In this document: piece after piece, positions 1 to 64,000 of the stretch | How the letters are laid out: each line of letters opens with the position of its first letter | Position numbering within the stretch: position 1 is the stretch's first letter | Source: Candidatus Multivoradales bacterium | Lineage (GTDB): Bacteria > Acidobacteriota > Thermoanaerobaculia > Multivoradales > JAHEKO01 | Reading direction: 5' to 3' | Length of the DNA stretch: 64,000 bases | Assembly (NCBI GenBank): GCA_965223155.1 | Contig: CBDCVR010000015.1 | Location: forward strand, 800,001-864,000 | Notes under the pieces: model-generated | The model's database searches: none | What the model was told of the DNA's origin: nothing | The model's input: only the letters and a program-made list of their open reading frames with translations | Made by a program: the position numbers and the translations under genes

Positions 1-249
1 GGCGCTCCCGCGATCTGGCACTGCGGAGAATGCAACTACCGGGTGAGGCCTCAGGCGGTGGTCGAGATCACGAACCACGGCAATCTGGTGCTGTGCGACT
101 CGTGCAAGAGGATCCTCCATCGCCCGGACACCGCCGCCCCGGTCCAGGCCGGAGCGGCCCAGGCATCGGAGCCAGCAGAGCCAGCCGAGGCATCGGAACC
201 AGCGGAACCAGCGGAACCAGCCGAGGCCGGCACCGAAACCAACGCCTGA
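1..249 (+). CDS. C4-type zinc-ribbon domain protein, C-terminal part (5' truncated by window)
   Basis: Frame 1 from base 1 reads GAPAIWHCGECNYRVRPQ...LVLCDSCKRIL, two CxxC pairs with zf-RING_7/CT398-like spacing, followed by an AEP-rich tail. Confidence 0.8.
   Translation, partial: GAPAIWHCGECNYRVRPQAVVEITNHGNLVLCDSCKRILHRPDTAAPVQAGAAQASEPAEPAEASEPAEPAEPAEAGTETNA
162..227 (+). repeat. Imperfect 9-nt tandem repeat encoding (A/S)EP
   Basis: Repeated gcggaacca/gcagagcca units, translated ASEPAEPAEASEPAEPAEPAEA. Confidence 0.7.
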
Positions 250-274
250 GTCCGGCAGCCGTCTACGTCCCTCC

Positions 275-976
275 ATGCCCGCGGTAGCCGCCAACCTGGC
301 CGCCATCCGCGCCCGGATCGACTCGGCGCTCGAGCGGTCGGGCCGGCCCGCAGGAAGCGTGGTGCTCCTCGGAGCCTCGAAGCGGCAGAGCGACGAACGC
401 ATCCGGGCGGCGGTGGCTGCCGGGCTTGCCGACTTGGGCGAGAATCAGGTCCAGGAGGCCGAGCGGCACCGGCCGCTCGCGCCCAACGCTCGCTGGCACT
501 TGATCGGTCCGCTCCAGTCCAACAAGGTCCGCCGCGCGGTCGCGCTCTTCGACGCCGTGCACTCGGTCGATCGCCTCAAGATCGCCCGCGCCCTCGACCG
601 CGAGGCCGAGCGGTCCGGCCGTGCGCTACCCGGGATGCTCGAGATCAACCTGGGCGGCGAGGCGACCAAGCATGGCTTCCCTCCCGACGAGGTGCTAGCT
701 GCCGCGAGCGCGCTCGCGGAACTCACCCACCTGCGCCTCGAAGGGCTCATGGCGATCCCGCCGCCGGCCCGGACGGCCGAGGAAGCCCGAGGATGGTTTC
801 GCGCTCTCCGCGAGCTACGCGACGAGCTCTTCGCCCTCGAGGCCTGGTCGGACCGGCCAGGCTACCTCTCCATGGGAATGAGCCACGACCTCGAGAGCGC
901 GATCGAGGAGGGCGCTACCCACGTCCGAGTGGGAAGCGCTCTTTTCGGCCCACGCGAACCGAAGGCGGCTCGATGA
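275..976 (+). CDS. yggS: YggS family PLP homeostasis protein
   Basis: LGASK (PLP lysine), GENQVQE, WHLIGPLQSNK, GLMAIPP, LSMGMS, VRVGSALFG motifs. Confidence 0.95.
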   Translation: MPAVAANLAAIRARIDSALERSGRPAGSVVLLGASKRQSDERIRAAVAAGLADLGENQVQEAERHRPLAPNARWHLIGPLQSNKVRRAVALFDAVHSVDRLKIARALDREAERSGRALPGMLEINLGGEATKHGFPPDEVLAAASALAELTHLRLEGLMAIPPPARTAEEARGWFRALRELRDELFALEAWSDRPGYLSMGMSHDLESAIEEGATHVRVGSALFGPREPKAAR

Positions 977-1257
977 AGCTCTCTGCCGGCGCCGCCCGCC
1001 TGGTCTCTGACGTGGCCGCCGGGAGCCTGGAGCGGGCCGAGTTCGAGCCGGTCCTGGCGTTCGCCCTCCTCGAAGACGGCGACTCGAGCGATCTCGGCGC
1101 TCTCTTCGCGAGCCTGGGCGAGGAGGCGGTACGCGGCTGGCTCGAAACCCATCCGGGAAGTCTCTCGCGCAGGAGCCGCGGTTACTGGCGGGCGGTGCTG
1201 GGTCTCGAGCGCCTGCTCGACGAGGTCGGCGAGGTCGACGAGCTTTGGCCCCACTGA
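973..1257 (+). CDS. Small protein, DUF6922-like putative antitoxin
   Basis: ATG at 973 overlaps the yggS stop (ATGA); pattern LLEDGD...LSRRSRGYW; lies immediately upstream of an AbiEii-like gene. Confidence 0.6.
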   Translation: MKLSAGAARLVSDVAAGSLERAEFEPVLAFALLEDGDSSDLGALFASLGEEAVRGWLETHPGSLSRRSRGYWRAVLGLERLLDEVGEVDELWPH

Positions 1258-1922
1258 CCGCCACGCACTCCGATTCGCTCACGGCAGCGAGCCGCCAGGC
1301 GCTTGCCACGCTGAGCGGCCTCGACTTCTGCCGGGACTTCTATCTCGCCGGCTCGGCGGCGCTGGCCCTCTACCTCGGCCACCGCCGGGTGCGGGACCTC
1401 GACTTCATGAGCGCCGGCTCCCGGCTCCGCAGCGCCGAGCGCCGCGATCACCTCGAAGCGATCCTGGCCGTTGACGGATCCACCCAGGTGGAGACCGCCC
1501 GCGACGGGTTCCTGTACGTGCGTCTCGACTCGGGCGTCGGGGTTCGCTTCTACTACTATCCGTATCCTCTGGTCGCTCCCGAGGAGACTTGCCTCGGCGT
1601 CGACGTCGCCTCGGCCCCGGACCTGGGGCTCATGAAGCTCGCCGCGATCGTGAGCCGGGGCCGGCGCAAGGACTTCCTGGATCTCGAGGCTCTGTGCCGG
1701 CGGCTGCCCCTGGACGAGCTCCTGGGCCGGGCGGCGGACAAGTTCGGTCATGTGCGAGACTTCCCTCTGCAAGCGCTCAAAGCACTCGCCGACCACTCGC
1801 ATGCGTTGCCGGAGCCTCACGTCGATGAGGAGGCGTGGTCGGCGGCAGCCTCCTGGGCGCTCGCGGAGACCGTCCGCCTCAGCCGGGAGCGATTCGACCT
1901 TCCGCAGGAACCCTCGCGATGA
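1245..1922 (+). CDS. AbiEii/AbiGii family nucleotidyltransferase (type IV toxin-like)
   Basis: FYLAGSAALALYLGHRRVRDLDF, MKLAAIVSRG, KDFLDL motifs. Confidence 0.85.
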   Translation: MAPLTATHSDSLTAASRQALATLSGLDFCRDFYLAGSAALALYLGHRRVRDLDFMSAGSRLRSAERRDHLEAILAVDGSTQVETARDGFLYVRLDSGVGVRFYYYPYPLVAPEETCLGVDVASAPDLGLMKLAAIVSRGRRKDFLDLEALCRRLPLDELLGRAADKFGHVRDFPLQALKALADHSHALPEPHVDEEAWSAAASWALAETVRLSRERFDLPQEPSR

Positions 1923-3196
1923 CCGACCTTCTCGTCCACAACCTGGCTGAGATCGCGACGCCGACGGGCTCGTCTCCACGAAGCGGCGCCAACCAGGGAC
2001 GGATCCGGCGGGTCGCCGAGGGAGCGGTGTTGTGCCGGGAGGGCCGTATCCGCTTCGTCGGCAAGGAGGCCGAATTGGTCGAGCGCTACGGCACGCTCGA
2101 AGACGTGCCCCGGATCGACGGCAAGCGCGGAACGCTCGTCCCGGGCTTCGTCGATCCGCATACCCATCTTCCCTGGGCCGGGAGCCGCGAGCACGAGTTC
2201 GCGCGGCGCCTGGCCGGAGCCACCTATCAGGAGATCGCCGCCGAAGGAGGCGGCATCCTGGCCACCGTGCGCTCCACCCGCGCCGCCGCCGAAGAGGAGC
2301 TCGTCAACCTCGCGCTCGGCCGCATGGATCGAATGCTCGAGACCGGCACGACGACGGCCGAAGCCAAGTCGGGCTACGGCCTGAGTCTCGACGACGAGCT
2401 CAAACAGTTGCGCGCCGTACGGCGAGCCAACCGGGAGCATTCGGTCGAGCTCGTGCCCACGCTCCTGGCGGCGCACGAGATCCCTCCCGAGTTTCGCGAC
2501 CGGCGCGAGCGCTATCTGGATCTCATCGCCAACGAGATCTTGCCTCAGGTGCGCGACCAAGAGCTGGCGGTCTTTGCAGACGTCTTCTGCGAACGGGGAG
2601 TCTTCTCAGCCGAGGAATCCCGCCGGGTCCTCGAAGCGAGCCGGGAACACGGTCTGGTGCCGCGACTCCATGCCGACGAGTTCGCGGACTCGGGCGGTGC
2701 CGAGCTGGCGGCCGAGCTGGGCGCGGCCTCAGCCGATCACTTGATGGCCATCTCCGAGCGCGGCATCGAGGCGCTCGCCGCCAGCGAAGTCGTGGCGACA
2801 CTTCTTCCTGGCACGAGCTTCTTCCTGATGAAAACGGACTACGCTCCCGCCCGCCGTCTGATCCAGGCAGGGGTTCCGGTGGCTCTGGCCACCGACTGCA
2901 ATCCGGGCTCCTCTCACACCGAATCAATGGCGATGGCGTTCTTGCTGGCGGTCTTCAAGCTGGGCCTGTCGATCGACGAGGCACTTACCGCCGCCACGCT
3001 GAACGCCGCCTGCTCGCTCTACCTGGGCGAGGAGATCGGATCGGTCGAAGAGGGCAAGCGCGCCGACCTGGTCCTTCTGGACGCGCCTTGCGTCGAACAT
3101 CTCGCCTACCACTACGGTGTCAACCTGGTGAGGTCGGTGATCAAGGACGGACGGCTAGTCCTGTCCAGGCCGCCCGGCTTCGGCCGGGTCACATAG
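1919..3196 (+). CDS. hutI: Imidazolonepropionase
   Basis: PGFVDPHTH, YQEIAAEGGGI, EAKSGYGL, DVFCE, LHADE, ATDCNPGSS; ATGA-coupled start at 1919. Confidence 0.95.
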   Translation: MTDLLVHNLAEIATPTGSSPRSGANQGRIRRVAEGAVLCREGRIRFVGKEAELVERYGTLEDVPRIDGKRGTLVPGFVDPHTHLPWAGSREHEFARRLAGATYQEIAAEGGGILATVRSTRAAAEEELVNLALGRMDRMLETGTTTAEAKSGYGLSLDDELKQLRAVRRANREHSVELVPTLLAAHEIPPEFRDRRERYLDLIANEILPQVRDQELAVFADVFCERGVFSAEESRRVLEASREHGLVPRLHADEFADSGGAELAAELGAASADHLMAISERGIEALAASEVVATLLPGTSFFLMKTDYAPARRLIQAGVPVALATDCNPGSSHTESMAMAFLLAVFKLGLSIDEALTAATLNAACSLYLGEEIGSVEEGKRADLVLLDAPCVEHLAYHYGVNLVRSVIKDGRLVLSRPPGFGRVT

Positions 3197-3226
3197 CGCA
3201 ACCGCCCGGCCTTCGACTACGGGCCG

Positions 3227-3514
3227 CTAGTTGACGGATTCGGAACCGGCCGGATCCGCAGCTTCATCCAACGGGCCATAGTTCTTCTCGTAGATTTCGA
3301 GATTCTCGGCTAGCGCCCGCACGATCCGCTTGAGGTGTCCGGGGCTGGTGATCAGCCGAGATGCCAGCACCGCCTGCGGCGGCACCATGTTGATGAAGTC
3401 GAGGATGAACTCCTCGCGGGTGTGGGTGACGCGCAACAGGTTCGAGTACCGGCCCTTGAGGTCGTCGTCGTGGATCTTGATGTTCAGGGTCTTCTGCGAC
3501 TTGCTTTCACTCAT
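3227..3514 (-). CDS. DUF3467 domain protein
   Basis: GRYSN...HTREEFILDF...RLITSPGHLKRIVRALAENL...YEKNYG; start overlaps the wzt stop. Confidence 0.85.
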   Translation of the reverse strand: MSESKSQKTLNIKIHDDDLKGRYSNLLRVTHTREEFILDFINMVPPQAVLASRLITSPGHLKRIVRALAENLEIYEKNYGPLDEAADPAGSESVN

Positions 3515-4914
3515 GCGCTCTCCGGTTCCAGGCTCCACTCGACGCCTCCGTCGAATTGCCACTGATGGGGTGGGAAATAGACGCCGACACCCTGCTCACG
3601 CGACAGCACTGTGAAGCTCAAGATCTGCCGGTGGTAGTCGTAGGGATAGCCATCGCGGGCATGGACCGCGGCGTCCAAGAGGTATTCGCCCGGGGCCAGG
3701 CGCAGGGAGGGACAGCTGATCCGCGCGGTCGCCGACCCTTCGAAGGCGTCCGAGACGAAGCCGGCGAGATGGGTGTTGGTCCCCCAAACCTCGGTGCCCC
3801 GGAAGGTGAACACCCCAATGCCGAAGACAAAGTCCTCGAGCTTCCGGTGCGCGCGCACCTCGATCTCGAAGGCCACCTCGTCGCCGCTGTCGAAGTTGTA
3901 ACGCTCGCTGCCGCTGGCGTCGAGCATGCGGGCGCGCACGATCTCCGCTTCCCGCGAGCCCCAGCGCTTGACCTCGGGCTCGCCGTCCGCGCCCTCCTCG
4001 CCGCCCTCGCCCGGGTCCGGCTCTGGCGCGGCCGCGGCCGGCTCATCTTCGGCGGGCTCCTCGAGCACGACGTCCGACTCGGCATCCGCCGAGTCGGCCA
4101 GAGCGATCTCCTGCTCGCGGCGTTCTTTGGCCTCGAGATGCTCCTGACCCTCGGCCTCGGCCACCTGCTGCCGGTAGGCATCGACCACCCGGCGCGGATG
4201 GCCCAGCAACCGGAGCTTGCCGCCCTCCATCCACAGGCAACGGTCGGCGAACTCCTCCACCAGACCCAAGGAGTGGCTGACCAGAAGCACGGTCCCGCCC
4301 CGCGCCAGAAACTCTTCGATCCGCCGCACGCACCTGTGGGCAAAGGCCTCGTCGCCGACGGCCAGGACCTCGTCCACAAGCAGCACATCCGGACTGGTAT
4401 GGATCGCCACCGAAAAGCCCAGGCGCACGTACATGCCCGAGGAGTAGTTCTTGACCGGCTCGTCCATGAAATCGGCGAGACCGGAAAACTCCACGATGTC
4501 GTCGTACCGGCGCTCGATCTCTCGCCGGCTCAAACCCAGGACCACGCCGTTGATGAAGACATTCTCGCGGCCCGAGATCTCGGGGTGAAAGCCGGCGCCG
4601 AGCTCGATCAGCGCAGCCACGCGGCCGTTGACGTCGATCGTGCCCGAGGTGGGCTTCATGATTCCAGCCACCATCTTGAGCAGAGACGACTTACCCGAGC
4701 CGTTGCTGCCGACGACCGCGAAGGCCTCCCCCGGCTCGACCGCAAACGACAGGTCGTCGACCGCCCGGATCGTCTCCTCCGGACGCAGCCCCTCGGTCAG
4801 GCTCCGTTCCAGAAGGGCGCTCTTGAGCGTTCGGAGCTTGTGGCCGGCCGCCATGCGCCGGTAGTGCTTGGTTAGTCCTTCGGCGCGAATCGCGCCCTTC
4901 GCCAAGGACCTCAC
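3511..4914 (-). CDS. wzt: Polysaccharide ABC exporter ATP-binding subunit with Wzt C-terminal domain
   Basis: GSNGSGKS, ELGAGFHPEISGREN, YSSGMYVRLGF, DEVLAVGD; C-terminal RWGS...LAPGEY beta domain. Confidence 0.9.
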   Translation of the reverse strand: MRSLAKGAIRAEGLTKHYRRMAAGHKLRTLKSALLERSLTEGLRPEETIRAVDDLSFAVEPGEAFAVVGSNGSGKSSLLKMVAGIMKPTSGTIDVNGRVAALIELGAGFHPEISGRENVFINGVVLGLSRREIERRYDDIVEFSGLADFMDEPVKNYSSGMYVRLGFSVAIHTSPDVLLVDEVLAVGDEAFAHRCVRRIEEFLARGGTVLLVSHSLGLVEEFADRCLWMEGGKLRLLGHPRRVVDAYRQQVAEAEGQEHLEAKERREQEIALADSADAESDVVLEEPAEDEPAAAAPEPDPGEGGEEGADGEPEVKRWGSREAEIVRARMLDASGSERYNFDSGDEVAFEIEVRAHRKLEDFVFGIGVFTFRGTEVWGTNTHLAGFVSDAFEGSATARISCPSLRLAPGEYLLDAAVHARDGYPYDYHRQILSFTVLSREQGVGVYFPPHQWQFDGGVEWSLEPESA

Positions 4915-4948
4915 GACTGCCAGGACCTCACGCTTCGAGCACGGCCCG

Positions 4949-5752
4949 TCACACCGCCTCCACCAGGCTGTCCGCGAGCCGATCGAAGAGCCAGCAGCCG
5001 ACCGCCCAGACCACCACCGCCCAGACCACCATCTGCGCCACGACCAGGGGCTCCGGCGAGGTCCCCGCGAACACCGCCTGCTGGTAGGCGGTCGAGAATG
5101 GCGTCAACGGATTGAGCCAGGCCATCGCCCAGCGCCCCCACTTCCAGGCGATCCAGGACAGTGGGAACAGGATCGGTGTGAGATAGAGCAGTAGCGACAG
5201 AACGTTCGCCAGAATGTCTTTGACGTCCTTGAAGTGCACGTTGAGCGCCGACAGCCCCAGGGTGAAGCCGCCTACGACGAAGAACTCGAGGAGGATCACC
5301 ACCGGCAGCCAGAGCACGCTCCAACCTCCGACCGGGTATCCCATCCACCGGCCCACCAGGAGACCGGCACCCAGGATCGGCAGGGCCAAGAGGAAGTGAA
5401 TGAGATTCGAGATCACGAAAACCATCGGCAGCACTTCGGCCGGAAACACCGCGCGCCGGATGAGTCCGGCGCCCGACAGGAGCGACTGCGTGCCCTCGAG
5501 CAGCGAGGTCGAGACCCAGATCCACGGGAAGAGCCCGCACATCAGAAACAGGGGATAGGGCTCCCCGCCTTCGACCCGGGGGGCGAAGATGTAGGTGAAA
5601 ACGAACGAGTAGACCGCCAAGAGCAGAATCGGGTTGACCAGGGACCAGAAGAAGCCCAGCACGGAGCCCCGGTAGCGGCCCTTGAGCTCGCGCACCACCA
5701 GCGTGTAAAGCAGGTTGCGATAGCGCAGCAGGCGCCGGGAAATGTCCAGCAT
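4949..5752 (-). CDS. wzm: Polysaccharide ABC exporter permease
   Basis: RELKGRYRGSVLGFFWSLVNP, YLTPILFP, LNPL; multiple TM helices; adjacent to wzt. Confidence 0.9.
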   Translation of the reverse strand: MLDISRRLLRYRNLLYTLVVRELKGRYRGSVLGFFWSLVNPILLLAVYSFVFTYIFAPRVEGGEPYPLFLMCGLFPWIWVSTSLLEGTQSLLSGAGLIRRAVFPAEVLPMVFVISNLIHFLLALPILGAGLLVGRWMGYPVGGWSVLWLPVVILLEFFVVGGFTLGLSALNVHFKDVKDILANVLSLLLYLTPILFPLSWIAWKWGRWAMAWLNPLTPFSTAYQQAVFAGTSPEPLVVAQMVVWAVVVWAVGCWLFDRLADSLVEAV

Positions 5753-5866
5753 CGACTTCGTGACCGGTTCCGGAAGCGGGCTCTCGAGCAGCCTTGCCCG
5801 GCTGCCGTCGGACGATTCTAGCCCGGGTAGTCGGGAGTGCGCCCGGGCCCGTTCCGGGCCTGCGGG

Positions 5867-7060
5867 CTAGTTCTGGTTGCGCCGGCGCTGCGCCTCTTCC
5901 AGCCGGCGCAGGCGATCCAGCAGCTCGCGGCGGCGACGCTCGACTTCCTTCTCGTAGTCAATCAGGCCGCCGTCCTCGACCACGTAGACGCGCGGGAACT
6001 TCTGGGCATCGCCACGCTCGTCGAACTGGATGGTGCCGGTGACCCCGGCGAAGTCGCGCAGGCCGCGCACCTTCTGCCACAAGCTTGTGGCCACGATCTC
6101 GCCTTCGCTGAGAGCGGCGATCAGCACCATCAAGGCGTCGTAGCCGTGGGCGGCGTAGAGGTTCGGGTTGAGGCCGTACTTGGCGTGAAAGGCCTCGACG
6201 AAGTTCTTGACCTTGGGATCTTCGCTGCCGACGTCGAAGCCGGCCTGGGTCAGGAAGACGCCCTCACCAGCAGCACCGGTAGCCTCGATCGCCTCCGGGG
6301 CGGCAAACGCGGAGGTGGTCAGCAGGCGTCCTTCGTAGCCGCGCTCGCGCAGCTCGACGATCATTTTGCCGATGTCCCCGGCAAAGGCCGCCAGACAGAC
6401 GCCGTCGGGGTTGAGGCTGACCACCCGGTCGATGAAGCCGGAAAAGTCAGCGGCCCCGGCCGGGTACTCGATCGCCTCGAGCACTTGCCCGCCGTTGCGC
6501 TCGAACTCGGCCTGGAAGACCTCTCTGATTCCGCGCGCGTACGTGTCTTCTTTTGCCAGGATGACGACGCTTTCGAGCTGCAGCTTCTGGGAGGCAAAGT
6601 TGCCCATGGTCGTGCCTTCACGAGAATCGGAAGGAAAGACACGGTAGAAGTTCTTGGAGATGCCGGTGAGCTGCGGCGTCGAGGCCGACGGCGAGATCAG
6701 GACGCGGTTGTACCGATCCGCCACCGGCACCATCTGGAGCGCCTCGTCCGACATCACGCCACCGATGACCGCCACCGCGCCGGCGTCCACCTGCTCTTCC
6801 ATGAGCTGCGCCGCCGTGGCCGGATCGCCACCGGTGTCGACGACCGTAAGCTCGATCTCGAACGGCAGCTCTCCGGCCTCGGACAGTTCCTCGAAGCCCA
6901 GCTCCACACCCTTCTTGACCGCTTGGCCGTAGATCTCGAACCCTCCGGTGGCCGGCACGATGGCCGCAACCTTGATCGCTTCTCCCTTCTGGCAAGCGCC
7001 GGTCAGAACAACGACGCCGATCAGCGAAACCACAAGAAGACAAAGAGATTTACGTCTCAT
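5867..7060 (-). CDS. LivJ-like (type 1 periplasmic binding fold) lipoprotein
   Basis: Lipobox LTGAC; ISPSAST, FYRVFPSD, GYDA, GVTGTIQFDERGD. Confidence 0.85.
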   Translation of the reverse strand: MRRKSLCLLVVSLIGVVVLTGACQKGEAIKVAAIVPATGGFEIYGQAVKKGVELGFEELSEAGELPFEIELTVVDTGGDPATAAQLMEEQVDAGAVAVIGGVMSDEALQMVPVADRYNRVLISPSASTPQLTGISKNFYRVFPSDSREGTTMGNFASQKLQLESVVILAKEDTYARGIREVFQAEFERNGGQVLEAIEYPAGAADFSGFIDRVVSLNPDGVCLAAFAGDIGKMIVELRERGYEGRLLTTSAFAAPEAIEATGAAGEGVFLTQAGFDVGSEDPKVKNFVEAFHAKYGLNPNLYAAHGYDALMVLIAALSEGEIVATSLWQKVRGLRDFAGVTGTIQFDERGDAQKFPRVYVVEDGGLIDYEKEVERRRRELLDRLRRLEEAQRRRNQN

Positions 7061-7088
7061 AAGCAGAACCCCCTAAGGCGGATGACTT

Positions 7089-7118
7089 GTTGTAACGCGT
7101 CCACTCGAAAGCTGTCAA
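7089..7118 (-). promoter_or_regulatory. Sigma70-type promoter for the LivJ-like gene
   Basis: Minus strand TTGACA (7118-7113), 18-nt spacer, TACAAC (7094-7089); AGGGGG RBS before ATG 7060. Confidence 0.6.
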
Positions 7119-7196
7119 GCGCAAAAGCCTCCTTCCGGTTCGACCCCGATACCGCCGATGCGGTTCCAGCCCGCCAAGCGACGGTACAATCGCCTC

Positions 7197-7505
7197 ATGG
7201 CCGAACCGTCCAAGCTCACGGTGCGCTGTCCCGAATGCGACGCTGATCTGGTGATCGACGCCGGCACCGGCACCGTGCTCTTCCACAAGAAGCGCAAGGA
7301 GGAGCCGGCCGCGGGCAAGGACTTCGAGCAACTCTTCCAGGAGCTTGAAGACGAGAAGACCCAAGCCGAAGCGACCTTCACCCGTGAAGTCGCGGCGCTC
7401 CAAGATCGCGACCGTGTCCTCGAAGAGAAGTTCCGCGAGGCGATGAAGCAAGCCGAGGATTCGCCCGACGACGAGCCCCCGCCGCGCCCGTTCGACCTGG
7501 ACTAG
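7197..7505 (+). CDS. Conserved hypothetical protein (CxxC N-terminus, coiled-coil C-terminus)
   Basis: VRCPEC, acidic helical region ending PFDLD; TACAAT 6 nt before ATG. Confidence 0.75.
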   Translation: MAEPSKLTVRCPECDADLVIDAGTGTVLFHKKRKEEPAAGKDFEQLFQELEDEKTQAEATFTREVAALQDRDRVLEEKFREAMKQAEDSPDDEPPPRPFDLD

Positions 7506-7596
7506 CCACAATCGACTCCTCGCCAAACGCCCGGCGAAGCGGAGCGAAGGAGCTCCACGCTGCGGCCTGTTGGCCGAGGTTTGACCGAAATGCCGG

Positions 7597-8916
7597 CTAG
7601 AGCCGGAAGCTCAAGTAGTAGGAGCGGCGCCCTCGCTGGACGACCAGCAACAACCCGCCTCGGTCGAGCGCGCGGGCAACCTCGGTCGCCAGCCCCTGAA
7701 TGGTCGTCACCCGGCGTCCGTTTGCCTGAAGAATCACGTCGCCCCGGGCCAGGCCCTTGCGCTCCGCGGCCGAGCCCGGGCGTACCCTGACGATCGCCAG
7801 CCGCCCCTGGACCTCGTCCACCACGACGCCGACTCGTGCTTCCAAGTGGTTCATGCCCAGGTCAGCCGGCGGCCGATCCACAACCAGACGGGTCTCGATT
7901 TCGCGGCCCTCGCGCCACACCCGCAAATCCACGGCGCGGCCCACGGGAACCGAGTAGAGAACCGTCAAGACGTCTTCCCGAGTAGCGACGGCCTTGCTGC
8001 CGATGCGCAGGACGACATCCCCGGCGCGCAGCCCGGCCCGCGCCGCCGGAGAACCGGGCTGGACACGCTCGATCAGCGCCCCGCGATCCACCGGCAGCTC
8101 GAAGCGGCGCGCCAGCTCGCGGTTGAGGGTCATCATCCGCAGTCCGCTCCAGACCGGCTGCAGGCTGCCGAACCGGAGCAGGTCCTCGACCACCCGCCGC
8201 GCCCGGTCCGCCGGAATCGCGAAGCCGATGCCTTCGGCGCCGGCGACGATCGCCGTGTTGATGCCGATGACGTGGCCGTCCAGGTTGACCAGTGGGCCGC
8301 CCGAATTGCCGGGATTGATGGAAGCATCGGTCTGGAGGAAGTCGGTGTAGACGACCTCGCCGCTCTCGGCGGGCACCGTCCGTCCGCGCGCCGAGAGCAC
8401 GCCGGTGGTGACCGTGTTCGACAGCCCCAGGGGGTTGCCGAGCGCGACCACGGTCTCACCGATCATGAGGTCGGAGCTGGTTCCGAGCGGGATCGCCGGA
8501 AGCCGGGCACCATCCACCTTGAGAACCGCCAGATCAGAATCCCGATCGAAGCCCAAAACCTCGGCCTCGAGTTCGCGGCCGTCGGCCAGCGTCACCAGGA
8601 TCCGGGAGGCACCCTCGATGACGTGGGCATTGGTCACCACTGTGCCGTTGGCGGCGATCACGAAGCCGGAGCCCAGTGATTCGACCCGGCGGCGGCGTGA
8701 GAAGAACTCCCCGAAGAAGGGATCGGCCTGGCGCACGATGGCTTCGGCCGAGATGTTCACTACCGCCGGGGAGACTTGCTGGACGATCCCGACCACCGGA
8801 GTCCGACGTACGGCGCTCACGCTTGCCGAGGCGGCCTCGGCCGCCTCGCGCTGCTCGCCAACCAAGCCGGCAAGCGCGAGAACCGCTATGGCAACGGCGG
8901 CCGGAACCGGCCTCAA
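7597..8916 (-). CDS. HtrA/DegP family serine protease with two PDZ domains
   Basis: [29 protein letters not shown]; two PDZ repeats ([18 protein letters not shown]). Confidence 0.95.
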
Positions 8917-11276
8917 GAAGCGCTTCCCCGCCCGGCCGGTCGGCCCGAAGCCGCACCGGCGGAAGCAACGGCGATCGGCGCGCCTAGAATTCCGTCGGGA
9001 ATCCCCAAGCTCTCGACCAGACCGGCCGCCTCAGGGCGAAGCTCGACGCAAATCCGGAGCACCAGATCCCGGATGGCCTGCGACTTCTGGCCTTCGAAGT
9101 AGCCGTTCTCGAGAAACCAGCCGCGCCGCGCCTCGAGCCGCCACAGGCAATAGAGGGTCGCCAGGCGGTCCAGAATATGGCCCAGAGATTCGCCCTGATG
9201 TGCCTGGGCCTGGTCCAAGGCGGCCTCGGCCACGACTCGCTCGACGTGGGCGCCGGCCATGCGCAGCACATGATCCTGGCAGTCGTTGAACGCCTCGAAG
9301 GTCTCCATGCCGCGACCCAAGCGCCGCCTCAATCGTCCCGCCAACGTGGCGAGCAAACGGTCCTCCCGGTAGCGGAAAGCGCCGCGCAGGAACTCCGGAT
9401 CCTGCAGGTGCTCATCGTCGGTCAGGCGCGTCACCACGGGATTGAGCTCGGTGACCGCGGTCTTGGCCTTGTCGGCCAGGTACCGAACGACGCCGGCGGC
9501 GCGCAGATCGGCGAACTGATGCCGGTACTCGGTCAGGCGAGCCTTCGCCACCAAGAACATGAGCACCGTGTTGTCGCCCTCGAAGGTGGTGAAGACGTCG
9601 GTGTCGTCGCGCAAGCGCGAGATGCGGTTCTCGGCCAGGTACCCCTTGGCGCCACAAGCTTCCCGGCAGACCTGAAGAGTGTCGACGTTGAAGCGAGAGG
9701 CGTAGACCTTGAGGCCGGCGGCAAGCGTCTCGACCTGCCGGGCGGACTCCTCGGAGCGCTCCAGGAACGCCGCCACCAGCCGCTTGTGGGCGAAGCGCAG
9801 CGCGAAGACCGTGGCCAAGCGCGGCAAGAGCTTGCGCTGATGGGCCTTGTAATCCAGAAGCAGGGTCTCGGGCCTGCCCGGGGGACCGAACTGCCTGCGC
9901 CGGAGCGCGTAGCGAGTCGCGATCGCCAGGCCGGTCGCGGCCGAGCTGATCGAAGCTCCGGCGACGCTGACGCGGCCGCCGACCAAGGTCCCGAGCATGG
10001 TGAAGAAGCGCTTGTTGGCGCTCGCGATCGGGCTCGAGTAGGAGCCCTCCGCGTCGACGCCGCCGAACCGGTCGAGCAGGCTTTGGCGCGGGACGCGGAC
10101 GTCATCGAAGGCGATACGGCCGTTGTCGACGCCGTTCAGTCCTTCCTTGAGGCCGCAGTCTTCGATCGCGACACCGGGCATCGGATTGCCCTCGGCGTCG
10201 CGAATGGGTACCAGAAACGCGTGAACGCCAAAGCCATCGCCGTCGATCTCGAGCTGGGCAAAGACGGTGGCCAGGCGGCCGTCCCGAGCGGCGTTGCCGA
10301 TCCAGTCCTTGCGGTCGACCACGGTCGGCGTCGAGATCACGAACTCGTCGGTCGCCGGATCGTAGCGGGCCCGGGTCTCGAGCTCCTGAACGTTCGAGCC
10401 GTGGCCGGTCTCCGACATCGCGAAGCAGCCTGGAAGATCCATCGAACCGATGGCTTCGAGGTACGCCTCGTGATGGCGCTTGCCGCCGAGCTGAAGGACG
10501 CTGCCGCCGAAGAGTCCGAACTGGACGCCGAACTTGACCAGGAGGCTGGTGTCGTGGTGCGCCAGGGTGTCGAAAGCGGCCAGAAACGCGCCGAGATCGT
10601 CGGCGCCGCCGTAGCGACGCGGGTAGCTCAAGGCGCCGACTCCTTCCCCGGCGAGCCTCCGGCACCAGCGGGTGACCTGGGCGCGGTGCTCGGTACGGGT
10701 GGGCTCGGCGAGGTAGCCGAACTCGGATTGGCTGAGCAAGCTCCGCAGCCGTTCCCGGATCTCCTGGTAGGGCCGCTCGATCAGCGTCTGGAGCTCCTCC
10801 GGGCGAAACGAGAGCTCCTCGTCGGCTCCGTCTTCGGGCGCCGGACGCTTTCCGTGGACGAGCTCGCGAGACACCTCCCGGCCCGCGACACCCAGGGCCC
10901 CTTCGATCGTGGCGAGCGCTTCTCGGGTCGCCTCGTCGGCGTCCTCCCCTGCCGGCAAGAGGCCCACGCCGAGCTCGGCCAGGGACAGCCGGGCCTCGGG
11001 CGAAAGGCCACCGGCGGTCTGCCGGATGGTGCGCAGGATGGCCGCGAGGTCGCGAGCCGAGGGCGGATCCTCCGGATCCAGCCAGCCGGCGAGGCGCTCG
11101 CGGCAGCCTGCGTCGAGCCCTCCCTGGGCGGCTACCTGGTCGGCGATGGCGGAAAACTCCCCGGCCGTCAGCTCGCCGTCGGCCCAGGCCACGTAGACCA
11201 GAGGCAGGAACGGCAGCAGCGGCCGGTCTTCGGCCAGCTGCTGGACCGCGTCCTCGACCCGTCCCGAATCAGTCAT
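8913..11276 (-). CDS. Acyl-CoA oxidase/dehydrogenase with N-terminal extension
   Basis: [56 protein letters not shown]. Confidence 0.9.
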
Positions 11277-11616
11277 CGCCGGCCTCCCGGACCCCAAAAT
11301 AGAGCAGCCGTAAAGCGTCGTCGGTGTCGTTTTCGATCTCGTGGACCTCACCGGGCTGGATGACCCAGCACTCGTCGGCGCCGAGCCGGTTCTCGCGGCC
11401 GTCGATCCTCAAGGCGCCCCCGCCCGAGCGGACGAAGAAAACCTCCCACATGTCGTCGTGGGCGTGGCCGGGCGCCTTGTCTCCGGGCTCGAAAACCGCT
11501 TCCGAGAAATTGGTGAGGCCGGGGATCTCTCCCGGGTCGAGCATCACTCGCTTCCGGATCCCGGGGTTGTGCGACACGGCGCGTGTCTCGAGCGCTGCTA
11601 ACGCACGGCGCAACAT
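11269..11616 (-). CDS. Cupin domain protein
   Basis: HAH...EVFFVRSG...PGEVHEIEN cupin metal motifs. Confidence 0.9.
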   Translation of the reverse strand: MLRRALAALETRAVSHNPGIRKRVMLDPGEIPGLTNFSEAVFEPGDKAPGHAHDDMWEVFFVRSGGGALRIDGRENRLGADECWVIQPGEVHEIENDTDDALRLLYFGVREAGDD

Positions 11617-11696
11617 AGTCCGATTCTAGGGGCTTGCTGAAAAACTTTCATAGGTTGCTTTGCGGCGGCGTGGCCGCCGCCGGGGCGTTGGCGCTT

Positions 11697-13547
11697 CTAG
11701 TCCGGTGGCCCCGCGTCGAAACGCCAGCGCGCCTCTAGCCGCTCCAGCCGGTCCTCCATTTGCCGCCGCAGCGTCTCGTCCTCGGTATGGTCGATGGCTC
11801 GGTCGAAGAAGGCCAAGCCCTCTTGCCAACGCTCGGCGTCGAACGCCTCCCTCGCCGCCAGGAGGAGCTCGGCGCGCCGAACCTCATCGCGCAACCGAGC
11901 CGTCTCCGAGTCTTCGGCGAGCGCCGCATAGCGGCCCTCCACCAACCGCCCGGCGGCAGCGGTATCGCCGGCCTTCAAGAGAAGCCGCACCTCGACCGCC
12001 ACGGGCTCCGGTCGCGTCGGCGCCAGCGCCACTGCCCGCCGCGCCGCGCCCAGGCCGTCGGCGGCGTCGAGGCCTGGCAGAAGATGGCTGGCGGCATAGC
12101 GCAGCTGTGCCTCGGTCCAGCCGGGCTCGGCGACCCGGGCCTCCGCGAAGGCCGCGCGCGCCTCCAAGACGAGGGCCTTCCGGGCCTCGGCGTCGAGCTC
12201 GCCGTCCTGCTGGTAGCGCCGGATCAAGTGACGGCCCCGGCGCAGGTGACTCTTGGGCAGCTCGACACCCGCGGCCACGGCCTCGTCGAATAGGAGTCCC
12301 GCTTCGGCCAGACGGCCCTCGCCATCACGCAGCCAGGCGATTCCGGAAAGGACATCGCCATCTTCTGGATCCTCGGCCAAAGCCCACTCGTAGAAGCGCT
12401 CGGCACGCCCCGGCGCACCGGCCAGGGACGCGAGGTCGCCGAAGATGCGCAAGAGCTCGGCGGACTCGAGCGGGCGTTCTGCGATCGAACCCTCGGCCTT
12501 CTCCGCCCGGGTCGCCTGCTCCTCCTGGTCTCCATGCTCCGCCTGGCCCTCCCGCTCCGCGAGACCAGGCCGGGTCACCTGCTCCATCTGCTCCACCGGC
12601 TCTACCGGCTCTACCGGCTCCACGAGACCCGGCCGGACCGGCGCCAGGCCGAGCCTCCCTATGTGGGCTCGCAGACGGCGCTCGAACTCGGCCGCGCTCA
12701 GATCGACGACTTCGTAGAGCGCGCGCTCGGGATCCCTCCCCTCGTGCAAGCGCTCAAAGAGCTCGGCCAGCCGCTCCGCACCCGTTTCGTCGTGCAACAG
12801 AAAATGGACGAGCCCCCAGGAGACGGCGTAGAAGTGGGCAGCGTCCTCGGGATCCCGTGACCCTGGCCGCCGATGGCCGTCATCGCCGGTGTAGCTCAGG
12901 ACTCGATCCAGACCCACCGGCTTTGCCCGCCGCCACCAACCGAGGTGCCGCGGCACCGGGCCGCGCCAACCGTCAGGAGCCGCCGTGGCGCCTCCGCCGT
13001 GTGCGGACGCGAGCCCTCCGTAGTACTCCGCCAAGCCTTCGTTCAGCCATAGCGGGATGCGCGGCAGGTTCTGGCCAAGGATCTGGTGCACGTACTCGTG
13101 CACCACGACTCCCATTCCGACCTCGAGGCGGTCGCTGACGCGAAGCAGGATGAAGTTGCCCTCGGGATGCGCCAGGAAATGGCCCAGAACCGTTCCCGTG
13201 AGCGAGCCCTCGCCGCCCAGCAAGCCGTCAAAGTGCGAGGCGAGAGAGAAGGCGAGGATCTCGGTCGGCGCCCGCAGCTCGAGGTCGAGAGCCGGCGCGG
13301 ACCTGGCCAAAGCGCCATGAAAGCGCTCGAGGTCTCCGAGAACGCGGCCGGCGGTCTCCGCCGGAGCATCGGTCAGGAGCATGAACGACGGCGATGCGAA
13401 CCGCCGCCAGGCGCTCGGGTCGAGATCGCCGTCACCGCCGCCGGCCGGTGCTGCGACCGCGCAAACAAACGCCAGCAAGATCGTCGCGGCCGGCGCCAGA
13501 GAACCTTTCAGAGAACCCCTCGGAACTGTCATTTCGGCGGCCGCCAA
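11697..13547 (-). CDS. Secreted DUF1570-like metallopeptidase domain plus TPR repeats (start 13547 or 13532)
   Basis: Signal peptide; VVHEYVH and PLWLNEGLAEYY; FYAVSWGLVHFL; C-terminal TPR-like helices. Confidence 0.75.
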   Translation of the reverse strand: MAAAEMTVPRGSLKGSLAPAATILLAFVCAVAAPAGGGDGDLDPSAWRRFASPSFMLLTDAPAETAGRVLGDLERFHGALARSAPALDLELRAPTEILAFSLASHFDGLLGGEGSLTGTVLGHFLAHPEGNFILLRVSDRLEVGMGVVVHEYVHQILGQNLPRIPLWLNEGLAEYYGGLASAHGGGATAAPDGWRGPVPRHLGWWRRAKPVGLDRVLSYTGDDGHRRPGSRDPEDAAHFYAVSWGLVHFLLHDETGAERLAELFERLHEGRDPERALYEVVDLSAAEFERRLRAHIGRLGLAPVRPGLVEPVEPVEPVEQMEQVTRPGLAEREGQAEHGDQEEQATRAEKAEGSIAERPLESAELLRIFGDLASLAGAPGRAERFYEWALAEDPEDGDVLSGIAWLRDGEGRLAEAGLLFDEAVAAGVELPKSHLRRGRHLIRRYQQDGELDAEARKALVLEARAAFAEARVAEPGWTEAQLRYAASHLLPGLDAADGLGAARRAVALAPTRPEPVAVEVRLLLKAGDTAAAGRLVEGRYAALAEDSETARLRDEVRRAELLLAAREAFDAERWQEGLAFFDRAIDHTEDETLRRQMEDRLERLEARWRFDAGPPD

Positions 13548-13611
13548 GAGACCGGTAGCCTATCATCGGGGCCGACGCCGCGAGCCGCATGTTGGAAGCC
13601 AAAGACGGCTG

Positions 13612-13959
13612 ATGCATGGCGGAGCGAGCCCTTGGAATCTCGACGTGCCCGAACCCGCGACTCTCTTTCTGCCCGACACCCTCTGCGACTTTGACTCGGT
13701 ACGCGAGATCGAGGAACCGCTCGATCACTTGCTCATCGCCCAGGGCCTGGGCGAGGTCGTGGGTGGCGGCATTGGCAAAGGGTGGTACCGGTTCGAGCTC
13801 GAGGTCGTCGACTTCGACGCCAGCCTCCGGTGCCTTGCCGGGTGCGCCGGAGAGCTGAGACTTCCGCCCGGGAGCCTCCTCCGGGACGCCGCCGGCCGCG
13901 ACCTTGCGGTATCGCCGAGATCGCCAGTAGCGGTCGAAGAGTCCCCCAAACCGGCCTGA
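13612..13959 (+). CDS. Hypothetical protein
   Basis: Globular-looking IEEPLDHLLIAQGLGEVVGGG segment; fills the gap between two minus-strand genes. Confidence 0.6.
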   Translation: MHGGASPWNLDVPEPATLFLPDTLCDFDSVREIEEPLDHLLIAQGLGEVVGGGIGKGWYRFELEVVDFDASLRCLAGCAGELRLPPGSLLRDAAGRDLAVSPRSPVAVEESPKPA

Positions 13960-14033
13960 CGGCGGCGCGCCGCCGGGCGAGCCAGCTCGGAAAGACCGGG
14001 ACCGGCCGATCGGCGGACCTCGCCCGACTCCCG

Positions 14034-14804
14034 TCAGCCCAGCCAGGAACCCAGAAGCCAGAGTCCCGACACCGTCACCACCACCAGCAAGAACCAGTGC
14101 ACGAACTCGGCGCCGCGGTGCCGGGCCACCTGGGTGGCCGCCAGCGCACCCAGCATGTTGCCGGAGGCAAGGACAAGGCCCGGCCCCCAGGCCACCTGGC
14201 CGTGGACGACGAAGACGGCGAGCGCCGCCGCGGTAAAGAGAAGGATGATCAGCACCTTGACCGCGTTGGCACGTACGACGTCGAAACCGGCGCCCAGCAC
14301 CAGAACCACGAGCAGAAAGATGCCGACCCCAGCCTGCAGGAATCCGCCGTACATGCCGACCAGAAAGAGCGCCAGCCAGACCTTGGGTTCGCGGGCCGTC
14401 GCGGCCGCCTGGGCTCGGTCGGGCCGGGCTCCGGCGAGCCAGCGTTGGGGGCGCGCCGCCAGGATGGGCACCATCAAGAGAAAGAGCGCGCCGATCGTTC
14501 GCCGCAACAGCGTCTCGTCCAGATCCACCGCCAGCCGGGCACCTAGGAGAGCACCGAGGAGAGCCGGCAACGCCAGCCAGGCGCCGTGGCGGAGCTCCAG
14601 CATGCCGAAACTCTTGTAACGCGAGACCGCGACCACGTTCTGGAGCAAGATCGCCAGTCGGTTGGTGCCGTTGGCGACGGTCGGCGGCAGTCCCAAGAAG
14701 ATCAGCGCCGGCAAGGTCACCAGCGAGCCGCTGCCGGCCAGCGTATTGACGAAGCCGGCGACGAAACCGGCGACGACCAGCAAAGGGTACGCGTAGGGCT
14801 CCAT
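14034..14804 (-). CDS. TSUP (TauE/SafE) family transporter
   Basis: AGFVNTLAGSGSL, ANGTNR, GMYGGFLQAGVG; about 8 TM helices. Confidence 0.9.
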   Translation of the reverse strand: MEPYAYPLLVVAGFVAGFVNTLAGSGSLVTLPALIFLGLPPTVANGTNRLAILLQNVVAVSRYKSFGMLELRHGAWLALPALLGALLGARLAVDLDETLLRRTIGALFLLMVPILAARPQRWLAGARPDRAQAAATAREPKVWLALFLVGMYGGFLQAGVGIFLLVVLVLGAGFDVVRANAVKVLIILLFTAAALAVFVVHGQVAWGPGLVLASGNMLGALAATQVARHRGAEFVHWFLLVVVTVSGLWLLGSWLG

Positions 14805-14910
14805 CCCGAACCGGATGCTACTCTGTGCGCCGTCGAACACCCCGGAGCCGCCCGGCGGCGGCAGTCATTCAATGGCCCACCCAGCCTCATCAACAGGATC
14901 GGGAGCAAGC

Positions 14911-15453
14911 ATGACTTGGTTGATCTTCGCGCTCATGACCGTGGCCTCCTGGGGGCTCTACGGCGTCTTTCTGCACGCCGGCCAGTCCGCCATGGGCGAT
15001 CCGGAGCTGGGCCGGTACAAGGCGTTCCTGTTCGTGGGGATCGCCTACTTCGTGACCGCGGTGCTGGCGCCGCTCGCGATTCTGGCCGGCGGCGGCACCG
15101 ACTGGTCGTTTCCCTCGGGCGGGATTCTCTGGTCGCTCCTGGCCGGCCTCGTCGGCGCCGCGGGCGCCTTCTGCGTGCTACTCGCCTTCGGCGCCAAGGG
15201 CAGCCCGGCGGTCGTCATGTCGATCATCTTTGCCGGGGCACCGATCGTCAACGCCATCGTGGCCCTTGCCTGGCATCCGCCGGCTGGCGGCTTCGGCTCG
15301 CTACGCTGGCAATTCGTCGCCGGCATTCTCCTGGCTGCCCTGGGCGGCTTCCTGGTCACGAAGTACAAGCCCGCACCGGGACCGGGTTCGGCCGCCGGGC
15401 CGGCGCCCGCCCAGACCGTAGCTTCCGCCCAGCCGTCCGAGCTTTCCGACTAG
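14911..15453 (+). CDS. DMT/EamA-like small membrane protein
   Basis: Five hydrophobic helices; WGLYG, VMSIIFAGAPIVNA; GGGAG RBS. Confidence 0.75.
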   Translation: MTWLIFALMTVASWGLYGVFLHAGQSAMGDPELGRYKAFLFVGIAYFVTAVLAPLAILAGGGTDWSFPSGGILWSLLAGLVGAAGAFCVLLAFGAKGSPAVVMSIIFAGAPIVNAIVALAWHPPAGGFGSLRWQFVAGILLAALGGFLVTKYKPAPGPGSAAGPAPAQTVASAQPSELSD

Positions 15454-16544
15454 GGCCTGCTCCCGGAACTACGGCTGCCACGGTCCGGCCGGATCAGCAC
15501 CTTGACGCAGCCGGCTTCGCGCCGGGCGAAGCGCTCGTACATGGCGGGCGCTTCTTCGAGCCCGATGCGGTGGGTGAGCATGGCGGCTAGCTGCCGGCCG
15601 CGCCGGGCGGCTAGCTCCAGGGCCTCTTCGAGATAGGCGCGTGCCGAGCACCGGCCGGCGCGGTAGGTCAGGTTCTTGTCGTAGAGCTCGCCGGGAGAGA
15701 ACGCAAAGCCCGCCTCGGTATGAACGCCTGCCGCCGCGATCGCGCCGCCGCTCCGAACGAGATCGAAGGCCAGCCGCGAGGCCTCCGGCGAGCCCACCAG
15801 CTCGAGCACCGCGTCGGCGCCCCGGCCCGAGGTCGCCTCTCGCAGGCGCGCGCCCCCTTCGTCGGGCGCGAGCGCCGTCGCCCCGAAGCTTTCCGCCAGC
15901 TTCCGGCGGCTGGCCACGGGGTCGAGCGCAAACACCTTCTCCGCGCCGCGCTCGAACGCCGCCAGGATCGCCGCCAGGCCCACCGGGCCGCAGCCGACGA
16001 CCGCGGCACGGGTCCCCAGCCGGACACCGGCGGCGTCGGCGGCAAAGAGCCCGGTGGCGAGAACGTCGCCGGCCAGAAGCAAGCACTCGGCCGCAGTCTC
16101 GGTGCCAGCAGCGGCCTCGTCAGCGCCCGGCAGAGCGACCAGGGTCGAGTCGGCCATCGGCACGCGCACAAACTCGGCCTGGCCGCCGTGAAGTCCCCGA
16201 CCCTCCTCGCGCCAGCCGAAGAGCTGGCCGGACTCGCAGCGGGCAGTGAGTCCCCGAGCGCAGAAGAAGCACTCCCCGCACGAGGTCGAAAACGGGGCCA
16301 CGACCCTGCTGCCGACGTCAATCCCAGCCTCCGCGCCCCGTGCCACCACGCGGCCGAGGAATTCGTGCCCCATGACGGTGCCGGCCTCGAGACCCGGCTC
16401 GCGGCCGGTGAAGGGATGGAGATCCGAGCCGCAAATCGCCGCCACCTCGATCTGGACGATCACGTCTGTCGAGGCCTCAAGCCCCGGATCTTCGACCGTC
16501 TCGGCCGCGACTTCGAAGGGCTGGTGAAAGACGAGCGCCCTCAT
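15450..16544 (-). CDS. Zn-dependent medium-chain alcohol dehydrogenase
   Basis: ICGSDLH, GHE, CGECFFC-x7-C, GCGPVG. Confidence 0.92.
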   Translation of the reverse strand: MRALVFHQPFEVAAETVEDPGLEASTDVIVQIEVAAICGSDLHPFTGREPGLEAGTVMGHEFLGRVVARGAEAGIDVGSRVVAPFSTSCGECFFCARGLTARCESGQLFGWREEGRGLHGGQAEFVRVPMADSTLVALPGADEAAAGTETAAECLLLAGDVLATGLFAADAAGVRLGTRAAVVGCGPVGLAAILAAFERGAEKVFALDPVASRRKLAESFGATALAPDEGGARLREATSGRGADAVLELVGSPEASRLAFDLVRSGGAIAAAGVHTEAGFAFSPGELYDKNLTYRAGRCSARAYLEEALELAARRGRQLAAMLTHRIGLEEAPAMYERFARREAGCVKVLIRPDRGSRSSGSRP

Positions 16545-16764
16545 ACCGCGGGAAGTATCTCCCGACTTCGCAGAATCCAGGCCAAACACTGCAACCTCTG
16601 ACGTCTCACACGTAGTTCTCTTGGAGGTTCGACCGAGCGTGGGGCCGAGAGCTTGGCTCCGGCAGACGGCTCGCCGGCCCCAACAGCCGGCGCAACGCTT
16701 TCGGTAAGATCGGGCCTCTTGCGCCCGGTTCGGGCAACACTCCATCAGCAAGGAATTTCAAGCT

Positions 16765-19074
16765 ATGCAACGAATGGCGATTCTCCTTTCCGTGGCTGGC
16801 CTCGCCGCGGCCTGCGCCTCAACGCCGGCCGCCGCGCCGCCGCCGGCCGGCGCACCCAGCGCCACCGCGAGGACCGAACAGGTCAAGGCGGCAGTCCCCG
16901 CTACTTCGACCCACTGGTGGGCTCACTGGCGCGGACCCTCTCGCAACGGCGTTTCCGCCGAGACCGGGCTCATCTCGAGCTGGTCGATTGACGGCGAGAA
17001 CCTTCTCTGGAAGGTGCCGCTGGTGGCGCGCTCGACCCCGATCGTCCTGGGCGACCGGGTGTGCACGAATGGCCGGGTTGGAGAGGACATCCTCCGTCAG
17101 GAAATGGTTGCCTGCTTCGACGTCGCCACCGGCGAGAAGCTCTGGGAGCACCGCTTCAACGTCTTCCACACTTCGGTGCCCTGGACCCGAGTCGGCTGGG
17201 CCAACCTGGCCGGCGACCCCGAGACCGGCTACCTCTACGCCCAGGGTGTCGCCGGGATCTTCTTGTGTCTCGACAGCGCCACCGGCGAGGTCGTCTGGTC
17301 GCGACGCTTCATCGAAGAGTACGGCTTCATGGAGGGCTACGGCGGGCGCACTCAGACGCCGCTGGTGGACGGCGACAAGGTCGTCATCACTTTCTCGAAT
17401 ACTTCCTGGGGTAGCGAGGGCCGGCCGCTTCATCGCCTGCGGGCCTTCGACAAGCGCACCGGGGAGCTCCTCTGGGTCTCGCAGCCGGCGCCGTCTCAGG
17501 CCGACAAGAACACCCAGTCCACGCCCAATGTGCTCGAGGTAGACGGCCGGCGCCTGATCGTCGCCGGCAACGGCGGCGGCGGCATCTACGCGGTCGAAGC
17601 CGAGACCGGCGAGCCGGTCTGGGGCTTCCAGCTTTCGAAGCGCGGCATCAACACCTCCGTCGTCGTCGACGGCACCCGCGTCTTTGCCTCGCACTCCGAG
17701 GAGAACTTCGACGAAGGCTCGATGGGCCGGGTGGTCGCGATCGACGGCACCGGCTCGGGCGACGTCACCGCGACCCACGAGATCTGGCGCGCGCCGATCT
17801 CGGCCGGGTTCGGCTCCCACGCCTTGGCCGACGGCGTGCTCTACGTGCTTGACAACTCGGCCAATCTCTACGCCCTGGACGCCGATACCGGCGAAGCCTT
17901 CTGGGAGCTCAATATCGGCCGGGTCGGCAAAGCCTCGCCGGTCCTGGCCGACGGCAAGCTCTACGTCACCGAGGTCAATGGCCAACTGGTCATCCTCGAG
18001 CTGGGCGACGGCGAGCCGGAGATCCTGGACATCGAAGAGATACCGATGCCGGACGGGCGAGCCGCCGAGATCTACGGCTCGGTCGCCATCGCCGACGGCC
18101 GCATCTTTTTCACCACCGAGGAGGGTCTCTACGCCTTGGGCGGCGAGGGAGCGGGAACCGGCACCGACACGGCGACGGCCGCCGCGACCCGGTCCGGCGC
18201 CGGCCCGGCGAGCGATTCACCTACCGGTCCGGCCGCGCGATTGCGCGTCGTGCCGGCGGACGTGACCCTGCGCTCGGATGAGTCGGCCGACTTCCGCGCC
18301 CTGGCGTTCGACGCCACCGGCCGGCCGCTGGGCGAGCAAGCCGTAACCTGGTCGCTCGCCGGTCTAGACGGATCGATCGACGCCGACGGCGTCTACGACC
18401 CCGAGGGCTCGCCCTCGAGTACCGGGTTCGTAGTCGCCACGGTCGGCGACCTCGAGGCCCGCGGCCGGGTGCGAGCTCTCAGCCATCTGCCCCTGGAAGA
18501 AGACTTCGAATCGACCGAACCGGGAGCCAAGCCTCCGTACATGATGGCCTATCTTGCCCGCTTCGCGGTCGCGGACCTCGACGGCAACCGCGTTCTCGCC
18601 AAGGGCCCCTCCCCGGTCAAGATCCACCGGCACATCACCTTCCTGGGACACCCGGACGAGTCCGGATACACCATCGAAGCCGATCTGATGGGGACCCGCA
18701 AGCGGCGCACGATGCCCGACGTCGGCCTCATCAACTCGGGCTACACGATGGAGTTGCTGGGCAATCACCAGCGCGTGCAGGTACGGTCCTGGCAGTCGGG
18801 CTTACGCATGATGCAGCAGATCGATTTCGCCTGGAGCGAAGACACCTGGTACCGGATGAAGCTCTCGGTCGACACCGAGGGGTCCGGCGCCGACGCCAAG
18901 GCCGTGGTGCGCGGCAAGGTCTGGCCCAAGACCGAAGCCGAACCCGAGGACTGGACGATCACGGTCGAGGATCCCCTGCCGATCCCACGCGGCGCGCCCG
19001 GCCTGTCCGGTTACTCACCGACGCCGATCTACTTCGACAACATTCGGGTCGTCTCGAACGACCAGGCTCATTAG
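16765..19074 (+). CDS. PQQ-type beta-propeller lipoprotein with C-terminal Ig-like and lectin-like domains
   Basis: Lipobox LAAAC; WAHWRGP; repeated D-x2-TGE-x2-W docking motifs; C-terminal beta-rich domains. Confidence 0.85.
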   Translation: MQRMAILLSVAGLAAACASTPAAAPPPAGAPSATARTEQVKAAVPATSTHWWAHWRGPSRNGVSAETGLISSWSIDGENLLWKVPLVARSTPIVLGDRVCTNGRVGEDILRQEMVACFDVATGEKLWEHRFNVFHTSVPWTRVGWANLAGDPETGYLYAQGVAGIFLCLDSATGEVVWSRRFIEEYGFMEGYGGRTQTPLVDGDKVVITFSNTSWGSEGRPLHRLRAFDKRTGELLWVSQPAPSQADKNTQSTPNVLEVDGRRLIVAGNGGGGIYAVEAETGEPVWGFQLSKRGINTSVVVDGTRVFASHSEENFDEGSMGRVVAIDGTGSGDVTATHEIWRAPISAGFGSHALADGVLYVLDNSANLYALDADTGEAFWELNIGRVGKASPVLADGKLYVTEVNGQLVILELGDGEPEILDIEEIPMPDGRAAEIYGSVAIADGRIFFTTEEGLYALGGEGAGTGTDTATAAATRSGAGPASDSPTGPAARLRVVPADVTLRSDESADFRALAFDATGRPLGEQAVTWSLAGLDGSIDADGVYDPEGSPSSTGFVVATVGDLEARGRVRALSHLPLEEDFESTEPGAKPPYMMAYLARFAVADLDGNRVLAKGPSPVKIHRHITFLGHPDESGYTIEADLMGTRKRRTMPDVGLINSGYTMELLGNHQRVQVRSWQSGLRMMQQIDFAWSEDTWYRMKLSVDTEGSGADAKAVVRGKVWPKTEAEPEDWTITVEDPLPIPRGAPGLSGYSPTPIYFDNIRVVSNDQAH

Positions 19075-19125
19075 AACCCCCTTCAGAAAACGACCCGTTC
19101 TTTCGACCGAGAGGAACCCAAGACA

Positions 19126-20610
19126 ATGAAACGGCAACTTTCCGCGCTTGCCGGCGCGCTTCTCCTCGCCGGCGCCGCCGCACCCGGAGTCGCGGCCGAT
19201 TCCGCCATGTTCGGCGGCACGCCTTCCCGCAACATGATCTCGGCCGAGACCGGCCTTCCGTCCGGCTGGGATCTCGAATCCGGAGCCAACGTTCGCTGGC
19301 GCCAGCGTCTGGGCTCGCAGAGCTACGGCGGGCCGGTGGCCTTCGGCGGCACGATTTACGTCGGCACCAACAACGAGGCGCGCCGGGATCCCAGGTTCGA
19401 CGGGGATCGCGGCAACATGATGGCCTTCGACGTCAAGACCGGCGAGTTCTTGTGGCAGTCCGCCCACGGCAAGCTCCCCGCCGGCCGGGTCCACGATTGG
19501 CCGCTCCAGGGCGTCTGTTCCGGCCCGTACGTCGAGGGGGACCGCCTCTACTACGTCTCGAACCGGGCCGAGGTCATCGCCGCGGACACCCAGGGCTTCC
19601 GGGACGGGGAGAACGACGGGGCGGTTACCGACGAGGAACACACCTCGGAGACCGACGAGGACGTGCTCTGGAAGCTCGACATGATCGGCGAGCTCGACGT
19701 CTTCCCGCACAACCTGGCGGCCGGCAACCCGATCGTGGTCGGCGATCTCCTGTACACGGTCACCGGCAACGGCGTCGATGAGGGCCACATCAACGTGCCC
19801 TCGACGGTCGCGCCCAGCCTGATCGCGGTCAACAAGAACACGGGCGAGCTGGTCTGGGAGTCGCTTCACCCGGGCGAGAAGATCCTTCACGGCCAGTGGT
19901 CGAATCCGGCCTACGGAATCGTCGCCGGCAAGGAACAGCTCGTCTATCCGGGCGGCGACGGCTGGATGTACTCGCTCGACGCCAAGACCGGCGAGCTCAT
20001 CTGGAAGTTCGACGCCAACCCCAAGGACTCGATCTGGGAGCTCGGCGGCAGCGGCACGCGCAACAACATCATCTCGACCCCGGTGATCTACAAGGACCGC
20101 GTCTACATCGGCGTCGGCCAGGATCCCGAGCACGGCGAGGCCCCCGGGCATTTCTGGGTCATCGACGCCACGCAGACCGGTGACGTCACCGACACGGCCG
20201 TGGTCTGGCATCGGGGCGGCGAGGACTTTCACCGCACGATTTCCACCGCCGCGATCGCCGACGGCATCCTCTACATCGCGGATCTTTCGGGCTTCCTCTA
20301 CGCGCTGGACGCCGAGACCGGTGAGCACTTCTGGACCTACGATGCCTTCGCCGCCATCTGGGGCTCGGCCTACGTCGCCGACGGCAAGGTTTACCTGGGC
20401 GACGAGGACGGCGACATCGCGATCCTGAAGGCCGGCAAGGGCCAAGACGGCGAGCCCGAGCTCCTCGAGGAGCTCAACCTGGGAAGCGCCGTCTACACCA
20501 CGCCGATCGCCCACGACGGCGTTCTCTACATCGCCAGCCGCAACATGCTCTTCGCCTTCGAGGAGGGCGCTCAAGAGACCACGCCGCCAGGCGAGGAGGC
20601 GTCCGAGTAG
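19126..20610 (+). CDS. Secreted PQQ-type beta-propeller protein
   Basis: Signal peptide; MFGGTPSRN; multiple DAKTGE-x2-W repeats; GAGGA RBS. Confidence 0.88.
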   Translation: MKRQLSALAGALLLAGAAAPGVAADSAMFGGTPSRNMISAETGLPSGWDLESGANVRWRQRLGSQSYGGPVAFGGTIYVGTNNEARRDPRFDGDRGNMMAFDVKTGEFLWQSAHGKLPAGRVHDWPLQGVCSGPYVEGDRLYYVSNRAEVIAADTQGFRDGENDGAVTDEEHTSETDEDVLWKLDMIGELDVFPHNLAAGNPIVVGDLLYTVTGNGVDEGHINVPSTVAPSLIAVNKNTGELVWESLHPGEKILHGQWSNPAYGIVAGKEQLVYPGGDGWMYSLDAKTGELIWKFDANPKDSIWELGGSGTRNNIISTPVIYKDRVYIGVGQDPEHGEAPGHFWVIDATQTGDVTDTAVVWHRGGEDFHRTISTAAIADGILYIADLSGFLYALDAETGEHFWTYDAFAAIWGSAYVADGKVYLGDEDGDIAILKAGKGQDGEPELLEELNLGSAVYTTPIAHDGVLYIASRNMLFAFEEGAQETTPPGEEASE

Positions 20611-20648
20611 GCACGACGAGTCCGGCTCGCCCAAGAAAGACCCGTACC

Positions 20649-21740
<1,092 letters not shown>

Positions 21741-21756
21741 GCCGGGAGCCGGCGGC

Positions 21757-23196
21757 ATGATCCACATCCCGGTTCTACGCGCGGGCAAGCCCTACCGGAG
21801 TCTCGCGACGTCCGTCCTGGGCCACCTCGGCACCGGCGAGCCGGTGGCCGAGATCGGCCAGGCCAACGCCGGCCTCATCGCCCGGGATCTCGGCCGCGCG
21901 GCCGAGGGCCGCCGGGCGCTCGAGGCGCTTTCGACCTCGGAGCTCCTGGCAATCTCGCAACGGGCGGGTGCGCTCTTTGCCGAGGGCGAGCTGCCTCTCG
22001 GCGACGGCTCGCAGAGCGCCGAGGACTACATCCGCCAGGTGTCGGCCACCACCGGCCTGCCCCAGGTGATGGCGCGAGCCAACATGGCCAAGGCCCAATT
22101 CGTCCTGGAGGAGATGGAGACCGTCCTGGGCGGGTTGACCCGCGGGCTGGATCTGGAGGTCCTGGACCGCGGCTTTGGCGAGCAGGACGGCCGCATGGTT
22201 TCGTACCGGCGCGAGACCGACGCCCTGGGCGCTGTCCTCCCCAGCAACTCTCCGGGCGTCCACTCGCTTTGGATCCCGGCGATTCCGCTCAAGACCGGCC
22301 TCGCGCTGCGCCCGGGTAGCCGCGAGCCCTGGACGCCGTACCGGCTGGCCCAAGCGCTCATCGCCGCCGGCTGTCCGGAAGAGGCCTTTGGCTTCTACCC
22401 ATCGGACCACGGCGGCGCCCGCCAGATCCTGCTTCGCTGCGGCCGCTCGCTGCTCTACGGCGACCGCGCCACGGTCGAGCCCTGGCGCGCGGACCCAGGG
22501 GTGCAGATTCACGGTCCGGGCTGGAGCAAGGTGGTCCTGGGCGCCGACGGCGCCGAAGACTGGCCGGAGGCGGTCGAGACCATCGTCGCGTCGATCGCCG
22601 ACAACGGCGGACGCTCCTGCGTCAACGCCTCGGGCGTCTGGACCGCGGGCCACGGCCGAGCCCTCGCCGAGGCCGTGGCCGAGCGCCTCGCAGCGATCGA
22701 AGCGCTGCCGCTCGACCATCCCGAAGCTCGCCTGGCCGCTCTCCCGAGCCGGCGAGCCGCCGAGGCCCTGTCGGGCGTTCTGGACGCCCAGATCGCCCAA
22801 GGCGGCGCCGAGGACGTCACCGGGCGCTTTCGCTCGGGCGGCCGGGTGCGCGAGATCGACGGCTGCTGGTTTGTGCTGCCGACGCTGGTCTGGTGCGACC
22901 AGCCAAGCCACCCGCTGGCCTCGGCCGAGTATCTCTTCCCCTTCGCCGCGGTGGTCGAGCTGCCGCAGAACCGGCTCGTTGACGAGCTGGGGCCCAGCCT
23001 GGTGGTCACCGGCATCGGCAAAGACGAAAGCTTCCGCCATGATCTCTTGACGGCCACCCACGTCGAGCGGCTCAACTTCGGGCGGATCCCAACCAGCCGA
23101 GTGGCTTGGGACCAGCCCCACGAAGGCAACCTCTTCGACCATCTCTACCGGCAACGATCGTTTCAGGGCGTCGGCATCACCCATCCGGCGGCCTGA
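21757..23196 (+). CDS. Aldehyde dehydrogenase superfamily protein, GriD/EhpG/LuxC-like acyl reductase
   Basis: VLPSNSPG, catalytic GRSCVNAS, EYLFP; IHGPGWSK where hydrolytic ALDHs have LELGGK. Confidence 0.75.
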   Translation: MIHIPVLRAGKPYRSLATSVLGHLGTGEPVAEIGQANAGLIARDLGRAAEGRRALEALSTSELLAISQRAGALFAEGELPLGDGSQSAEDYIRQVSATTGLPQVMARANMAKAQFVLEEMETVLGGLTRGLDLEVLDRGFGEQDGRMVSYRRETDALGAVLPSNSPGVHSLWIPAIPLKTGLALRPGSREPWTPYRLAQALIAAGCPEEAFGFYPSDHGGARQILLRCGRSLLYGDRATVEPWRADPGVQIHGPGWSKVVLGADGAEDWPEAVETIVASIADNGGRSCVNASGVWTAGHGRALAEAVAERLAAIEALPLDHPEARLAALPSRRAAEALSGVLDAQIAQGGAEDVTGRFRSGGRVREIDGCWFVLPTLVWCDQPSHPLASAEYLFPFAAVVELPQNRLVDELGPSLVVTGIGKDESFRHDLLTATHVERLNFGRIPTSRVAWDQPHEGNLFDHLYRQRSFQGVGITHPAA

Positions 23197-23212
23197 GCCG
23201 CCCTCTCCGCCC

Positions 23213-24379
23213 ATGATCTCCGCCGCCCTCGAACGGGAGTCGACCACCGACTCGTGGACCGAAGAGCTCAACGGCATTGTCCTCCACGCCGGCGCCGGCG
23301 CAGCCCGGGAGCTGGGCGAGCTGGCGCGGCGGACCGGCGGCCGCCGGGCGCTCCTGGTAACCGACCCCGGCCTCGAGGCCGCCGGCCACGCCCCCCGCGC
23401 GCGCGCGGCCCTCGAGAACGCGGGCGTTGTTGCCAGCCTATTCACCGGAGTCCACCAGAACCCGTCGGCCTCGGAAGTGGCGCGAGGCGCCGACGCCGCC
23501 CGCGAGCTGGGCGCGGATCTCCTGGTCGCTCTGGGCGGCGGCAGCGCGCTCGACTGCGCCAAGGGAATCAACTTTCTGCTCAGCAACGGGGGCACCATCG
23601 CCGACTACTGGGGCTACGGCAAGGCCTCGAAGCCGATGCTGCCGATGATAGCCGTGCCCACCACCTGCGGCACCGGCAGCGAAGCCCAGACGTACGCGCT
23701 GATCTCGGACGATAGGACCCACCGCAAGATGGCCTGCGGCGATCCCAAGGCCAAGTTCGCCCAGGTCGTCCTGGACCCGGAGCTCCTGCCCACCGCCCCG
23801 TTCGAGGTCCGGGCCAATGCCGGCCTCGACGCCATCTCCCACGCCGTCGAGGCCCGGGTGACGGCCCGGCGCAACCAGAGCTCCGACGCGCTCGCGGAGC
23901 GCGCCTTTGCGCTCCTGGACGGCGCCATCGAGTCCGTCCTCGAGCGCTCGACCGCGGACTCTTCCGAGAGGCAGGCCGCCTTCGGCCGCATGCAGTGGGG
24001 CGCCCACCTGGCCGGCGCCGCTATCGAGCAGTCCATGCTCGGGGCCGCCCACGCCGCCGCCAATCCACTCACGGCTCGCTTCGGTATCGTCCACGGCGAG
24101 GCCGTAAACCTCATGCTGCCTCACGTCGTACGATTCAATGCGGAGGGCGCGCGCGAGCAGTACGAGCGCCTGGTGGCGGCCGGCCCCGAAGCTCTGGCCG
24201 GGCGCATCGAGACGTTGCGCGCGCGCGCCGAACTGGCGGAGAGATTGCAGGACCGGGAGGTGCCGAGGGAGGCGATTCCCGACCTGGCCCGGATGGCAAC
24301 TCGAGAATGGACCGGACATCACAACCCGAGACCGCTTACGGCGGAGGACTTCGCAGGGCTCTATGAATTGGCGTACTGA
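23213..24379 (+). CDS. Iron-containing alcohol dehydrogenase
   Basis: GGGSALDCAK, PTTCGTGSE, DAISHAVE, HAAANP...HG. Confidence 0.92.
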   Translation: MISAALERESTTDSWTEELNGIVLHAGAGAARELGELARRTGGRRALLVTDPGLEAAGHAPRARAALENAGVVASLFTGVHQNPSASEVARGADAARELGADLLVALGGGSALDCAKGINFLLSNGGTIADYWGYGKASKPMLPMIAVPTTCGTGSEAQTYALISDDRTHRKMACGDPKAKFAQVVLDPELLPTAPFEVRANAGLDAISHAVEARVTARRNQSSDALAERAFALLDGAIESVLERSTADSSERQAAFGRMQWGAHLAGAAIEQSMLGAAHAAANPLTARFGIVHGEAVNLMLPHVVRFNAEGAREQYERLVAAGPEALAGRIETLRARAELAERLQDREVPREAIPDLARMATREWTGHHNPRPLTAEDFAGLYELAY

Positions 24380-25516
24380 CACGCTCGGGCGCTGCCTCGC
24401 GACGACGGTCGCGGCGGCCGCGCTCCTCTCCGCTCCGGGCACGCAAGCCCGGGCCGACTGGAACCAGTTTCGGGGCGATCCGGAGCTGAGCGGCCTTGCC
24501 GACGGGACTCTTTCCTCCGAGTTGGTGCCGCTCTGGACCTTCGACGCCGGGGAAGCGATCGAATCGAGCGCCGCCATCGCCGGCGGCAAAGTCTTCGTGG
24601 GCACGCTCGATGGCACACTCCACGCTCTGGATCTAGCCGACGGCACCAAGCTCTGGCAGGTCGAGACCGGGCTCGAGATCAAGTCCTCGCCGGCGGTTCG
24701 CGACGGTGTCGTCTTCTTCGGCGACGAGACCGGTGTGTTTCGAGCCGTTGCCGCCGACTCCGGCGAGGTGCTGTGGAGCCACGAGACCGATGGCGCTATC
24801 GCCTCGTCGGCAAATTTCGTGGGCGAGCTTGTCGTCTTCGGCTCCTACGACCAGTTCCTCTACGCTCTGGACCGCGAGACCGGTGAGCTGGCCTGGCGGA
24901 TCGAGACCGACAACTATGTCCACGCCACCCCGGCCATCAGCGGTACGACCGCGATGGTCGCCGGCTGCGACGGCTACTTTCGCAAGGTTGACGTGCGCGA
25001 CGGGACCGATGCCGGCAAACTCGAGATTGGTCCTACGTAGCAGCAAGCATGGCGATTCAAGGCCAGCGCGCGTTCTTCGGGACCTTCGATAACGAGGTTC
25101 TGGCCGTGGACTGGCACAGCGACCGCATCTTGTGGCGATACGACAACCCGGACAAGGACTTTCCCTTCTACTCATCTGCGGCTCTCGCCGGCGATCTGGT
25201 GATCGTGGGGGGGCGCGACAAGCTGGTCCACGCACTCGACGCGGCCACGGGAGAGCTGGTCTGGAGTTTCTTGACCCAGGGGAAGATCGACGCCTCTCCG
25301 GTGGTGGTGGACGATGCGGTCTTCGTACCGTCCATGGACGGCACGCTGTACCGCCTCGACACCGCGACTGGCAAAGAGACCTGGCGCTATGAGCTGGCCG
25401 AACCGATGCTAGCCTCGCCCGCGGTCGCCGCCGGCACGCTCGTCCTGGGCACTCTCGACGGGACCGTCTTCGCTTTCGGAGCCCGTGCGGCTCCAAGCTC
25501 GGGAGCCGAACGATGA
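24363..25516 (+). pseudogene. BamB/PQQ-type beta-propeller protein split by a single-base deletion near 25030 (pseudogene or sequencing error)
   Basis: Signal peptide and WNQFRGD in 24363-25040; propeller repeats continue in another frame from 25031 (SYVAASMAI...) to 25516. Confidence 0.75.
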
Positions 25517-26862
25517 CCCAAACCGACCCCGCGACCGCCGTCGGCCCTCTGTCGCAAGCACCAAAGGCGGACGAGCAGGAGCTGGGAAGCGTCTTCGTCT
25601 CGAACTATCCGCCTTACTCGGCCTGGTCCGAAGGGGCGGTGGGGGCCGTGCGCTCCCGCCTCTCCGAGGTTCCCGAGCCCGACACTCCCTTCGGCCTCTA
25701 CCTCCACATCCCGTTCTGCCGCAAGCGCTGCAAGTTCTGCTACTTCCGGGTCTACACCGATAAGAACTTCGACGAGATCGGCGCCTACCTCGACGCCCTC
25801 GGCCGCGAGATCGAGCTCTACGCGTCGCTTCCGGCCGTGGCCGGCCGCCGGCCGCGCTTCGTCTACTTCGGCGGCGGCACGCCTTCGTACATCAGCGTCA
25901 AGCACCTCGAGGCACTGGTCGCGCGGGTCCAGGCCGCGATCGCCTGGGACGGTGCCGAAGAGATCGCCTTCGAGTGCGAACCCGGCACTTTGACCCAGGC
26001 CAAGCTCGAGGCCATCCGCGGTATCGGCGTCACCCGCCTGTCGCTCGGCATCGAGAACTTCGACGACGACATCTTGCGCGAAAACGGCCGGGCTCACGTC
26101 TCGAAAGAGGTCGACCGCTGCCTGCCCTGGATCCACGACCTCGAGTTTGACCAGCTCAACGTGGATCTCATCGCCGGCATGATCGGGGAGACCTGGGAGA
26201 AATGGCGAGCCACGGTCGCCCGAACCATCGCCGCGGACCCGGACAGCGTCACCATCTATCAGCTCGAGCTGCCGTACAACACGCGCTTCACTCGCAGCAT
26301 CCTGGATGGCACGAAGGAGATCCCGGTCGCCGACTGGGATCTCAAACGAGACTGGCACGGCTACGCCATCGACGAGTTGGAGGGAGCCGGCTATGAGATC
26401 TCGAGCGCCTACACCATGGTCAAGAAGGGCACCGGCAGCCGCTTCGTCTATCGCGACTCGGTCTGGGCCGGCTGCGACCTTCTGGGAACCGGAGTGGCCT
26501 CGTTCTCGCACATCGGCGGCGTCCACTTTCAAAACGCCGACGGCTGGGGCGAGTACATGGCGCGGCTGCGCGCGGGCGAGCTGCCTCATGCGCGGGCCCT
26601 GGCAACCTCCGGGACCGATCGATTGATCCGCGAGTTCATTCTGCAGCTCAAGCTGGGGCGGCTCCGGACCGAGCCCTTTCGAGAGAAGTTCGACATCGAT
26701 CCGATCGCCCACTTCGCCGCTCCCCTCGAGCGGCTGGCCGGCGGCGGTTGGCTGGAGATCTCGAACGGCACCATCACGCTCACCCGGCAGGGCCTTCTCA
26801 GGGCGGACAGCCTGCTGCCGAATTTCTACGAAGAGGCCTACCAAGGCGCTCGCTACACCTAA
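25513..26862 (+). CDS. HemN-like radical SAM enzyme
   Basis: LYLHIPFCRKRCKFCYF, YFGGGTPS, RLSLGIENF, DLIAGMIGET; ATGA-coupled to the upstream gene. Confidence 0.9.
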   Translation: MTQTDPATAVGPLSQAPKADEQELGSVFVSNYPPYSAWSEGAVGAVRSRLSEVPEPDTPFGLYLHIPFCRKRCKFCYFRVYTDKNFDEIGAYLDALGREIELYASLPAVAGRRPRFVYFGGGTPSYISVKHLEALVARVQAAIAWDGAEEIAFECEPGTLTQAKLEAIRGIGVTRLSLGIENFDDDILRENGRAHVSKEVDRCLPWIHDLEFDQLNVDLIAGMIGETWEKWRATVARTIAADPDSVTIYQLELPYNTRFTRSILDGTKEIPVADWDLKRDWHGYAIDELEGAGYEISSAYTMVKKGTGSRFVYRDSVWAGCDLLGTGVASFSHIGGVHFQNADGWGEYMARLRAGELPHARALATSGTDRLIREFILQLKLGRLRTEPFREKFDIDPIAHFAAPLERLAGGGWLEISNGTITLTRQGLLRADSLLPNFYEEAYQGARYT

Positions 26863-26941
26863 AGGCAGCCCGTTCTCGAAACCCTAGACGGACGATCTGC
26901 GTACCGATCTCGATCGGTTCGAAACGACAGGGAGAACTCTC

Positions 26942-29095
26942 GTGCTCAAGACCATGACTTGGACCGCCGCCTTCGTTGCGGCGTGGTCTCTGGCGGTGCC
27001 CGCCACCAACGTCCGTGCCGCCCAGGCCCGGACCGAGGCCGTGGCTCAGACCGAATCGACCGAAGAGGTCGCGGCTCGGCCCGAGGCCGAGTACAGCGAG
27101 GTCGTGCTGGTGGAGGAAAGCCTTCCCTTCGTGGCGGAATCGAACACGATCGCGACCAAGCTGGCGCTCGAGCTCGGCCGGACTCCGGCCAACGTCGGGA
27201 TCGTGGATCTCGAGCTCCTGACCGAACAGGACAACCGGATCCTGGGCGACGCCCTTGAGAACATCAGCGGCACCAATGTCCACACCGGCAACGGAGTCTT
27301 CGATTTCTTCGTCCTGCGCGGCTTCGACTCGATCACCAGCGGCCTGGTCCTGACCGATGGCGCTCCCGAGCCCGAGGCCAGCTTCTACCAGATGTACAAC
27401 ACCGAACGCGTCGAGGTCTTCAAGGGACCGGCCGGGTTCCTCTACGGCAGCAATCCGCTCGCGGGCGTCGTCAACCTGGTTCGCAAGCAGGCGGTTCCGG
27501 CCGACTTCGGGCTGGTCGAGGTGGGCTTCGGATCCTTCGGCTCCGCCGAGAGCCGTCTTGACTGGAACGGCTCGACCGACGACGGACGCCTCAGCTTCCG
27601 TTTGAATGGCATGCTGCGCGAGAGCGACGGCTACCGCGACGGCCGCGAGTCGGAGGTCACCGCGGTCAACCCGACGATCTCATGGCGGCCGGGTGAGCGC
27701 ACCGCGCTCAGCGTCAACTTCGAGGTGGCAAACGCCGACTACACGCCGGACGCAGGCCTGCCGCTTCTCGGCTCCGAGCTGCCGAACGTGCCGCGCAAGC
27801 GCTCCTACGCGTCACCCTTGGACTTCTCGGAGCAGGACATCACCCGCTTCCAGGTGGATTTCGAGCACGCCTTCTCGGACACCCTCGAGCTGCGCAACAA
27901 GCTCTACCTCCGGGAGCTCGACTGGCAGACCACCGGCACCCTACTGGCCGGCGTCTTCCCGATCCCTCTCGGACCGGGCGCGCCCGAGCTCCAGGTGTTT
28001 CGCAACCTCACGACTCTCGACGACGAGCAGCGCTTCGTGGGCAATCAATTCGAGATGATCTGGCGGCCGGCGGGCTCGCGGCACGAACTCCTGGCCGGCG
28101 TCGAGGTCGCGCGCCTCCAGGACGACTTCGCGCTCGACGTCTTCTTTCTTCCCTTCATCGGGCTGGAGTCCCCGCTCGAGACCACGGTCGCCGACGAGCT
28201 CGTCCCGGTGCCTGGCCAGGCCACCCGCGGGCGCTCCACGGCTGACGTCGTGGCCCCGTATCTGATCGACCGGTTCCAGGCTTCGGACCGGGTGCTGATC
28301 CTGGCCGGGGCCCGCTTCGACTCGATCGACTTCGAAGATCAGGCCACCGGTACCCAGAGGAGCCACAGCGAGATCAGTCCCATGCTGGGTCTGGTCTTCG
28401 AGCCCCGGCAGGGGACCGCGCTTTACGCCAACGTCGCGGAGTCCTTTGCGCCACCGTCGCCTCGAGTCGTCGGCGACCGCGAGCCCGAACAGAGCCGTCA
28501 GGTCGAGGTTGGTATCCGGCGCCAGTTCCTGGGCGGCAAGCTCACCTCGACTCTCGCAGCCTTCCGGCTCGAGCGCGACAACATCGCCATTCCCGACGAC
28601 AACGGCTTCACCCAGCAGGCCGGTGACCAGGAGTCACAAGGCCTAGAGCTCGAGCTCGCCGGATCGTTCGGCGGCGGCGGCCGGGCGGCGTTCAACTACG
28701 CCTACACCGACAGTGAGCTGACCCGGTTCCGGGAGGTCGTCTTCGGCCCCGACGGCAGGTTTCTGGTGCTCGACCGCTCCGGCAACGCCTCCGCTTTCGC
28801 ACCCAGGCATCTGGCCAACTTGTGGCTGAGCAAACCGTTTCGGGCCTTTCGCGTCGGCGGCGGCTTGCGCTGGATCGACGATCAGTTCATCGCGGAAGAC
28901 AATGGCGCCGAGATTGACGGCCACCTGCTGGTCAACGGCGCGGTGTCCTACGGCCGGGACCGCTGGCGCCTGGCCCTGAGGCTGCGCAACCTCACCGACG
29001 AGGACTACGAGACTCGCGGCTTCGGATCGAGCGCCGTTATTCCCGGCGATCCGCTGTCGGCGACGTTGTCGTTCCAGGTTCGTCTTGGCGGCTGA
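26942..29095 (+). CDS. TonB-dependent receptor (siderophore-receptor-like)
   Basis: Signal peptide; plug motifs LRGFD and ERVEVFKGPAGFLYG...GVVNLV; C-terminal NLTDEDY barrel strands. Confidence 0.92.
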   Translation: MLKTMTWTAAFVAAWSLAVPATNVRAAQARTEAVAQTESTEEVAARPEAEYSEVVLVEESLPFVAESNTIATKLALELGRTPANVGIVDLELLTEQDNRILGDALENISGTNVHTGNGVFDFFVLRGFDSITSGLVLTDGAPEPEASFYQMYNTERVEVFKGPAGFLYGSNPLAGVVNLVRKQAVPADFGLVEVGFGSFGSAESRLDWNGSTDDGRLSFRLNGMLRESDGYRDGRESEVTAVNPTISWRPGERTALSVNFEVANADYTPDAGLPLLGSELPNVPRKRSYASPLDFSEQDITRFQVDFEHAFSDTLELRNKLYLRELDWQTTGTLLAGVFPIPLGPGAPELQVFRNLTTLDDEQRFVGNQFEMIWRPAGSRHELLAGVEVARLQDDFALDVFFLPFIGLESPLETTVADELVPVPGQATRGRSTADVVAPYLIDRFQASDRVLILAGARFDSIDFEDQATGTQRSHSEISPMLGLVFEPRQGTALYANVAESFAPPSPRVVGDREPEQSRQVEVGIRRQFLGGKLTSTLAAFRLERDNIAIPDDNGFTQQAGDQESQGLELELAGSFGGGGRAAFNYAYTDSELTRFREVVFGPDGRFLVLDRSGNASAFAPRHLANLWLSKPFRAFRVGGGLRWIDDQFIAEDNGAEIDGHLLVNGAVSYGRDRWRLALRLRNLTDEDYETRGFGSSAVIPGDPLSATLSFQVRLGG

Positions 29096-30338
29096 CGTGT
29101 TCGGTCGCGACTCGTACGACATCGTCGTGGCCGGTGGCGGACCGGCCGGCGCGACGGTAGCAACGCTTCTCGCCCAGCAGGGCCACTCTACGCTCCTCCT
29201 GGAGCGCAGCGCCGAGCCGTATTTCAAGATCGGTGAGTCGCTGATGCCCGCGACCTACTGGATTCTGGAGCGCCTCGGGGTGCTCGAGACGATGTACGAG
29301 AGGGCTTTTCCGAAGAAATACAGCGTCCAGTTCTTCTCCTCCGACGGCTCGGCCTCGACGCCGTTCTACTTCCGCGAGCACGACCCCCACCCCAGCTCCC
29401 AGACCTGGCAGGTCTTGCGGAGCGAGTTCGACCAGATGCTCCTGGATCAGGCCGCGGCCACCGGCGTCGAGGTCCGGCGCGGCGCCACCTTGAAGGATGT
29501 CCTCTTCGAAGAGGCTCGCGCCGTGGGCGTCGAGGTAGAAGCCGGCGGCGAGCTCGCACGCGTGGCCTGTCGCGTTCTTATCGACGCCACTGGCCAGCGG
29601 GCGTTTCTGGGCGGCAAGCTCGGGCTCTTGGAGATCGACCCACAGCTCAAGCACGCGTCGTTTTTTACCCACTTCCGGGGTGGGTTCCGCGACCAAGGCA
29701 TCGACGAAGGAGCCACGATCATCCTCCACACCGAGGGCAGGAGATCTTGGTTCTGGTCCATTCCGCTGCCCGACGACACGGTCTCGATCGGCGTCGTCGG
29801 AGGCGTCGATCACCTGATCCTGGGCCGCTCGAAGGATCCGCAGAACACCTTCGACGAAGAGCTCGCCCGCTGTCCGGCCCTGAGCCAGCGGCTCGAGGGC
29901 GCCGAGCAGCTCTACCCGATCCGCGCCATCCGGGACTTCTCCTACCGTGCCCGCGATCTGGCCGGCGACGGCTGGGTCCTAGTCGGCGATGCCGCGGGCT
30001 TCCTGGATCCGGTTTACTCGACCGGGGTCTTCCTGGCGCTGAAGTCGGGCGAGATGGCCGCCGACGCCGTCCACGAGGCGCTCGCGCAGGGTGACCTCTC
30101 GTCCGCGGCCCTGGGTTCGTTCGTACCCGAGCTCCGGCGCGGCGTCGAAGCCATGGGCAAACTCGTCTACGCCTTCTACGACCCCGAGTTCTCCTTCGGC
30201 CGCTTTCTCAAGACCTACCCCGAGTGCCGAGGCGAGCTGGTAGACATGCTGGTCGGCAACGTCTTTCGCAAGCCGCTGGACCGCCTCGAGGCCGCGCTCG
30301 ATGTCGAATCGAACCGCGCCCGGACGGCGCCAGCCTGA
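29085..30338 (+). CDS. Flavin-dependent halogenase family protein
   Basis: GGGPAG, KIGES, WFWSIP (WxWxIP), GDAAGFLDPVYSTG. Confidence 0.85.
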   Translation: MAADVFGRDSYDIVVAGGGPAGATVATLLAQQGHSTLLLERSAEPYFKIGESLMPATYWILERLGVLETMYERAFPKKYSVQFFSSDGSASTPFYFREHDPHPSSQTWQVLRSEFDQMLLDQAAATGVEVRRGATLKDVLFEEARAVGVEVEAGGELARVACRVLIDATGQRAFLGGKLGLLEIDPQLKHASFFTHFRGGFRDQGIDEGATIILHTEGRRSWFWSIPLPDDTVSIGVVGGVDHLILGRSKDPQNTFDEELARCPALSQRLEGAEQLYPIRAIRDFSYRARDLAGDGWVLVGDAAGFLDPVYSTGVFLALKSGEMAADAVHEALAQGDLSSAALGSFVPELRRGVEAMGKLVYAFYDPEFSFGRFLKTYPECRGELVDMLVGNVFRKPLDRLEAALDVESNRARTAPA

Positions 30339-30743
30339 ATCCGATCGCTTCGGAGTAGCTGCCCGCGGCAGAAGTCCCAACGGTCGCGCGCCGTTTGGCA
30401 CGCGCGACTAGAGCTCCACCCGGGGGTGAGCGGCGTCAATCCGAAAACCGCGGGTCTGAGCCCCAGGGCCTCAAAGATCTCGGGCCGGACGTCTAGAAAC
30501 ACCGGAGGTCCTCCACCGTCGACAACAATCCGGCCGCCTGCCGCCCAACAGCTCGGTCGAACTGACGACTCATGAATCGCGCCTGCATCCGGCTCCGCTT
30601 GGGCACTCTCGCTACGGCGACCATCTCGGCCACTATCTTGCACGCTCAGGGTCACTCGGACAACTCACTTCGTTCCCCGCAGGCCCGAAGCCAAGGATTC
30701 CGTTCCGTTGAACATTCGGGGCTTCAATTTCTTGGAGAAACCG

Positions 30744-32003
30744 ATGCCATCAGTGCCTCGCCGCCATTCGTTCCGCCCCGGACCGACTTTCGCAATCCTG
30801 CTCCTAGCTGCAATGGTCTCGGCCGCCCCGGCTGACGCTCAGCAAGACCTGGGAAGCTGGACCCAGCTTTCATCGATGCCGTTCTCGAATGCCGAGTTCG
30901 GGAGTGCCACCATTGGCGGCAAGATCTATCTCGCGGGCGGCTTCGCCGAGGAAACGGCTCTGCTCGTCTATGACGTCGCGAGCGACTCCTTCAGTCGAGG
31001 TCCGGACCTGCCGGAGGGCAATCACCATCCAGGCGTCGCCACGGTCGGTGGACGCCTCTACGTCTTGGGCGGCCATGAGACCGAAGACCTGGTCCAGATC
31101 TACGATCCCGACACCGGCACCTGGAGTGAGGGCGCACACCTGCCGACTCCACGGCGGGCCTTCGCGACCGTGGTGCTGAGGGGCAAGATCCATGTCATCG
31201 GCGGTACCGACAACCCCAGTGGCGGCGGCGGCGGTCTCGCGGCTCACGAGGTCTACGACCCGGCGACCGATCGCTGGTCGGTGGCGGCACCGTTATTGGA
31301 AGCCCGAGAGCACGTGTACGGTGGCGCTATCGGGAGCAAGATCTATATCGCCGCCGGCCGCGTGGGCGTCTTCGTTCCCCAGGACGAGCTCCAGATCTAT
31401 GATCCGGTTCGGGACGAATGGACTCTGGGCCCGCCGCTGATCGAAGAGACCAGCGGCCATGCGGCGCAGGTGGTCGACGAACAGCTTTTCGTTTTCGGCG
31501 GCGAGCTGGTCTTCGCCGACCGGGTGCTGCGGCGAACGCAGCGCTATGATCCAGCGCTCCGCCGCTGGGACGAGCTCGCCCAGTTGCCGATGCCGCTCCA
31601 TGGCCTCGGCAGCGCGGTGCACCGAGGCTCGATCTATCTCTTCGGAGGCGCCACCGCGGTCGAGGCCGCCAGCACCGGCCAGAGCTCGGTCTGGAGATTC
31701 GACCCACCCAAGCGGCAGGTTGCCGAGGTGCCGCGCCGGCTCCGCGTCAAGGTCCGGTCTTCGAGAAAGGTTCTGCTTAAATGGAAGTTCCGGCACCGAC
31801 TCTCGGACGCCACCGGCATCGACATCCAGGCCCGCCGCGCCCGCGGACCGTTCCGCACGATCGCAACCCGGCCTGCTCGCGCGCGCAGGATCGTGCTCAC
31901 CGGGCTCGACGCCGGAGGTACCTACGCCTTCCGCGTGCGCGCCACCGGCCCCTCGGGCAAGGGTGCGCCGTCGAACACGGTCTCGGTCACCATGCCGGAC
32001 TGA
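30744..32003 (+). CDS. Secreted Kelch-repeat protein with C-terminal fibronectin type III domain
   Basis: Six GG...YDP...W Kelch repeats; LTGL...YAFRVRA...SN FN3 signature. Confidence 0.88.
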   Translation: MPSVPRRHSFRPGPTFAILLLAAMVSAAPADAQQDLGSWTQLSSMPFSNAEFGSATIGGKIYLAGGFAEETALLVYDVASDSFSRGPDLPEGNHHPGVATVGGRLYVLGGHETEDLVQIYDPDTGTWSEGAHLPTPRRAFATVVLRGKIHVIGGTDNPSGGGGGLAAHEVYDPATDRWSVAAPLLEAREHVYGGAIGSKIYIAAGRVGVFVPQDELQIYDPVRDEWTLGPPLIEETSGHAAQVVDEQLFVFGGELVFADRVLRRTQRYDPALRRWDELAQLPMPLHGLGSAVHRGSIYLFGGATAVEAASTGQSSVWRFDPPKRQVAEVPRRLRVKVRSSRKVLLKWKFRHRLSDATGIDIQARRARGPFRTIATRPARARRIVLTGLDAGGTYAFRVRATGPSGKGAPSNTVSVTMPD

Positions 32004-32152
32004 GACGGCCTGCGGCAGGTCGAAACCCAGCCGGCTTCTCGGGTTGCGTCAAGCGCGGCCTCCACGGCTAGAATTCCGCTGCGAGCCGATGCCTCGGTTC
32101 CCCCAACCCGATCCAGTCGACCGACCTCCAGACCGGCCCGGACCCAAATCCG

Positions 32153-33463
32153 ATGCACGACCCACCCGAGAATCGAGCCATCGCCAAAGCCTCGCCGGCG
32201 CTCGCCGCGCTGCTGTCACCCCTGGGTGAGCGGGTTGCCTTTCCTCCCGACATCCCGTTCCAGGCAGCACAGGCTCGCGGCAGGGAAATCGACGGCACCA
32301 TCGGCCAGATCACCGATGGAACCGGCGGGGTTGTGGCCCCGGCCTCGCTCACGGCCGGCTTGGACGCTCTTGAGACCGAAGCCCGCAACCGGGCGCTCTT
32401 GTACTCCCCGGTGGAGGGCCGGCCCGAAGTTCGCTCGGCGTGGCGCGATTGGCAGCGGAACCGGGGCGCTGAAGGCAAGCCGTCGTCTCTTCCGCTAGTA
32501 ACTGTGGGACTCACCCACGGCTTGTCGCTCGTTGCTGATCTCTTCGCAGGGCCCGGGCGCCTGGTCGCGGTCCCGGCGCCGTTCTGGGGCAACTACCGCC
32601 AGACCTTCTCGACGCGCACGGGCGCGATCGTGGTTTCCGCTCCAGCGTACCGCGACGGAAACTTCAACCCCCGCGCCATCAGCGAGGCGCTTGGAGATCT
32701 GCCGCCGGAGAAGGGCGCCATCGCCATCGTCAACCTACCCTCGAATCCGGGCGGTTACTCGGTCACGGACGAAGAACGGGCGAGCCTGGTCGAGTCCCTT
32801 CGCGGCGTGGCCCAAGAACGTCCTCTGCTCGTGGTCTGCGACGACGCCTACGCCGGGCTTGTCTACGAGGACGCCGTCTCGGATCGCTCGCTCTTCTGGG
32901 ACTTGATCGGCGTCGACGACAATCTAGTCCCGGTCAAGGTCGATGGCGCCACCAAGGAGCTGTCCTTCTTCGGCGGCCGGCTCGGCTTCTTGACCTTTCC
33001 GTTCGATCCGGAAACCGAGATCGCGGCCGCGCTCGAGAGCAAGGTCAAGTGCCTGACCCGGGCCGCCCTGGGCTCGCCGGCGGCGGTCACCCAGGTGCTC
33101 GTGCATCAGGCCCTGGCGTCCGGCCGGGCCGAGGCCGAGGTCGCCGCGATCCGTGACCGGCTCGGCCAGCGCTGCCGGATCTTGCAAGAGGCGCTCGCCG
33201 CCACCGATCCGGACTTGCTCCGGCCGATGCCGTGCAACTCGGGCTGTTTCGCTCTCATCGAGCTCGGTCCCGCGCCGGCCCGCGCCGGGATCGAGGCCGA
33301 CGCCGTCCGCCGCCACCTCCTGGACCGGCACGATACGGGCCTCATCTCGATCGGCTCGAGCTTTCTCCGCATTGCCTTCTGCTCGGTGCACCGAGACGCA
33401 TTGCCCGAGCTCGTTCGGCGCCTGGAGCAAGCCGTTCGTGAGCTCACCGACCCGGCGAAGTAG
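32153..33463 (+). CDS. PLP-dependent aminotransferase class I/II
   Basis: NLPSNPGG, DDAY, DGATKE...GRLGF, LRIAF. Confidence 0.88.
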   Translation: MHDPPENRAIAKASPALAALLSPLGERVAFPPDIPFQAAQARGREIDGTIGQITDGTGGVVAPASLTAGLDALETEARNRALLYSPVEGRPEVRSAWRDWQRNRGAEGKPSSLPLVTVGLTHGLSLVADLFAGPGRLVAVPAPFWGNYRQTFSTRTGAIVVSAPAYRDGNFNPRAISEALGDLPPEKGAIAIVNLPSNPGGYSVTDEERASLVESLRGVAQERPLLVVCDDAYAGLVYEDAVSDRSLFWDLIGVDDNLVPVKVDGATKELSFFGGRLGFLTFPFDPETEIAAALESKVKCLTRAALGSPAAVTQVLVHQALASGRAEAEVAAIRDRLGQRCRILQEALAATDPDLLRPMPCNSGCFALIELGPAPARAGIEADAVRRHLLDRHDTGLISIGSSFLRIAFCSVHRDALPELVRRLEQAVRELTDPAK

Positions 33464-33487
33464 GCGACCCATAGTAACTTAGACGGC

Positions 33488-33736
33488 GTGACCGCGAGCG
33501 ATCCCCAGCCCCGCGCTACTCCGGCCGATTCTCCGCCGCGCTCGGACTCGTTCGGGCCCTCGAGCAGGATGGCCTTGGCGGTCGCCGCCATCGTTCTCTT
33601 CGCCGTCCGCCACGACGTGTTCCTCGGAGATACGACCACCCTGGTCGCCGGCCTCCCGATCTCGCTCGTCTACCACCTCGCCTATTGCGTCTTGGTATCG
33701 GTGGTTCTGGCCCTGCTTCTTCGGGCCGGCCGATGA
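33488..33736 (+). CDS. DUF3311-like small membrane partner of the sodium:solute symporter
   Basis: Two TM segments, RHD...LVAGLP...YH; ATGA overlap with the SSS gene. Confidence 0.7.
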   Translation: MTASDPQPRATPADSPPRSDSFGPSSRMALAVAAIVLFAVRHDVFLGDTTTLVAGLPISLVYHLAYCVLVSVVLALLLRAGR

Positions 33737-35190
33737 CGCTGGCCATCATCTTCATTTACCTCGGCCTAGTCGTGGCCATCGGCCTCTTGAGCCAGCGCCT
33801 GCTGCGCTCGACCGGAGAGGACTACTTCCTCGCGTCCCGGACGATCGGACCGTTCCTGCTCCTGATGTCGCTTTTTGGCACGCACATGACCGCCTTTTCC
33901 CTCCTGGGCGCTTCGGGCGAGGCCTACCACCGGGGTATCGGCGTCTTCGCCCTCATGGCGTCGTCCTCGGCGCTGGTGGTGCCCTTCGCCATTCTGCTTC
34001 TGGCGCCCAAAGTTTGGCGCTTGGGCAGCATCCACGGCTATCGCACCCAAGTCGAGTTCTTTCGCGACCGCTGGGGCTCGGACGCTCTCGGGCTGTGCCT
34101 GTTCGCGGTTCTGGTCGGATTGCTGGTGCCGTATCTGCTGATCGGCATCAAGGGCGGCGGCATCACGCTCGCGGTCATCACCGGAGGCGACGTTCCCGAA
34201 TGGGCCGGCAGCGTTCTGATGTGTGTCGTGGTCTTCGGCTATGTCACCGCGGGCGGTCTTAGGGGTACCGCCTGGGTCAACGCGTTCCAGACTCTGGTCT
34301 TCATGCTGCTCGGTGCCGTGACCTTCGTACTCATCACGCGCTCGTTCGGCGGCGTGGGCGCGGCGATGGAGCGCCTCGCCCAGTCCTCGCCCCACCTTCT
34401 GGCCCGAGGCGGGCACATCCGCCCGCTGGAGCTCGTGACGTACGCCGCTATTCCGCTGTCGGTCGCCATGTTCCCGCACATCTTCATGCACTGGTTGACG
34501 GCCCGCCGCGCCCAAGCCTTTCGATTGCCGGTCGTGGCCTACCCGCTCTGCATCGCCATCGTGTGGCTGCCGAGCGTCGTTCTCGGCGTTCTGGGCACGC
34601 TCGACTTCCCGGGCCTCAAGGGCCCTGCGGCCAACAACGTCTTGGTCGAGATGATCGGTCTCTACGCGCCGGGCGCGATGGCCGGGCTCCTGGCTGCCGG
34701 CGTTTTCGCCGCGGTCATGTCGTCCCTCGATTCCCAGGTCCTGGCACTCAGCACGATGTTCACCCGCGACGTCGTCGAGCGCTACCTGCCCGGACGGTTG
34801 AACGAGAAGGCGACGGTAATGGCCGGGCGCTGCTTCGTCGCCGCGATCCTGGCGGTGACGCTGTTTCTGGCGCTTACCGTTGACCGCAGCTTGTTCCGCC
34901 TCGGCATCTGGTCTTTTAGCGGGTTCGCGGCGCTCGCCCCGATCATCGTGGCCGCCCTCTACTGGCGCCGGAGCACGGGCTCGGGTGCGTTCGGCTCGCT
35001 CGCCGCAACCGCGGCAACCTGGATCTACTTTTTTCAGAAGGGCTGGCAACAACCGGGCTACACCGTCGTAGGAAGCGGTGTGATGCCGGTCGCGGTCATG
35101 CTGGCCGTCTCGGCTGGAACCATGATCCTCGTGTCGCTCGCCACCCGCCCTCCGGAATCGGAACGGATCTCGAAATTCTTCTCCTCGTGA
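33733..35190 (+). CDS. Sodium:solute symporter family protein
   Basis: DYFLASR, GGLRGTAWVN, AAVMSSLDSQ; about 13 TM helices. Confidence 0.92.
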   Translation: MTLAIIFIYLGLVVAIGLLSQRLLRSTGEDYFLASRTIGPFLLLMSLFGTHMTAFSLLGASGEAYHRGIGVFALMASSSALVVPFAILLLAPKVWRLGSIHGYRTQVEFFRDRWGSDALGLCLFAVLVGLLVPYLLIGIKGGGITLAVITGGDVPEWAGSVLMCVVVFGYVTAGGLRGTAWVNAFQTLVFMLLGAVTFVLITRSFGGVGAAMERLAQSSPHLLARGGHIRPLELVTYAAIPLSVAMFPHIFMHWLTARRAQAFRLPVVAYPLCIAIVWLPSVVLGVLGTLDFPGLKGPAANNVLVEMIGLYAPGAMAGLLAAGVFAAVMSSLDSQVLALSTMFTRDVVERYLPGRLNEKATVMAGRCFVAAILAVTLFLALTVDRSLFRLGIWSFSGFAALAPIIVAALYWRRSTGSGAFGSLAATAATWIYFFQKGWQQPGYTVVGSGVMPVAVMLAVSAGTMILVSLATRPPESERISKFFSS

Positions 35191-35209
35191 GCCCCAGGAC
35201 GTCCCCGTC

Positions 35210-36607
35210 GTGAAGATCGCCTACATCGCCGCCGGCGCCGGCGGCATGTACTGCGGCTCGTGCATTCACGACAACACGGTGGCGGCGGCCCTTCAGGACC
35301 TCGGTCACGAGGTCGCGCTGTTGCCGACCTACACGCCGATGCGGACCGACGAGGCCAGCGTCAGCGAGAAGCGCGTCTTCTACGGCGCTCTCGGGGTGTA
35401 CCTGGAGCAGAAGAGCGCGTTCTTTCGCCGCCGGCATCGCGCTCTCGACTGGATTCTGAACCGTCCGGGTCTGCTCGAGTTCGTCGCGCGCTTCAGCGGC
35501 CGAACCGATGCCCGCGAGCTGGGCGAGCTGGCTCTTGGGGTGCTCCGCGGCGAGGCCGGGACGGCGACCAAGGAGCTCGACCAGCTCGTCGCGTTTCTGA
35601 AGCAGGACTTCCGTCCTGACCTCGTCCATGTCACGAATTCGCTCTTCCTGGGGCTGGTACGTCGCCTGCGATCGGAGCTTGGCGTTCCGGTGGTGGTTGC
35701 CGTCCAGGGCGAGGACCTGTTCCTCGACGAGTTGCCGGAAGCCTACCGCCATGAGGTCGTCGCCGAGATGCGCCGCCGCGCAGCGGACGTCAGTGCCTTC
35801 CTCGCCCCCAACCACTACTACGCCGGGCACATGGCCGAGCTCCTCGAGGTACCGGTGGATCGCATGACCGTCATTCCCCTCGGACTCAACCTGGACGGCC
35901 ACTCCGAGCCTCTGGAGCGGCCCGGCGACGACGCTCCCAGGACCGTCGGCTACCTGGCCCGGATCGCCCCGGAGAAGGGGCTGCACCATCTGGTCGAGGC
36001 CTTTCTGGAGCTGGCCCGCGATCCGGATCTGGAGGACGTCCGGCTGGCGGTCGCCGGCTACCTGGGGCCCAAGGACCGCTCCTACTACCTCGAGCTCGAG
36101 CGCAAGATCGCGGCCGCCGGACTCATCGACCGCTACGATTACGTCGGCGAGATCGACCGAGCCGCCAAGATCTCGTTCTTGCGATCCTTGGACGTCGTCG
36201 CGGTGCCGACCGTCTACCGGGAGGCCAAAGGGCTCTTCGCCCTCGAAGCCATGGCCAACGGCGTGCCGGTGGTGGTCCCCGATCACGGCGGCTTCCCGGA
36301 GATGCTCGCCGCCACCGGTGGCGGATGCCTGGTCGAACCCGGCTCACAGCGCGATCTCGCCGACACCGTGCGGCGGCTTCTGCGAGACCGGGACGAGCGA
36401 CGGGCTCTCGGCGATGCCGCGAGACAAGCCGTCCTGGAGCGGTTTGGCGCCGAGGCCATGGCCCGCGCCACCGCCGACTTCTACAAAGCTACGATCGCGC
36501 GGACGGCATCGAGTCGGCCATCAGGGGCGCCGGCCGGACCGGCCGCCGAGACCGCTCGGGAGCCCACGCGCGAACCGGCCGAACCAGCAGAGCCAGGGCC
36601 GCCGTAG
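35210..36607 (+). CDS. Glycosyltransferase family 4
   Basis: GYLARIAPEKGL, EAKGLFALEAMANGVPVV; N-terminal GAGGMYCGSC. Confidence 0.9.
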   Translation: MKIAYIAAGAGGMYCGSCIHDNTVAAALQDLGHEVALLPTYTPMRTDEASVSEKRVFYGALGVYLEQKSAFFRRRHRALDWILNRPGLLEFVARFSGRTDARELGELALGVLRGEAGTATKELDQLVAFLKQDFRPDLVHVTNSLFLGLVRRLRSELGVPVVVAVQGEDLFLDELPEAYRHEVVAEMRRRAADVSAFLAPNHYYAGHMAELLEVPVDRMTVIPLGLNLDGHSEPLERPGDDAPRTVGYLARIAPEKGLHHLVEAFLELARDPDLEDVRLAVAGYLGPKDRSYYLELERKIAAAGLIDRYDYVGEIDRAAKISFLRSLDVVAVPTVYREAKGLFALEAMANGVPVVVPDHGGFPEMLAATGGGCLVEPGSQRDLADTVRRLLRDRDERRALGDAARQAVLERFGAEAMARATADFYKATIARTASSRPSGAPAGPAAETAREPTREPAEPAEPGPP

Positions 36608-36630
36608 CGAGGATTGGATATCCTCGCGTC

Positions 36631-37059
36631 ATGACCGAGCCGGCCCGTTTCACCTACCGCCGCCGCATCGAGTTCGTGGACACCGACGTCTCGGGCATCG
36701 TCCACTTCTCGCGCTTTCTCGTGTTCATGGAGACCGCCGAGCACGAGCTTCTGCGTTCGCTCGGCACCAGCGTTCACCTCGAGAGCGGCGGCGACACCAT
36801 CGGCTGGCCGCGGGTGAACGCGACCTGCGACTACCTCGCGCCGCTCCGCTTCGGCGACGAGGTCGCCGTCGAAGTCCGGATTGCCCGCCAGGGCACCAAG
36901 TCCATGACCTACGCCTTCCGCTTCCTCCGCGACTGCGAGCGCGTCGCCGAGGGGCGGATGACCTCGGTCTGCTGCCGCCTGACCGAAGCCGGCCCCGAGC
37001 CCATCCCGATCCCGGACTTCTTCCTGGAGAAGCTGGCCGGGGCCGCCGCCCGCCCATGA
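36631..37059 (+). CDS. Acyl-CoA thioesterase (YbgC/4HBT hot-dog fold)
   Basis: IEFVDTDVSGIVHFSRF...E, YLAPLRFGD. Confidence 0.9.
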   Translation: MTEPARFTYRRRIEFVDTDVSGIVHFSRFLVFMETAEHELLRSLGTSVHLESGGDTIGWPRVNATCDYLAPLRFGDEVAVEVRIARQGTKSMTYAFRFLRDCERVAEGRMTSVCCRLTEAGPEPIPIPDFFLEKLAGAAARP

Positions 37060-37742
37060 GCGATCCGACGCCCGCCCTCGCCGTCCGCGGGCTGAGCAAG
37101 ACCTTCGTCAGCGGCGACTCCCGCGTCGAAGTTCTCCGGGACGCGTCACTCGGCCTCGACCGGGGTGAGTCGGCCGCGATCACCGGGCCTTCGGGCTCGG
37201 GCAAGAGCACTCTGCTCCATCTGATCGGCACCCTGGACGAGCCCACCTCGGGCTCGATCTCGATCGCCGGTGAGAACCCGTTCGAGCGGAGCGAGAGCGA
37301 TCTGGCCTACTTCCGGAACCGCGAGCTGGGCTTCGTCTTCCAGGAGAACCATCTCTTGCCCCAGTACACGGTCGAGGAAAACGTGCTGCTGCCCTCCCTG
37401 GCCTTTCCCTCGCCGCCGGGCGACGTCGCGGGCCGCGCCCGCGAGCTTCTCGGACGGGTCGGGCTCGGCCACCGCCTAGAGCACAAGGCCGCGCGGCTAT
37501 CGGGCGGGGAGCGCCAGCGGGCCGCGGTCGCCCGCGCCCTGATCCTGGAGCCCAAGATCCTGCTTTGCGACGAGCCTACCGGCAACCTGGACCGGGACAA
37601 CGCCGAAGCGGTGGCCGACCTTCTCCTGGAGCTCCATCGGGAGGCGGCAACCGTCCTGGTCGTGGTCACCCACGACCTCGAGCTCGCGGCGCGCTTCGAC
37701 CGGCGCTTCGAACTGGACGGCGGCATTCTCACCGAGGTCTGA
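37056..37742 (+). CDS. ABC transporter ATP-binding protein (LolD/MacB-like)
   Basis: GPSGSGKST, GFVFQ, LSGGERQR, DEPTGNLD. Confidence 0.93.
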   Translation: MSDPTPALAVRGLSKTFVSGDSRVEVLRDASLGLDRGESAAITGPSGSGKSTLLHLIGTLDEPTSGSISIAGENPFERSESDLAYFRNRELGFVFQENHLLPQYTVEENVLLPSLAFPSPPGDVAGRARELLGRVGLGHRLEHKAARLSGGERQRAAVARALILEPKILLCDEPTGNLDRDNAEAVADLLLELHREAATVLVVVTHDLELAARFDRRFELDGGILTEV

Positions 37743-37748
37743 AGACCG

Positions 37749-40700
37749 ATGCGGGCGAGCCTCCGGCATTACTGGCGCAGCCATCTGGCGGTAGCGCTGG
37801 GCGCCGCCACCGCCTCGGCAGTGCTGGCTGGAGCCCTCGTCGTCGGCGACTCCGTGCGAGCGAGCCTCCGCGGCCTCGTGTTAGATCGTTTGGGCTCGAT
37901 CGAGAGCGCCGTCCTGGCTCCGGGCTTCTTTCGCGAGGAGCTGGCCGAGGAGCTCGCCGGCGTCCCGATGCTGACCTTCCGGGGTGCCGCGACACGAGTT
38001 GCCTCCGGAGCGCGCGCCTCGAACGTTGCGATCTTCGGCGTCGATGCGAGCTTTGCCGAGCTCTTTCCCGAACCTTCTGCTTCGCCCGAGCCTTCTGTTT
38101 CGAAAGCTCCTGGCGACGCCTCGCTGCCATTTGACTTCGACCGCCGTCCCGGGCAGATCCTGGCTTCGGTCGTCGTCAACCAGACCCTGGCCGACGAGCT
38201 TGGAGTTGAGCTGGGCGACGACGTGGTCGTGGCTCTCGAACGGCCCGCCGAGATCCCACGCGAGACCGTGCTCGGCCGCGAAGCGGCCGCCGAGAGCGTC
38301 GAGAGCTTGCGGCTCCAGGTCTCGGCCGTCGTGCCCGATCGTGGGCCAGGGGGCTTTCGCTTTCACCCTCAGCAAACGGCGCCTAAGAACCTCTTCGTCG
38401 AACTCTCGCGCCTGCAACGGAATCTCTTCGGCAGGGAGCAGAATCGCCGGGCGAACGTCGCGCTTCTTCCGACCTCCGGTTCGAGCGCAGGCAACCCGGA
38501 TCTGACGACGCGGCTGGAGGAAGCCGCGCGGCTGGAGGATCTTTCGTTGTTTCTCGAGACCGGCGAGGGGCGAGCGCGGCTCATGAGCCGGCAGTTCGTC
38601 CTTTCCGATGCCGTGGTCGAAGAAGCGGCCGAGCTCGGACGGGAGCGGGGCCTTGTGGCCCAGCGGAGCTTGACCTACCTCGCCAACTCGCTCGAGACCG
38701 CGGCCGGCTCGGTGCCCTATTCCACGATCACGGCCCTCGAGACCCTGGACTCGGTCGAGATTCTCGCGCCCCTCGGTACGGATCCACCCTCCGCTCTGGC
38801 GGACGACGAAATTCTCATTGACGCCTGGTCGGCCGAGGATCTGGGCGCCGTGCCCGGTGAGACCGTACGTCTCACCTACTACGAGCTCGGTCCGCGCGAC
38901 GAGCTCACCGAGCGCACCGCTGAGTTCACTCTGCGCGGCGTGGTCGCCATGTCCGGCGCGGCGGTCGATTCCTCGCTGACGCCGGACTTTCCCGGCATGC
39001 AGGATGCCGACGACATCTCGGCCTGGGAACCGCCGTTCCCGGTGGATCTCGACCGCGTCCGCGATCGGGACGAGGACTATTGGGACAGCTTCGAGGCCGC
39101 TCCGAAGGCGTTCGTCTCGCTGGCGGCCGGCCGCGAGCTCTGGCGAAGCCGCTTCGGCCAGACCACCGCCCTCGATCTTTCGGGACCTGCTCCAGAGGTG
39201 GGCTCCAACGCCGCCCAACCGAAGCTCGACCGAGCGCTCGCCCGCCATCTCGTTCGCCACCTCGTTCGAAGAACCGCGCCGCTCGAGAACCGCGACCTGC
39301 GCCGGGAGGGCCTCGAAGCCGCCCGGGGAGCGACCGACTTCGCCGGTCTCTTTCTGGCCTTGAGCTTTTTTCTGATCGTGGCCGCGATCTTGCTGGCAGC
39401 GCTCCTCTTTCGGCTCGGACTCGAGCAGCGAGCGGCCGAGGTCGGGCTCCTGCGCGCCGTAGGCTTTCGCGAGCCCGCGGTCCGAAGGCGGTTTCTAAAG
39501 GAAGGCTTGGTGGTCGCCGCCGCCGGCTCGGCGCTCGGTCTGGCCGCCGCCGTCGCCTACGCCCGGATGATGCTGGCCGGGCTCTCGGGCTGGTGGCGGC
39601 CCGCGGTCGGCACCTCCGCGCTCGAACTCCACGTCACCACCCGATCCCTGGCCCTGGGCGGTTTCGTGGCGCTGGTTACCGTGGTCTTCGCCATCGCTTG
39701 GTCGCTCCGCCGGCTCAAGGCCGTTACCGTTCCCGCGCTCCTGAGCGGAGACGTCGAGCGCCCAGCTTCGCCCAGGACGAGCCGCCTACGCCGCTGGATC
39801 GCTGTCGCCGCCCTGACGGGAAGCGCGTATTTCGGGCTCCGCGCGGTCGCTGGCTCTTTGTCTCCGGCCCTCGACGCCTTGGCCTGTGGCGCGGGGCTCC
39901 TCATCGCCGGGATCGCCGGCTTTTCCGAGCTCGCCGCCGGCCGCGGCCGCCGCGGCTGGGGACCCGGAGGACGGCGACACGACCAGGCGCCGCAAGACGG
40001 CCGTTTTGCGGCAGAAGCCATGGGTGCCCGCAACAGCCGGCGCCATCCGGGACGAAGCCTCGCCAGCGTGGCGCTCGTGGCCACAGCCGTCTTCCTCTTG
40101 GTGGTCGTCGGTGCCAATCGTCGCGAGTTGGCGATTGACGCCGATTCCCGCGACTCGGGCGCCGGAGGATTTCGCTGGGTCGCGGAGTCGTCAACTCCGA
40201 TCTACGGCGACCTCTCCGACCCGACCGCCCTCGAAGAGCTCGGCCTCGACGCCGAGGACGCCGGGCTGGTCGCCGCGGCGTCGATCGTTCCGCTTCGCCG
40301 CTTGCTCGGCGAAGACGCCAGCTGTCTCAACCTCTACCGGCCGGAAAAGCCTACGCTCCTCGGCGTCCCGTCCGAGCTGGTCGCGCGGGGCGGATTCGCC
40401 TTCCAATCGCAACTCACCGCAGCGGACAATCCGTGGTCGTTGCTGGAAACGCGCTTTGCGCCCGTCGATGGAGAGCCCGTCGTCGCCGCCATCGGCGACG
40501 CCAACTCGGTCCAGTGGATTCTCCACTCGGGCCTCGGCAAGGACTTCGCGATCCGCAATCAACGCGGCCAGACAGTGCGCTTGCGCTTCGTAGCGCTGCT
40601 CAAGCGCAGCCTCTTTCAGAGCGAGCTCCTGGTCGCCGAGAGCGCGTTTCTCGAACACTTCCCGGGAGCCGGCGGTTACGGAACGTTCCTGGTCGAGGCG

Positions 40701-41207
40701 CCCCGAGACGATGCTCCGGATTTCGCCGAGGAGCTGCCGGTGGTTCTGGAGCGCTCGCTCGGCAGGTACGGCTTCGACGTCACCGGATCCGAGGCGAAGA
40801 TCCTCTCGTTTCTCGCCATCGAGAACACCTACATGGCGACCTTTCAGGCTCTGGGCGGCCTGGGGCTCATCCTGGGCACCCTGGGTCTGGGCATCGTTCT
40901 CCTCCGGAACGTCTTGGAGAGGCGCGGAGAGCTCGCCACGTTGCGCGCCTTGGGCTTTCGCCGGAGCCTCCTGGCGCGCATGGTGCTGGCCGAGAACGCG
41001 ACCCTCCTGGCGGCAGGCATCGGGATCGGTTCAATCGCGGGTCTGATCGCCGTCTTGCCGAATCTTCTGGCGGAGGGGCACGGGTTACCGATCGTCTCGC
41101 TCGCCGCCACCCTGGCAGCGGTTTTCACCGTCGGAATGCTGGCGAGCGGCTTCGCCGTGCGCACCACTCTCCGCGCGCCCCTGATCGCGGCGCTCAAGGG
41201 CGACTAG
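37749..41207 (+). CDS. Large duplicated FtsX-type ABC permease
   Basis: Two FtsX motifs (EQRAAEVGLLRAVGF; ERRGELATLRALGF) with large periplasmic domains. Confidence 0.9.
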   Translation: MRASLRHYWRSHLAVALGAATASAVLAGALVVGDSVRASLRGLVLDRLGSIESAVLAPGFFREELAEELAGVPMLTFRGAATRVASGARASNVAIFGVDASFAELFPEPSASPEPSVSKAPGDASLPFDFDRRPGQILASVVVNQTLADELGVELGDDVVVALERPAEIPRETVLGREAAAESVESLRLQVSAVVPDRGPGGFRFHPQQTAPKNLFVELSRLQRNLFGREQNRRANVALLPTSGSSAGNPDLTTRLEEAARLEDLSLFLETGEGRARLMSRQFVLSDAVVEEAAELGRERGLVAQRSLTYLANSLETAAGSVPYSTITALETLDSVEILAPLGTDPPSALADDEILIDAWSAEDLGAVPGETVRLTYYELGPRDELTERTAEFTLRGVVAMSGAAVDSSLTPDFPGMQDADDISAWEPPFPVDLDRVRDRDEDYWDSFEAAPKAFVSLAAGRELWRSRFGQTTALDLSGPAPEVGSNAAQPKLDRALARHLVRHLVRRTAPLENRDLRREGLEAARGATDFAGLFLALSFFLIVAAILLAALLFRLGLEQRAAEVGLLRAVGFREPAVRRRFLKEGLVVAAAGSALGLAAAVAYARMMLAGLSGWWRPAVGTSALELHVTTRSLALGGFVALVTVVFAIAWSLRRLKAVTVPALLSGDVERPASPRTSRLRRWIAVAALTGSAYFGLRAVAGSLSPALDALACGAGLLIAGIAGFSELAAGRGRRGWGPGGRRHDQAPQDGRFAAEAMGARNSRRHPGRSLASVALVATAVFLLVVVGANRRELAIDADSRDSGAGGFRWVAESSTPIYGDLSDPTALEELGLDAEDAGLVAAASIVPLRRLLGEDASCLNLYRPEKPTLLGVPSELVARGGFAFQSQLTAADNPWSLLETRFAPVDGEPVVAAIGDANSVQWILHSGLGKDFAIRNQRGQTVRLRFVALLKRSLFQSELLVAESAFLEHFPGAGGYGTFLVEAPRDDAPDFAEELPVVLERSLGRYGFDVTGSEAKILSFLAIENTYMATFQALGGLGLILGTLGLGIVLLRNVLERRGELATLRALGFRRSLLARMVLAENATLLAAGIGIGSIAGLIAVLPNLLAEGHGLPIVSLAATLAAVFTVGMLASGFAVRTTLRAPLIAALKGD

Positions 41208-43201
41208 CCCTGAGCCTGACGGCGGCGGCGGTTGATGACGGCAAGCACCGCGAACCCGGCAAGCCCCAAGTAGTTCCACCAGGCGATTCCCGCGCTCGAA
41301 TCCATCGCTTGCCGGGCCAGGCCCGGAGCCAGGATCAAGAGCGCGGCCGCCAATGAGACCGCTCGCGTGGCCGGGGTGAGCCGCGTCCAGAGCTGGCCGG
41401 TGATCGCCGCTGCCAGAGGCACGACACCGGCAAGGGCGATGGCCAGCGCCACAGCCACGGCCGGCCACGGCGCCCGGCTGCCATCGGGCTCGAGCATCAA
41501 GAGTGCCGGCCGGAAGACAAACAGGAACGGCAAGCCGAAACCCACGAGAGCAAAGCGAAACGCGGCCCAGCTCGACTTGAGGAAGGACGCGTTCGCGATG
41601 GAGCTCGCCGCGTAGGCGGCAAGGGCGACGGGTGGCGTCACCATCGACATCATTCCGAAGTAGAAGATGAAGAGGTGAGCGGCGAGCGGCACCACGCCCA
41701 GCTTCGCCAGAACCGGCCCGATCAGGGTCGCCATCAAGAGATAACAGACGGCCGACGGCAAGCCCATTCCGAGGACAATCGACGAGACCATGATGGCCAG
41801 AAGAGCCAAGATCAGGTGGTCCTGGGCGAGCGGCAGAATCAGGGCCGGCAGCCGGGTGCCGATACCGGTAAGGGTGACGATCCCAATCACGATGCCGACG
41901 CAGGCCGCGGCCGCCACCAGCGCGGTGCTGGCCTCGGCGGCCCGCTCGAGGGCGGCGAGCAAGCGGCCGACGCCGAGCCGGGTTCTGCGGTTCCAGGCGC
42001 TCAGGAACACCACCACCAGGAGCGCCAGGGTGACAGCGCGAAACACCGAGAATCCGGCGAGAAGAAAGACGATGAGCCCGCCCAGCCCGCCCAGGAACAC
42101 GAGCCCTTCGAACCGGGCCCAGGAAAACGGCTCGGCCTCGCCGCTGCCGGGCGCTGCGGCACCGGTCGGAGCCGGCTCGGCCGTGGCCGCAGCCCCGACG
42201 CCGTCCGCCCCGATCCCGGCGGGCGTGGCCCCGGCTTCTCGGCCTTGGAACTTCCGCGCCGACAGATGCACGATGACGAAGAGCGACGCGTAGTAGACGA
42301 GCGCGGGCAAGAAGGCGGCTCGGATGATCTCCAGATACGTCACCGCGGGGGTGACGATTTCGAGCATCATGTACGCGCCCGCACCCATCACCGGCGGCAC
42401 CAGGGCGCCGCCCGAGCTGGCGGCGGCCTCGACGCCCGCGGCCTCATGCCGTGGAAAGCCCGAGCTCCGCATCATCGGGATCGTGAACGTACCCGTGGTC
42501 GCGGTATTGGCCACCGCGCTTCCCGAAAGCGAGCCCATGAGTCCGCTGGAGAACACCGCCACCTTGGCCGCGCCGCCGGTCGAGCGGGCAAACACCCTGC
42601 GGGCGAGGTTGACGATGAAGCCGGTGGCCCCCGTGGCTTCGAGAATCGCGCCAAAGACGACAAACAGGAAGACGTAGGTGAACATCACCCGCAGGGCGAT
42701 GCCGAACACTCCCTGGCTGTGTAGAAAGGCCTGGCCGACAATGCGCTCGAGCGAGTAGCCCCGGTGAGGCATGAGCCAGTCCGGAAGCATCGGGCCGAGC
42801 TTGGCGTAGAGCAGGAACGCCCCGGCCAGAGCCGGAAGAACCCACCCCACGACCCGCTGGGTCGCCAGCAAGACCAGTACGATGCCGACGGTACCGATAG
42901 CGATGTCCCAGCCGGTCTCCACGCCCGCGCGCTCACCCAGCGCGGTGCTATCGAGCCACAGGCCGCGGAACCAAGGCTCGGTCTGAACCACCACGAAACC
43001 ACAGACCGCGAGCGCGAGACCCGCCGCCGCGAGATCCACCACGCGCCCCTTGGCCAGGAAGCACAGGGCCAGTCCCAGCCCGGCGAAGATCGCCAATTGG
43101 GACTGCGGCTGAAGCTGCGGATAGTTGATCTCGGCGAGCGCGAAGATCGGCAGGGCCACCGCGATGCCGCGCGCTAGAACGCGCGCGCCGGCGTTAGCCA
43201 T
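41204..43201 (-). CDS. TRAP transporter fused 4TM/12TM permease
   Basis: GSLSGSAVAN, EAAASSGG, PPVMGAGA, LGMGLP, TPPVALAA. Confidence 0.93.
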   Translation of the reverse strand: MANAGARVLARGIAVALPIFALAEINYPQLQPQSQLAIFAGLGLALCFLAKGRVVDLAAAGLALAVCGFVVVQTEPWFRGLWLDSTALGERAGVETGWDIAIGTVGIVLVLLATQRVVGWVLPALAGAFLLYAKLGPMLPDWLMPHRGYSLERIVGQAFLHSQGVFGIALRVMFTYVFLFVVFGAILEATGATGFIVNLARRVFARSTGGAAKVAVFSSGLMGSLSGSAVANTATTGTFTIPMMRSSGFPRHEAAGVEAAASSGGALVPPVMGAGAYMMLEIVTPAVTYLEIIRAAFLPALVYYASLFVIVHLSARKFQGREAGATPAGIGADGVGAAATAEPAPTGAAAPGSGEAEPFSWARFEGLVFLGGLGGLIVFLLAGFSVFRAVTLALLVVVFLSAWNRRTRLGVGRLLAALERAAEASTALVAAAACVGIVIGIVTLTGIGTRLPALILPLAQDHLILALLAIMVSSIVLGMGLPSAVCYLLMATLIGPVLAKLGVVPLAAHLFIFYFGMMSMVTPPVALAAYAASSIANASFLKSSWAAFRFALVGFGLPFLFVFRPALLMLEPDGSRAPWPAVAVALAIALAGVVPLAAAITGQLWTRLTPATRAVSLAAALLILAPGLARQAMDSSAGIAWWNYLGLAGFAVLAVINRRRRQAQG

Positions 43202-43204
43202 CGA

Positions 43205-44266
43205 TCAGGAGCCGGGACCGGCTTCGGTGGCGGCTTCGGGCGAAGCCTCCGCGCGGTCCGCCGGCCAGATGTCGAGCTCGCGAAAGAAGCGGATGGCGCC
43301 CGGGTGAAACGGCGTTCCGGTGTCCCGGACGGCCACGTTCGGGTTGATGGCGCGTCCCGCCGGGTGTTTCTCGACGACCTCGGCGCGATGCTCCCAGATG
43401 GTCTTGGTCACGTCGTAGACCACCTCCTCGTCGGCGGCCGCCGACGTCACGAGGTGCATCGAGCCCACGTTCAGCCCGGCGAAGTCCTCGTCCAGGCCCC
43501 GGTAGGTTCCCGCCGGAATCGTCGCGCGGTCGAAGAACGGATACTCGCGCAGCAGCGCCTCGATCGCTTCGGGGTCGAACGGCACGTAGATGAGGTCCTG
43601 GGTGGTCGCCGCCTGGGTAATCGAGGCCGTCGGGACCGCGCCTCCCAGAAACGCCGCCGCCGCCGAGCCATCGGCCAGCAGATCCACCGCGCCGGTCTGC
43701 GTGGCGTGGAGAGCGGTCAGGTCCTCGTAACTCAAGCCGTGGGCCTGGAGGATCGGGCCTAGGAAGTGATCGAAGCCCGCACCCGCCGGCCCCAAGACCA
43801 CCCGCCTACCGGCAAGATCGGCGATCCCGGCCACGGGTCCATCCTCGGGAGCGATGAACAGGGCGACGTTGGGTGCCAGGGTCATCACGGTCCGGATGGG
43901 CAGCTCACTCTGCCAGGCCCCCTGCCCGCGCACCGCGAAATAGGAAATCGCCGAGTTCGCCATGGCGAAGTCGAGCTCACCCCGAGCCAACCGCCGTAGG
44001 TTCTCCTGCGTCCCCTTGGTGGCCTCGGCGGTAACTTGCCAACCGCGATCGCCCGGATGGGCGTCGAGGACCTCGGCCAAGGCCCCGCCGACGACAAAGA
44101 ACGCCCCGCCCGGCGGAGCAGTCCCCACGCTCAAGAATCGGGGTGCCGCAGCCGAGCTTTCGGAAGTGGGACCGGACTCGCCGGCACCTCCGCACGCCAT
44201 CCCAAGAAGGCCGGCGGCCGCCGCCAGCGCGGGAGCGATCTTGAACGTTCTTCCGGTTCTCGACAT
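43205..44266 (-). CDS. TAXI family TRAP solute-binding lipoprotein
   Basis: Lipobox GMAC; GTAPPGGAFF, TKGTQEN, PFHPGAIRFFRE. Confidence 0.92.
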   Translation of the reverse strand: MSRTGRTFKIAPALAAAAGLLGMACGGAGESGPTSESSAAAPRFLSVGTAPPGGAFFVVGGALAEVLDAHPGDRGWQVTAEATKGTQENLRRLARGELDFAMANSAISYFAVRGQGAWQSELPIRTVMTLAPNVALFIAPEDGPVAGIADLAGRRVVLGPAGAGFDHFLGPILQAHGLSYEDLTALHATQTGAVDLLADGSAAAAFLGGAVPTASITQAATTQDLIYVPFDPEAIEALLREYPFFDRATIPAGTYRGLDEDFAGLNVGSMHLVTSAAADEEVVYDVTKTIWEHRAEVVEKHPAGRAINPNVAVRDTGTPFHPGAIRFFRELDIWPADRAEASPEAATEAGPGS

Positions 44267-44388
44267 CGGGAAAGTCTAGCAGCCCGAAGGAGGGGTCCAG
44301 AGGGGCAGGCCAAGACCGAAACCGGAAGGCCCAGCTCGCTCGGCGCGACAGCGATCCGCGGCCAAGCCGAGCCGGCCGCCGGCCGAGA

Positions 44389-46200
44389 TCAGCGCACCGG
44401 CAGCCGGTAGAGAGCCGCTTCCTGGTCGGTTCGAAGAAGCAGGTGACGCCCTGCCAGAGCCGGCGGATTCCAGGACTTGCCCGAAAAGGCTCGGAACCGC
44501 CCTAGCTCGCGGTACTCCTCGGGATCGGGATCGAGCAGCAGCACCTCGCCGCGCTCGGTCGTCACGAGCAGGAGCTCCCCGACCAGAATCATCTGGCCGT
44601 GTCCGAACCGCCCCTTCTTCCAGCAGCGTTCGCCGTCGCGCGGATCGAGACAGACCAGAACACCGTCGTCGAGGCCATAGACGTAGCCCTCGTGGACCAC
44701 CACGTTGGTGAACTTTGCCTTGAGCCTGGAGCTCGCCCAGAGCTCCTCGAGCTCGAATCCTCCAGCGCCCGACTCCACCCGGAAGAGCTTCGAGCCGATG
44801 CCGTACCCGGTCGATACCAGCATCCGGTCGCCGCCCAGGAAGACCGGCACCGCCACGTTCGGAAACTCGCCGGTCCAGGACTCGGACCAAAGGACCTCGC
44901 CGGTCGCGACCTCGTGGCCGGTGATCGAGGTCTGATTCCGGATCACGACCTGCCGGCGGCCGCCGAGGGTGGCGAGAACCGGCGATGAATAGCTCGAGGT
45001 GTCGTCGCCCGCGGCCCAAACCGGTCCGCCAGTCTCGGCGTCGTAGGCCACCAGCGAGCGGCCGTCCCGGCCACCGGCGCTGACCACCACCAATCCATCC
45101 ACGACGAGCGGAGAACCGCTCTTGCCCCACTCCCGGTTGCCGGCTCCGTTCTCGGCCAGAACGTCCCGCGACCAGAGCTTCCGGCCGGTCTCGAGATCAA
45201 GCGCGTTGAGCAGACCCGTGGCTCCCAGGGTGTAGACCCGCCCACCAGCGAGGGTCGGCGTGGCCCGCGGTCCGATACCGCCGATGGTCGTCTCGTAGCG
45301 CGTCGTATCGGAATGGCGCCAGAGCACTTCGCCGGTGGCGAGCGCGTAGGCCGTGACCTGCTCTTCGACGCCCTGCTGCTCTTGCGTTACCGCGCGGTCG
45401 CCGGCAATGGCGAAGGCCGACCAGGCCGCGCCCACGGGTCGCCGCCAGATTTCCTCCGGCGGATGGCTCGCCCAATCGGGATCGAGCGCCGGACCCGGCA
45501 GCCGCGCGTCCCGGGTCGGTCCCAGAAACTGCGGGTAGTCGGGCGCGGCAGGCGTCAGGGGCACCGGCGCGTTGACCGCGGTCGCGGCGACCACGAGCTC
45601 GTCGCCTGCCGGAGCGATTGCCTCGGACCCTTGTGAGGCCTCGGACGCCGCACCCGAAGCCGGGTCAGGCCCAGACTCGACCTCGGTCCCGGACAGCTCG
45701 ACCTCGACCGACGCGCCGGCGGCGGCGTCGTCATCAGGACCAGGGCTCAACGGCCCCACTTCGGCCGTTCCTGCCTCTGCCGCAGCTTCCATGGAGACTC
45801 CGACATCGGGCGCGGACTCGCCTGGCGACTCTTCCGGCTCCGGGGGCTCCTCCTCCCCACCGGCCTTCCAGCCCAGAATCGGCACCAAGTCTCCGGTGAC
45901 TCCCTGGATCTCGACGAAGTTCGCGGCCAACCCTCCGGCCGCCACGGCGAGTGCCAGCGCTCCCAGCCGCCAGCGCCATGGCGCCTTCGAGGCCAGCAAG
46001 AACCAGAGCAGCAGCAGAGCTGCCGCGGCCACCGTCGCCAGCAGGCCGTGGAGAACGCTGTGCTGGCGGCTATGGTCCGCGATCCACCAGGTCCAGACAA
46101 GGACGACTGCCCAGAGAACCAGGATCAATCCGGCCGGCCAGAGCCTGAGTCTCCGAGAATCCCGGCCGTTCTGAGTCCCGCGGTGGCTTCGGCTCTCCAT
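44389..46200 (-). CDS. Membrane-anchored PQQ-type beta-propeller protein
   Basis: Three N-terminal TM helices, acidic linker, YPQFLGP, GPRATP, TG-x2-W repeats, SWNPPAL. Confidence 0.88.
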   Translation of the reverse strand: MESRSHRGTQNGRDSRRLRLWPAGLILVLWAVVLVWTWWIADHSRQHSVLHGLLATVAAAALLLLWFLLASKAPWRWRLGALALAVAAGGLAANFVEIQGVTGDLVPILGWKAGGEEEPPEPEESPGESAPDVGVSMEAAAEAGTAEVGPLSPGPDDDAAAGASVEVELSGTEVESGPDPASGAASEASQGSEAIAPAGDELVVAATAVNAPVPLTPAAPDYPQFLGPTRDARLPGPALDPDWASHPPEEIWRRPVGAAWSAFAIAGDRAVTQEQQGVEEQVTAYALATGEVLWRHSDTTRYETTIGGIGPRATPTLAGGRVYTLGATGLLNALDLETGRKLWSRDVLAENGAGNREWGKSGSPLVVDGLVVVSAGGRDGRSLVAYDAETGGPVWAAGDDTSSYSSPVLATLGGRRQVVIRNQTSITGHEVATGEVLWSESWTGEFPNVAVPVFLGGDRMLVSTGYGIGSKLFRVESGAGGFELEELWASSRLKAKFTNVVVHEGYVYGLDDGVLVCLDPRDGERCWKKGRFGHGQMILVGELLLVTTERGEVLLLDPDPEEYRELGRFRAFSGKSWNPPALAGRHLLLRTDQEAALYRLPVR

Positions 46201-46226
46201 GGCAACAATGTTAGCCTGCCGGTCCG

Positions 46227-48113
46227 TTGACTCCACCCGACGCCAAGAAGAAGGTCACCCTGGCCGCGGTCCGCCGGGAGGCCAAGCGCGTCATCTGGCA
46301 GTTCCGGGGGCGTCTGGCCATCGGTCTGGTGCTGCTCCTCATCGGACGGCTGGCGGGCATGATCCTGCCGGCGTCTTCGAAGTTCCTGATCGATGAGGTG
46401 ATCGGCAAGGGCCGGCACGATCTTCTCGTCTGGATCGCCGTCGCCGCCGGTGCCGGAGCTCTCATCCAGGCGATCTCGTCGTTCTCGCTGGCAGTGCTTC
46501 TGGGCGCCGCGGCCCAGCGCGCCATCAACGGCCTGCGCCTCCGGGTCCAGAGCCATATCGGCCGGCTGCCGATCTCGTTCTTCGAGGAGCACAAGAGCGG
46601 TGAGCTCATCTCGCGCATCATGTCCGACCCAGAGGGCGTCCGGAATCTCGTGGGCACGGGATTCGTGCAGCTGATCGGCGGGGCGCTGTCGGCGACGGTG
46701 GCGTTCTCCGTCCTGCTGTGGCTGAACTGGCGGCTGACGCTCATCACGCTCCTCTTCCTGGCGGTCTTCGGAGTCGTCATGGTCGTGGGTTTCAGCCGCA
46801 TTCGCCCGATTTTCCGGGAACGCGGCAAGCTCAACGCCGAGATCACCGGTCGGCTCGCCGAGTCGCTCAACGGCGCCCGCATCGTCAAGGCCTACACCGC
46901 CGAGGATCGCGAGGACGCGCTCTTTGCCAAAAACACCGAGCGCTTCGTCGATCTGGTGGTCAAGTCAGTGGTCGGTGTTTCGACCGTTTCGACCCTGGGC
47001 ACCTTGATCTTCGGCCTGGTGGCACTCACGGTCGGTCTTCTCGGCACCCGGCAAGTCCTCGCCGGAACCATGTCGGTTGGCGACCTCTTCATGTTCGTCG
47101 TTTTCACCGGTCTGATGGTGACGCCGCTCATCCAGATGAGCGCCATCGGCACGCAACTGACCGAAGCTTTCGCCGGCCTCGACCGCATCTACGAGATCCT
47201 GGAGCGTGAGACCGAGCTCGACGACGACCCCACCCGCCGGGCGCTTGCATCCTTGGATGGGCATGTTCGGTTCCAGAACGTCTGGTTCGAGTACCAGCGA
47301 GACGTCCCGGTCTTGCGCGACGTTTCCTTCGAAGCCCCAGCGGGCACGACGACCGCGATCGTGGGATCGAGCGGCGCCGGCAAGAGCACGCTCATCGGCC
47401 TCATCCTGACCTTCAGAACGCCCACCCAAGGATCCATTCACGTGGACGGGCAGGATCTCGCGACCGTCAAGCTCCGCGACTATCGCCGTCACCTCGCGGT
47501 CGTCCTGCAGGACGATTTCCTATTCGACGGCACCATCGCCGAGAACATCGCCTATAGCCGGCCCGAAGCGAGCCGCGACGAGATCGTCGAGGCCGCGCGC
47601 CTGGCCAACTGCGATCAGTTCGTGCGCGAGTTTCCGGACGGCTACGACACGGTGGTCGGGGAGCGCGGGGTCAAGCTCTCGGGCGGCCAGAAGCAAAGGG
47701 TCTCGATCGCGCGGGCAATGCTCGCGGACCCGCGAATCCTGGTGCTCGATGAAGCCACCTCATCGCTCGACAGCGAGAGCGAGCAGTTGATCCAGGAGGG
47801 TCTCCAGAAGCTGCGCTCGGGGCGAACCACCTTCGTCATCGCGCACAGGCTCTCCACCATTCGGAACGCCGACAACATTCTCGTTCTCGAAGAGGGCAGG
47901 ATCGTCGAAAGCGGCGTCCACGCCGAGTTGCTCGAGCGTGACGGCCGCTATCGCGAGCTCCACGACAAGCAATACCGACTCGAGGCCGACCTCTTCCTGA
48001 ACCCCGGCGAGAGCCCTCGGGACGAAGCCGACGATCGAGAGGACGCCGGCGGCGTCCGGCCCGCCGCCATCGGTCCCCGGATGCCGGGAGGCTTTGGCGG
48101 GCGGGGCGGCTGA
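46227..48113 (+). CDS. ABC exporter, fused permease/ATPase (MsbA-like)
   Basis: TM domain followed by GSSGAGKST, LSGGQKQR, LDEATSSLD, IAHRLST. Confidence 0.93.
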   Translation: MTPPDAKKKVTLAAVRREAKRVIWQFRGRLAIGLVLLLIGRLAGMILPASSKFLIDEVIGKGRHDLLVWIAVAAGAGALIQAISSFSLAVLLGAAAQRAINGLRLRVQSHIGRLPISFFEEHKSGELISRIMSDPEGVRNLVGTGFVQLIGGALSATVAFSVLLWLNWRLTLITLLFLAVFGVVMVVGFSRIRPIFRERGKLNAEITGRLAESLNGARIVKAYTAEDREDALFAKNTERFVDLVVKSVVGVSTVSTLGTLIFGLVALTVGLLGTRQVLAGTMSVGDLFMFVVFTGLMVTPLIQMSAIGTQLTEAFAGLDRIYEILERETELDDDPTRRALASLDGHVRFQNVWFEYQRDVPVLRDVSFEAPAGTTTAIVGSSGAGKSTLIGLILTFRTPTQGSIHVDGQDLATVKLRDYRRHLAVVLQDDFLFDGTIAENIAYSRPEASRDEIVEAARLANCDQFVREFPDGYDTVVGERGVKLSGGQKQRVSIARAMLADPRILVLDEATSSLDSESEQLIQEGLQKLRSGRTTFVIAHRLSTIRNADNILVLEEGRIVESGVHAELLERDGRYRELHDKQYRLEADLFLNPGESPRDEADDREDAGGVRPAAIGPRMPGGFGGRGG

Positions 48114-48118
48114 CGGTC

Positions 48119-49072
48119 TTGAACTACTTCCTCGTCGCTCTCGGCATCACGCTTCTGTACTTGGGCGGCGAGGCTCTGGTGCGCGGCTCGGTTAGCCTGG
48201 CCCGAGCCATGGGGCTGAGCCCGCTCGTCATCGGCCTGACCGTAGTCTCCTTCGGGACTTCGAGCCCGGAGCTGGCTTCGACCCTGGCGGCGACCCTCGA
48301 GGAAGCGCCGGCGGTCGCGTTCGGCAACGTCGTGGGCTCGAACATCGCGAACATCGGGCTCATCCTGGGACTGACCGCACTGGTGTGGCCACTCAGGACC
48401 CAGGCCCGGTTCCTGCGCCGGGAGGTTCCGTTCATGCTGGCGGCGTCGGGGCTGCTCTTCCCGCTGGCCGCCGACGGTCGGATTGGTCGCCTGGAGGGCA
48501 TGGCACTCTTCGGTCTCTTGATCTGGTTTCTGGTGCATCTGCTCCGGGCCAAGAAGGATCCGGATCCGGAGGTCCGAGAGGAGTTCGAAACCGAGTTCGG
48601 CACCTCCGCTCGCCAGCGCCGGCGCGTCCCGAAAGCCATCGGCCTGGTGGTTTTAGGCCTGGTACTGCTGGTCGTCGGCGCCGAGTCCCTATTGCGGGGC
48701 GGGCTAGCCATCGCTCGCGAGGTCGGTATCAGCGAGCGCGTCTTGGGCCTGACGCTGGTTGCCCTCGGTACCAGCCTTCCAGAGCTGGCGGCGTCGATCG
48801 TGGCGGCTCTGAAGCGCGAGGGTGACATCGTCCTCGGCAACATCGTCGGCTCGAACGTCTTTAACGTCCTATGCATCCTCGGACTCACGTCGATCGTCCG
48901 CCCGGTGCATCTGGATTGGGGATCGAGCTGGCCCGACCTCGTCGTGATGCTGGGGCTCTCAGCGATCGTCTGGCCGTTTCTGGCCACCAGGCTCAAACTC
49001 GAGCGCTGGGAAGGGGTCCTGCTCTTGGGCGGATACGTCCTCTACACCGCGTTTCTCTTCACCGCGTCGTAG
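48119..49072 (+). CDS. Calcium/sodium antiporter (YrbG family)
   Basis: Two alpha repeats: GTSSPE...GSNIAN and GTSLPE...GSNVFN. Confidence 0.93.
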   Translation: MNYFLVALGITLLYLGGEALVRGSVSLARAMGLSPLVIGLTVVSFGTSSPELASTLAATLEEAPAVAFGNVVGSNIANIGLILGLTALVWPLRTQARFLRREVPFMLAASGLLFPLAADGRIGRLEGMALFGLLIWFLVHLLRAKKDPDPEVREEFETEFGTSARQRRRVPKAIGLVVLGLVLLVVGAESLLRGGLAIAREVGISERVLGLTLVALGTSLPELAASIVAALKREGDIVLGNIVGSNVFNVLCILGLTSIVRPVHLDWGSSWPDLVVMLGLSAIVWPFLATRLKLERWEGVLLLGGYVLYTAFLFTAS

Positions 49073-49253
49073 GCTGCGGACCGGTCTGAAGCGAGTGGGA
49101 ACGAGCCGAGCTGGAATAAACCGAGTCGAGCGACCAATCAAGCCCCAACGGACCCTCTTCCCTACTGGGTCTAGCATCTCGGCAGCAACCCAGTCCGGAT
49201 TCTTGCTCGCTCGATCCAGCGGCGGAGGAAACGCCAGTCGACCGAACAGAGGC

Positions 49254-51890
49254 CTACCCGGCCACCGGAGCGGCCGGTTCGGCATCGGCGGCCGGAGATG
49301 GGGCGGCACCAGGGCCGGGGTCCAGGGGAACGCTTACGACAAACGCAGCGCCCCCGAGTTCGGAGCGTCCCTCGACGGTGACTTCGCCGCCATGGGCCTT
49401 GACCAGATTGCGAACCGTGGCCAACCCCAAACCGGTACCCTTCTTCTTGCCCGTCGAAAACGGATCAAAAAGTGACCCGAGCCGTTCTTCCTCGATGCCC
49501 GCGCCGTTGTCGGCGACTCGAACCCGCAAGAAGGTCTCATCGCTACCCAACTCGACGACGATCAGACGCTCCTGCTTGCCGGACACGGCATCCTGAGCGT
49601 TCGAGACGAGGTTCTCGAGAACCCGAGTGAAACGGTCGGGGTCGAGCTCGACCTCCACAGCGGACTCCAGACGATCCTCGACGACCAACTCCACGCCGTG
49701 ACGCGCCACATTCGTCCGCAACGGCGCCAGGACACCGACGAGATAGGTCGAAGCCGGCAGCACGGCCTTCTTGAGCTCGGTGCCTGCTCCGCGGGCGAAC
49801 TCCAGGATCTCGGTCGCCATCGTCTCCAACCTGGTGGCAGCGGCTCGAACCTGATCGATGTCTTCGACCAAGTCTTCCTTCGGCCCACCGCCCACGGCGA
49901 CCGCACGCGCCAGGTCGGAATAGCCTTTGATGAGCATCAGGGCGTTGCGAAGATCATGCACCACCGTGCTCGTCAAGCTGCCGATGGCGGCGAGTCTCGT
50001 CTCACGCTCTCCCAACCGCCGCTCCGTCCGACGTGCCCGGATCTGCGCGCCGATGCGCGCTTCCAGCTCCTCCATCGAGAACGGCTTCGTGACGTAGTCA
50101 TCGGCCCCGGTGTCGAGACCTTCGACCGCGGCCTCGGAGCCGGCCTTCGCGGTTACCAGGATAATCGGCGTTCCCTTGAGCATGGGCTCGGTGCGAAGCC
50201 TCCGGCACAGCTCGTATCCGTTCATCTTGGGCATCATGATGTCGGAGAGGACAAGATCGGGCCGAATCGCCAAGGCCTTCTTGAGACCTTCGACCCCGTC
50301 GATAGCGGTCTCGACCTTGTAGTGCCGCGACAGTTGTCCGACCAGGTACGAGCGTAGATCCGAGTTGTCCTCGACGACCAGCACCGTGGCATCCCGGTCG
50401 AGTCGTTCGGGAGGACCTGTCCCATCGCCTCCCATCCCAGCCGCGTCGCCGCCGCGCACGTCGGCCAGCAACGTGTCCCGCTGAGAGCGACGACCAAACT
50501 CTCGATTGGCAAGAACCTCTGCCCGCGCTCGGAGGACCTTGTCTTCTCGTCTTCGCGGAGCCTGCCGGCGCTCTTCCGGCGTCAGAGCCTCCCTCGGCAG
50601 GGTCACGCGAAATGTCGACCCTTGACCCGCGACGCTCTCGACCTCGACGTCTCCGCCCTGCAATCGCGCCAACTCGCGAGCCAGGGCCAGACCGAGCCCG
50701 GTGCCTTCCTCGCTTCGCGTGAGGCTGCTGTCGACTTGGTGAAACCGATCGAAGATGGCTTCTTCCTGTCCGGGGGGAATGCCCGGTCCCGAGTCCGAGA
50801 CCTCGAACACCATGGCGCTGTCGTCGGCCCGCGCCCTCACCACGATGCGTCCGCCGTCCGGGGTGAACTTCAAGGCGTTGGAAAGAAGATTGGCGGCGAT
50901 CATCTCGACCTTGGCGCTGTCGAAGGCAAAGACCGGCAGATCGTTCAGTCCTTCGGTGGTGAGCTCGATTCCCTTGCGTCCGGCGTGCGGCAGGCTGGCC
51001 TGAACCAACTCGGTGAGGAGGGCGGCAAGATCGCCCGGCCGAACGTCGAGCTGCATCTGACCCGCCTCGAGCTTGGCGGTGTCCAGCAGGAGATTGACGT
51101 GCCTCAGGAGACGGCGGCTGTTCGCCAGCGCGGCCCGCAGGAGAGTTCTCTTCTCCGGATTCCGCTCGTCCCGAAGCATGGTCTCGACCGGACTGACCAT
51201 CAGCGTCAGCGGCGTACGCAGCTCGTGGCTGACGTTCGCGAAGAAGCGGGTCTTTGCCTCATCGAGCTTCTTGAGCTCGTCGTTGGCCTGCTCTAACCGC
51301 AAACGAAGGGACAGATCGCGGCGACGGCTTCGATCTCCGGCTTCGACCGCGAGACAGGTAAAGACACAGGTGCTCACCACATAGAAGAACGCTGGAACGG
51401 CCGCGGCATTGAGACCTGCAAGGTATGCGTTGGCGAGTAAGTAGGTGACCGCAACAGCGAAGCAAAACAGCACCGCCGTCGGCAGCCTCCAGGGCATGAA
51501 CAGGCCGACAAAGAAGAGAACCAGTAAGATCCCGAAGTAATAGTGGCTCTCGAAACCACCGACCCTCGGAGTCATAATTGCGATGCCCGAGGCTGCCACG
51601 TAGAGCATCAGGACTGAAATTGGCCCCAGAAAGGGCTGAGCCTTCTCGGCATACGAGAGGCCGATCGTTATCGCTGCGAGCAAGACGACAACCAGGCGAA
51701 CAGCGATCAAGAAACCAAGTTCGGAACTCGAGCTGTAGTAGTCCAGGATGCTGAATCCTGCATACAGCACGATCCCCACGCCCAGGCCCCGACGGAGCCA
51801 TTGGACCAACAGCTCATGCACTTCTGCGGCCAGGACGGACTCAAAGCGCGCCACATCAGAGGTCGCCCTGTCGGGCTTTTCGCTGAACAC
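49254..51890 (-). CDS. Membrane hybrid sensor kinase: TM sensor, HisKA/HATPase, REC, second HisKA/HATPase
   Basis: About six TM helices; SHELRTPL; VEDN...SDIMMP...TKPF receiver; VHDLRNAL; second N/G1/F/G2 boxes. Confidence 0.92.
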   Translation of the reverse strand: MFSEKPDRATSDVARFESVLAAEVHELLVQWLRRGLGVGIVLYAGFSILDYYSSSSELGFLIAVRLVVVLLAAITIGLSYAEKAQPFLGPISVLMLYVAASGIAIMTPRVGGFESHYYFGILLVLFFVGLFMPWRLPTAVLFCFAVAVTYLLANAYLAGLNAAAVPAFFYVVSTCVFTCLAVEAGDRSRRRDLSLRLRLEQANDELKKLDEAKTRFFANVSHELRTPLTLMVSPVETMLRDERNPEKRTLLRAALANSRRLLRHVNLLLDTAKLEAGQMQLDVRPGDLAALLTELVQASLPHAGRKGIELTTEGLNDLPVFAFDSAKVEMIAANLLSNALKFTPDGGRIVVRARADDSAMVFEVSDSGPGIPPGQEEAIFDRFHQVDSSLTRSEEGTGLGLALARELARLQGGDVEVESVAGQGSTFRVTLPREALTPEERRQAPRRREDKVLRARAEVLANREFGRRSQRDTLLADVRGGDAAGMGGDGTGPPERLDRDATVLVVEDNSDLRSYLVGQLSRHYKVETAIDGVEGLKKALAIRPDLVLSDIMMPKMNGYELCRRLRTEPMLKGTPIILVTAKAGSEAAVEGLDTGADDYVTKPFSMEELEARIGAQIRARRTERRLGERETRLAAIGSLTSTVVHDLRNALMLIKGYSDLARAVAVGGGPKEDLVEDIDQVRAAATRLETMATEILEFARGAGTELKKAVLPASTYLVGVLAPLRTNVARHGVELVVEDRLESAVEVELDPDRFTRVLENLVSNAQDAVSGKQERLIVVELGSDETFLRVRVADNGAGIEEERLGSLFDPFSTGKKKGTGLGLATVRNLVKAHGGEVTVEGRSELGGAAFVVSVPLDPGPGAAPSPAADAEPAAPVAG

Positions 51891-51981
51891 CAGCCAAAGC
51901 CTACCTCAAGAAATATCAAGTGCCGAGCGTCTTTAGCGGTACACTAGATCAGCGATCCCGCAAAGCTTCTCTGGAGCTGGT

Positions 51982-53493
51982 TTGAAATCGAACCGACCAT
52001 CGAATGCACCCTCAGGCGCAATACACGCGGACCTGTTGGGAGGCGACGAGATTCTTCAATACCGACCTCGCCGGCTCCGTACGTCCGAGCTCAATTACGA
52101 CCTTTCTTGCCAAGGACTCTTGGACCAGGCCGCGTTTGGCCCCTTCCCAGTCGTCGATATCTCGACCACGGGCCTCGCGCTACAGGGAGGTGACAGCTCA
52201 GTTCTGCCCCCGGGGTCTGAGATCTCGTCGCTTCAGCTGCTACACGGAGAATCGATCATCTGGGAAGGACTCGGTGTCTGCGTGTATCAGGTCCAGGACC
52301 CTTCGCCCCGCGTCGGCCTACGCTTCACGTCCGGACTTCTCGACCTGCACCTAATCAAGGTCGCTGATTCAATCGAAACTCGCTTGGAAGCGCTCCTGAC
52401 GGAGCGCCAGGAGACCAGCTCAGCTCTTCCCGCTGCTTGGCGAGTAGCCGTTTCCGATCTTCGCGGACTCCTTGAAGACGTGCAACAGGTACTCGAGGTA
52501 GCCGACGAGAGCTTCGACTACGATTCATCCAGCTTTGTCGAAGACCGAAAGGCCCTTTTCGAACGAGTCTTCGAGAAATGGGCCCCGGCGTTCTACGGGC
52601 AACAGGAATTACTCTTTCGACTGTCCGAGGAGCTCGAGGAAAAAACCCGCGAGCGAGCTCAGGCTTTCGCTTCTCGCGAGATCATGCCCCTCGTCTACTT
52701 GAGCCCCATGTACCGGCGGGCTTTCGACAAGCCCCTTGGTTACGCCGGCGACTACCGACTGATCGAAATGTACTTCGAGGATCTGTACTCCGGAAAGACA
52801 CTCTTCGCTCAGTTCCTCCAATTGCTGGCGCAGCGTTACCCGCTTGGGAAGACGGTTCGAGACCGCGAATCCTTGATGCGTAGCAAGGTCTCCCGAACGA
52901 TCAGGCGCCGCGACAACCCGCGAATCGTCGCCCTTGCCTGCGGACCCGCCCTAGAACTAAAGAACGTCATCCTCGAACTCGCCTCCGGCGAACACTCGTG
53001 CGAGTTCGTTTTCGTAGATCAAGACGAACAGGCGATGAACTTCGCCCACAGTTCTCTGAGTAGGTCGCTTATGGGCGTCGGGCAGGCGGCTCAGCTGGCG
53101 TACCGCCTCAACGGGCTTCATATTTCCGTCAAACAGATCCTGAAACCGGCGGATGATGGAGAAGCGGAGTTCGTTCGTTCGGCACTTGGGGAAGCGGACT
53201 TGATCTACGCCGCCGGGCTGTACGACTACTTGCCTCAACCGGTAGCGACCGCCCTTACACAAAGGCTCTATGGCCTCTTGGCGCCTGGTGGAGAGCTGTT
53301 CGTTGGCAACCTGAAGCGCTGCCCCGTCTCCACCTGGATCATGGAATACGTCCTCGCCTGGCACCTTCAGTACCGGACGGAGTCGGACATGGAAGCGCTG
53401 GCCCTTGCGTTGCGGCCCACCCCCTCTACCTACCGTCTTTCGGTCGATGCTATGGACCGCTGCGTTTTCCTTGAAGTCCATCGGCCCGAGTAG
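51982..53493 (+). CDS. PilZ-like domain plus class I SAM methyltransferase, PhcB-like
   Basis: RPRR...DISTTGLAL (PilZ-like); RAFDKPLGYAGDY, ALACGPALE, DLIYAAGLYDYL, LAPGGELFVGN, W-x-L-x-YRT, recalled as PhcB-family features. Confidence 0.7.
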   Translation: MKSNRPSNAPSGAIHADLLGGDEILQYRPRRLRTSELNYDLSCQGLLDQAAFGPFPVVDISTTGLALQGGDSSVLPPGSEISSLQLLHGESIIWEGLGVCVYQVQDPSPRVGLRFTSGLLDLHLIKVADSIETRLEALLTERQETSSALPAAWRVAVSDLRGLLEDVQQVLEVADESFDYDSSSFVEDRKALFERVFEKWAPAFYGQQELLFRLSEELEEKTRERAQAFASREIMPLVYLSPMYRRAFDKPLGYAGDYRLIEMYFEDLYSGKTLFAQFLQLLAQRYPLGKTVRDRESLMRSKVSRTIRRRDNPRIVALACGPALELKNVILELASGEHSCEFVFVDQDEQAMNFAHSSLSRSLMGVGQAAQLAYRLNGLHISVKQILKPADDGEAEFVRSALGEADLIYAAGLYDYLPQPVATALTQRLYGLLAPGGELFVGNLKRCPVSTWIMEYVLAWHLQYRTESDMEALALALRPTPSTYRLSVDAMDRCVFLEVHRPE

Positions 53494-53508
53494 CTTGAGC
53501 GTCGCGGA

Positions 53509-54423
53509 ATGACCAAGTCCCCAACCACGCGCCTGCCGGGATGGGCCTATCGGCGAGAGCGTCGTGTGACCCTCGTCGCCGTTGTGCTGCCGTTCTTGGG
53601 CTTCGTCGGCGGAACCCTCGCCTTTTGGAAGCGCGGGCTGGATCTCTCGGACCTGGTGCTCTTTGGAGTCTTCTACGTGCTCACCGCCCTCGGAGTCACG
53701 ATCGGTTTCCACCGTCTCTTTTCGCACCGCAGCTTCAAGACCGCCCGCCCGATTCGGGTCGTTCTCGCGGTCTTCGGATCCATGGCCGTTCAGGGACCGA
53801 TTATTCGCTGGGTTGCCGATCATCGCCGCCATCATCAATTCAGCGACCACGAAGGCGACCCGCATTCGCCCCACTTGCAAGAAGGCACCGGCTATCTGAC
53901 GATGCTCCGCAATCTCTGGTACGCCCACGTCGGCTGGCTCTTCGACCGGGACAAGACCTCCATCCGGATCTACGCCGCTGACCTCCTTCACGATGGGCTC
54001 GTACGGTCCGTCGACCGGCACTACGCGGCCTGGCTGGTCCTCAGCCTCGCCGCTCCGGCGCTGGCGGGGTGGGCCTTGACCTCGAGTCTGACGGGCGCGC
54101 TTTCGGCGTTCCTGTTTGCCGGACTCGCTCGTATCTTTGTCCTGCAACACGTGACCTGGAGTGTGAACTCCATCTGCCACTACTTCGGCAGCCAGCCCTT
54201 CGCCACCGAGGACGAGAGCCGGAACAACTGGGTCATGGCTTTGCTTGCGCTGGGTGAGGGATGGCACAACAATCATCACGCCTTCCCCGGTTCGGCTCGG
54301 CAGGGGCTCAGATGGTGGCAGTTCGATCCCAGCTATCTCGTGATCGTGCTCCTCGAGAAGCTGGGTCTGGCCGAGCGCGTGAAGACGGTCTCGCCGGCCG
54401 CCATGACTCGTAAGGCCCGCTAG
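53509..54423 (+). CDS. Membrane acyl-CoA/acyl-lipid desaturase (delta-9 type)
   Basis: Three His boxes HRLFSH, HRRHH, HNNHH; DPHSP; VNSICH. Confidence 0.95.
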
Positions 54424-54604
54424 GCCCGTACCGGTACCCGCCCGGATTTCCCTCCGACGCGGTACCGCAAGCCTCCGACTTGCGAAACAATCGGGGCGCC
54501 ATGGTCCTGCGCCCCACGAAGCAAACGATCGTCGCGGCCCCATCCCGGCCCGCCAAGCTCGACGTGCGGCTCGGCCGCTTTTCGCCGCAAGGTCGGTCCC
54601 TGAC

Positions 54605-55504
54605 ATGAAGATAGGCGTATTGTCGCTGAGGTCTTCGCTCTATTCGACCCGGCGGCTGGTCACCGCCGCGCGCGAGCGCGGCCACGACGCGTCGGTCATC
54701 AACTATCTGCGCTGCTACATGGACATCACTTCGCGCAGGCCCTCGGTCCTGTACGCCGGCCACCGCCTCAAGTTCGACGCAATCATCCCTCGGATCGGAG
54801 CAACCTACACGTTCTATGGAACCGCCGTGGTCCGCCAGTTCGAGATGATGAACGTTCTGGCCGCGAACGACTCGATGGCGATCAGCCGATCCCGTGACAA
54901 GTTGCGCTCGCTCCAGCTCTTGGCGCGTGAGGGTCTCGGGCTGCCGGTGACGAGCTTTGCCCATTCCACCAAGGACATAGACGGGTTGATCGAGATCGTC
55001 GGCGGCACCCCGCTGCTAGTCAAGCTTCTGGAGGGAACCCAAGGAGTCGGGGTCGTCTTGGCCGAGACCAAGAGCGCCGCCCGTTCCGTAATGGAGGCTT
55101 TTCGCCAGCTCGACGCCAATATCCTGGTCCAGCAGTTCATCAAGGAGGCCAAGGGCGCCGACATCCGGGCTTTCGTCGTCGGCGGCAAGGTGATCGCCGC
55201 GATGAAGCGCCAGGCGCCTCCGGGGGAGTTTCGGTCCAACCTCCATCGCGGCGGAACCGCCGTCAAGATCAAACTCAGTGAAGAGGAGCGACGCACCGCG
55301 GTCAAGGCCGCGGCCACCCTCGGATTGAACGTCGCCGGCGTCGACATGCTGCAATCCGGGCACGGGCCGGTGGTCATCGAGGTCAACTCCTCTCCGGGGC
55401 TCGAAGGCATCGAGGCGGCCAGCGGCAAAGACGTGGCCGGGGCCATCATCCAGTTCTTGGAACGGCAGCACCGCCGGGGACGACGACGTGGCGTCCGAGC
55501 CTAA
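54605..55504 (+). CDS. rimK: RimK family alpha-L-glutamate ligase
   Basis: [52 protein letters not shown]. Confidence 0.93.
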
Positions 55505-56453
55505 GCCCTTCAAGATCGGAGGCCACAAGGTCTCCCCAGGCAAGCGCAAGCGCCTGTCCCTCGATCTCGCTCGCCTGCCCACGGGAGACTGGCTCTCTCT
55601 CCACGTCGTGGTGCTCCACGGCGCCTTGCCCGGTCCGGCACTGTGGATGGACGCCGCCGTCCATGGCGACGAGCTAAACGGCCTCGAGATCATTCATCGA
55701 GTCTTGGACGCGCTCGACCCGAAGACGCTCTCCGGCACGGTTGTCGCGGTCCCGATCGTCAACGTCTTCGGCTTCGTCCAGCAGACACGCTACCTACCCG
55801 ACCGGAGAGACCTGAATCGCAGCTTTCCGGGTTCCTCGCGCGGTTCTCTGGCGTCACGAATCGCGCATCTCTTCATGCGCGAGATCGTCTCGCGGTGCGA
55901 CTACGGTCTCGACTTTCACACCGGCTCGAACCACCGCACCAACCTGCCCCAGGTTCGCGCCGACATCTCCGACCCGGAGACCCGCAGGCTGGCCCTGGCC
56001 TTTGGCGCCCCCCTTATGTACCGTGCCAAGCGCATCAAGGGCTCGCTACGCTCCGCGGCTGGCAAGGCTGGGGTCAAGATCTTGGTCTACGAAGCCGGAG
56101 AGCCGCTCCGTTTCGAGGAGAATGCCATCGAGCTCGGCGTCCAGGGGACGCTCCGCGTCCTGGAGATGGTCGGCATCGCCAAGACCCGTACGCCGGGCGA
56201 GGCTGCATCTTTCGAGGCGAAGTCCACGCGCTGGGTCCGCGCGCCCCGCAGCGGCATCCTGCACCTGTCGGCCGATCTCGGAAAACCCGTCCGCAAGGGC
56301 GAGCTGCTGGGGGTCATCTCGGATCCCCTGGGGAGCCGGAAACGCAAGTTCCGCGCCCCGGCCACGGGGATCGTCATGGGCTACACCAACAATCCCCTGG
56401 TCCATCGCGGCGATGCCGTGGTCCACATTGCCACGGCTCCGGACGACGTCTAG
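55488..56453 (+). CDS. Succinylglutamate desuccinylase/aspartoacylase (M14-like) family protein
   Basis: [26 protein letters not shown]. Confidence 0.92.
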
Positions 56454-56517
56454 CTCGCCCGGTCGTCGCACCAGGAAGCCCGCGGGCGCGGCCCGAAGCA
56501 CCTCCTCCTCGGGGCCG

Positions 56518-57834
56518 CTAGAGCGAAGTTCCGGCCTCTCCCGCCAAGCTGGAAAGAGCGCTCTCGAAGCCGGCGATGAGCTCTCCGGGATCGGGAATCA
56601 GGCCTCTGTCGACCGCGAGACCCAAGCGCACCCTGCCGTCGTAACTCAGGATGCTCACTCCCAGGCCGAGCCGCCCGGATTGCGGCACCCAGAACATCAT
56701 GTCGTCGACGGCGCGGCCGCAGATCGCGAGCGGCCGTCTCGGACCGGGCACGTTCGTCATGACTGCCGTGGCATTCTTGCTGAGCAGGTTCACGACGCGC
56801 CGATGGAGCCCGGCGTGGGTCGAGCCCAGGGCCCTCAGCACGGCGTAGACGACGAAGGCCTCGGGCGAGCGCTTGAGTCGATCCATGCGCTCCTTGACCG
56901 CGCGCACGCGGGCGATTCGCTTCCCGACTCCCACCGGCAGCGACAGATAGACAAGACCGAACTGGTTGCCGAGCTCGGTATCGGACGGAGGCCGCAGGTT
57001 GACCGGAATGACCGCCCGTAAGTCCCGCACGGGGAGTCCCTGGGCGCGCTTCTCGAGGTACGAGCGCAGGGTCTCGGTGACTGCCGCGGTAAGCACGTCG
57101 TTGATGGTCGCCTCCAGTCTTCGGCCGATGTCTTTGACGGTCGCAAGCGGAATCTCGTTCGACCAGACCGCGAGCTTGTCCACGCCCAGCGGTCCCTTGA
57201 ACGCTGTTGCCGGGTCGGCTCGCATCGAGAGCAGCCGCGCCAGCGCGCCCGCGGCGTGGCCGCCCGCCTTGACCGCCGCGACGATTCTCCGGGCCGAGGG
57301 AATGCTCTCGTGATCGTCGCCTGCTTGGGCCAGCCCGACCTGGGCGATACCGTCTTCCGTCTCGGCGGGATCGGTCATGCCCAGGAGGACCTGCATCAGC
57401 GACATGCCGTCGCCGATGCAGTGGTGGATCCTGGCAACCAAGGCCGAACCGCCCCGGAAGTCCTCGACGTAGCGGAACCTCCAGAGCGGGCGGTCGAAGG
57501 CCAAGGGCGTCGACATCTCCGAACTCACCAGTGTCTGGAGCTCGGCTTTGCTGGTGCGATCCTCCAACCGGGTGTCTAGAACGTGCTTTGAAAGATCGAA
57601 GTCGGTCTCGATCCAGGCCGGCTTGCCCAGCTTGCCCGCCGGGTCGCGAACACACATCCGGAAACGCTCGTGCGGAAGCAGCGTGTCTTCGATCCGGCCC
57701 AGAAACTCGTCCCGCGGCAGCCGTTCGGCCAAAGTCATGACCGAAGTGATCGTCATGAGATTGGTTGCATCCTCCATGCGCAACCAAGCGCTGTCGGCCG
57801 CGGTTAGCGGGTTCGCTTCGAAACGATCGGTCAT
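56518..57834 (-). CDS. Wax ester synthase/diacylglycerol acyltransferase
   Basis: HHCIGDG catalytic motif, RPLW, TINDV, PVNLR, LGNQF, TNVPGP. Confidence 0.93.
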   Translation of the reverse strand: MTDRFEANPLTAADSAWLRMEDATNLMTITSVMTLAERLPRDEFLGRIEDTLLPHERFRMCVRDPAGKLGKPAWIETDFDLSKHVLDTRLEDRTSKAELQTLVSSEMSTPLAFDRPLWRFRYVEDFRGGSALVARIHHCIGDGMSLMQVLLGMTDPAETEDGIAQVGLAQAGDDHESIPSARRIVAAVKAGGHAAGALARLLSMRADPATAFKGPLGVDKLAVWSNEIPLATVKDIGRRLEATINDVLTAAVTETLRSYLEKRAQGLPVRDLRAVIPVNLRPPSDTELGNQFGLVYLSLPVGVGKRIARVRAVKERMDRLKRSPEAFVVYAVLRALGSTHAGLHRRVVNLLSKNATAVMTNVPGPRRPLAICGRAVDDMMFWVPQSGRLGLGVSILSYDGRVRLGLAVDRGLIPDPGELIAGFESALSSLAGEAGTSL

Positions 57835-57856
57835 CGCAGCGTGCCGGAGGCGATGC

Positions 57857-58228
57857 CTATTCTTCTTCGTCGCCGGCGGCCGCAACGAGTCCCTCGCCGG
57901 CCTCGGAAAGCAGAGCTTCGGCCGCCTCCCGGCTGGAGGCTGGAACGCGTACGACGGCCGCTAGCAGCCGCGGATCGTCGTCGCCGCCCATCGCGCCCAG
58001 AGGATAGAGGCCTCCGAGGGTTTCGCCTCCCTGGACCAAGAAGCGAATTCCGGCGCCGCTCAGAACCGACTCGACCACGGGCAGGAGCGAAGCATCCGCG
58101 GTCCGCAGAACTTCGACGAAGCGCTCGCCGCGCTCCGGCTCCGGCTTCGTTGAGCTCAACGGTACCGAGCAGTCCGGACACATCCGAATCTCGTCTCGAA
58201 ACTCACCACCGCATGAGGGACAGTACAT
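57857..58228 (-). CDS. Zinc-ribbon plus DUF2007-like protein
   Basis: MYCPSC...CPDC; SVLSGAGI...VRVP...A..LL. Confidence 0.8.
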   Translation of the reverse strand: MYCPSCGGEFRDEIRMCPDCSVPLSSTKPEPERGERFVEVLRTADASLLPVVESVLSGAGIRFLVQGGETLGGLYPLGAMGGDDDPRLLAAVVRVPASSREAAEALLSEAGEGLVAAAGDEEE

Positions 58229-58604
58229 CGCTTGCAACCTTTCCGTTGAGGGCGAGCGCCGACAGCATCTCGCGCGCAGCCTCCTTGTTGGTGACGACCC
58301 AGTACCAGACGCTGACGACGAAGAAATAGAGGGCGCCGAGCGCCATTCCCAAGAAAACCAGGTAGTGGCCGAGCCGGCTCGTGCGACCGAACGGAACCAG
58401 CAGCCCGGCATAGACACCCAGGGTCAGCAGAAGGGAAAAATACGTGTAGTAGTAGCCTTCCTTGGTCACCAGCTCCGTAGCGAAAAAAAAGCTGATGTTG
58501 AGGACAATCAGCAAGTTGTTGAGCCGCGCCAGGTTCGCCCAGTAGACAGCGTATCGCGCTCCGAAGTCCTCGCGGACGCGCTGCCGGAAGGTGTCTTCGG
58601 CCAT
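58203..58604 (-). CDS. Hypothetical membrane protein (three TM helices)
   Basis: Aromatic and hydrophobic helices; TAACAT -10-like element upstream. Confidence 0.65.
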   Translation of the reverse strand: MAEDTFRQRVREDFGARYAVYWANLARLNNLLIVLNISFFFATELVTKEGYYYTYFSLLLTLGVYAGLLVPFGRTSRLGHYLVFLGMALGALYFFVVSVWYWVVTNKEAAREMLSALALNGKVASDVLSLMRW

Positions 58605-58629
58605 ATCCAAAGGAAATGTTAGCAGCCGC

Positions 58630-60687
58630 CTAGGCGGCATCCGAGCGCACGACCCATACCAGGCCGGCCACGGCGAGCACCGTGCAGAGTCCGGCGGGAC
58701 CGGGCGCGCCGAGGATCCAGAAGCCGATTCCAAAGAGGCTGCCGAAGACCACGACCAGGCCGGCCGCGAAACGGGTCAGCATCGCACCGGCCCGATCCGG
58801 CGAGGAATCGACATACGGGCGCCAGCCCGGACCCGCCGGACGCACCTTGCGAGCGAAGGCCTCGAGCACCCGCCGATCGTTCTGCGGTCCCCAGATCGCC
58901 GTCGGCAGCCACGCCGTCAGGCTCACCGCAGCGACGATGAGAATCTTCGCCCAGGCGGCGATCTCGGTCACGAAGAAGGGGTTGGTGCCTCCCAGGAGCC
59001 GCGGCGCGCCGCCGAGCTCGAGCCCTAGCGCGGTCAGTGTCGTGGCCCCAAGCGCGGCGAGCTCGGCATGGGCCGTCACTCGCGGCCAGTACCAGCGCAG
59101 GGCGGTTACACTGCCCAGGCCGGCGCCAAGGGTAATGAGAAAGCGCCACACCGTGGCGATGTTCTGGATGAAGAGCGCTGTACTGCCCGCCAGAACCGCG
59201 ATCAGCACGATCGCGATCCGGCTCGCCGTGACGTAGTGGGCCGGCGCGGCATCGCGCTTCACGAACCTCTGGTAGAGATCCCGGACAAGATACGACGCGC
59301 CCCAGTTGGTATGGGTGTCGATCGTGCTCATGAAGGCCGCCAGCAGGCTGGCGACGACCAGTCCCAGAATTCCGGAGGGCAAGTTCCTCCGCATCATGAG
59401 CGGATACGCCATCTCGCGATCGTCCAAGGTCAGGAGAATCGAGCCCAGCTCGAACCTCCGAACCGTCCCGCAGACGGCCTCGAGCGGCAGCTCGCCGCCA
59501 CCGCGCCAGCCGGACAGTTCGAACGGCGACCGGCCCGGCACAGGTTCTCCGCCGATCTCGAGGCGGCATGACGACGGCAGGCCGGTAACGACGAGCCGTG
59601 CGTCTCGTCCGAGATCGATCGGTCCGGGCGAGACGACAACTGTGGCCGCGCCCTCCGGAAGGGCCAGCTCGAAGCTCCGTTCCGGGAAACTCGTACCCTC
59701 CGTGAGCCCGGCCGGCTCCGCTCGCGGATAGACCACCAGCGCCGCCAGGGCGACCAGAATCCAGGGCCAGGGCCGGAGAGCGTTGTGGGCGATGGCGAAC
59801 CAAAGACTGGCACCCTGCGCTTCGCCCTCGCTTCGGCACGAGGCCAGACGCTGCACGATATAGCCCTGCCCCTCGGCCAGGCGCCACCAGCCGGCGACCA
59901 GAAGGACGACAAAGTAGATCCAGCTGATGGATCCCTCTCCGGAAGGCAGGAAGCCGAGAAGCTCCTGGGCTTCGGCGCTTCCCCCGACCGAGCTCTCGAG
60001 CGCTCCCAGCAGGCCCTCGCCGGACGTCGAAGCGGGTTCGCTCAGCGCGCCGACGCCGCCGAAGTCGGCCAGGACGAACCAAGCCAGCGCCAAGGCGCCG
60101 ACGACACCCATCGCGAACTGCACGAGATCGGTCACGACCACCGAGCGCAAGCCCCCGAGGGTCGTGTAGGCAACCGAGGCGATCAGACAGACGGCGATCA
60201 CGAACACCGGCTCGACCGAGAAGAAGGAGCGCGTGATCTTGACCATCGCGGCGATCACCCAGGCCATCGTCAAGCAGTTGACGAAGAGGCCGAAGTAGAT
60301 TGCCTTGAAGGCCCGGAGCACTGCGGCCGCGCGGCCGCCGTAGCGCAGCTCCACAATCTCCGCGTCCGTCAGCACACCCGACCGGCGCCAGAGCCGGGCG
60401 AAGAAGAACGTCGCCGCCAGGTGAGCGATCGCCCAGTTCCACCAAATCCAATTGCCGCTGATGCCGTCGGCCGCGACCAAGCCGGTGACCGCCAGCGGCG
60501 TATCCGCCGCAAAGGTGGTAGCGACCATCGAGGTTCCGGCCAGCCACCAGGGGAGGTTCCGGCCGCCGAGGAAGAAGTTCTCGAGATCGGTGCTGGCCCG
60601 CCTGGAAAAATACGCTCCGACCGCGATAGCGCAAAGCAAGTACAGCCCGATAATCAGAAAATCGATGCCGACCAGGCCGGGACTCAT
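58630..60687 (-). CDS. Sodium:solute symporter family protein with extracellular insertion
   Basis: FFLGGRNLPWWLAGTSMVATTFAADTP, GGLRSVVVTD, AAFMSTIDTHTNWG. Confidence 0.9.
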   Translation of the reverse strand: MSPGLVGIDFLIIGLYLLCAIAVGAYFSRRASTDLENFFLGGRNLPWWLAGTSMVATTFAADTPLAVTGLVAADGISGNWIWWNWAIAHLAATFFFARLWRRSGVLTDAEIVELRYGGRAAAVLRAFKAIYFGLFVNCLTMAWVIAAMVKITRSFFSVEPVFVIAVCLIASVAYTTLGGLRSVVVTDLVQFAMGVVGALALAWFVLADFGGVGALSEPASTSGEGLLGALESSVGGSAEAQELLGFLPSGEGSISWIYFVVLLVAGWWRLAEGQGYIVQRLASCRSEGEAQGASLWFAIAHNALRPWPWILVALAALVVYPRAEPAGLTEGTSFPERSFELALPEGAATVVVSPGPIDLGRDARLVVTGLPSSCRLEIGGEPVPGRSPFELSGWRGGGELPLEAVCGTVRRFELGSILLTLDDREMAYPLMMRRNLPSGILGLVVASLLAAFMSTIDTHTNWGASYLVRDLYQRFVKRDAAPAHYVTASRIAIVLIAVLAGSTALFIQNIATVWRFLITLGAGLGSVTALRWYWPRVTAHAELAALGATTLTALGLELGGAPRLLGGTNPFFVTEIAAWAKILIVAAVSLTAWLPTAIWGPQNDRRVLEAFARKVRPAGPGWRPYVDSSPDRAGAMLTRFAAGLVVVFGSLFGIGFWILGAPGPAGLCTVLAVAGLVWVVRSDAA

Positions 60688-60723
60688 CGAGGCACAGGGT
60701 ATCGCCTGGGGGCAGGCGAGCCC

Positions 60724-60756
60724 AAACGAAGAAAGCCCCGGTCGAGCGACCGGGGC
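60724..60756 (-). terminator. Intrinsic terminator
   Basis: Minus strand GCCCCGGTC-gctc-GACCGGGGC (9-bp perfect stem) followed by TTTCTTCGTTT. Confidence 0.85.
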
Positions 60757-60829
60757 CAGGTGGTTTGTTAGGTGGCGTTGGGCTTCCTAGTAGGGGCCCT
60801 TCCAGTGCGCCACGCGCGAAGAGGATTCC

Positions 60830-60874
60830 CTAAAGGGACGCCACCTCCATCAAACCGCGTTTCTCAGATACCAC
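60830..60874 (-). CDS. Putative 14-aa small peptide MVSEKRGLMEVASL
   Basis: AGAAAGGAGG, 7-nt spacer, GTG start, 14 codons, TAG stop. Confidence 0.5.
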   Translation of the reverse strand: MVSEKRGLMEVASL

Positions 60875-60999
60875 TGGACCACCTCCTTTCTGGGCGAATC
60901 CGCAAACTGGCGGGACCCAAGTCCGCCCGATCCTCCCGACCGCCCAAGCCGTTTGGACCGCCGCGTCTCCAGTGCGAAGCCGCGGGCACGACTGGCTGC

Positions 61000-61028
61000 A
61001 TGTTGCAGCAAAGATTTTCCTCTGTCAA
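61000..61028 (-). promoter_or_regulatory. Sigma70-type promoter of the small transcript
   Basis: TTGACA (61028-61023), 17-nt spacer, CAACAT (61005-61000). Confidence 0.65.
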
Positions 61029-61080
61029 TCCTGGAATCTCCCTCCCTCATGCCGAGTTACGCCGACTTTGAGCAGGGCGA

Positions 61081-61998
61081 TCAGAACGGGAGCGGCTCTC
61101 CGCTGGTCTCGGTCTGCGCCTTGTGAAGTTCCTGCAGCCGCTCGGTCACCGGTCCTCGCGCTCCATCGCCGATCTGCCGGCCATCCACCTCGAGGATCGG
61201 GCTCAGCTCGCCGACGGTGCCCGTGGTGAAGGCCTCGTCCGCCGTGTAGAGCTCCGAGAGGCTGAGGTTGCGCTCGCGCGAGGGAATGTCGTTGTCCCGC
61301 GCCAGCTCGAGGACGACGCCGCGGGTAATGCCGGGCAGGCAGCTATCGGCGTGCGGCGTCTGAAGCTCGCCGCGGCGCACCAGAAACAGGTTGGTGGCGT
61401 TGGTTTCGGACAGAAACCCATTGAGATCCAACATGACCGCGTCGTCTACGCCGGCGACGTTGGCCTCGATCTTGGCCAGGATGTTGTTGATCAGGTTGTT
61501 GTGATGGATCTTCGAATCGAGGGTCTGGGGCGAATTGCGCCGTACCGAAGCCGTGACCAGCCGCACTCCCTTCGAGGCATAGATCGGCGCTTTCCACTCG
61601 GCCAAGACGATCAGGCAGCACCCCATGCGGTTGAACTCCGGGCTCATGCCGGAGGTGACCTTGGGACCACGAGTCAAGGTCAGCCGGAGGTGGGCACCGT
61701 CCCGCATGCCGTTGGCCTCCAACGTTTCGAAGATGGCCCCCTTGATCTCGTCGCGGGACGGCACACCGTCGAACGCCATGGTGTGGGCCGAGGCCTCGAG
61801 CCGGTCGAGGTGGGCGTCGAGCTGGAAGATCCGGCCGTCGTAGACCCTGAGACCCTCCCAGACCGCGTCGCCGCCCTGGACGACGCTGTCGAAGACCGAC
61901 ACCGAGGCCAGGTGACGGGATACCAGATCGCCACCCACGTGAACCTTGATGTCGGCATTGCGGGGATCCGGAAGCTCGTCCGGGCGGTAGCTCCTCAT
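61081..61998 (-). CDS. Aminotransferase class IV (branched-chain amino acid aminotransferase-like)
   Basis: GDAVWEGLR, HLDRL, SKIHHNN, ETNATNLF, CLPGITR, DEAFTTGT. Confidence 0.92.
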   Translation of the reverse strand: MRSYRPDELPDPRNADIKVHVGGDLVSRHLASVSVFDSVVQGGDAVWEGLRVYDGRIFQLDAHLDRLEASAHTMAFDGVPSRDEIKGAIFETLEANGMRDGAHLRLTLTRGPKVTSGMSPEFNRMGCCLIVLAEWKAPIYASKGVRLVTASVRRNSPQTLDSKIHHNNLINNILAKIEANVAGVDDAVMLDLNGFLSETNATNLFLVRRGELQTPHADSCLPGITRGVVLELARDNDIPSRERNLSLSELYTADEAFTTGTVGELSPILEVDGRQIGDGARGPVTERLQELHKAQTETSGEPLPF

Positions 61999-62008
61999 GC
62001 TGAGTCTC

Positions 62009-62737
62009 CTAGCCGGCCGCCCGAATGGCCCGAGCGTACAGACGCTGGTAATGAGGGAGGCACTCTTCAAGCAGGCCTTCGAGGTGCTCGGGAACGGGTT
62101 CGGCCTTGGGTCGGTAGGGCATGAAGCCGGTCGAGCGGTGCACGTTCCGGTACCAGTGGGGCGCCCAGACCCCGTCCTCGGCTCTGGCGCCCGCCGGCCA
62201 GGACAGCATCGCGGGATCGAAGTCGATTCCGATCGCCTGGCACAATCGCTCGAGCACCCCGGCCGGATCCAACAGAATCTCGCGCGAATCCACGACCGGC
62301 GGATCCTGGCCGCGGGCGACGAGGTCATCCAGGAGCTCGGTCTGATCGGCCAGCCCGGTGTCTCCGATCCCCGGATTCGGTACCTGGTGCACCAGCGAGG
62401 TCAGGACTTCGGCCGGATCCCGGATCAAGAGCACGTTGACGGTCTCATCCAGAAACGAGGGTTCGAGACCGCGCAAGTGGTGGGCCATCTGCTTGAAGAA
62501 CAGAACCGCCCGGTCGCACGGTCCCAGCACGACCTCTCGCACCACTCGCTCGCCGTCGGTGTCCATCGCGGCCAGCACCTCGTCACGGCCGGGGTGGTCG
62601 ACACCAGACAAAGCGAGGTAGTAGCCGTAGAGCGGCTCGTCCACGACCCGTGTGTCCGAGCGCTGCGCGAACGAGTACATGAGCGCCGTCGAGACATTGC
62701 GCGGACCCGACCAGAGACACAGCCGTAGGACCGACAT
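62009..62737 (-). CDS. Sulfotransferase-like P-loop protein
   Basis: LWSGPRNVSTALMYSF, DEPLY, KQMAHH, LIRDP, DGVWAPHWY. Confidence 0.85.
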   Translation of the reverse strand: MSVLRLCLWSGPRNVSTALMYSFAQRSDTRVVDEPLYGYYLALSGVDHPGRDEVLAAMDTDGERVVREVVLGPCDRAVLFFKQMAHHLRGLEPSFLDETVNVLLIRDPAEVLTSLVHQVPNPGIGDTGLADQTELLDDLVARGQDPPVVDSREILLDPAGVLERLCQAIGIDFDPAMLSWPAGARAEDGVWAPHWYRNVHRSTGFMPYRPKAEPVPEHLEGLLEECLPHYQRLYARAIRAAG

Positions 62738-62749
62738 CGAGGACGTACT

Positions 62750-64000
62750 CTATGCGATCTTGAGGGCGACGATGGTGCGGTCGTCCGAGATCTCGACCCC
62801 GCGCGAGAACGCCCGCACACTCTCGAGGACGCCACGGGCCAGATCCTCCGCCGACACGCCCGCCAGGCGCTCGAGGGTGCCGTGGAGACGCTCCGATCCG
62901 AACTCCTGATCGCGGCCATTGAGGCTCTCGTCGACGCCGTCCGAAGCCAGGACGATCACGTCGCCGGCCTTCAGGTCAATCTCGTGCTGCCGGTAGCTGC
63001 GCTCGCCCAAGAGCCCCAGTGGCACGCCGCTCGCCTCGATCGGCGTCACCGCGCTTTTCCGCACGAGCAGCGGATAAGGCAGCCCGGAGTTAGCGATCGT
63101 CAGGCGGCGCCGATCTCGATCGTAGACCCCGAAGGCCAGGGCCACGAAACGGCTATCGAACCCCAGCCGGATGAGTTTGCGGTTCATCTCTTCCAAGACC
63201 TCGGCGGGAGGCAGGCACTTGCCAGTGGCAAACTCCCTCAGGGTTCCAACCGCCAGCGATCCAAGGAGAGCCGCCGAGGTGCCCTTGCCGGCAACGTCCC
63301 CGACGGCAAAGGCCAGCCTGCCCTCGCCGTACGGAAAGGAGTCGTAGAAATCTCCACCCAGATAGCGCGCGGGCTCGTAGGCAACGCCGATGTCGATGCC
63401 TTCGATGGCGAGCATGGTCTTGGGTAGGAGCTGTTTCTGTACCTCGCGAGCGGTCGACAGGTCCTGCTCGAGGCGCAGCTCATCCTGGCGAAGCTTCTCG
63501 TAGAGGCGGGCGTTCTCGAGCGCGATCGCGAGCGACGTCGCCAGCGTCGACAAGAGCTGCTGGTGCCGGTTGCTGAAAGCGTTGTAGCTCGCGCTCTCGA
63601 GATCAATGACCCCGATCATCCGGTCCTTGAAGACCAGCGGAACCACGAGCTCGGAGCGCACCCGGAGCTCGGTGTTACAGCGGGCGTATCTGGGGTCGAG
63701 ATCCACGTTGGGCACGCGGATGGGTTGGCGCAGCGCCGCGGCCGTGCCGCAGATGCCCTGGCCTAGGGCAACCGGCTCGAGCGAACGCACGGGCCGGCCG
63801 TCCTCGAAAACCGAAAAGAAGGGCTCCAGGTGCTGCTTCGTCTCCTCCCACAGGAAGATGGAGAAGACGTCGTAGTCGACGATTCGTCCCAGCCGGTCGG
63901 CGACTTTGCGCAAGAGCTCACGCCGGTTGAGGATCGCCGTCATCTCGCGGCTGATCTCGTGGAGCAAGGACAGCGAGCGCGCTTGCTCGCGCATGCGCTG
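62750..64000 (-). CDS. GAF plus PP2C (SpoIIE/RsbU-type) phosphatase, 5' truncated by window
   Basis: GAF (GQGICG...SELVVPL), ALENARLY, GGDFYD, GDVAGKG, SDGV, DDRT. Confidence 0.92.
   Translation of the reverse strand, partial: QRMREQARSLSLLHEISREMTAILNRRELLRKVADRLGRIVDYDVFSIFLWEETKQHLEPFFSVFEDGRPVRSLEPVALGQGICGTAAALRQPIRVPNVDLDPRYARCNTELRVRSELVVPLVFKDRMIGVIDLESASYNAFSNRHQQLLSTLATSLAIALENARLYEKLRQDELRLEQDLSTAREVQKQLLPKTMLAIEGIDIGVAYEPARYLGGDFYDSFPYGEGRLAFAVGDVAGKGTSAALLGSLAVGTLREFATGKCLPPAEVLEEMNRKLIRLGFDSRFVALAFGVYDRDRRRLTIANSGLPYPLLVRKSAVTPIEASGVPLGLLGERSYRQHEIDLKAGDVIVLASDGVDESLNGRDQEFGSERLHGTLERLAGVSAEDLARGVLESVRAFSRGVEISDDRTIVALKIA

Follow-up and report, generated by a model that had tools for sequence, protein, structure and literature searches.

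The closest described counterparts of the locus analyzed here are rreB and rreR, reported in 2016 from alpha-proteobacteria (Hahn et al. 2016, RNA Biol 14:1353, PMC5711450), in which a 16-17-nt complement of the 16S rRNA 3' tail has the G of a GTG start as its last base and is followed by a small open reading frame (sORF) of 14 or 18 codons. According to the available text of that paper, which describes experiments done in Bradyrhizobium, rreB is an independent small mRNA of 165 nt with an RpoD-like promoter, a terminator and the Shine-Dalgarno (SD) sequence near its 5' end; the RNA co-sediments predominantly with the 30S subunit, is strongly bound and weakly translated, and a change of its GUG to UAG prolongs its half-life from 10 min to 37 min. 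Ribosomes greatly exceed rreB RNA in number, overexpression left growth unchanged, and the authors judged simple ribosome recruitment to be no major function. The same text describes the RreB and RreR peptides as conserved within their own clades and as unstructured when synthetic, a putative overproduction of RreB as having no effect on growth, and the alpha-proteobacterial rre genes as having no conserved context outside the Bradyrhizobiaceae (PMC5711450). The literature searched contains no report of rre-type genes outside the alpha-proteobacteria (the supplementary figures of PMC5711450 could list further taxa), and a search with the exact motif strings found nothing relevant. The papers found to cite Hahn et al. 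2016 all come from the same laboratory. A further candidate relative, Pos19 of Rhodobacter sphaeroides, was set aside, as its ORF has ~50 codons and is reported only in R. sphaeroides.

Within the 64,000-nt stretch of DNA that was analyzed (the window), the element lies on the minus strand of a 393-bp gap (60688-61080) between genes for a sodium:solute symporter (PF00474) and a class IV aminotransferase (PF01063), and every coordinate of the initial annotation was re-read on that strand and found correct. Read directly from the sequence, a -35 hexamer TTGACA (61023-61028) is followed after a 17-nt spacer by a -10-like hexamer CAACAT (61000-61005), with a transcription start predicted near 60993. 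A stricter sigma-70 scan of the locus returned 0 promoter-like sites; a perfect TTGACA followed after 16-18 nt by a CANNAT-like hexamer (score of at least 9/12) is present in 48 of 72 distinct relatives and in 2 of 72 shuffled upstream regions. At the other end, an intrinsic terminator (60724-60757, minus strand) is formed by a 10-bp stem with eight G-C pairs and a 4-nt loop (stem-loop 60757-60734), then TTCTTCGTTT, the T-rich tail of which runs to 60724; a crude scan found a hairpin and T-run downstream in 53/73 relatives. The stretch from 60892 to 60968 (minus strand) is a structured GC-rich 5' domain, predicted as a three-way junction that closes just 5' of the ribosome-binding site. Judged by these signals, the element is predicted to be a separate single-copy gene of ~270 nt that is conserved order-wide and has a promoter and a terminator of its own. 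The housekeeping-type promoter and the terminator expected of an rre gene are present as sequence signals and conserved in relatives, and the transcript is predicted. A search for sequencing runs that contain this DNA returned four, all of one study and none of RNA.

The most striking part of the element is an extended SD, AGAAAGGAGGTGGTCCAG (60874-60891, minus strand), which is an 18-nt complement of the genome's own 16S 3' tail. Because the 16S gene of this genome ends ...CTGGATCACCTCCTTTCT, the pairing can comprise 18 contiguous pairs with a single G-U, just as had been proposed from the sequence at the outset, and it surpasses the complement of at least 16 nt upstream of an sORF by which rre genes are recognized. 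As in these genes, the last nucleotide of the complement is the base with which the GTG start begins (...GGTCCAG followed by TG, at 60874). For the duplex, an energy of -32.9 kcal/mol was computed with the 18-nt tail and of -21.1 kcal/mol with its last 13 nt. Across the 4.0-Mb genome (~8 million positions on both strands), an 18-nt run is found only at the element and in the antisense of the 16S gene, the next-longest tail-complementary runs being of 16 (one site), 15 (one site) and 14 nt (five sites), and the complementarity is far beyond chance. A 16-nt site, C15:696042, was dropped as a candidate, as it sits within a long open frame. For comparison, 5167 stop-to-stop ORFs of at least 250 aa, a set with many spurious members, uncertain starts and antisense frames mixed in, gave a median SD-tail energy of -3.8 kcal/mol and a best value of -17.9 kcal/mol; the initial remark that most genes have a weak SD or none agrees with this crude test, and with this test only. 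The count of 18 nt presupposes that the mature 16S end is the gene end, that the CUGG at the base of helix 45 is available for pairing and that the relatives share the same tail; counted in this way, the 18-nt pairing run is kept in 54 of 73 distinct relatives and a run of at least 13 nt in 73/73. At SD positions that face a U of the 16S tail the relatives vary almost only between A and G, which argues for selection on rRNA pairing.

A decayed 16S rRNA gene fragment might also leave 18 nt that match the antisense of the 16S 3' end with one transition, and this identity is the only observation in favor of such an origin. On both sides of the 18 nt the sequence continues neither the 16S gene nor the spacer, Rfam gives no rRNA or SSU match in the window, and a structure and ORF of the element's own are conserved in 120 genomes. 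The rRNA fragment, against which the initial annotation had advised a check, is refuted by the flanks together with the pattern of conservation, and the chance that it applies is negligible.

BLASTN detected the element in 39 of 61 genomes, and a covariance model (R1), whose match in the window spans 60745-60968, in 120 of 151 genomes of the order (100 of the 126 high-quality ones), with no R1 match in the other 31. Matches occur once per genome except in the element's own genome, where a second one marks another, weaker 3' domain that lacks the extended SD. When 151 genomes sampled across the phylum were searched, R1 matches were found in 24. Homologues that keep the extended SD together with the ORF, the existence of which the initial annotation had left to such searches, are widespread in the order, and the small transcription unit that it had postulated stands on conserved promoter and terminator motifs and on one copy per genome in 120/151 genomes. 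An unpublished genome (G005) is counted in the BLASTN (39/61) and R1 order (120/151) tallies, and locus L031 of another (G209), identical to the public record L079 over the stretch shown, is one row in the lineage comparison and in the test of a second SD described below; the conclusions are independent of both.

A strong SD, a short ORF and then a terminator ~37 nt before the symporter start are also what one would expect of a leader peptide or attenuator of the downstream symporter gene. Such a device would call for a conserved regulated gene directly downstream; among 19 loci of relatives compared by tblastn, just one has the symporter downstream and seven have the aminotransferase upstream, and when flanking ORFs were clustered over 46 loci no cluster occurred in more than 12. 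In the available text of PMC5711450 the alpha-proteobacterial rre genes outside the Bradyrhizobiaceae are equally devoid of conserved context. With no conserved neighbor by either approach, control of the symporter by a leader is largely refuted, and we regard it as very improbable.

The sORF itself (60830-60874, minus strand; MVSEKRGLMEVASL) has 14 codons and a stop, from GTG at 60874-60872 to TAG at 60832-60830. All 75 aligned relatives have an in-frame start (71 GTG, 3 ATG, 1 TTG), the GTG lies 7 nt from GGAGG in 71 of them, and in three copies that have lost the GTG an ATG 3 nt downstream is used instead and keeps the frame. The distance from the start to a downstream GAG(GTG) varies between 6 and 10 codons, i.e., five length classes, every one of them in frame. 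In 73 of 75 copies the stop falls exactly three codons (9 nt) past GAGGTG, the exceptions being L019, which lacks an in-frame stop, and L109, which stops one codon later; the stop codons are TAG (49), TAA (21) and TGA (4), and owing to the antisense frames that contaminate the ORF set we do not claim an unusual excess of TAG. The length within the order is 11-15 codons. The very short, clade-wide conserved sORF of an rre gene is therefore found here as well (frame 75/75, stop position 73/75), and the reading frame first noted in the window is real in the sense of a conserved frame, start and stop, most of the peptide sequence not being conserved.

It could be argued that the 14-aa peptide is the effector and that the RNA features only tune its synthesis. 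Besides the conserved frame and stop, there is a recognizable order-wide pattern, M-x-x-[DE]-K-[RHP]-G-[LFS]-[MVT]-E-V-A-[SAT]-x, with some synonymous changes among relatives (GGT/GGC/GGA and TTG/TTA/CTG), and RreB and RreR are, as far as PMC5711450 could be consulted, conserved within their clades; RreB (MS.TKRCHLAEAAR, in L123) and the window peptide moreover share a length of 14 aa and K-R at positions 5-6, which is merely suggestive. However, the codons that are conserved are those whose nucleotides are paired, with GGTTTG as well as GGAGGTGGCG lying in helices, and the N-terminal parts differ completely between lineages in sequence and in length (6 to 27 codons). In addition, the unstructured synthetic RreB and RreR and the putative RreB overproduction without growth effect (PMC5711450, available text) weigh against an active peptide, and we consider this explanation unlikely.

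Taken with the ribosome-binding site, these features suggest that the element is probably an rre-type small mRNA, i.e., a member of the class of rreB and rreR, here in Acidobacteriota. It resembles rreB, as described in the available text of PMC5711450, in its predicted promoter and terminator, in the GTG overlapped by the tail complement, in the 14-codon sORF and in the lack of conserved context. In contrast, the complement is perfect over 17 nt in rreB and extends over 18 nt with one G-U here, and the window RNA would be longer (~270 nt against 165 nt), with a structured domain of ~75 nt before the SD. The two belong to different phyla and share no detectable sequence similarity beyond the ribosome-binding site. 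With rreR the element has in common the extended SD ending in the G of GTG and the short conserved sORF, whereas the rreR sORF has 18 codons (MSR.VLERGVGT...) and its peptide is unrelated. Homology to rreB or rreR is not demonstrable; the defining trait of the class is the ribosome-binding site.

By analogy with rreB, the single-stranded 5' part of the extended SD would seed the pairing with the 16S tail and the RNA would be held very tightly on the 30S subunit; such tight binding of the window RNA is what the behavior of rreB leads us to expect. Along the same lines, the over-long SD and the GTG start would keep translation weak, and ribosome engagement at the start codon may set the lifetime of the RNA. 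We further suppose that the act of translation, rather than the peptide, is what matters. The initial annotation had envisaged, among other roles, a ribosome sponge or a 30S storage device, in which the stable SD-tail duplex titrates or parks 30S subunits. The duplex of -32.9 kcal/mol, the uniqueness of the site in the genome, the perfect -35 hexamer in 48/72 relatives and the predominant occurrence of rreB on the 30S (available text of PMC5711450) would all suit a sponge. Such a role fares poorly, however, against the same source, in which rreB overexpression leaves growth unchanged, ribosomes greatly outnumber the RNA and the authors speak against simple recruitment (PMC5711450), and for a pure sponge there would be no need to conserve the frame, the start and the position of the stop. 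We thus hold it to be quite improbable.

How an rre-type mRNA of this kind might work is suggested by its predicted fold. In the consensus structure 93.7% of cells are paired and compensatory changes are seen at 35 of 45 pairs, a value reached by 0 of 500 shuffles, while slid controls gave 10-17 pairs. Helices 1-4 make up the 5' domain; compensatory changes are seen at 18 of their 20 pairs, and 92-99.6% of their cells are paired. Folded as a single sequence, the element does not do better than shuffles (z = -0.40), so that the structure is supported by covariation only. No covariation was found for a small hairpin predicted over the extended SD (helices 5 and 6), so that the SD may or may not be accessible. 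Inside the ORF, GGTTTGATGGAGGTGGCG (60839-60856, minus strand) forms the 5' strand of a long-range helix (helices 7-9) with a second SD-like motif, GGAGGTG (60848-60842, minus strand), within it; the 3' strand is CGCCACCTAACAAACC (60762-60777, minus strand), an anti-SD-like CACC strand. GGTGGCG pairs with CGCCACC and GGTTT with AAACC, with covariation at 11 of 15 pairs, i.e., ORF codons 7-12, the second GGAGGTG included, are paired with the 3' CGCCACC...AAACC strand in the covariation-supported fold. The second SD-like motif before the stop has -14.2 kcal/mol in the window (row L039) as compared with -5.2 for shuffles, and reaches p <= 0.05 in only 34 of 91 rows, which are not independent. It is strong in acidobacterial forms, including the window element, where it stands 9 nt before the stop, and weak in rreB-type loci (L123, -5.6; L117, -4.0 kcal/mol); several alpha-proteobacterial loci lack it, and it is thus not universal in the class. 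We envisage that an elongating ribosome would have to unzip the long-range helix, that the ribosome would terminate while its P site is occupied by the last sense codon, 8 nt past GGAGG, a geometry that may resemble initiation, and that the 3' CACC strand would be transiently freed.

The same fold invites a different reading, in which the element is a translation-gated riboregulator whose 3' strand (CGCCACC..ACAAACC) is an anti-SD-like seed against the SDs of other mRNAs or against the element's first SD, locked by pairing with the ORF and released only during translation or termination. Covariation in helices 7-9, the conservation of the 3' strand (among the most conserved parts of the RNA), the stop fixed 9 nt after GAGGTG in 73/75 copies and the second 3'-domain copy of the genome, which lacks the extended SD and hints that the domain can act alone, are all compatible with such a switch. 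The helix could, however, equally serve stability or act as a roadblock, and the available text of PMC5711450 reports no trans effect of rreB, so we regard regulation in trans or of the first SD as decidedly unlikely.

Among annotated families, the element passes unnoticed, as had been predicted for standard annotation: Rfam at gathering thresholds gave no match over the whole window, and at E values up to 10 over 60300-61400 it gave chance-level matches only, apart from one lead. This lead, RF01867 (CC2171), scored 16.4 bits with E = 0.63, far from its threshold of 75 bits, and 16.4 bits in a search of the whole genome. Only the SD and a hairpin of the window element align with CC2171; its consensus nevertheless begins GAAAGGAGGUGAUCCAGUG and ends in a terminator, and the four loci above its threshold (L047, L069, L082, L091) all have an extended SD, a GTG and a 21-25-codon ORF. 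CC2171 is a Caulobacter sRNA that, according to the available text of bioRxiv 10.1101/2022.01.24.477521, was validated by Northern blot in Methylorubrum. RF02471 (Ms_IGR-5, threshold 45 bits) had no match in the region (E up to 10) or in the genome (E up to 0.001); its threshold was passed by the acidobacterial loci L079 (51.6 bits) and L068 (47.7 bits), and sub-threshold matches were seen in 4 of 151 genomes across the phylum and in 0 of 14 control genomes. The Ms_IGR-5 consensus has GGAAGGAGGUGGUCC near its 5' end and GUGAGGUGGCUGCCCGCUAG later, and its end, E-V-x-x-x-stop, is that of the acidobacterial ORFs. Going by the family consensus line, Ms_IGR-5 may be an rre-type mRNA as well; it is an actinobacterial sRNA which the sources consulted in part describe as expressed and NAD-capped in M. 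smegmatis and RNA-seq-validated in Streptomyces lividans TK24. Rfam recognizes neither the rreR loci (L052, L063) nor the window element, and five alpha- or beta-proteobacterial sORF peptides searched against NCBIfam matched no family. ARAGORN found no tmRNA or tRNA gene in 59000-63000, and these candidates were rejected.

Another RNA whose fate is tied to ribosome binding is the STAB-SD of Bacillus thuringiensis cryIIIA, a 5' mRNA stabilizer in which a perfect SD-like GAAAGGAGG pairs with the 16S tail; it has no start codon behind it and stabilizes a long downstream mRNA. The window element, in contrast, has a start codon 7 nt on, and the rreB RNA is shorter-lived when ribosomes engage at its start (available text of PMC5711450).

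Elsewhere, at least 118 stretches of the species-genome collection contain the motif RAAGGAGGTGRTCCAGTG, and an ORF of 6-27 codons follows it in 74 of the 80 stretches listed. These loci include that of Afipia broomeae ATCC 49717 (L123), the rreB homologue of Fig. 2 in PMC5711450 (as available), and Rhodobacterales 18-aa ORFs of the MSR.VLERGVGT type, which are rreR, and the same architecture recurs in records labelled as several other phyla. One may ask whether all of them belong to one ancient, cross-phylum rre-type class of ribosome-engaging RNA that works as a two-site ribosome trap and would span alpha-proteobacteria (rreB, rreR, CC2171), Acidobacteriota, Actinobacteria (Ms_IGR-5), Planctomycetota, Gemmatimonadota and some Burkholderiales. 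In such a trap, the tail-length SD would capture the 30S at the weak GTG start, and a second SD, 8 nt before the last sense codon and otherwise masked by the internal anti-SD mimic, would re-capture the same ribosome at the stop, mostly UAG. We put this forward tentatively, as a rather unlikely proposal; were it true, the RNA would report or buffer the state of translation, i.e., free 30S, integrity of the 16S tail or the capacity for termination and recycling. Few bacterial genes are defined, as the rre genes are, by an extreme ribosome-binding site, and the rre architecture is seen here beyond the alpha-proteobacteria as a conserved single-copy gene of an acidobacterial order (120/151 genomes). 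The frame and stop, fixed relative to the second, masked SD, direct attention to ribosome capture and release rather than to the peptide. Two "orphan" sRNA families, CC2171 and Ms_IGR-5, match loci of the rre architecture, and expression data exist for both. For annotation, a search for complements of the 16S tail outside rRNA operons finds such genes where Rfam does not.

The gap between the sodium:solute symporter gene and the class IV aminotransferase gene holds, on the minus strand (61028-60724), every feature that the initial annotation had read there. The observation holds, and relatives preserve the element well. A TTGACA -35 hexamer (61028-61023) is followed, after a 17-nt spacer, by a -10-like CAACAT (61005-61000), then by an extended Shine-Dalgarno (SD) sequence, AGAAAGGAGGTGGTCCAG (60891-60874), a GTG-started ORF, MVSEKRGLMEVASL, running from 60874 to a TAG at 60832-60830, and a G+C-rich 10-bp terminator hairpin (60757-60734), after which comes TTCTTCGTTT.

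The extended SD had been proposed to pair with the usual 16S rRNA 3′ end over 18 positions with one G-U, and comparison with the genome's own 16S rRNA bears this out: its gene ends in ...CTGGATCACCTCCTTTCT, so that 18 contiguous rRNA positions are pairable, a single G-U replacing the A of a perfect complement. Duplex formation was computed at -32.9 kcal/mol for the 18-nt tail and at -21.1 kcal/mol for its last 13 nt. When the 4.0-Mb genome was scanned position by position along both strands, 18-nt runs were found only in the element and in the antisense of the 16S gene, the latter being the second and last genomic copy of the motif, and the next longest runs measured 16, 15 and 14 nt. The 16-nt runner-up, ACGAAGGAGGTGGTCTGG, lies outside the window (contig C15, 696042-696059, minus strand) within a long open frame (..ATKEVVWFFDRD..) and is presumably a chance match in a gene. 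That the complement might be a decayed piece of rRNA, an alternative raised at the outset, is ruled out, as 16S sequence continues on neither flank of the 18 nt and Rfam gave no rRNA match in the window. Scored against the tail of the window's own genome, i.e., assuming a shared tail, an uninterrupted 18-nt run is kept in 54 of 73 distinct copies and at least 13 nt in all 73. Opposite an rRNA U these copies vary almost exclusively between A and G, both able to pair with U (position 1: A 58, G 14, T 1; position 3: A 52, G 20, C 1; position 4: A 62, G 11; position 13: G 51, A 22), and this variation, together with the kept runs, suggests that pairing to the rRNA tail is under selection.

BLASTN with the intergenic region returned one match each in 39 of 61 genomes (own genome included). 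A 20-copy alignment retains the -10-like box, a GC-rich 5′ block, the ORF, a 3′ block (AACCCAACGCCACC..ACAAACC) and the terminator, with the SD-GTG core almost without variation. Homologues preserving both extended SD and ORF, on which the initial reading depended, are thus found: with a covariance model trained on 27 copies, the element was recovered from 120 of 151 genomes in the window organism's acidobacterial order (100 of the 126 with completeness ≥90%) and from 24 of 151 genomes of a phylum-wide sample. Two unpublished genomes (G005 and G209) contribute to the analysis only through tallies and one duplicate row. A promoter-like combination of perfect TTGACA, 16-18-nt spacer and CANNAT-like hexamer occurs in 48 of 72 distinct copies vs 2 of 72 shuffled ones, and a crude scan detected a downstream hairpin with a T-run in 53 of 73. 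The neighbouring genes vary among relatives: the aminotransferase lies beside the element in seven of 19 loci, the symporter in one of 19, and the most frequent flanking gene cluster accounts for at most 12 of 46 loci. The element is therefore no leader of the symporter gene, and its distribution indicates a conserved gene of its own.

Those genomes of the order that have a covariance-model match carry a single one, the exception being the window's own genome, where a second, weak one (33.5 bits, E = 6.7e-6) lies outside the window on contig C14 (656643-656806, minus strand; L024:1467-1630). It resembles the element's 3′ half (..GCGGCTTGATGGAGGTGGCCCCCGGTAGCGGGG.. ..GGGGGGAACCCAGTGCC..), has no extended SD and carries TAG and GAGGTG in different frames; one possibility is that it represents a non-coding 3′-domain paralogue. 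A full-length copy of acidobacterial type (173 bits) was also recovered under the label Candidatus Krumholzibacteriia (L109:4028-4266), which could stem from transfer, from common ancestry or from faulty binning.

The frame analysis covered 75 full-length rows, i.e., 73 distinct sequences. All 75 have an in-frame start 7-11 nt past GGAGG (71 GTG, 3 ATG, 1 TTG), and in L199, L200 and L222, where the GTG is lost, an ATG lies 3 nt downstream, again in frame. The conserved GAG GTG lies 6, 7, 8, 9 or 10 codons from the start, always whole codons, and hence all length variants are in frame. The stop (TAG 49, TAA 21, TGA 4) falls exactly three codons past GAGGTG in 73 of 75 copies; it comes after four codons in L109 and is missing from the aligned stretch of L019. 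More distant acidobacterial variants start with ATG or GTG at differing spacings, encode 11-19 codons and share the ORF end x-E-V-[A/P/V]-x-x-stop. Comparison of these copies argues that the reading frame is under selection. Since the peptide is mostly unconserved across lineages and the conserved codons are paired nucleotides of the fold, we read the constraint as acting on the ribosome's start and stop sites rather than mainly on the peptide. The L019 copy (1494-1730), the sole one without an in-frame stop past GAGGTG, has a TAA one base out of frame and may be either decaying or affected by a sequencing error. Four acidobacterial loci (L036, L049, L064 and L085) follow the extended SD and GTG with only six codons, MRY[SWG]LR or MRYGKS, with GAGG overlapping the start codon about 12 nt upstream of the stop, and are minimal versions of the arrangement.

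Structure was assessed in an 89-row model-guided alignment in which the top 75 rows represent full-length copies. In this alignment, which was fitted to the covariance model and so somewhat favours the tested structure, 93.7% of cells are paired vs 87.7% in shuffles, and compensatory changes affect 35 of 45 pairs vs a shuffled mean of 17.2 (none of 500 shuffles reached as high); sliding the partner columns by 1-3 left only 10-17 such pairs. Covariation supports a three-way-junction 5′ domain closing a few nucleotides upstream of the SD (helices 1-4) and a long-range helix (helices 7-10) between ORF codons 7-12 (GGTTTG..GGAGGTGGCG) and CGCCACC..AAACC, the strand directly preceding the terminator. 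A putative small hairpin over the SD shows no covariation in the alignment, and the window RNA's centroid fold leaves the 5′ part of the SD unpaired. The single-sequence fold energy shows no gain over shuffles (z = -0.40).

The first lead on identity was a weak Rfam match to the Caulobacter sRNA CC2171 (RF01867), whose consensus starts GAAAGGAGGUGAUCCAGUG; at 16.4 bits it lies below the 75-bit threshold. A scan for RAAGGAGGTGRTCCAGTG in one genome per bacterial species found at least 118 stretches. Among the 80 matches listed, 74 have an ORF of 6-27 codons after the motif, four are ordinary long ORFs and two are cut by the locus end; their labels comprise many alpha-proteobacteria, several Acidobacteriota, Planctomycetota, one Gemmatimonadota, one Krumholzibacteriia and two Burkholderiales. 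The scan recovered the Afipia broomeae homologue (L123) of rreB, as well as rreR-type ORFs. One match labelled Cytophagales (L061:7577-7594), whose contig ends within an ORF starting MSRKVLE, i.e., the Rhodobacterales rreR type, looks like a mis-binned contig.

The available part of Hahn et al. (2016; PMC5711450) describes exactly this arrangement, which has thus been known since 2016. There, Bradyrhizobium rreB is a 165-nt mRNA with an RpoD-like promoter, a 17-nt perfect 16S 3′-end complement that takes in the GTG start's first base, and a 14-codon sORF. Its RNA pellets mostly with ribosomes, co-sedimenting with 30S, and its half-life rises from 10 min to 37 min when GUG is replaced by UAG. 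Growth is unaffected by overexpression, for which reason its authors argue against simple ribosome titration and call the function "elusive" (PMC5711450). Judged by sequence, the window element agrees with the rre class in every criterion.

Its closest named records are Acidobacteriota, whereas rreB and rreR are reported in that text from alpha-proteobacteria only, and the element thus extends the rre class to a further phylum and adds some new features of anatomy. It has a covariation-supported 5′ domain of ~75 nt upstream of the SD, for which rreB, at 165 nt in all as described there, has no room. Acidobacterial forms further carry a strong second SD-like motif, GGAGGTG (-9 to -17 kcal/mol vs -2 to -6 in shuffles), whereas only part of the rreR loci have one and several alpha-proteobacterial loci lack it; across all forms, 34 of 91 rows, which are non-independent, give p ≤ 0.05. 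The motif lies within the ORF, 9 nt upstream of the stop; once the last sense codon occupies the P site, its GGAGG would be spaced by 8 nt, as at start sites. In the predicted ground-state fold the anti-SD-like 3′ strand pairs with this motif.

Starting from the anatomy, conservation, frame constraint and fold observed for the element, we postulate that, by analogy with rreB, it would bind 30S tightly, with the SD's single-stranded 5′ end as the seed, initiate weakly at GTG and depend on the ribosome for its turnover. An elongating ribosome would be forced to open the long-range helix, and at the stop, with the 3′ CACC strand free, its anti-SD could pair again with the second SD. Candidate outputs would be the peptide, the freed 3′ strand or the held ribosome.

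As for the Rfam families, all four loci above the CC2171 threshold are rre-type. The window element does not match the actinobacterial Ms_IGR-5 (RF02471), the threshold of which is passed by two acidobacterial rre-type loci (L079:1777-1987 and L068:2623-2818), in both of which an extended SD is accompanied by an sORF that ends in EV-x-x-x-stop. Published passages describe Ms_IGR-5 in M. smegmatis as an uncharacterised sRNA that is expressed and NAD-capped, and report its RNA-seq validation in Streptomyces lividans TK24. Its consensus contains GGAAGGAGGUGGUCC and GUGAGGUGGCUGCCCGCUAG, and this consensus line, with the L079 and L068 matches, suggests that Ms_IGR-5 is itself an rre-type small mRNA.

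Follow-up and report, generated by a model that had tools for sequence, protein, structure and literature searches.

A candidate rre-type small mRNA with a covarying fold and a second Shine-Dalgarno sequence inside its reading frame, in Acidobacteriota and a second phylum

Introduction

Hahn et al. 2017 (RNA Biol, PMC5711450) describe the rre RNAs as small mRNAs that bind the 30S subunit and have no known function. The type is defined there through features of the ribosome-binding site (RBS), and its members are rreB of the Bradyrhizobiaceae, a 165-nt RNA encoding 14 aa, and rreR of the Rhodobacterales, encoding 18 aa. As presented in that text, 30S binding, weak translation and start-codon-dependent decay are established for rreB only, whose Shine-Dalgarno (SD) sequence is predicted to be single-stranded only in its 5' extension, the core being held in a hairpin. 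Overexpression is described as having no effect on growth (Hahn et al., PMC5711450), which makes a simple ribosome-sponge role unlikely. RNAs of this type are little understood. Few natural RNAs besides them pair over the full length of the ribosome's mRNA-docking tail. A literature search that covered few subscription journals returned no description of rre-like RNAs outside the Alphaproteobacteria. Here we describe an element in an acidobacterial genome that likely belongs to the same kind.

Results and Discussion

A probable stand-alone gene with an 18-nt Shine-Dalgarno sequence

The element is probably a stand-alone gene for a small folded RNA of about 270 nt (~60993-60724, minus strand), with transcript and ends predicted from the window, the 64,000-nt stretch of DNA analysed here (Table 1). 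Transcription would probably start near 60993. The -35-like TTGACA is treated as putative because a consensus scan called no promoter. At the level of sequence the element combines a predicted terminator, whose position is kept in homologues, with a conserved -10-like word and variable flanks, and its DNA occurs only once in the genome that carries it.

Table 1. Positions of the sequence features and predicted structures of the element in the window.
Feature	Position	Strand	Description
-35-like TTGACA	61023..61028	-	read off the sequence, with a 17-nt spacer to the -10-like hexamer; putative
-10-like CAACAT	61000..61005	-	[C/A]A..AT word in the matching position of block 1 of the 20-locus alignment
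P0 hairpin	60961..60985	-	CCGCG 60985-60981 with CGCGG 60965-60961; loop holds the upstream copy of the 9-nt repeat
P1 helix	60929..60959	-	GGTCC 60959-60955 with GGATC 60933-60929; loop forms pseudoknot 1
Pseudoknot 1	60890..60947	-	TTGGGCG 60947-60941 (P1 loop) with CGCCCAG 60896-60890, which abuts the SD on its 5' side
P2 hairpin	60909..60927	-	GGCGGA / TCCCGCC, loop CUUGGG
Pseudoknot 2	60779..60919	-	P2 loop UGGGU 60919-60915 with GCCCA 60783-60779, directly 5' of the H_B tail strand
SD1 AGAAAGGAGGTGGTCCAG	60874..60891	-	18-nt complement (one G.U) of the 16S 3' tail of its own genome
Mini-ORF MVSEKRGLMEVASL	60830..60874	-	GTG 60874-60872, 14 codons, stop TAG 60832-60830
H_A	60856-60851 with 60767-60762	-	GGTTTG/CAAACC, 6 bp, long-range
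SD2 GGAGGTGG	60841..60848	-	within the ORF; invariant in 41/41; GGAGG 60848-60844
H_B	60846-60838 with 60778-60770	-	AGGTGGCGT/ACGCCACCT, 9 bp, long-range
Stop-codon hairpin	60827..60838	-	TCCC-TTTA-GGGA; 79.3% paired, both-sided changes at 3/4 pairs
Intrinsic terminator	60724..60757	-	10-bp stem with 8 G-C pairs followed by a T-rich run; predicted

The ribosome-binding site carries the comparison with rre RNAs. The rre type calls for a complementarity of 16 nt or more to the 16S 3' end of its own genome, and SD1 forms 18 contiguous pairs (60891-60874) with the end taken from the same genome; the complement spans the whole free 16S tail and finishes on the G of the GUG start, where a very short ORF of 14 codons opens. 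This sORF is conserved within its clade, the frame in 40 of 41 homologues and the residues in the C-terminal half only. The SD1/16S duplex has an energy of -35.6 kcal/mol, as against -12.2 for AGGAGG, and the 13-mer AAGGAGGTGRTCC occurs in the 4.0-Mb genome solely in SD1 and in the antisense of the 16S gene. The AGAAA extension of SD1 is predicted to be unpaired (mean 0.70) and the SD core partly paired (0.33). Similarity beyond the RBS was not found, since the Rfam CC2171 model (RF01867) scores 16.4 bits against the element for a gathering score of 75; the peptide is unrelated to MSxxKRCHLAGIAR and MSRxxLERGVGT.

Taken together, it is likely that the element is a free-standing small mRNA of the rre kind, a ribosome-docking mini-mRNA that would bind the 30S subunit and be translated. 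The carry-over from the rreB experiments is by analogy, because homology of the element to rreB, rreR and CC2171 is not detectable beyond the RBS. In a 17-mer survey, 111 of 118 matches were followed by a frame of at most 30 codons, which suggests a simple genome-wide rule for locating such genes.

A covarying fold with two predicted pseudoknots

Pairing and covariation were counted on A2, a structure-naive MAFFT alignment of 41 homologues. Over the whole model (41 pairs), 87.2% of cells are paired, compared with 81.8% after shuffling and 40-52% with slid partners, and both-sided changes occur at 25 of the 41 pairs; the observed values were reached in 0 of 500 shuffles, a significance that such permutation tests overstate because they treat related sequences as independent. 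Ten loci from the second phylum, held outside model building, supplied new compensatory pairs, and alignment-free tests of cognate against non-cognate duplexes agree with the model. The single-sequence minimum free energy is unremarkable (z = -1.08) and uninformative.

Within the 5' part, P0 gives -8.14 kcal/mol for cognate and -7.59 for non-cognate duplexes (63 of 5000 permutations equally good) and reads CCACG/CGTGG, CCATC/GATGG and TCACG/CGTGA in relatives. P1 is paired in 92.7% of cells, with both-sided changes at 5 of 6 pairs and a cognate value of -9.18 against -7.29 (0 of 5000 permutations). Pseudoknot 1 (82.9% paired, both-sided changes at 5 of 7 pairs) takes the form GAGCG/CGCTC in five sequences and GGACG/CGTCC in two test-set loci, the cognate test giving 52 of 5000 permutations. 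P2 is paired in 94.7% of cells, changes on both sides at 3 of 6 pairs and becomes GGTGAG/CTCACC in L177. For pseudoknot 2 the cognate value is -7.36 against -6.54 (0 of 5000 permutations). Its flanking pair, in the 34 rows with GGG/CCC, is T/A in 16, A/T in 9, A/A in 8 and T/G in 1; CCCC occurs only together with GGGG, L163 and L141 being read by eye as GGGG/CCCC, and L019 has AGG/CCT. This pair table leaves out 5 of 51 rows (L173, L179 and L181-L183), whose junction was wrongly extracted or fell into no class.

A preliminary description of this DNA had proposed that the ORF folds onto the 3' tail and had named covariation as a check. Both H_A and H_B, which join the 3' half of the ORF to that tail, are conserved and covary across the 41 homologues, in permutation tests that ignore relatedness. 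H_B is paired in 96.6% of cells. H_A is paired in 77.1% and has changed on both sides at 5 of 6 pairs, with a cognate value of -7.83 against -5.67 (0 of 5000 permutations); compensatory versions of the two helices are GGTCTG/CAGACC, GGTTCG/CGAACC, GGATTTG/CAGATCC and TGTCCG/CGGACA. The hairpin that had been drawn around the stop codon is present and covaries, and the general picture, in which a small RNA is structured and combines a mini-ORF with a very strong SD, is likewise supported. Further pairing of a CUCC-like stretch past the stop hairpin (CTCC in 25 of 41) with a downstream GGAG-like stretch was rejected in a crude cognate test (-14.86 against -14.96; 1778 of 3000).

The second Shine-Dalgarno sequence and a model of ribosome engagement

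SD2 has an invariant core, GGAGGUGG, which SD1 shares, and its partner in the tail varies only to wobble-compatible bases. The GGAGG is followed, after 8 nt, by the last sense codon, CTT (60835-60833), and in 38 of 41 homologues 11 nt separate it from the stop (14 nt in 2). In the second phylum this distance is often 14 rather than 11 nt, and the termination geometry is therefore not strict. The earlier suggestion that this sequence pairs with 16S as the ribosome arrives at the stop fits such an arrangement and stays conjectural, whereas the placement of SD2 itself is borne out.

A detailed reading of the fold enabled us to propose how the element may work. In the fold drawn from sequence and comparison, the 5' domain consists of P0, P1 and P2, with the P1-loop pseudoknot abutting the 5' edge of the ribosome-binding site; the frame from codon 7 on, SD2 included, is paired to the 3' tail of the RNA, and the stop lies in the loop of the next hairpin. 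The P2 loop pairs with ACCCA beside the tail strand, and the 5' and 3' domains therefore clamp the segment holding the SD and the ORF. By analogy with rreB, a 30S subunit would nucleate on the exposed AGAAA and then zip up the whole 16S tail. Docking would be very tight yet poor for initiation, because the duplex extends into the start codon, and translation, again as in rreB, would be rare or slow. An elongating ribosome would have to melt the tail helices, undoing the fold, and near the stop the freed SD2, at start-like spacing behind the P site, could pair once more with the anti-SD. Ribosome engagement may thus set the conformation and the lifetime of the RNA, with decay, a freed C-rich tail, the peptide and 30S sequestration as candidate outputs.

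It is possible, if unlikely, that the element goes further and acts as a regulated ribosome clamp. Here the double-pseudoknot 5' domain, which is highly conserved, would sense a ligand, a protein or the 30S platform and toggle the CGCCC just 5' of the SD between the pseudoknot (SD open) and an SD hairpin (SD closed), gating 30S docking, and the ribosome would be passed from SD1 to SD2 at the stop. The competition for CGCCC between the P1 loop (a covarying pseudoknot) and the SD core (a hairpin) is conserved. The SD1 hairpin (ACGCC with GGUG..) is 91% paired, without covariation, and shuffles equal it in 497 of 500; we keep it as a possibility only. If true, this arrangement would keep one ribosome on a 45-nt frame throughout, and would give the cell a natural means of measuring free ribosomes or of withdrawing them, conserved in at least two phyla, analogous to the alphaproteobacterial rre RNAs yet independent of them.

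Conservation of the frame rather than of the peptide

A frame of 13-16 codons, in the same phase and with an in-frame stop, is found in 40 of the 41 homologues, L020 being the single exception, with no in-frame stop. The stop is TAG in 29, TAA in 9 and TGA in 2. From GTG to SD2 the distance is 26 nt in 35 sequences, 29 in four, 23 in one and 32 in one, all six length variants differing by multiples of 3 and the phase remaining constant. These regularities, the use of all three stop codons among them, speak against a non-coding decoy or 30S-parking RNA that binds the 16S tail and leaves its ORF untranslated, with phase and stop as structural by-products; so do the invariant GTG at canonical spacing and the translation, albeit weak, that is described for rreB (PMC5711450). 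Such an RNA seems unlikely to us, even though a duplex reaching into the start codon should hinder initiation, as was seen for rreB (PMC5711450), the conserved peptide residues coincide with paired RNA segments, and the structure far exceeds what an mRNA needs.

The peptide sequence behaves differently from its frame. Residues 2-6 vary freely even inside one genus (VSE / EID / EFD), and residue conservation is limited to the C-terminal half, where xEVA[S/A/T]x is constant. The codons GAG GTG GCG are invariant with their third positions included, which indicates selection at the RNA level, and coding selection is inseparable from structure because the conserved GLMEVAS half coincides with RNA-level constraints. 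It is quite unlikely that the element is a micropeptide gene whose 14-residue product is the effector, the fold serving stability and expression control only. The conservation of frame, length and C-terminal motif would suit this, as would the conservation of the RreB and RreR peptides inside their own clades (PMC5711450), but the free variation of residues 2-6 and the fixed third positions would not; moreover, as far as that paper describes them, synthetic RreB and RreR are unstructured and their overproduction gave no phenotype.

For the rre-kind mini-mRNA that we favor, phase, length and RNA pairing are conserved and the peptide sequence is not, and ribosome engagement is therefore indicated as the function. 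What appears to be conserved is that translation takes place, not which peptide it yields. Ribosome engagement as the likely function narrows the experiments needed, and the large, covariation-rich fold offers testable handles in its two pseudoknots, the tail helix melted by the ribosome and SD2 at start-like spacing.

Alternative helices and the proposed switch

The 18-nt SD, the stand-alone gene, the two pseudoknots and the kinship with rre RNAs are absent from the preliminary description, which read the locus as a bistable switch: the 3' end would pair with either the ORF or the loading SD, the start codon with either copy of a repeat, and ribosome loading and release would be controlled as in type I toxin mRNAs. 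Every feature that it listed is present where it was placed, on the minus strand, including all of the alternative helices. The SD helix AGGTGGT 60884-60878/ACCACCT 60764-60758 (7 bp) and H_A are mutually exclusive because both use the CAAACC strand region; a CCACC word following the tail helix was seen by eye in only about 5 of 41 homologues. Likewise, TCCAGTG 60878-60872 at the start codon has two possible partners, the CACTGGA copies at 60807-60801 and 60974-60968, but neither is conserved, the upstream copy being unique to the window's genome and the downstream one restricted to close relatives.

Comparison with 1000 dinucleotide-preserving shuffles of the 219-nt span, which that description had suggested, showed that a 9-bp helix extended by a 6-bp one across short internal loops arose in 0 of 1000 and a perfect helix of at least 9 bp in 85. 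Helices of at least 7 bp number four in the sequence against a shuffled mean of 1.45.

A switch of this kind is very unlikely. The conserved CCACC of the tail could in principle pair with either SD (-12.1 against -17.7 kcal/mol), because both share the same core, but most of the 41 homologues lack the ACCACCT partner and the two CACTGGA partners, and where SD1 is GGTGATCC the tail could form only 4 bp with it. Sequestration of the loading SD fails on the same comparison, since the conserved long-range helix covers SD2 and not SD1. The peptide, as already recognized in the preliminary description, is not hydrophobic, with 4 charged residues in 14 and without a hydrophobic stretch.

Neighborhood and distribution

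The element was matched at E < 1e-6 in 27 of the 41 genomes of the order sample, a tally that counts the genome of the window itself as well as G005, an unpublished genome used nowhere else. Four DNA contig sets, all from one study, also contain the stretch. Among 20 loci the neighbors vary. Aminotran_4 lies upstream in close relatives only; downstream there is SSF in the window and a histidine kinase in six loci, and in distant relatives the genes on both sides are unrelated, some of them on the other strand. A same-strand downstream SSF occurs only at the window's own locus, and in L022 SSF lies upstream of the element. That the element acts in cis as a leader, either an attenuator or a riboswitch, for the sodium:solute symporter gene, which begins on the same strand 37 nt past the terminator with the short ORF upstream of it, is hardly credible and was rejected, given that linkage to SSF is not conserved across these differing neighborhoods, with a histidine kinase in close relatives and unrelated genes in distant ones, and that no Rfam riboswitch matched. 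Searching the 64-kb window against Rfam gave no family at gathering score and, at E up to 10, chance-level matches only, plus the 5' word of CC2171.

By a strict pattern, the family is found in 26 of 401 sampled genomes of Acidobacteriota and in 40 of 121 of a Krumholzibacteriia-labelled group. The rre design would then not be restricted to Alphaproteobacteria, recurring in Acidobacteriota and a second phylum, apparently independently.

Comparison with known systems

Internal SD-like sequences can hold back ribosomes during elongation. One example, the prfB (RF2) frameshift site, has an SD-like element in its ORF, a few nt before the stop, that pairs with the anti-SD of the elongating ribosome. 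The element resembles it in having an in-ORF SD-like sequence near the stop, able to pair with the anti-SD, but its spacing to the P-site codon is 8 nt and start-like, rather than 3 nt, and it has neither a slippery site nor a downstream frame to enter.

With type I toxin mRNAs (hok, aapA, fst) the element has in common that it is a small structured mRNA with long-range 5'-3' pairing at an SD-like sequence, for which co-transcriptional refolding is conceivable. It differs in its short, charged, non-hydrophobic peptide, in a conserved long-range helix that covers the internal rather than the loading SD, and in being single-copy and vertically conserved across an order. The analogy was rejected on peptide composition and on the non-conserved sequestration of SD1.

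CC2171, a Caulobacter sRNA, shares with the element the 5' word GAAAGGAGGUGAUCCAGUG and a 3' terminator, but 102 middle positions of its model are unmatched, and fold and ORF differ. The 5' word occurs in loci with an MSHC... mini-ORF in Caulobacteraceae, Methylobacterium and others, and CC2171 would therefore itself be an rre-type RNA. SD2 near the stop was rejected as a general rre feature, since only about half of the alphaproteobacterial loci have it; it is present in the element's family and in four EVAE-type loci.

The closest likeness is to rreB and rreR, as far as they are described (PMC5711450). Like them, the element would be a stand-alone small transcript, with 16-18 nt pairing the whole free 16S tail and ending in the first base of GUG, a very short ORF whose conservation is confined to a clade, an SD predicted to be single-stranded in its 5' extension alone with the core in a hairpin, and a neighborhood not conserved across orders. 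Whereas rreB is known by experiment, the element is known from its sequence alone, and the two have no sequence similarity past the ribosome-binding site. In contrast to the RNAs of that paper, which places them in Alphaproteobacteria only (PMC5711450), the element occurs in Acidobacteriota and the Krumholzibacteriia-labelled phylum; it exceeds them in length by about 100 nt, its fold adds two covarying pseudoknots to a 5' domain and a multi-helix 3' domain, and it carries an invariant second SD inside its ORF at a fixed distance to the stop.

Gene and neighbourhood

The span flagged in the preliminary description (60758-60976) sits within a 393-nt intergenic gap of the window, and the sensible reading of all its features is on the minus strand. 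Within its own genome the 381-nt gap sequence has a single copy; in the same order, 27 of 41 sampled genomes match it with E <1e-6, a tally that takes in the window's genome and the unpublished genome G005, which is used in no other count; the remaining 14 gave only chance-level matches to it. Among 20 fetched loci, the aminotransferase upstream of the RNA gene is kept only in close relatives, downstream lies a symporter gene in the window, six loci have a histidine kinase there, and in distant relatives the downstream genes are unrelated and often on the opposite strand. Since the flanks vary, and since a predicted intrinsic terminator and a conserved -10-like word accompany the RNA, its sequence context argues for a free-standing gene of ~270 nt; a reading as leader of the symporter was rejected on the differing gene neighbourhoods of the 20 loci.

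The longest ORF of the aminotransferase gene, 415 codons from an ATG at 62328, begins ~180 codons ahead of the Pfam Aminotran_4 domain, and because the stop-to-stop frames of close relatives are only 314-332 codons, the true start probably lies further downstream. A 99-codon plus-strand ORF that spans the entire RNA gene is most likely spurious in this G+C-rich DNA.

Features of the RNA gene and its surroundings (window coordinates)
Feature	Position	Strand	Remark
Class IV aminotransferase gene	ends 61081 (longest ORF 61081-62328)	minus	Pfam Aminotran_4; one flank of gap
-10-like word CAACAT	61005-61000	minus	conserved; 17 nt after TTGACA
RNA gene	~60993-60724	minus	
Pseudoknot 1	P1 loop TTGGGCG 60947-60941 with CGCCCAG 60896-60890	minus	immediately 5' of SD
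Pseudoknot 2	P2 loop UGGGU 60919-60915 with GCCCA 60783-60779	minus	adjoins H_B tail strand
SD1	60891-60874	minus	loading ribosome-binding site
Alternative SD helix	60884-60878 with 60764-60758	minus	7 bp
Mini-ORF	60874-60830	minus	14 codons
H_A	60856-60851 with 60767-60762	minus	6 bp
SD2	60848-60841	minus	second SD, inside ORF
H_B	60846-60838 with 60778-60770	minus	9 bp
Intrinsic terminator	60757-60734 + T-rich run	minus	prediction
Sodium:solute symporter gene	starts 60687	minus	Pfam SSF; other flank of gap
99-codon ORF	60772-61071	plus	

Ribosome-binding site and reading frame

SD1 (AGAAAGGAGGTGGTCCAG), a nearly invariant word among the homologues, matches the 3' end of the same genome's 16S rRNA (..CCUGUGGCUGGAUCACCUCCUUUCU) in an unbroken duplex of 18 pairs, including one G.U. 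The complement takes in two bases of helix 45 as well as the entire free 16S tail, and its final paired base in SD1 is the G that opens the GTG start. The nearest-neighbour energy of this duplex is -35.6 kcal/mol (a plain AGGAGG gives -12.2), and the 13-mer AAGGAGGTGRTCC has two occurrences in the 4.0-Mb genome, SD1 and the antisense of the 16S gene. In partition-function folding of 41 sequences, the AGAAA extension is predicted as open, with a mean unpaired probability of 0.70, and the SD core as half-closed (0.33).

The homologue alignment, A2, holds 41 sequences: 20 loci from the same-order search, 16 of the 26 loci matching a strict pattern, AGGAGGTGRTCYWGTG-N17-32-GGAGGTGG (five duplicates and five near-identical members of one genus omitted), and five of at least 118 loci matching a bare 17-mer (four EVAE-type loci without the 5' domain omitted). 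Across A2 the distance from GTG to SD2 GGAGGTGG is 26 nt (35 sequences), 29 (4), 23 (1) or 32 (1), always in the same phase, and an in-frame stop follows GTG in 40 of 41 (TAG 29, TAA 9, TGA 2). The gap from GGAGG to stop is 11 nt in 38 of the 41 and 14 nt in two; in the window this second GGAGG does lie 8 nt ahead of the last sense codon, as had been described, and the stop does fall within TCCC-TTTA-GGGA. Peptide residues 2-6 are freely variable even inside a genus, and the C-terminal xEVA[S/A/T]x is constant, its encoding nucleotides being fixed also at third positions. Because distances keep phase, stops are conserved, residues 2-6 are free and third positions are fixed, the phase, length and stop of the mini-ORF are under selection, the peptide sequence as such not clearly so.

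The sole homologue without an in-frame stop, L020 (G012:C9, element ~1495-1751), has the hairpin-loop TAA one base out of phase and a frame that runs past the tail helices and is still open where the aligned stretch ends; this could reflect a sequencing error or be a genuine variant.

Structure

The preliminary description had proposed a conformational switch, and each of its pairings was found in the window sequence: H_B, H_A, the alternative SD helix and the pairing of the start-codon segment with either CACTGGA copy. When the flagged span was shuffled 1000 times with dinucleotides preserved, a stack like that of H_B and H_A (9 bp continued by 6 bp across short loops) arose in 0/1000 and a perfect helix of at least 9 bp in 85/1000. 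The single-sequence folding energy is ordinary (z = -1.08), and the case therefore rests on comparison with relatives.

A model of 41 hand-written pairs, scored on a structure-naive MAFFT alignment, pairs 87.2% of cells; the figure is 81.8% in shuffles and drops to 40-52% once the 3' partners are shifted by 1-3 columns. The homologues covary, with both-sided changes at 25 of the 41 pairs and observed values reached by 0/500 shuffles. In most of the 41 homologues neither the SD1/ACCACCT helix nor the two CACTGGA partners of the start codon are present, and the switch built on these alternatives is therefore, as judged from the alignment, not a family property.

H_B has 96.6% of cells paired; its SD2 strand never changes, changes in its tail strand are nearly all to bases that still allow a wobble pair, and true compensation is seen only at the two outer pairs. 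H_A has the compensatory variants GGTCTG/CAGACC, GGTTCG/CGAACC, GGATTTG/CAGATCC and TGTCCG/CGGACA. An alignment-free duplex test set each sequence's own strands (cognate) against those of other sequences; because its permutations ignore relatedness and overstate significance, explicit compensatory cases in separate lineages are the stronger argument.

Cognate and non-cognate duplex energies (kcal/mol); permutations ignore relatedness, so significance is overstated
Element	Cognate	Non-cognate	Permutations as good
H_A	-7.83	-5.67	0/5000
P1	-9.18	-7.29	0/5000
Pseudoknot 2 (5 rows left out)	-7.36	-6.54	0/5000
H_B	-13.69	-13.21	37/5000
Pseudoknot 1	-12.12	-11.50	52/5000
P0 (5' hairpin; covaries)			63/5000
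Stop hairpin	-6.53	-5.96	134/5000

Such cases occur in both pseudoknots. Pseudoknot 1 reads GAGCG/CGCTC in five sequences of A2, AGGCG/CGCCT too, and GGACG/CGTCC in second-phylum loci outside the model-building set. The pair flanking the core of pseudoknot 2, in the 34 rows where this core is GGG/CCC, is T/A in 16, A/T in 9, A/A in 8 and T/G in one, so that a junction-side T is found only opposite A; CCCC is confined to rows with GGGG, and L019 reads AGG/CCT. Competition for CGCCC is conserved, between pseudoknot 1 and a hairpin with the SD core (loop AGAAAG); the hairpin has 91% of cells paired, but zero covariation, and shuffles equal it. With H_B and pseudoknot 2 both formed, the conserved 13-nt tail AACCCAACGCCACC would be fully paired, to the P2 loop and SD2, and the model would enclose the SD-ORF segment between two tied domains.

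The P1 loop of L174 (G499:C55) is without the GGGCG strand and could form its own 6-bp hairpin (CGAGCC/GGCTCG), and the pre-SD segment is AGGGCG in place of ACGCCC; either pseudoknot 1 is lost or its strands are swapped.

Distribution

In the sample of the window's phylum, Acidobacteriota, 26 of 401 genomes carry the strict pattern (same order 14/18, the class's other orders 0/21, other classes 12/362), and none matches the reversed-pattern control. A second phylum, reached via MAGs titled Krumholzibacteriia and 'Fibrobacteraceae' (taxon names are MAG record titles), has it in 40 of 121 genomes, and all matched strings again differ in length by multiples of three. Many members there (L173, L180-L183, L041, L097) have one extra codon before the stop, which lies 14 nt, not 11, after GGAGG, and encode 15-residue peptides ending ..EVASLx.

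The bare 17-mer AAGGAGGTGRTCCAGTG (16S-tail complement plus GTG) was found at no fewer than 118 places in the species collection. Among the matches listed, GTG opens a frame of at most 30 codons in 111/118, and these matches fall into several unrelated peptide families and span at least five phyla, with members in Alphaproteobacteria, Acidobacteriota, Planctomycetota, Gemmatimonadota and others. Within L028-L145 they include MRYxLR frames of 6 codons in Acidobacteriota (L033, L050, L072), frames of 11-12 codons in Phycisphaerae (L051, L081, L083, L091), and loci in Gemmatimonadota (L098) and Burkholderiales (L077, L089).

A second acidobacterial group (L054 and L110, from Terriglobales/Acidobacteria MAGs, with L116 and L065) shares the SD word, and its frame of 15-19 codons ends ..EV(A/V/P)(E/V)x, with GAGGTG 11 nt ahead of the stop. 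This group is without the GCGGCGG/GGGCGG 5' domain and may represent a reduced relative of the window RNA family.

Proposed mechanism and comparison with rre RNAs

By analogy with rreB, the RNA would dock tightly on the 30S subunit, initiate poorly and undergo ribosome-dependent decay. Docking would nucleate on the open AGAAA and, because the SD1/16S duplex covers the start codon, would be mostly unproductive. The start of H_A, 18 nt past GTG, would correspond to the mRNA-channel entrance, and an elongating ribosome would have to unwind H_A and H_B, which would free pseudoknot 2 and the tail. SD2, no longer paired, would lie 8 nt upstream of the P site once this holds the final or penultimate sense codon, and could then re-pair with the anti-SD. 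We regard the identity as an rre-type ribosome-docking small mRNA gene as very probable and the details of remodelling and hand-over as tentative, at best evenly balanced; the overall explanation, which joins the two, is likely.

According to Hahn et al. (RNA Biol 2017; PMC5711450), rreB is a 165-nt mRNA with a 14-codon ORF; 17 nt of it are complementary to the 16S 3' end, the first base of GTG among them, and only the five 5' nucleotides of this complement are predicted single-stranded. It associates strongly with 30S, replacement of its start codon by a stop stabilises the transcript, its overexpression has no growth effect, and its function is there called unknown. The window RNA has the ribosome-binding-site and mini-ORF features that define the rre kind in that account, but it is much larger and more structured, and has no detectable sequence or model similarity to rreB, rreR or the Caulobacter sRNA CC2171; it is therefore best regarded as an analogue or very distant relative.

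CC2171 (RF01867), compared with window 60819-60898 (minus), opens with the same 16S-tail complement and GUG, and matching Caulobacteraceae/Methylobacterium loci (e.g. L055, L086, L104, L131, L132) have an MSHC... mini-ORF of 21-27 codons, so that CC2171 looks like an rre-type mini-mRNA that has been catalogued as a non-coding sRNA. Since the 17-mer with its short frame recurs in at least five phyla, the rre design extends far beyond the alphaproteobacterial orders named by Hahn et al.
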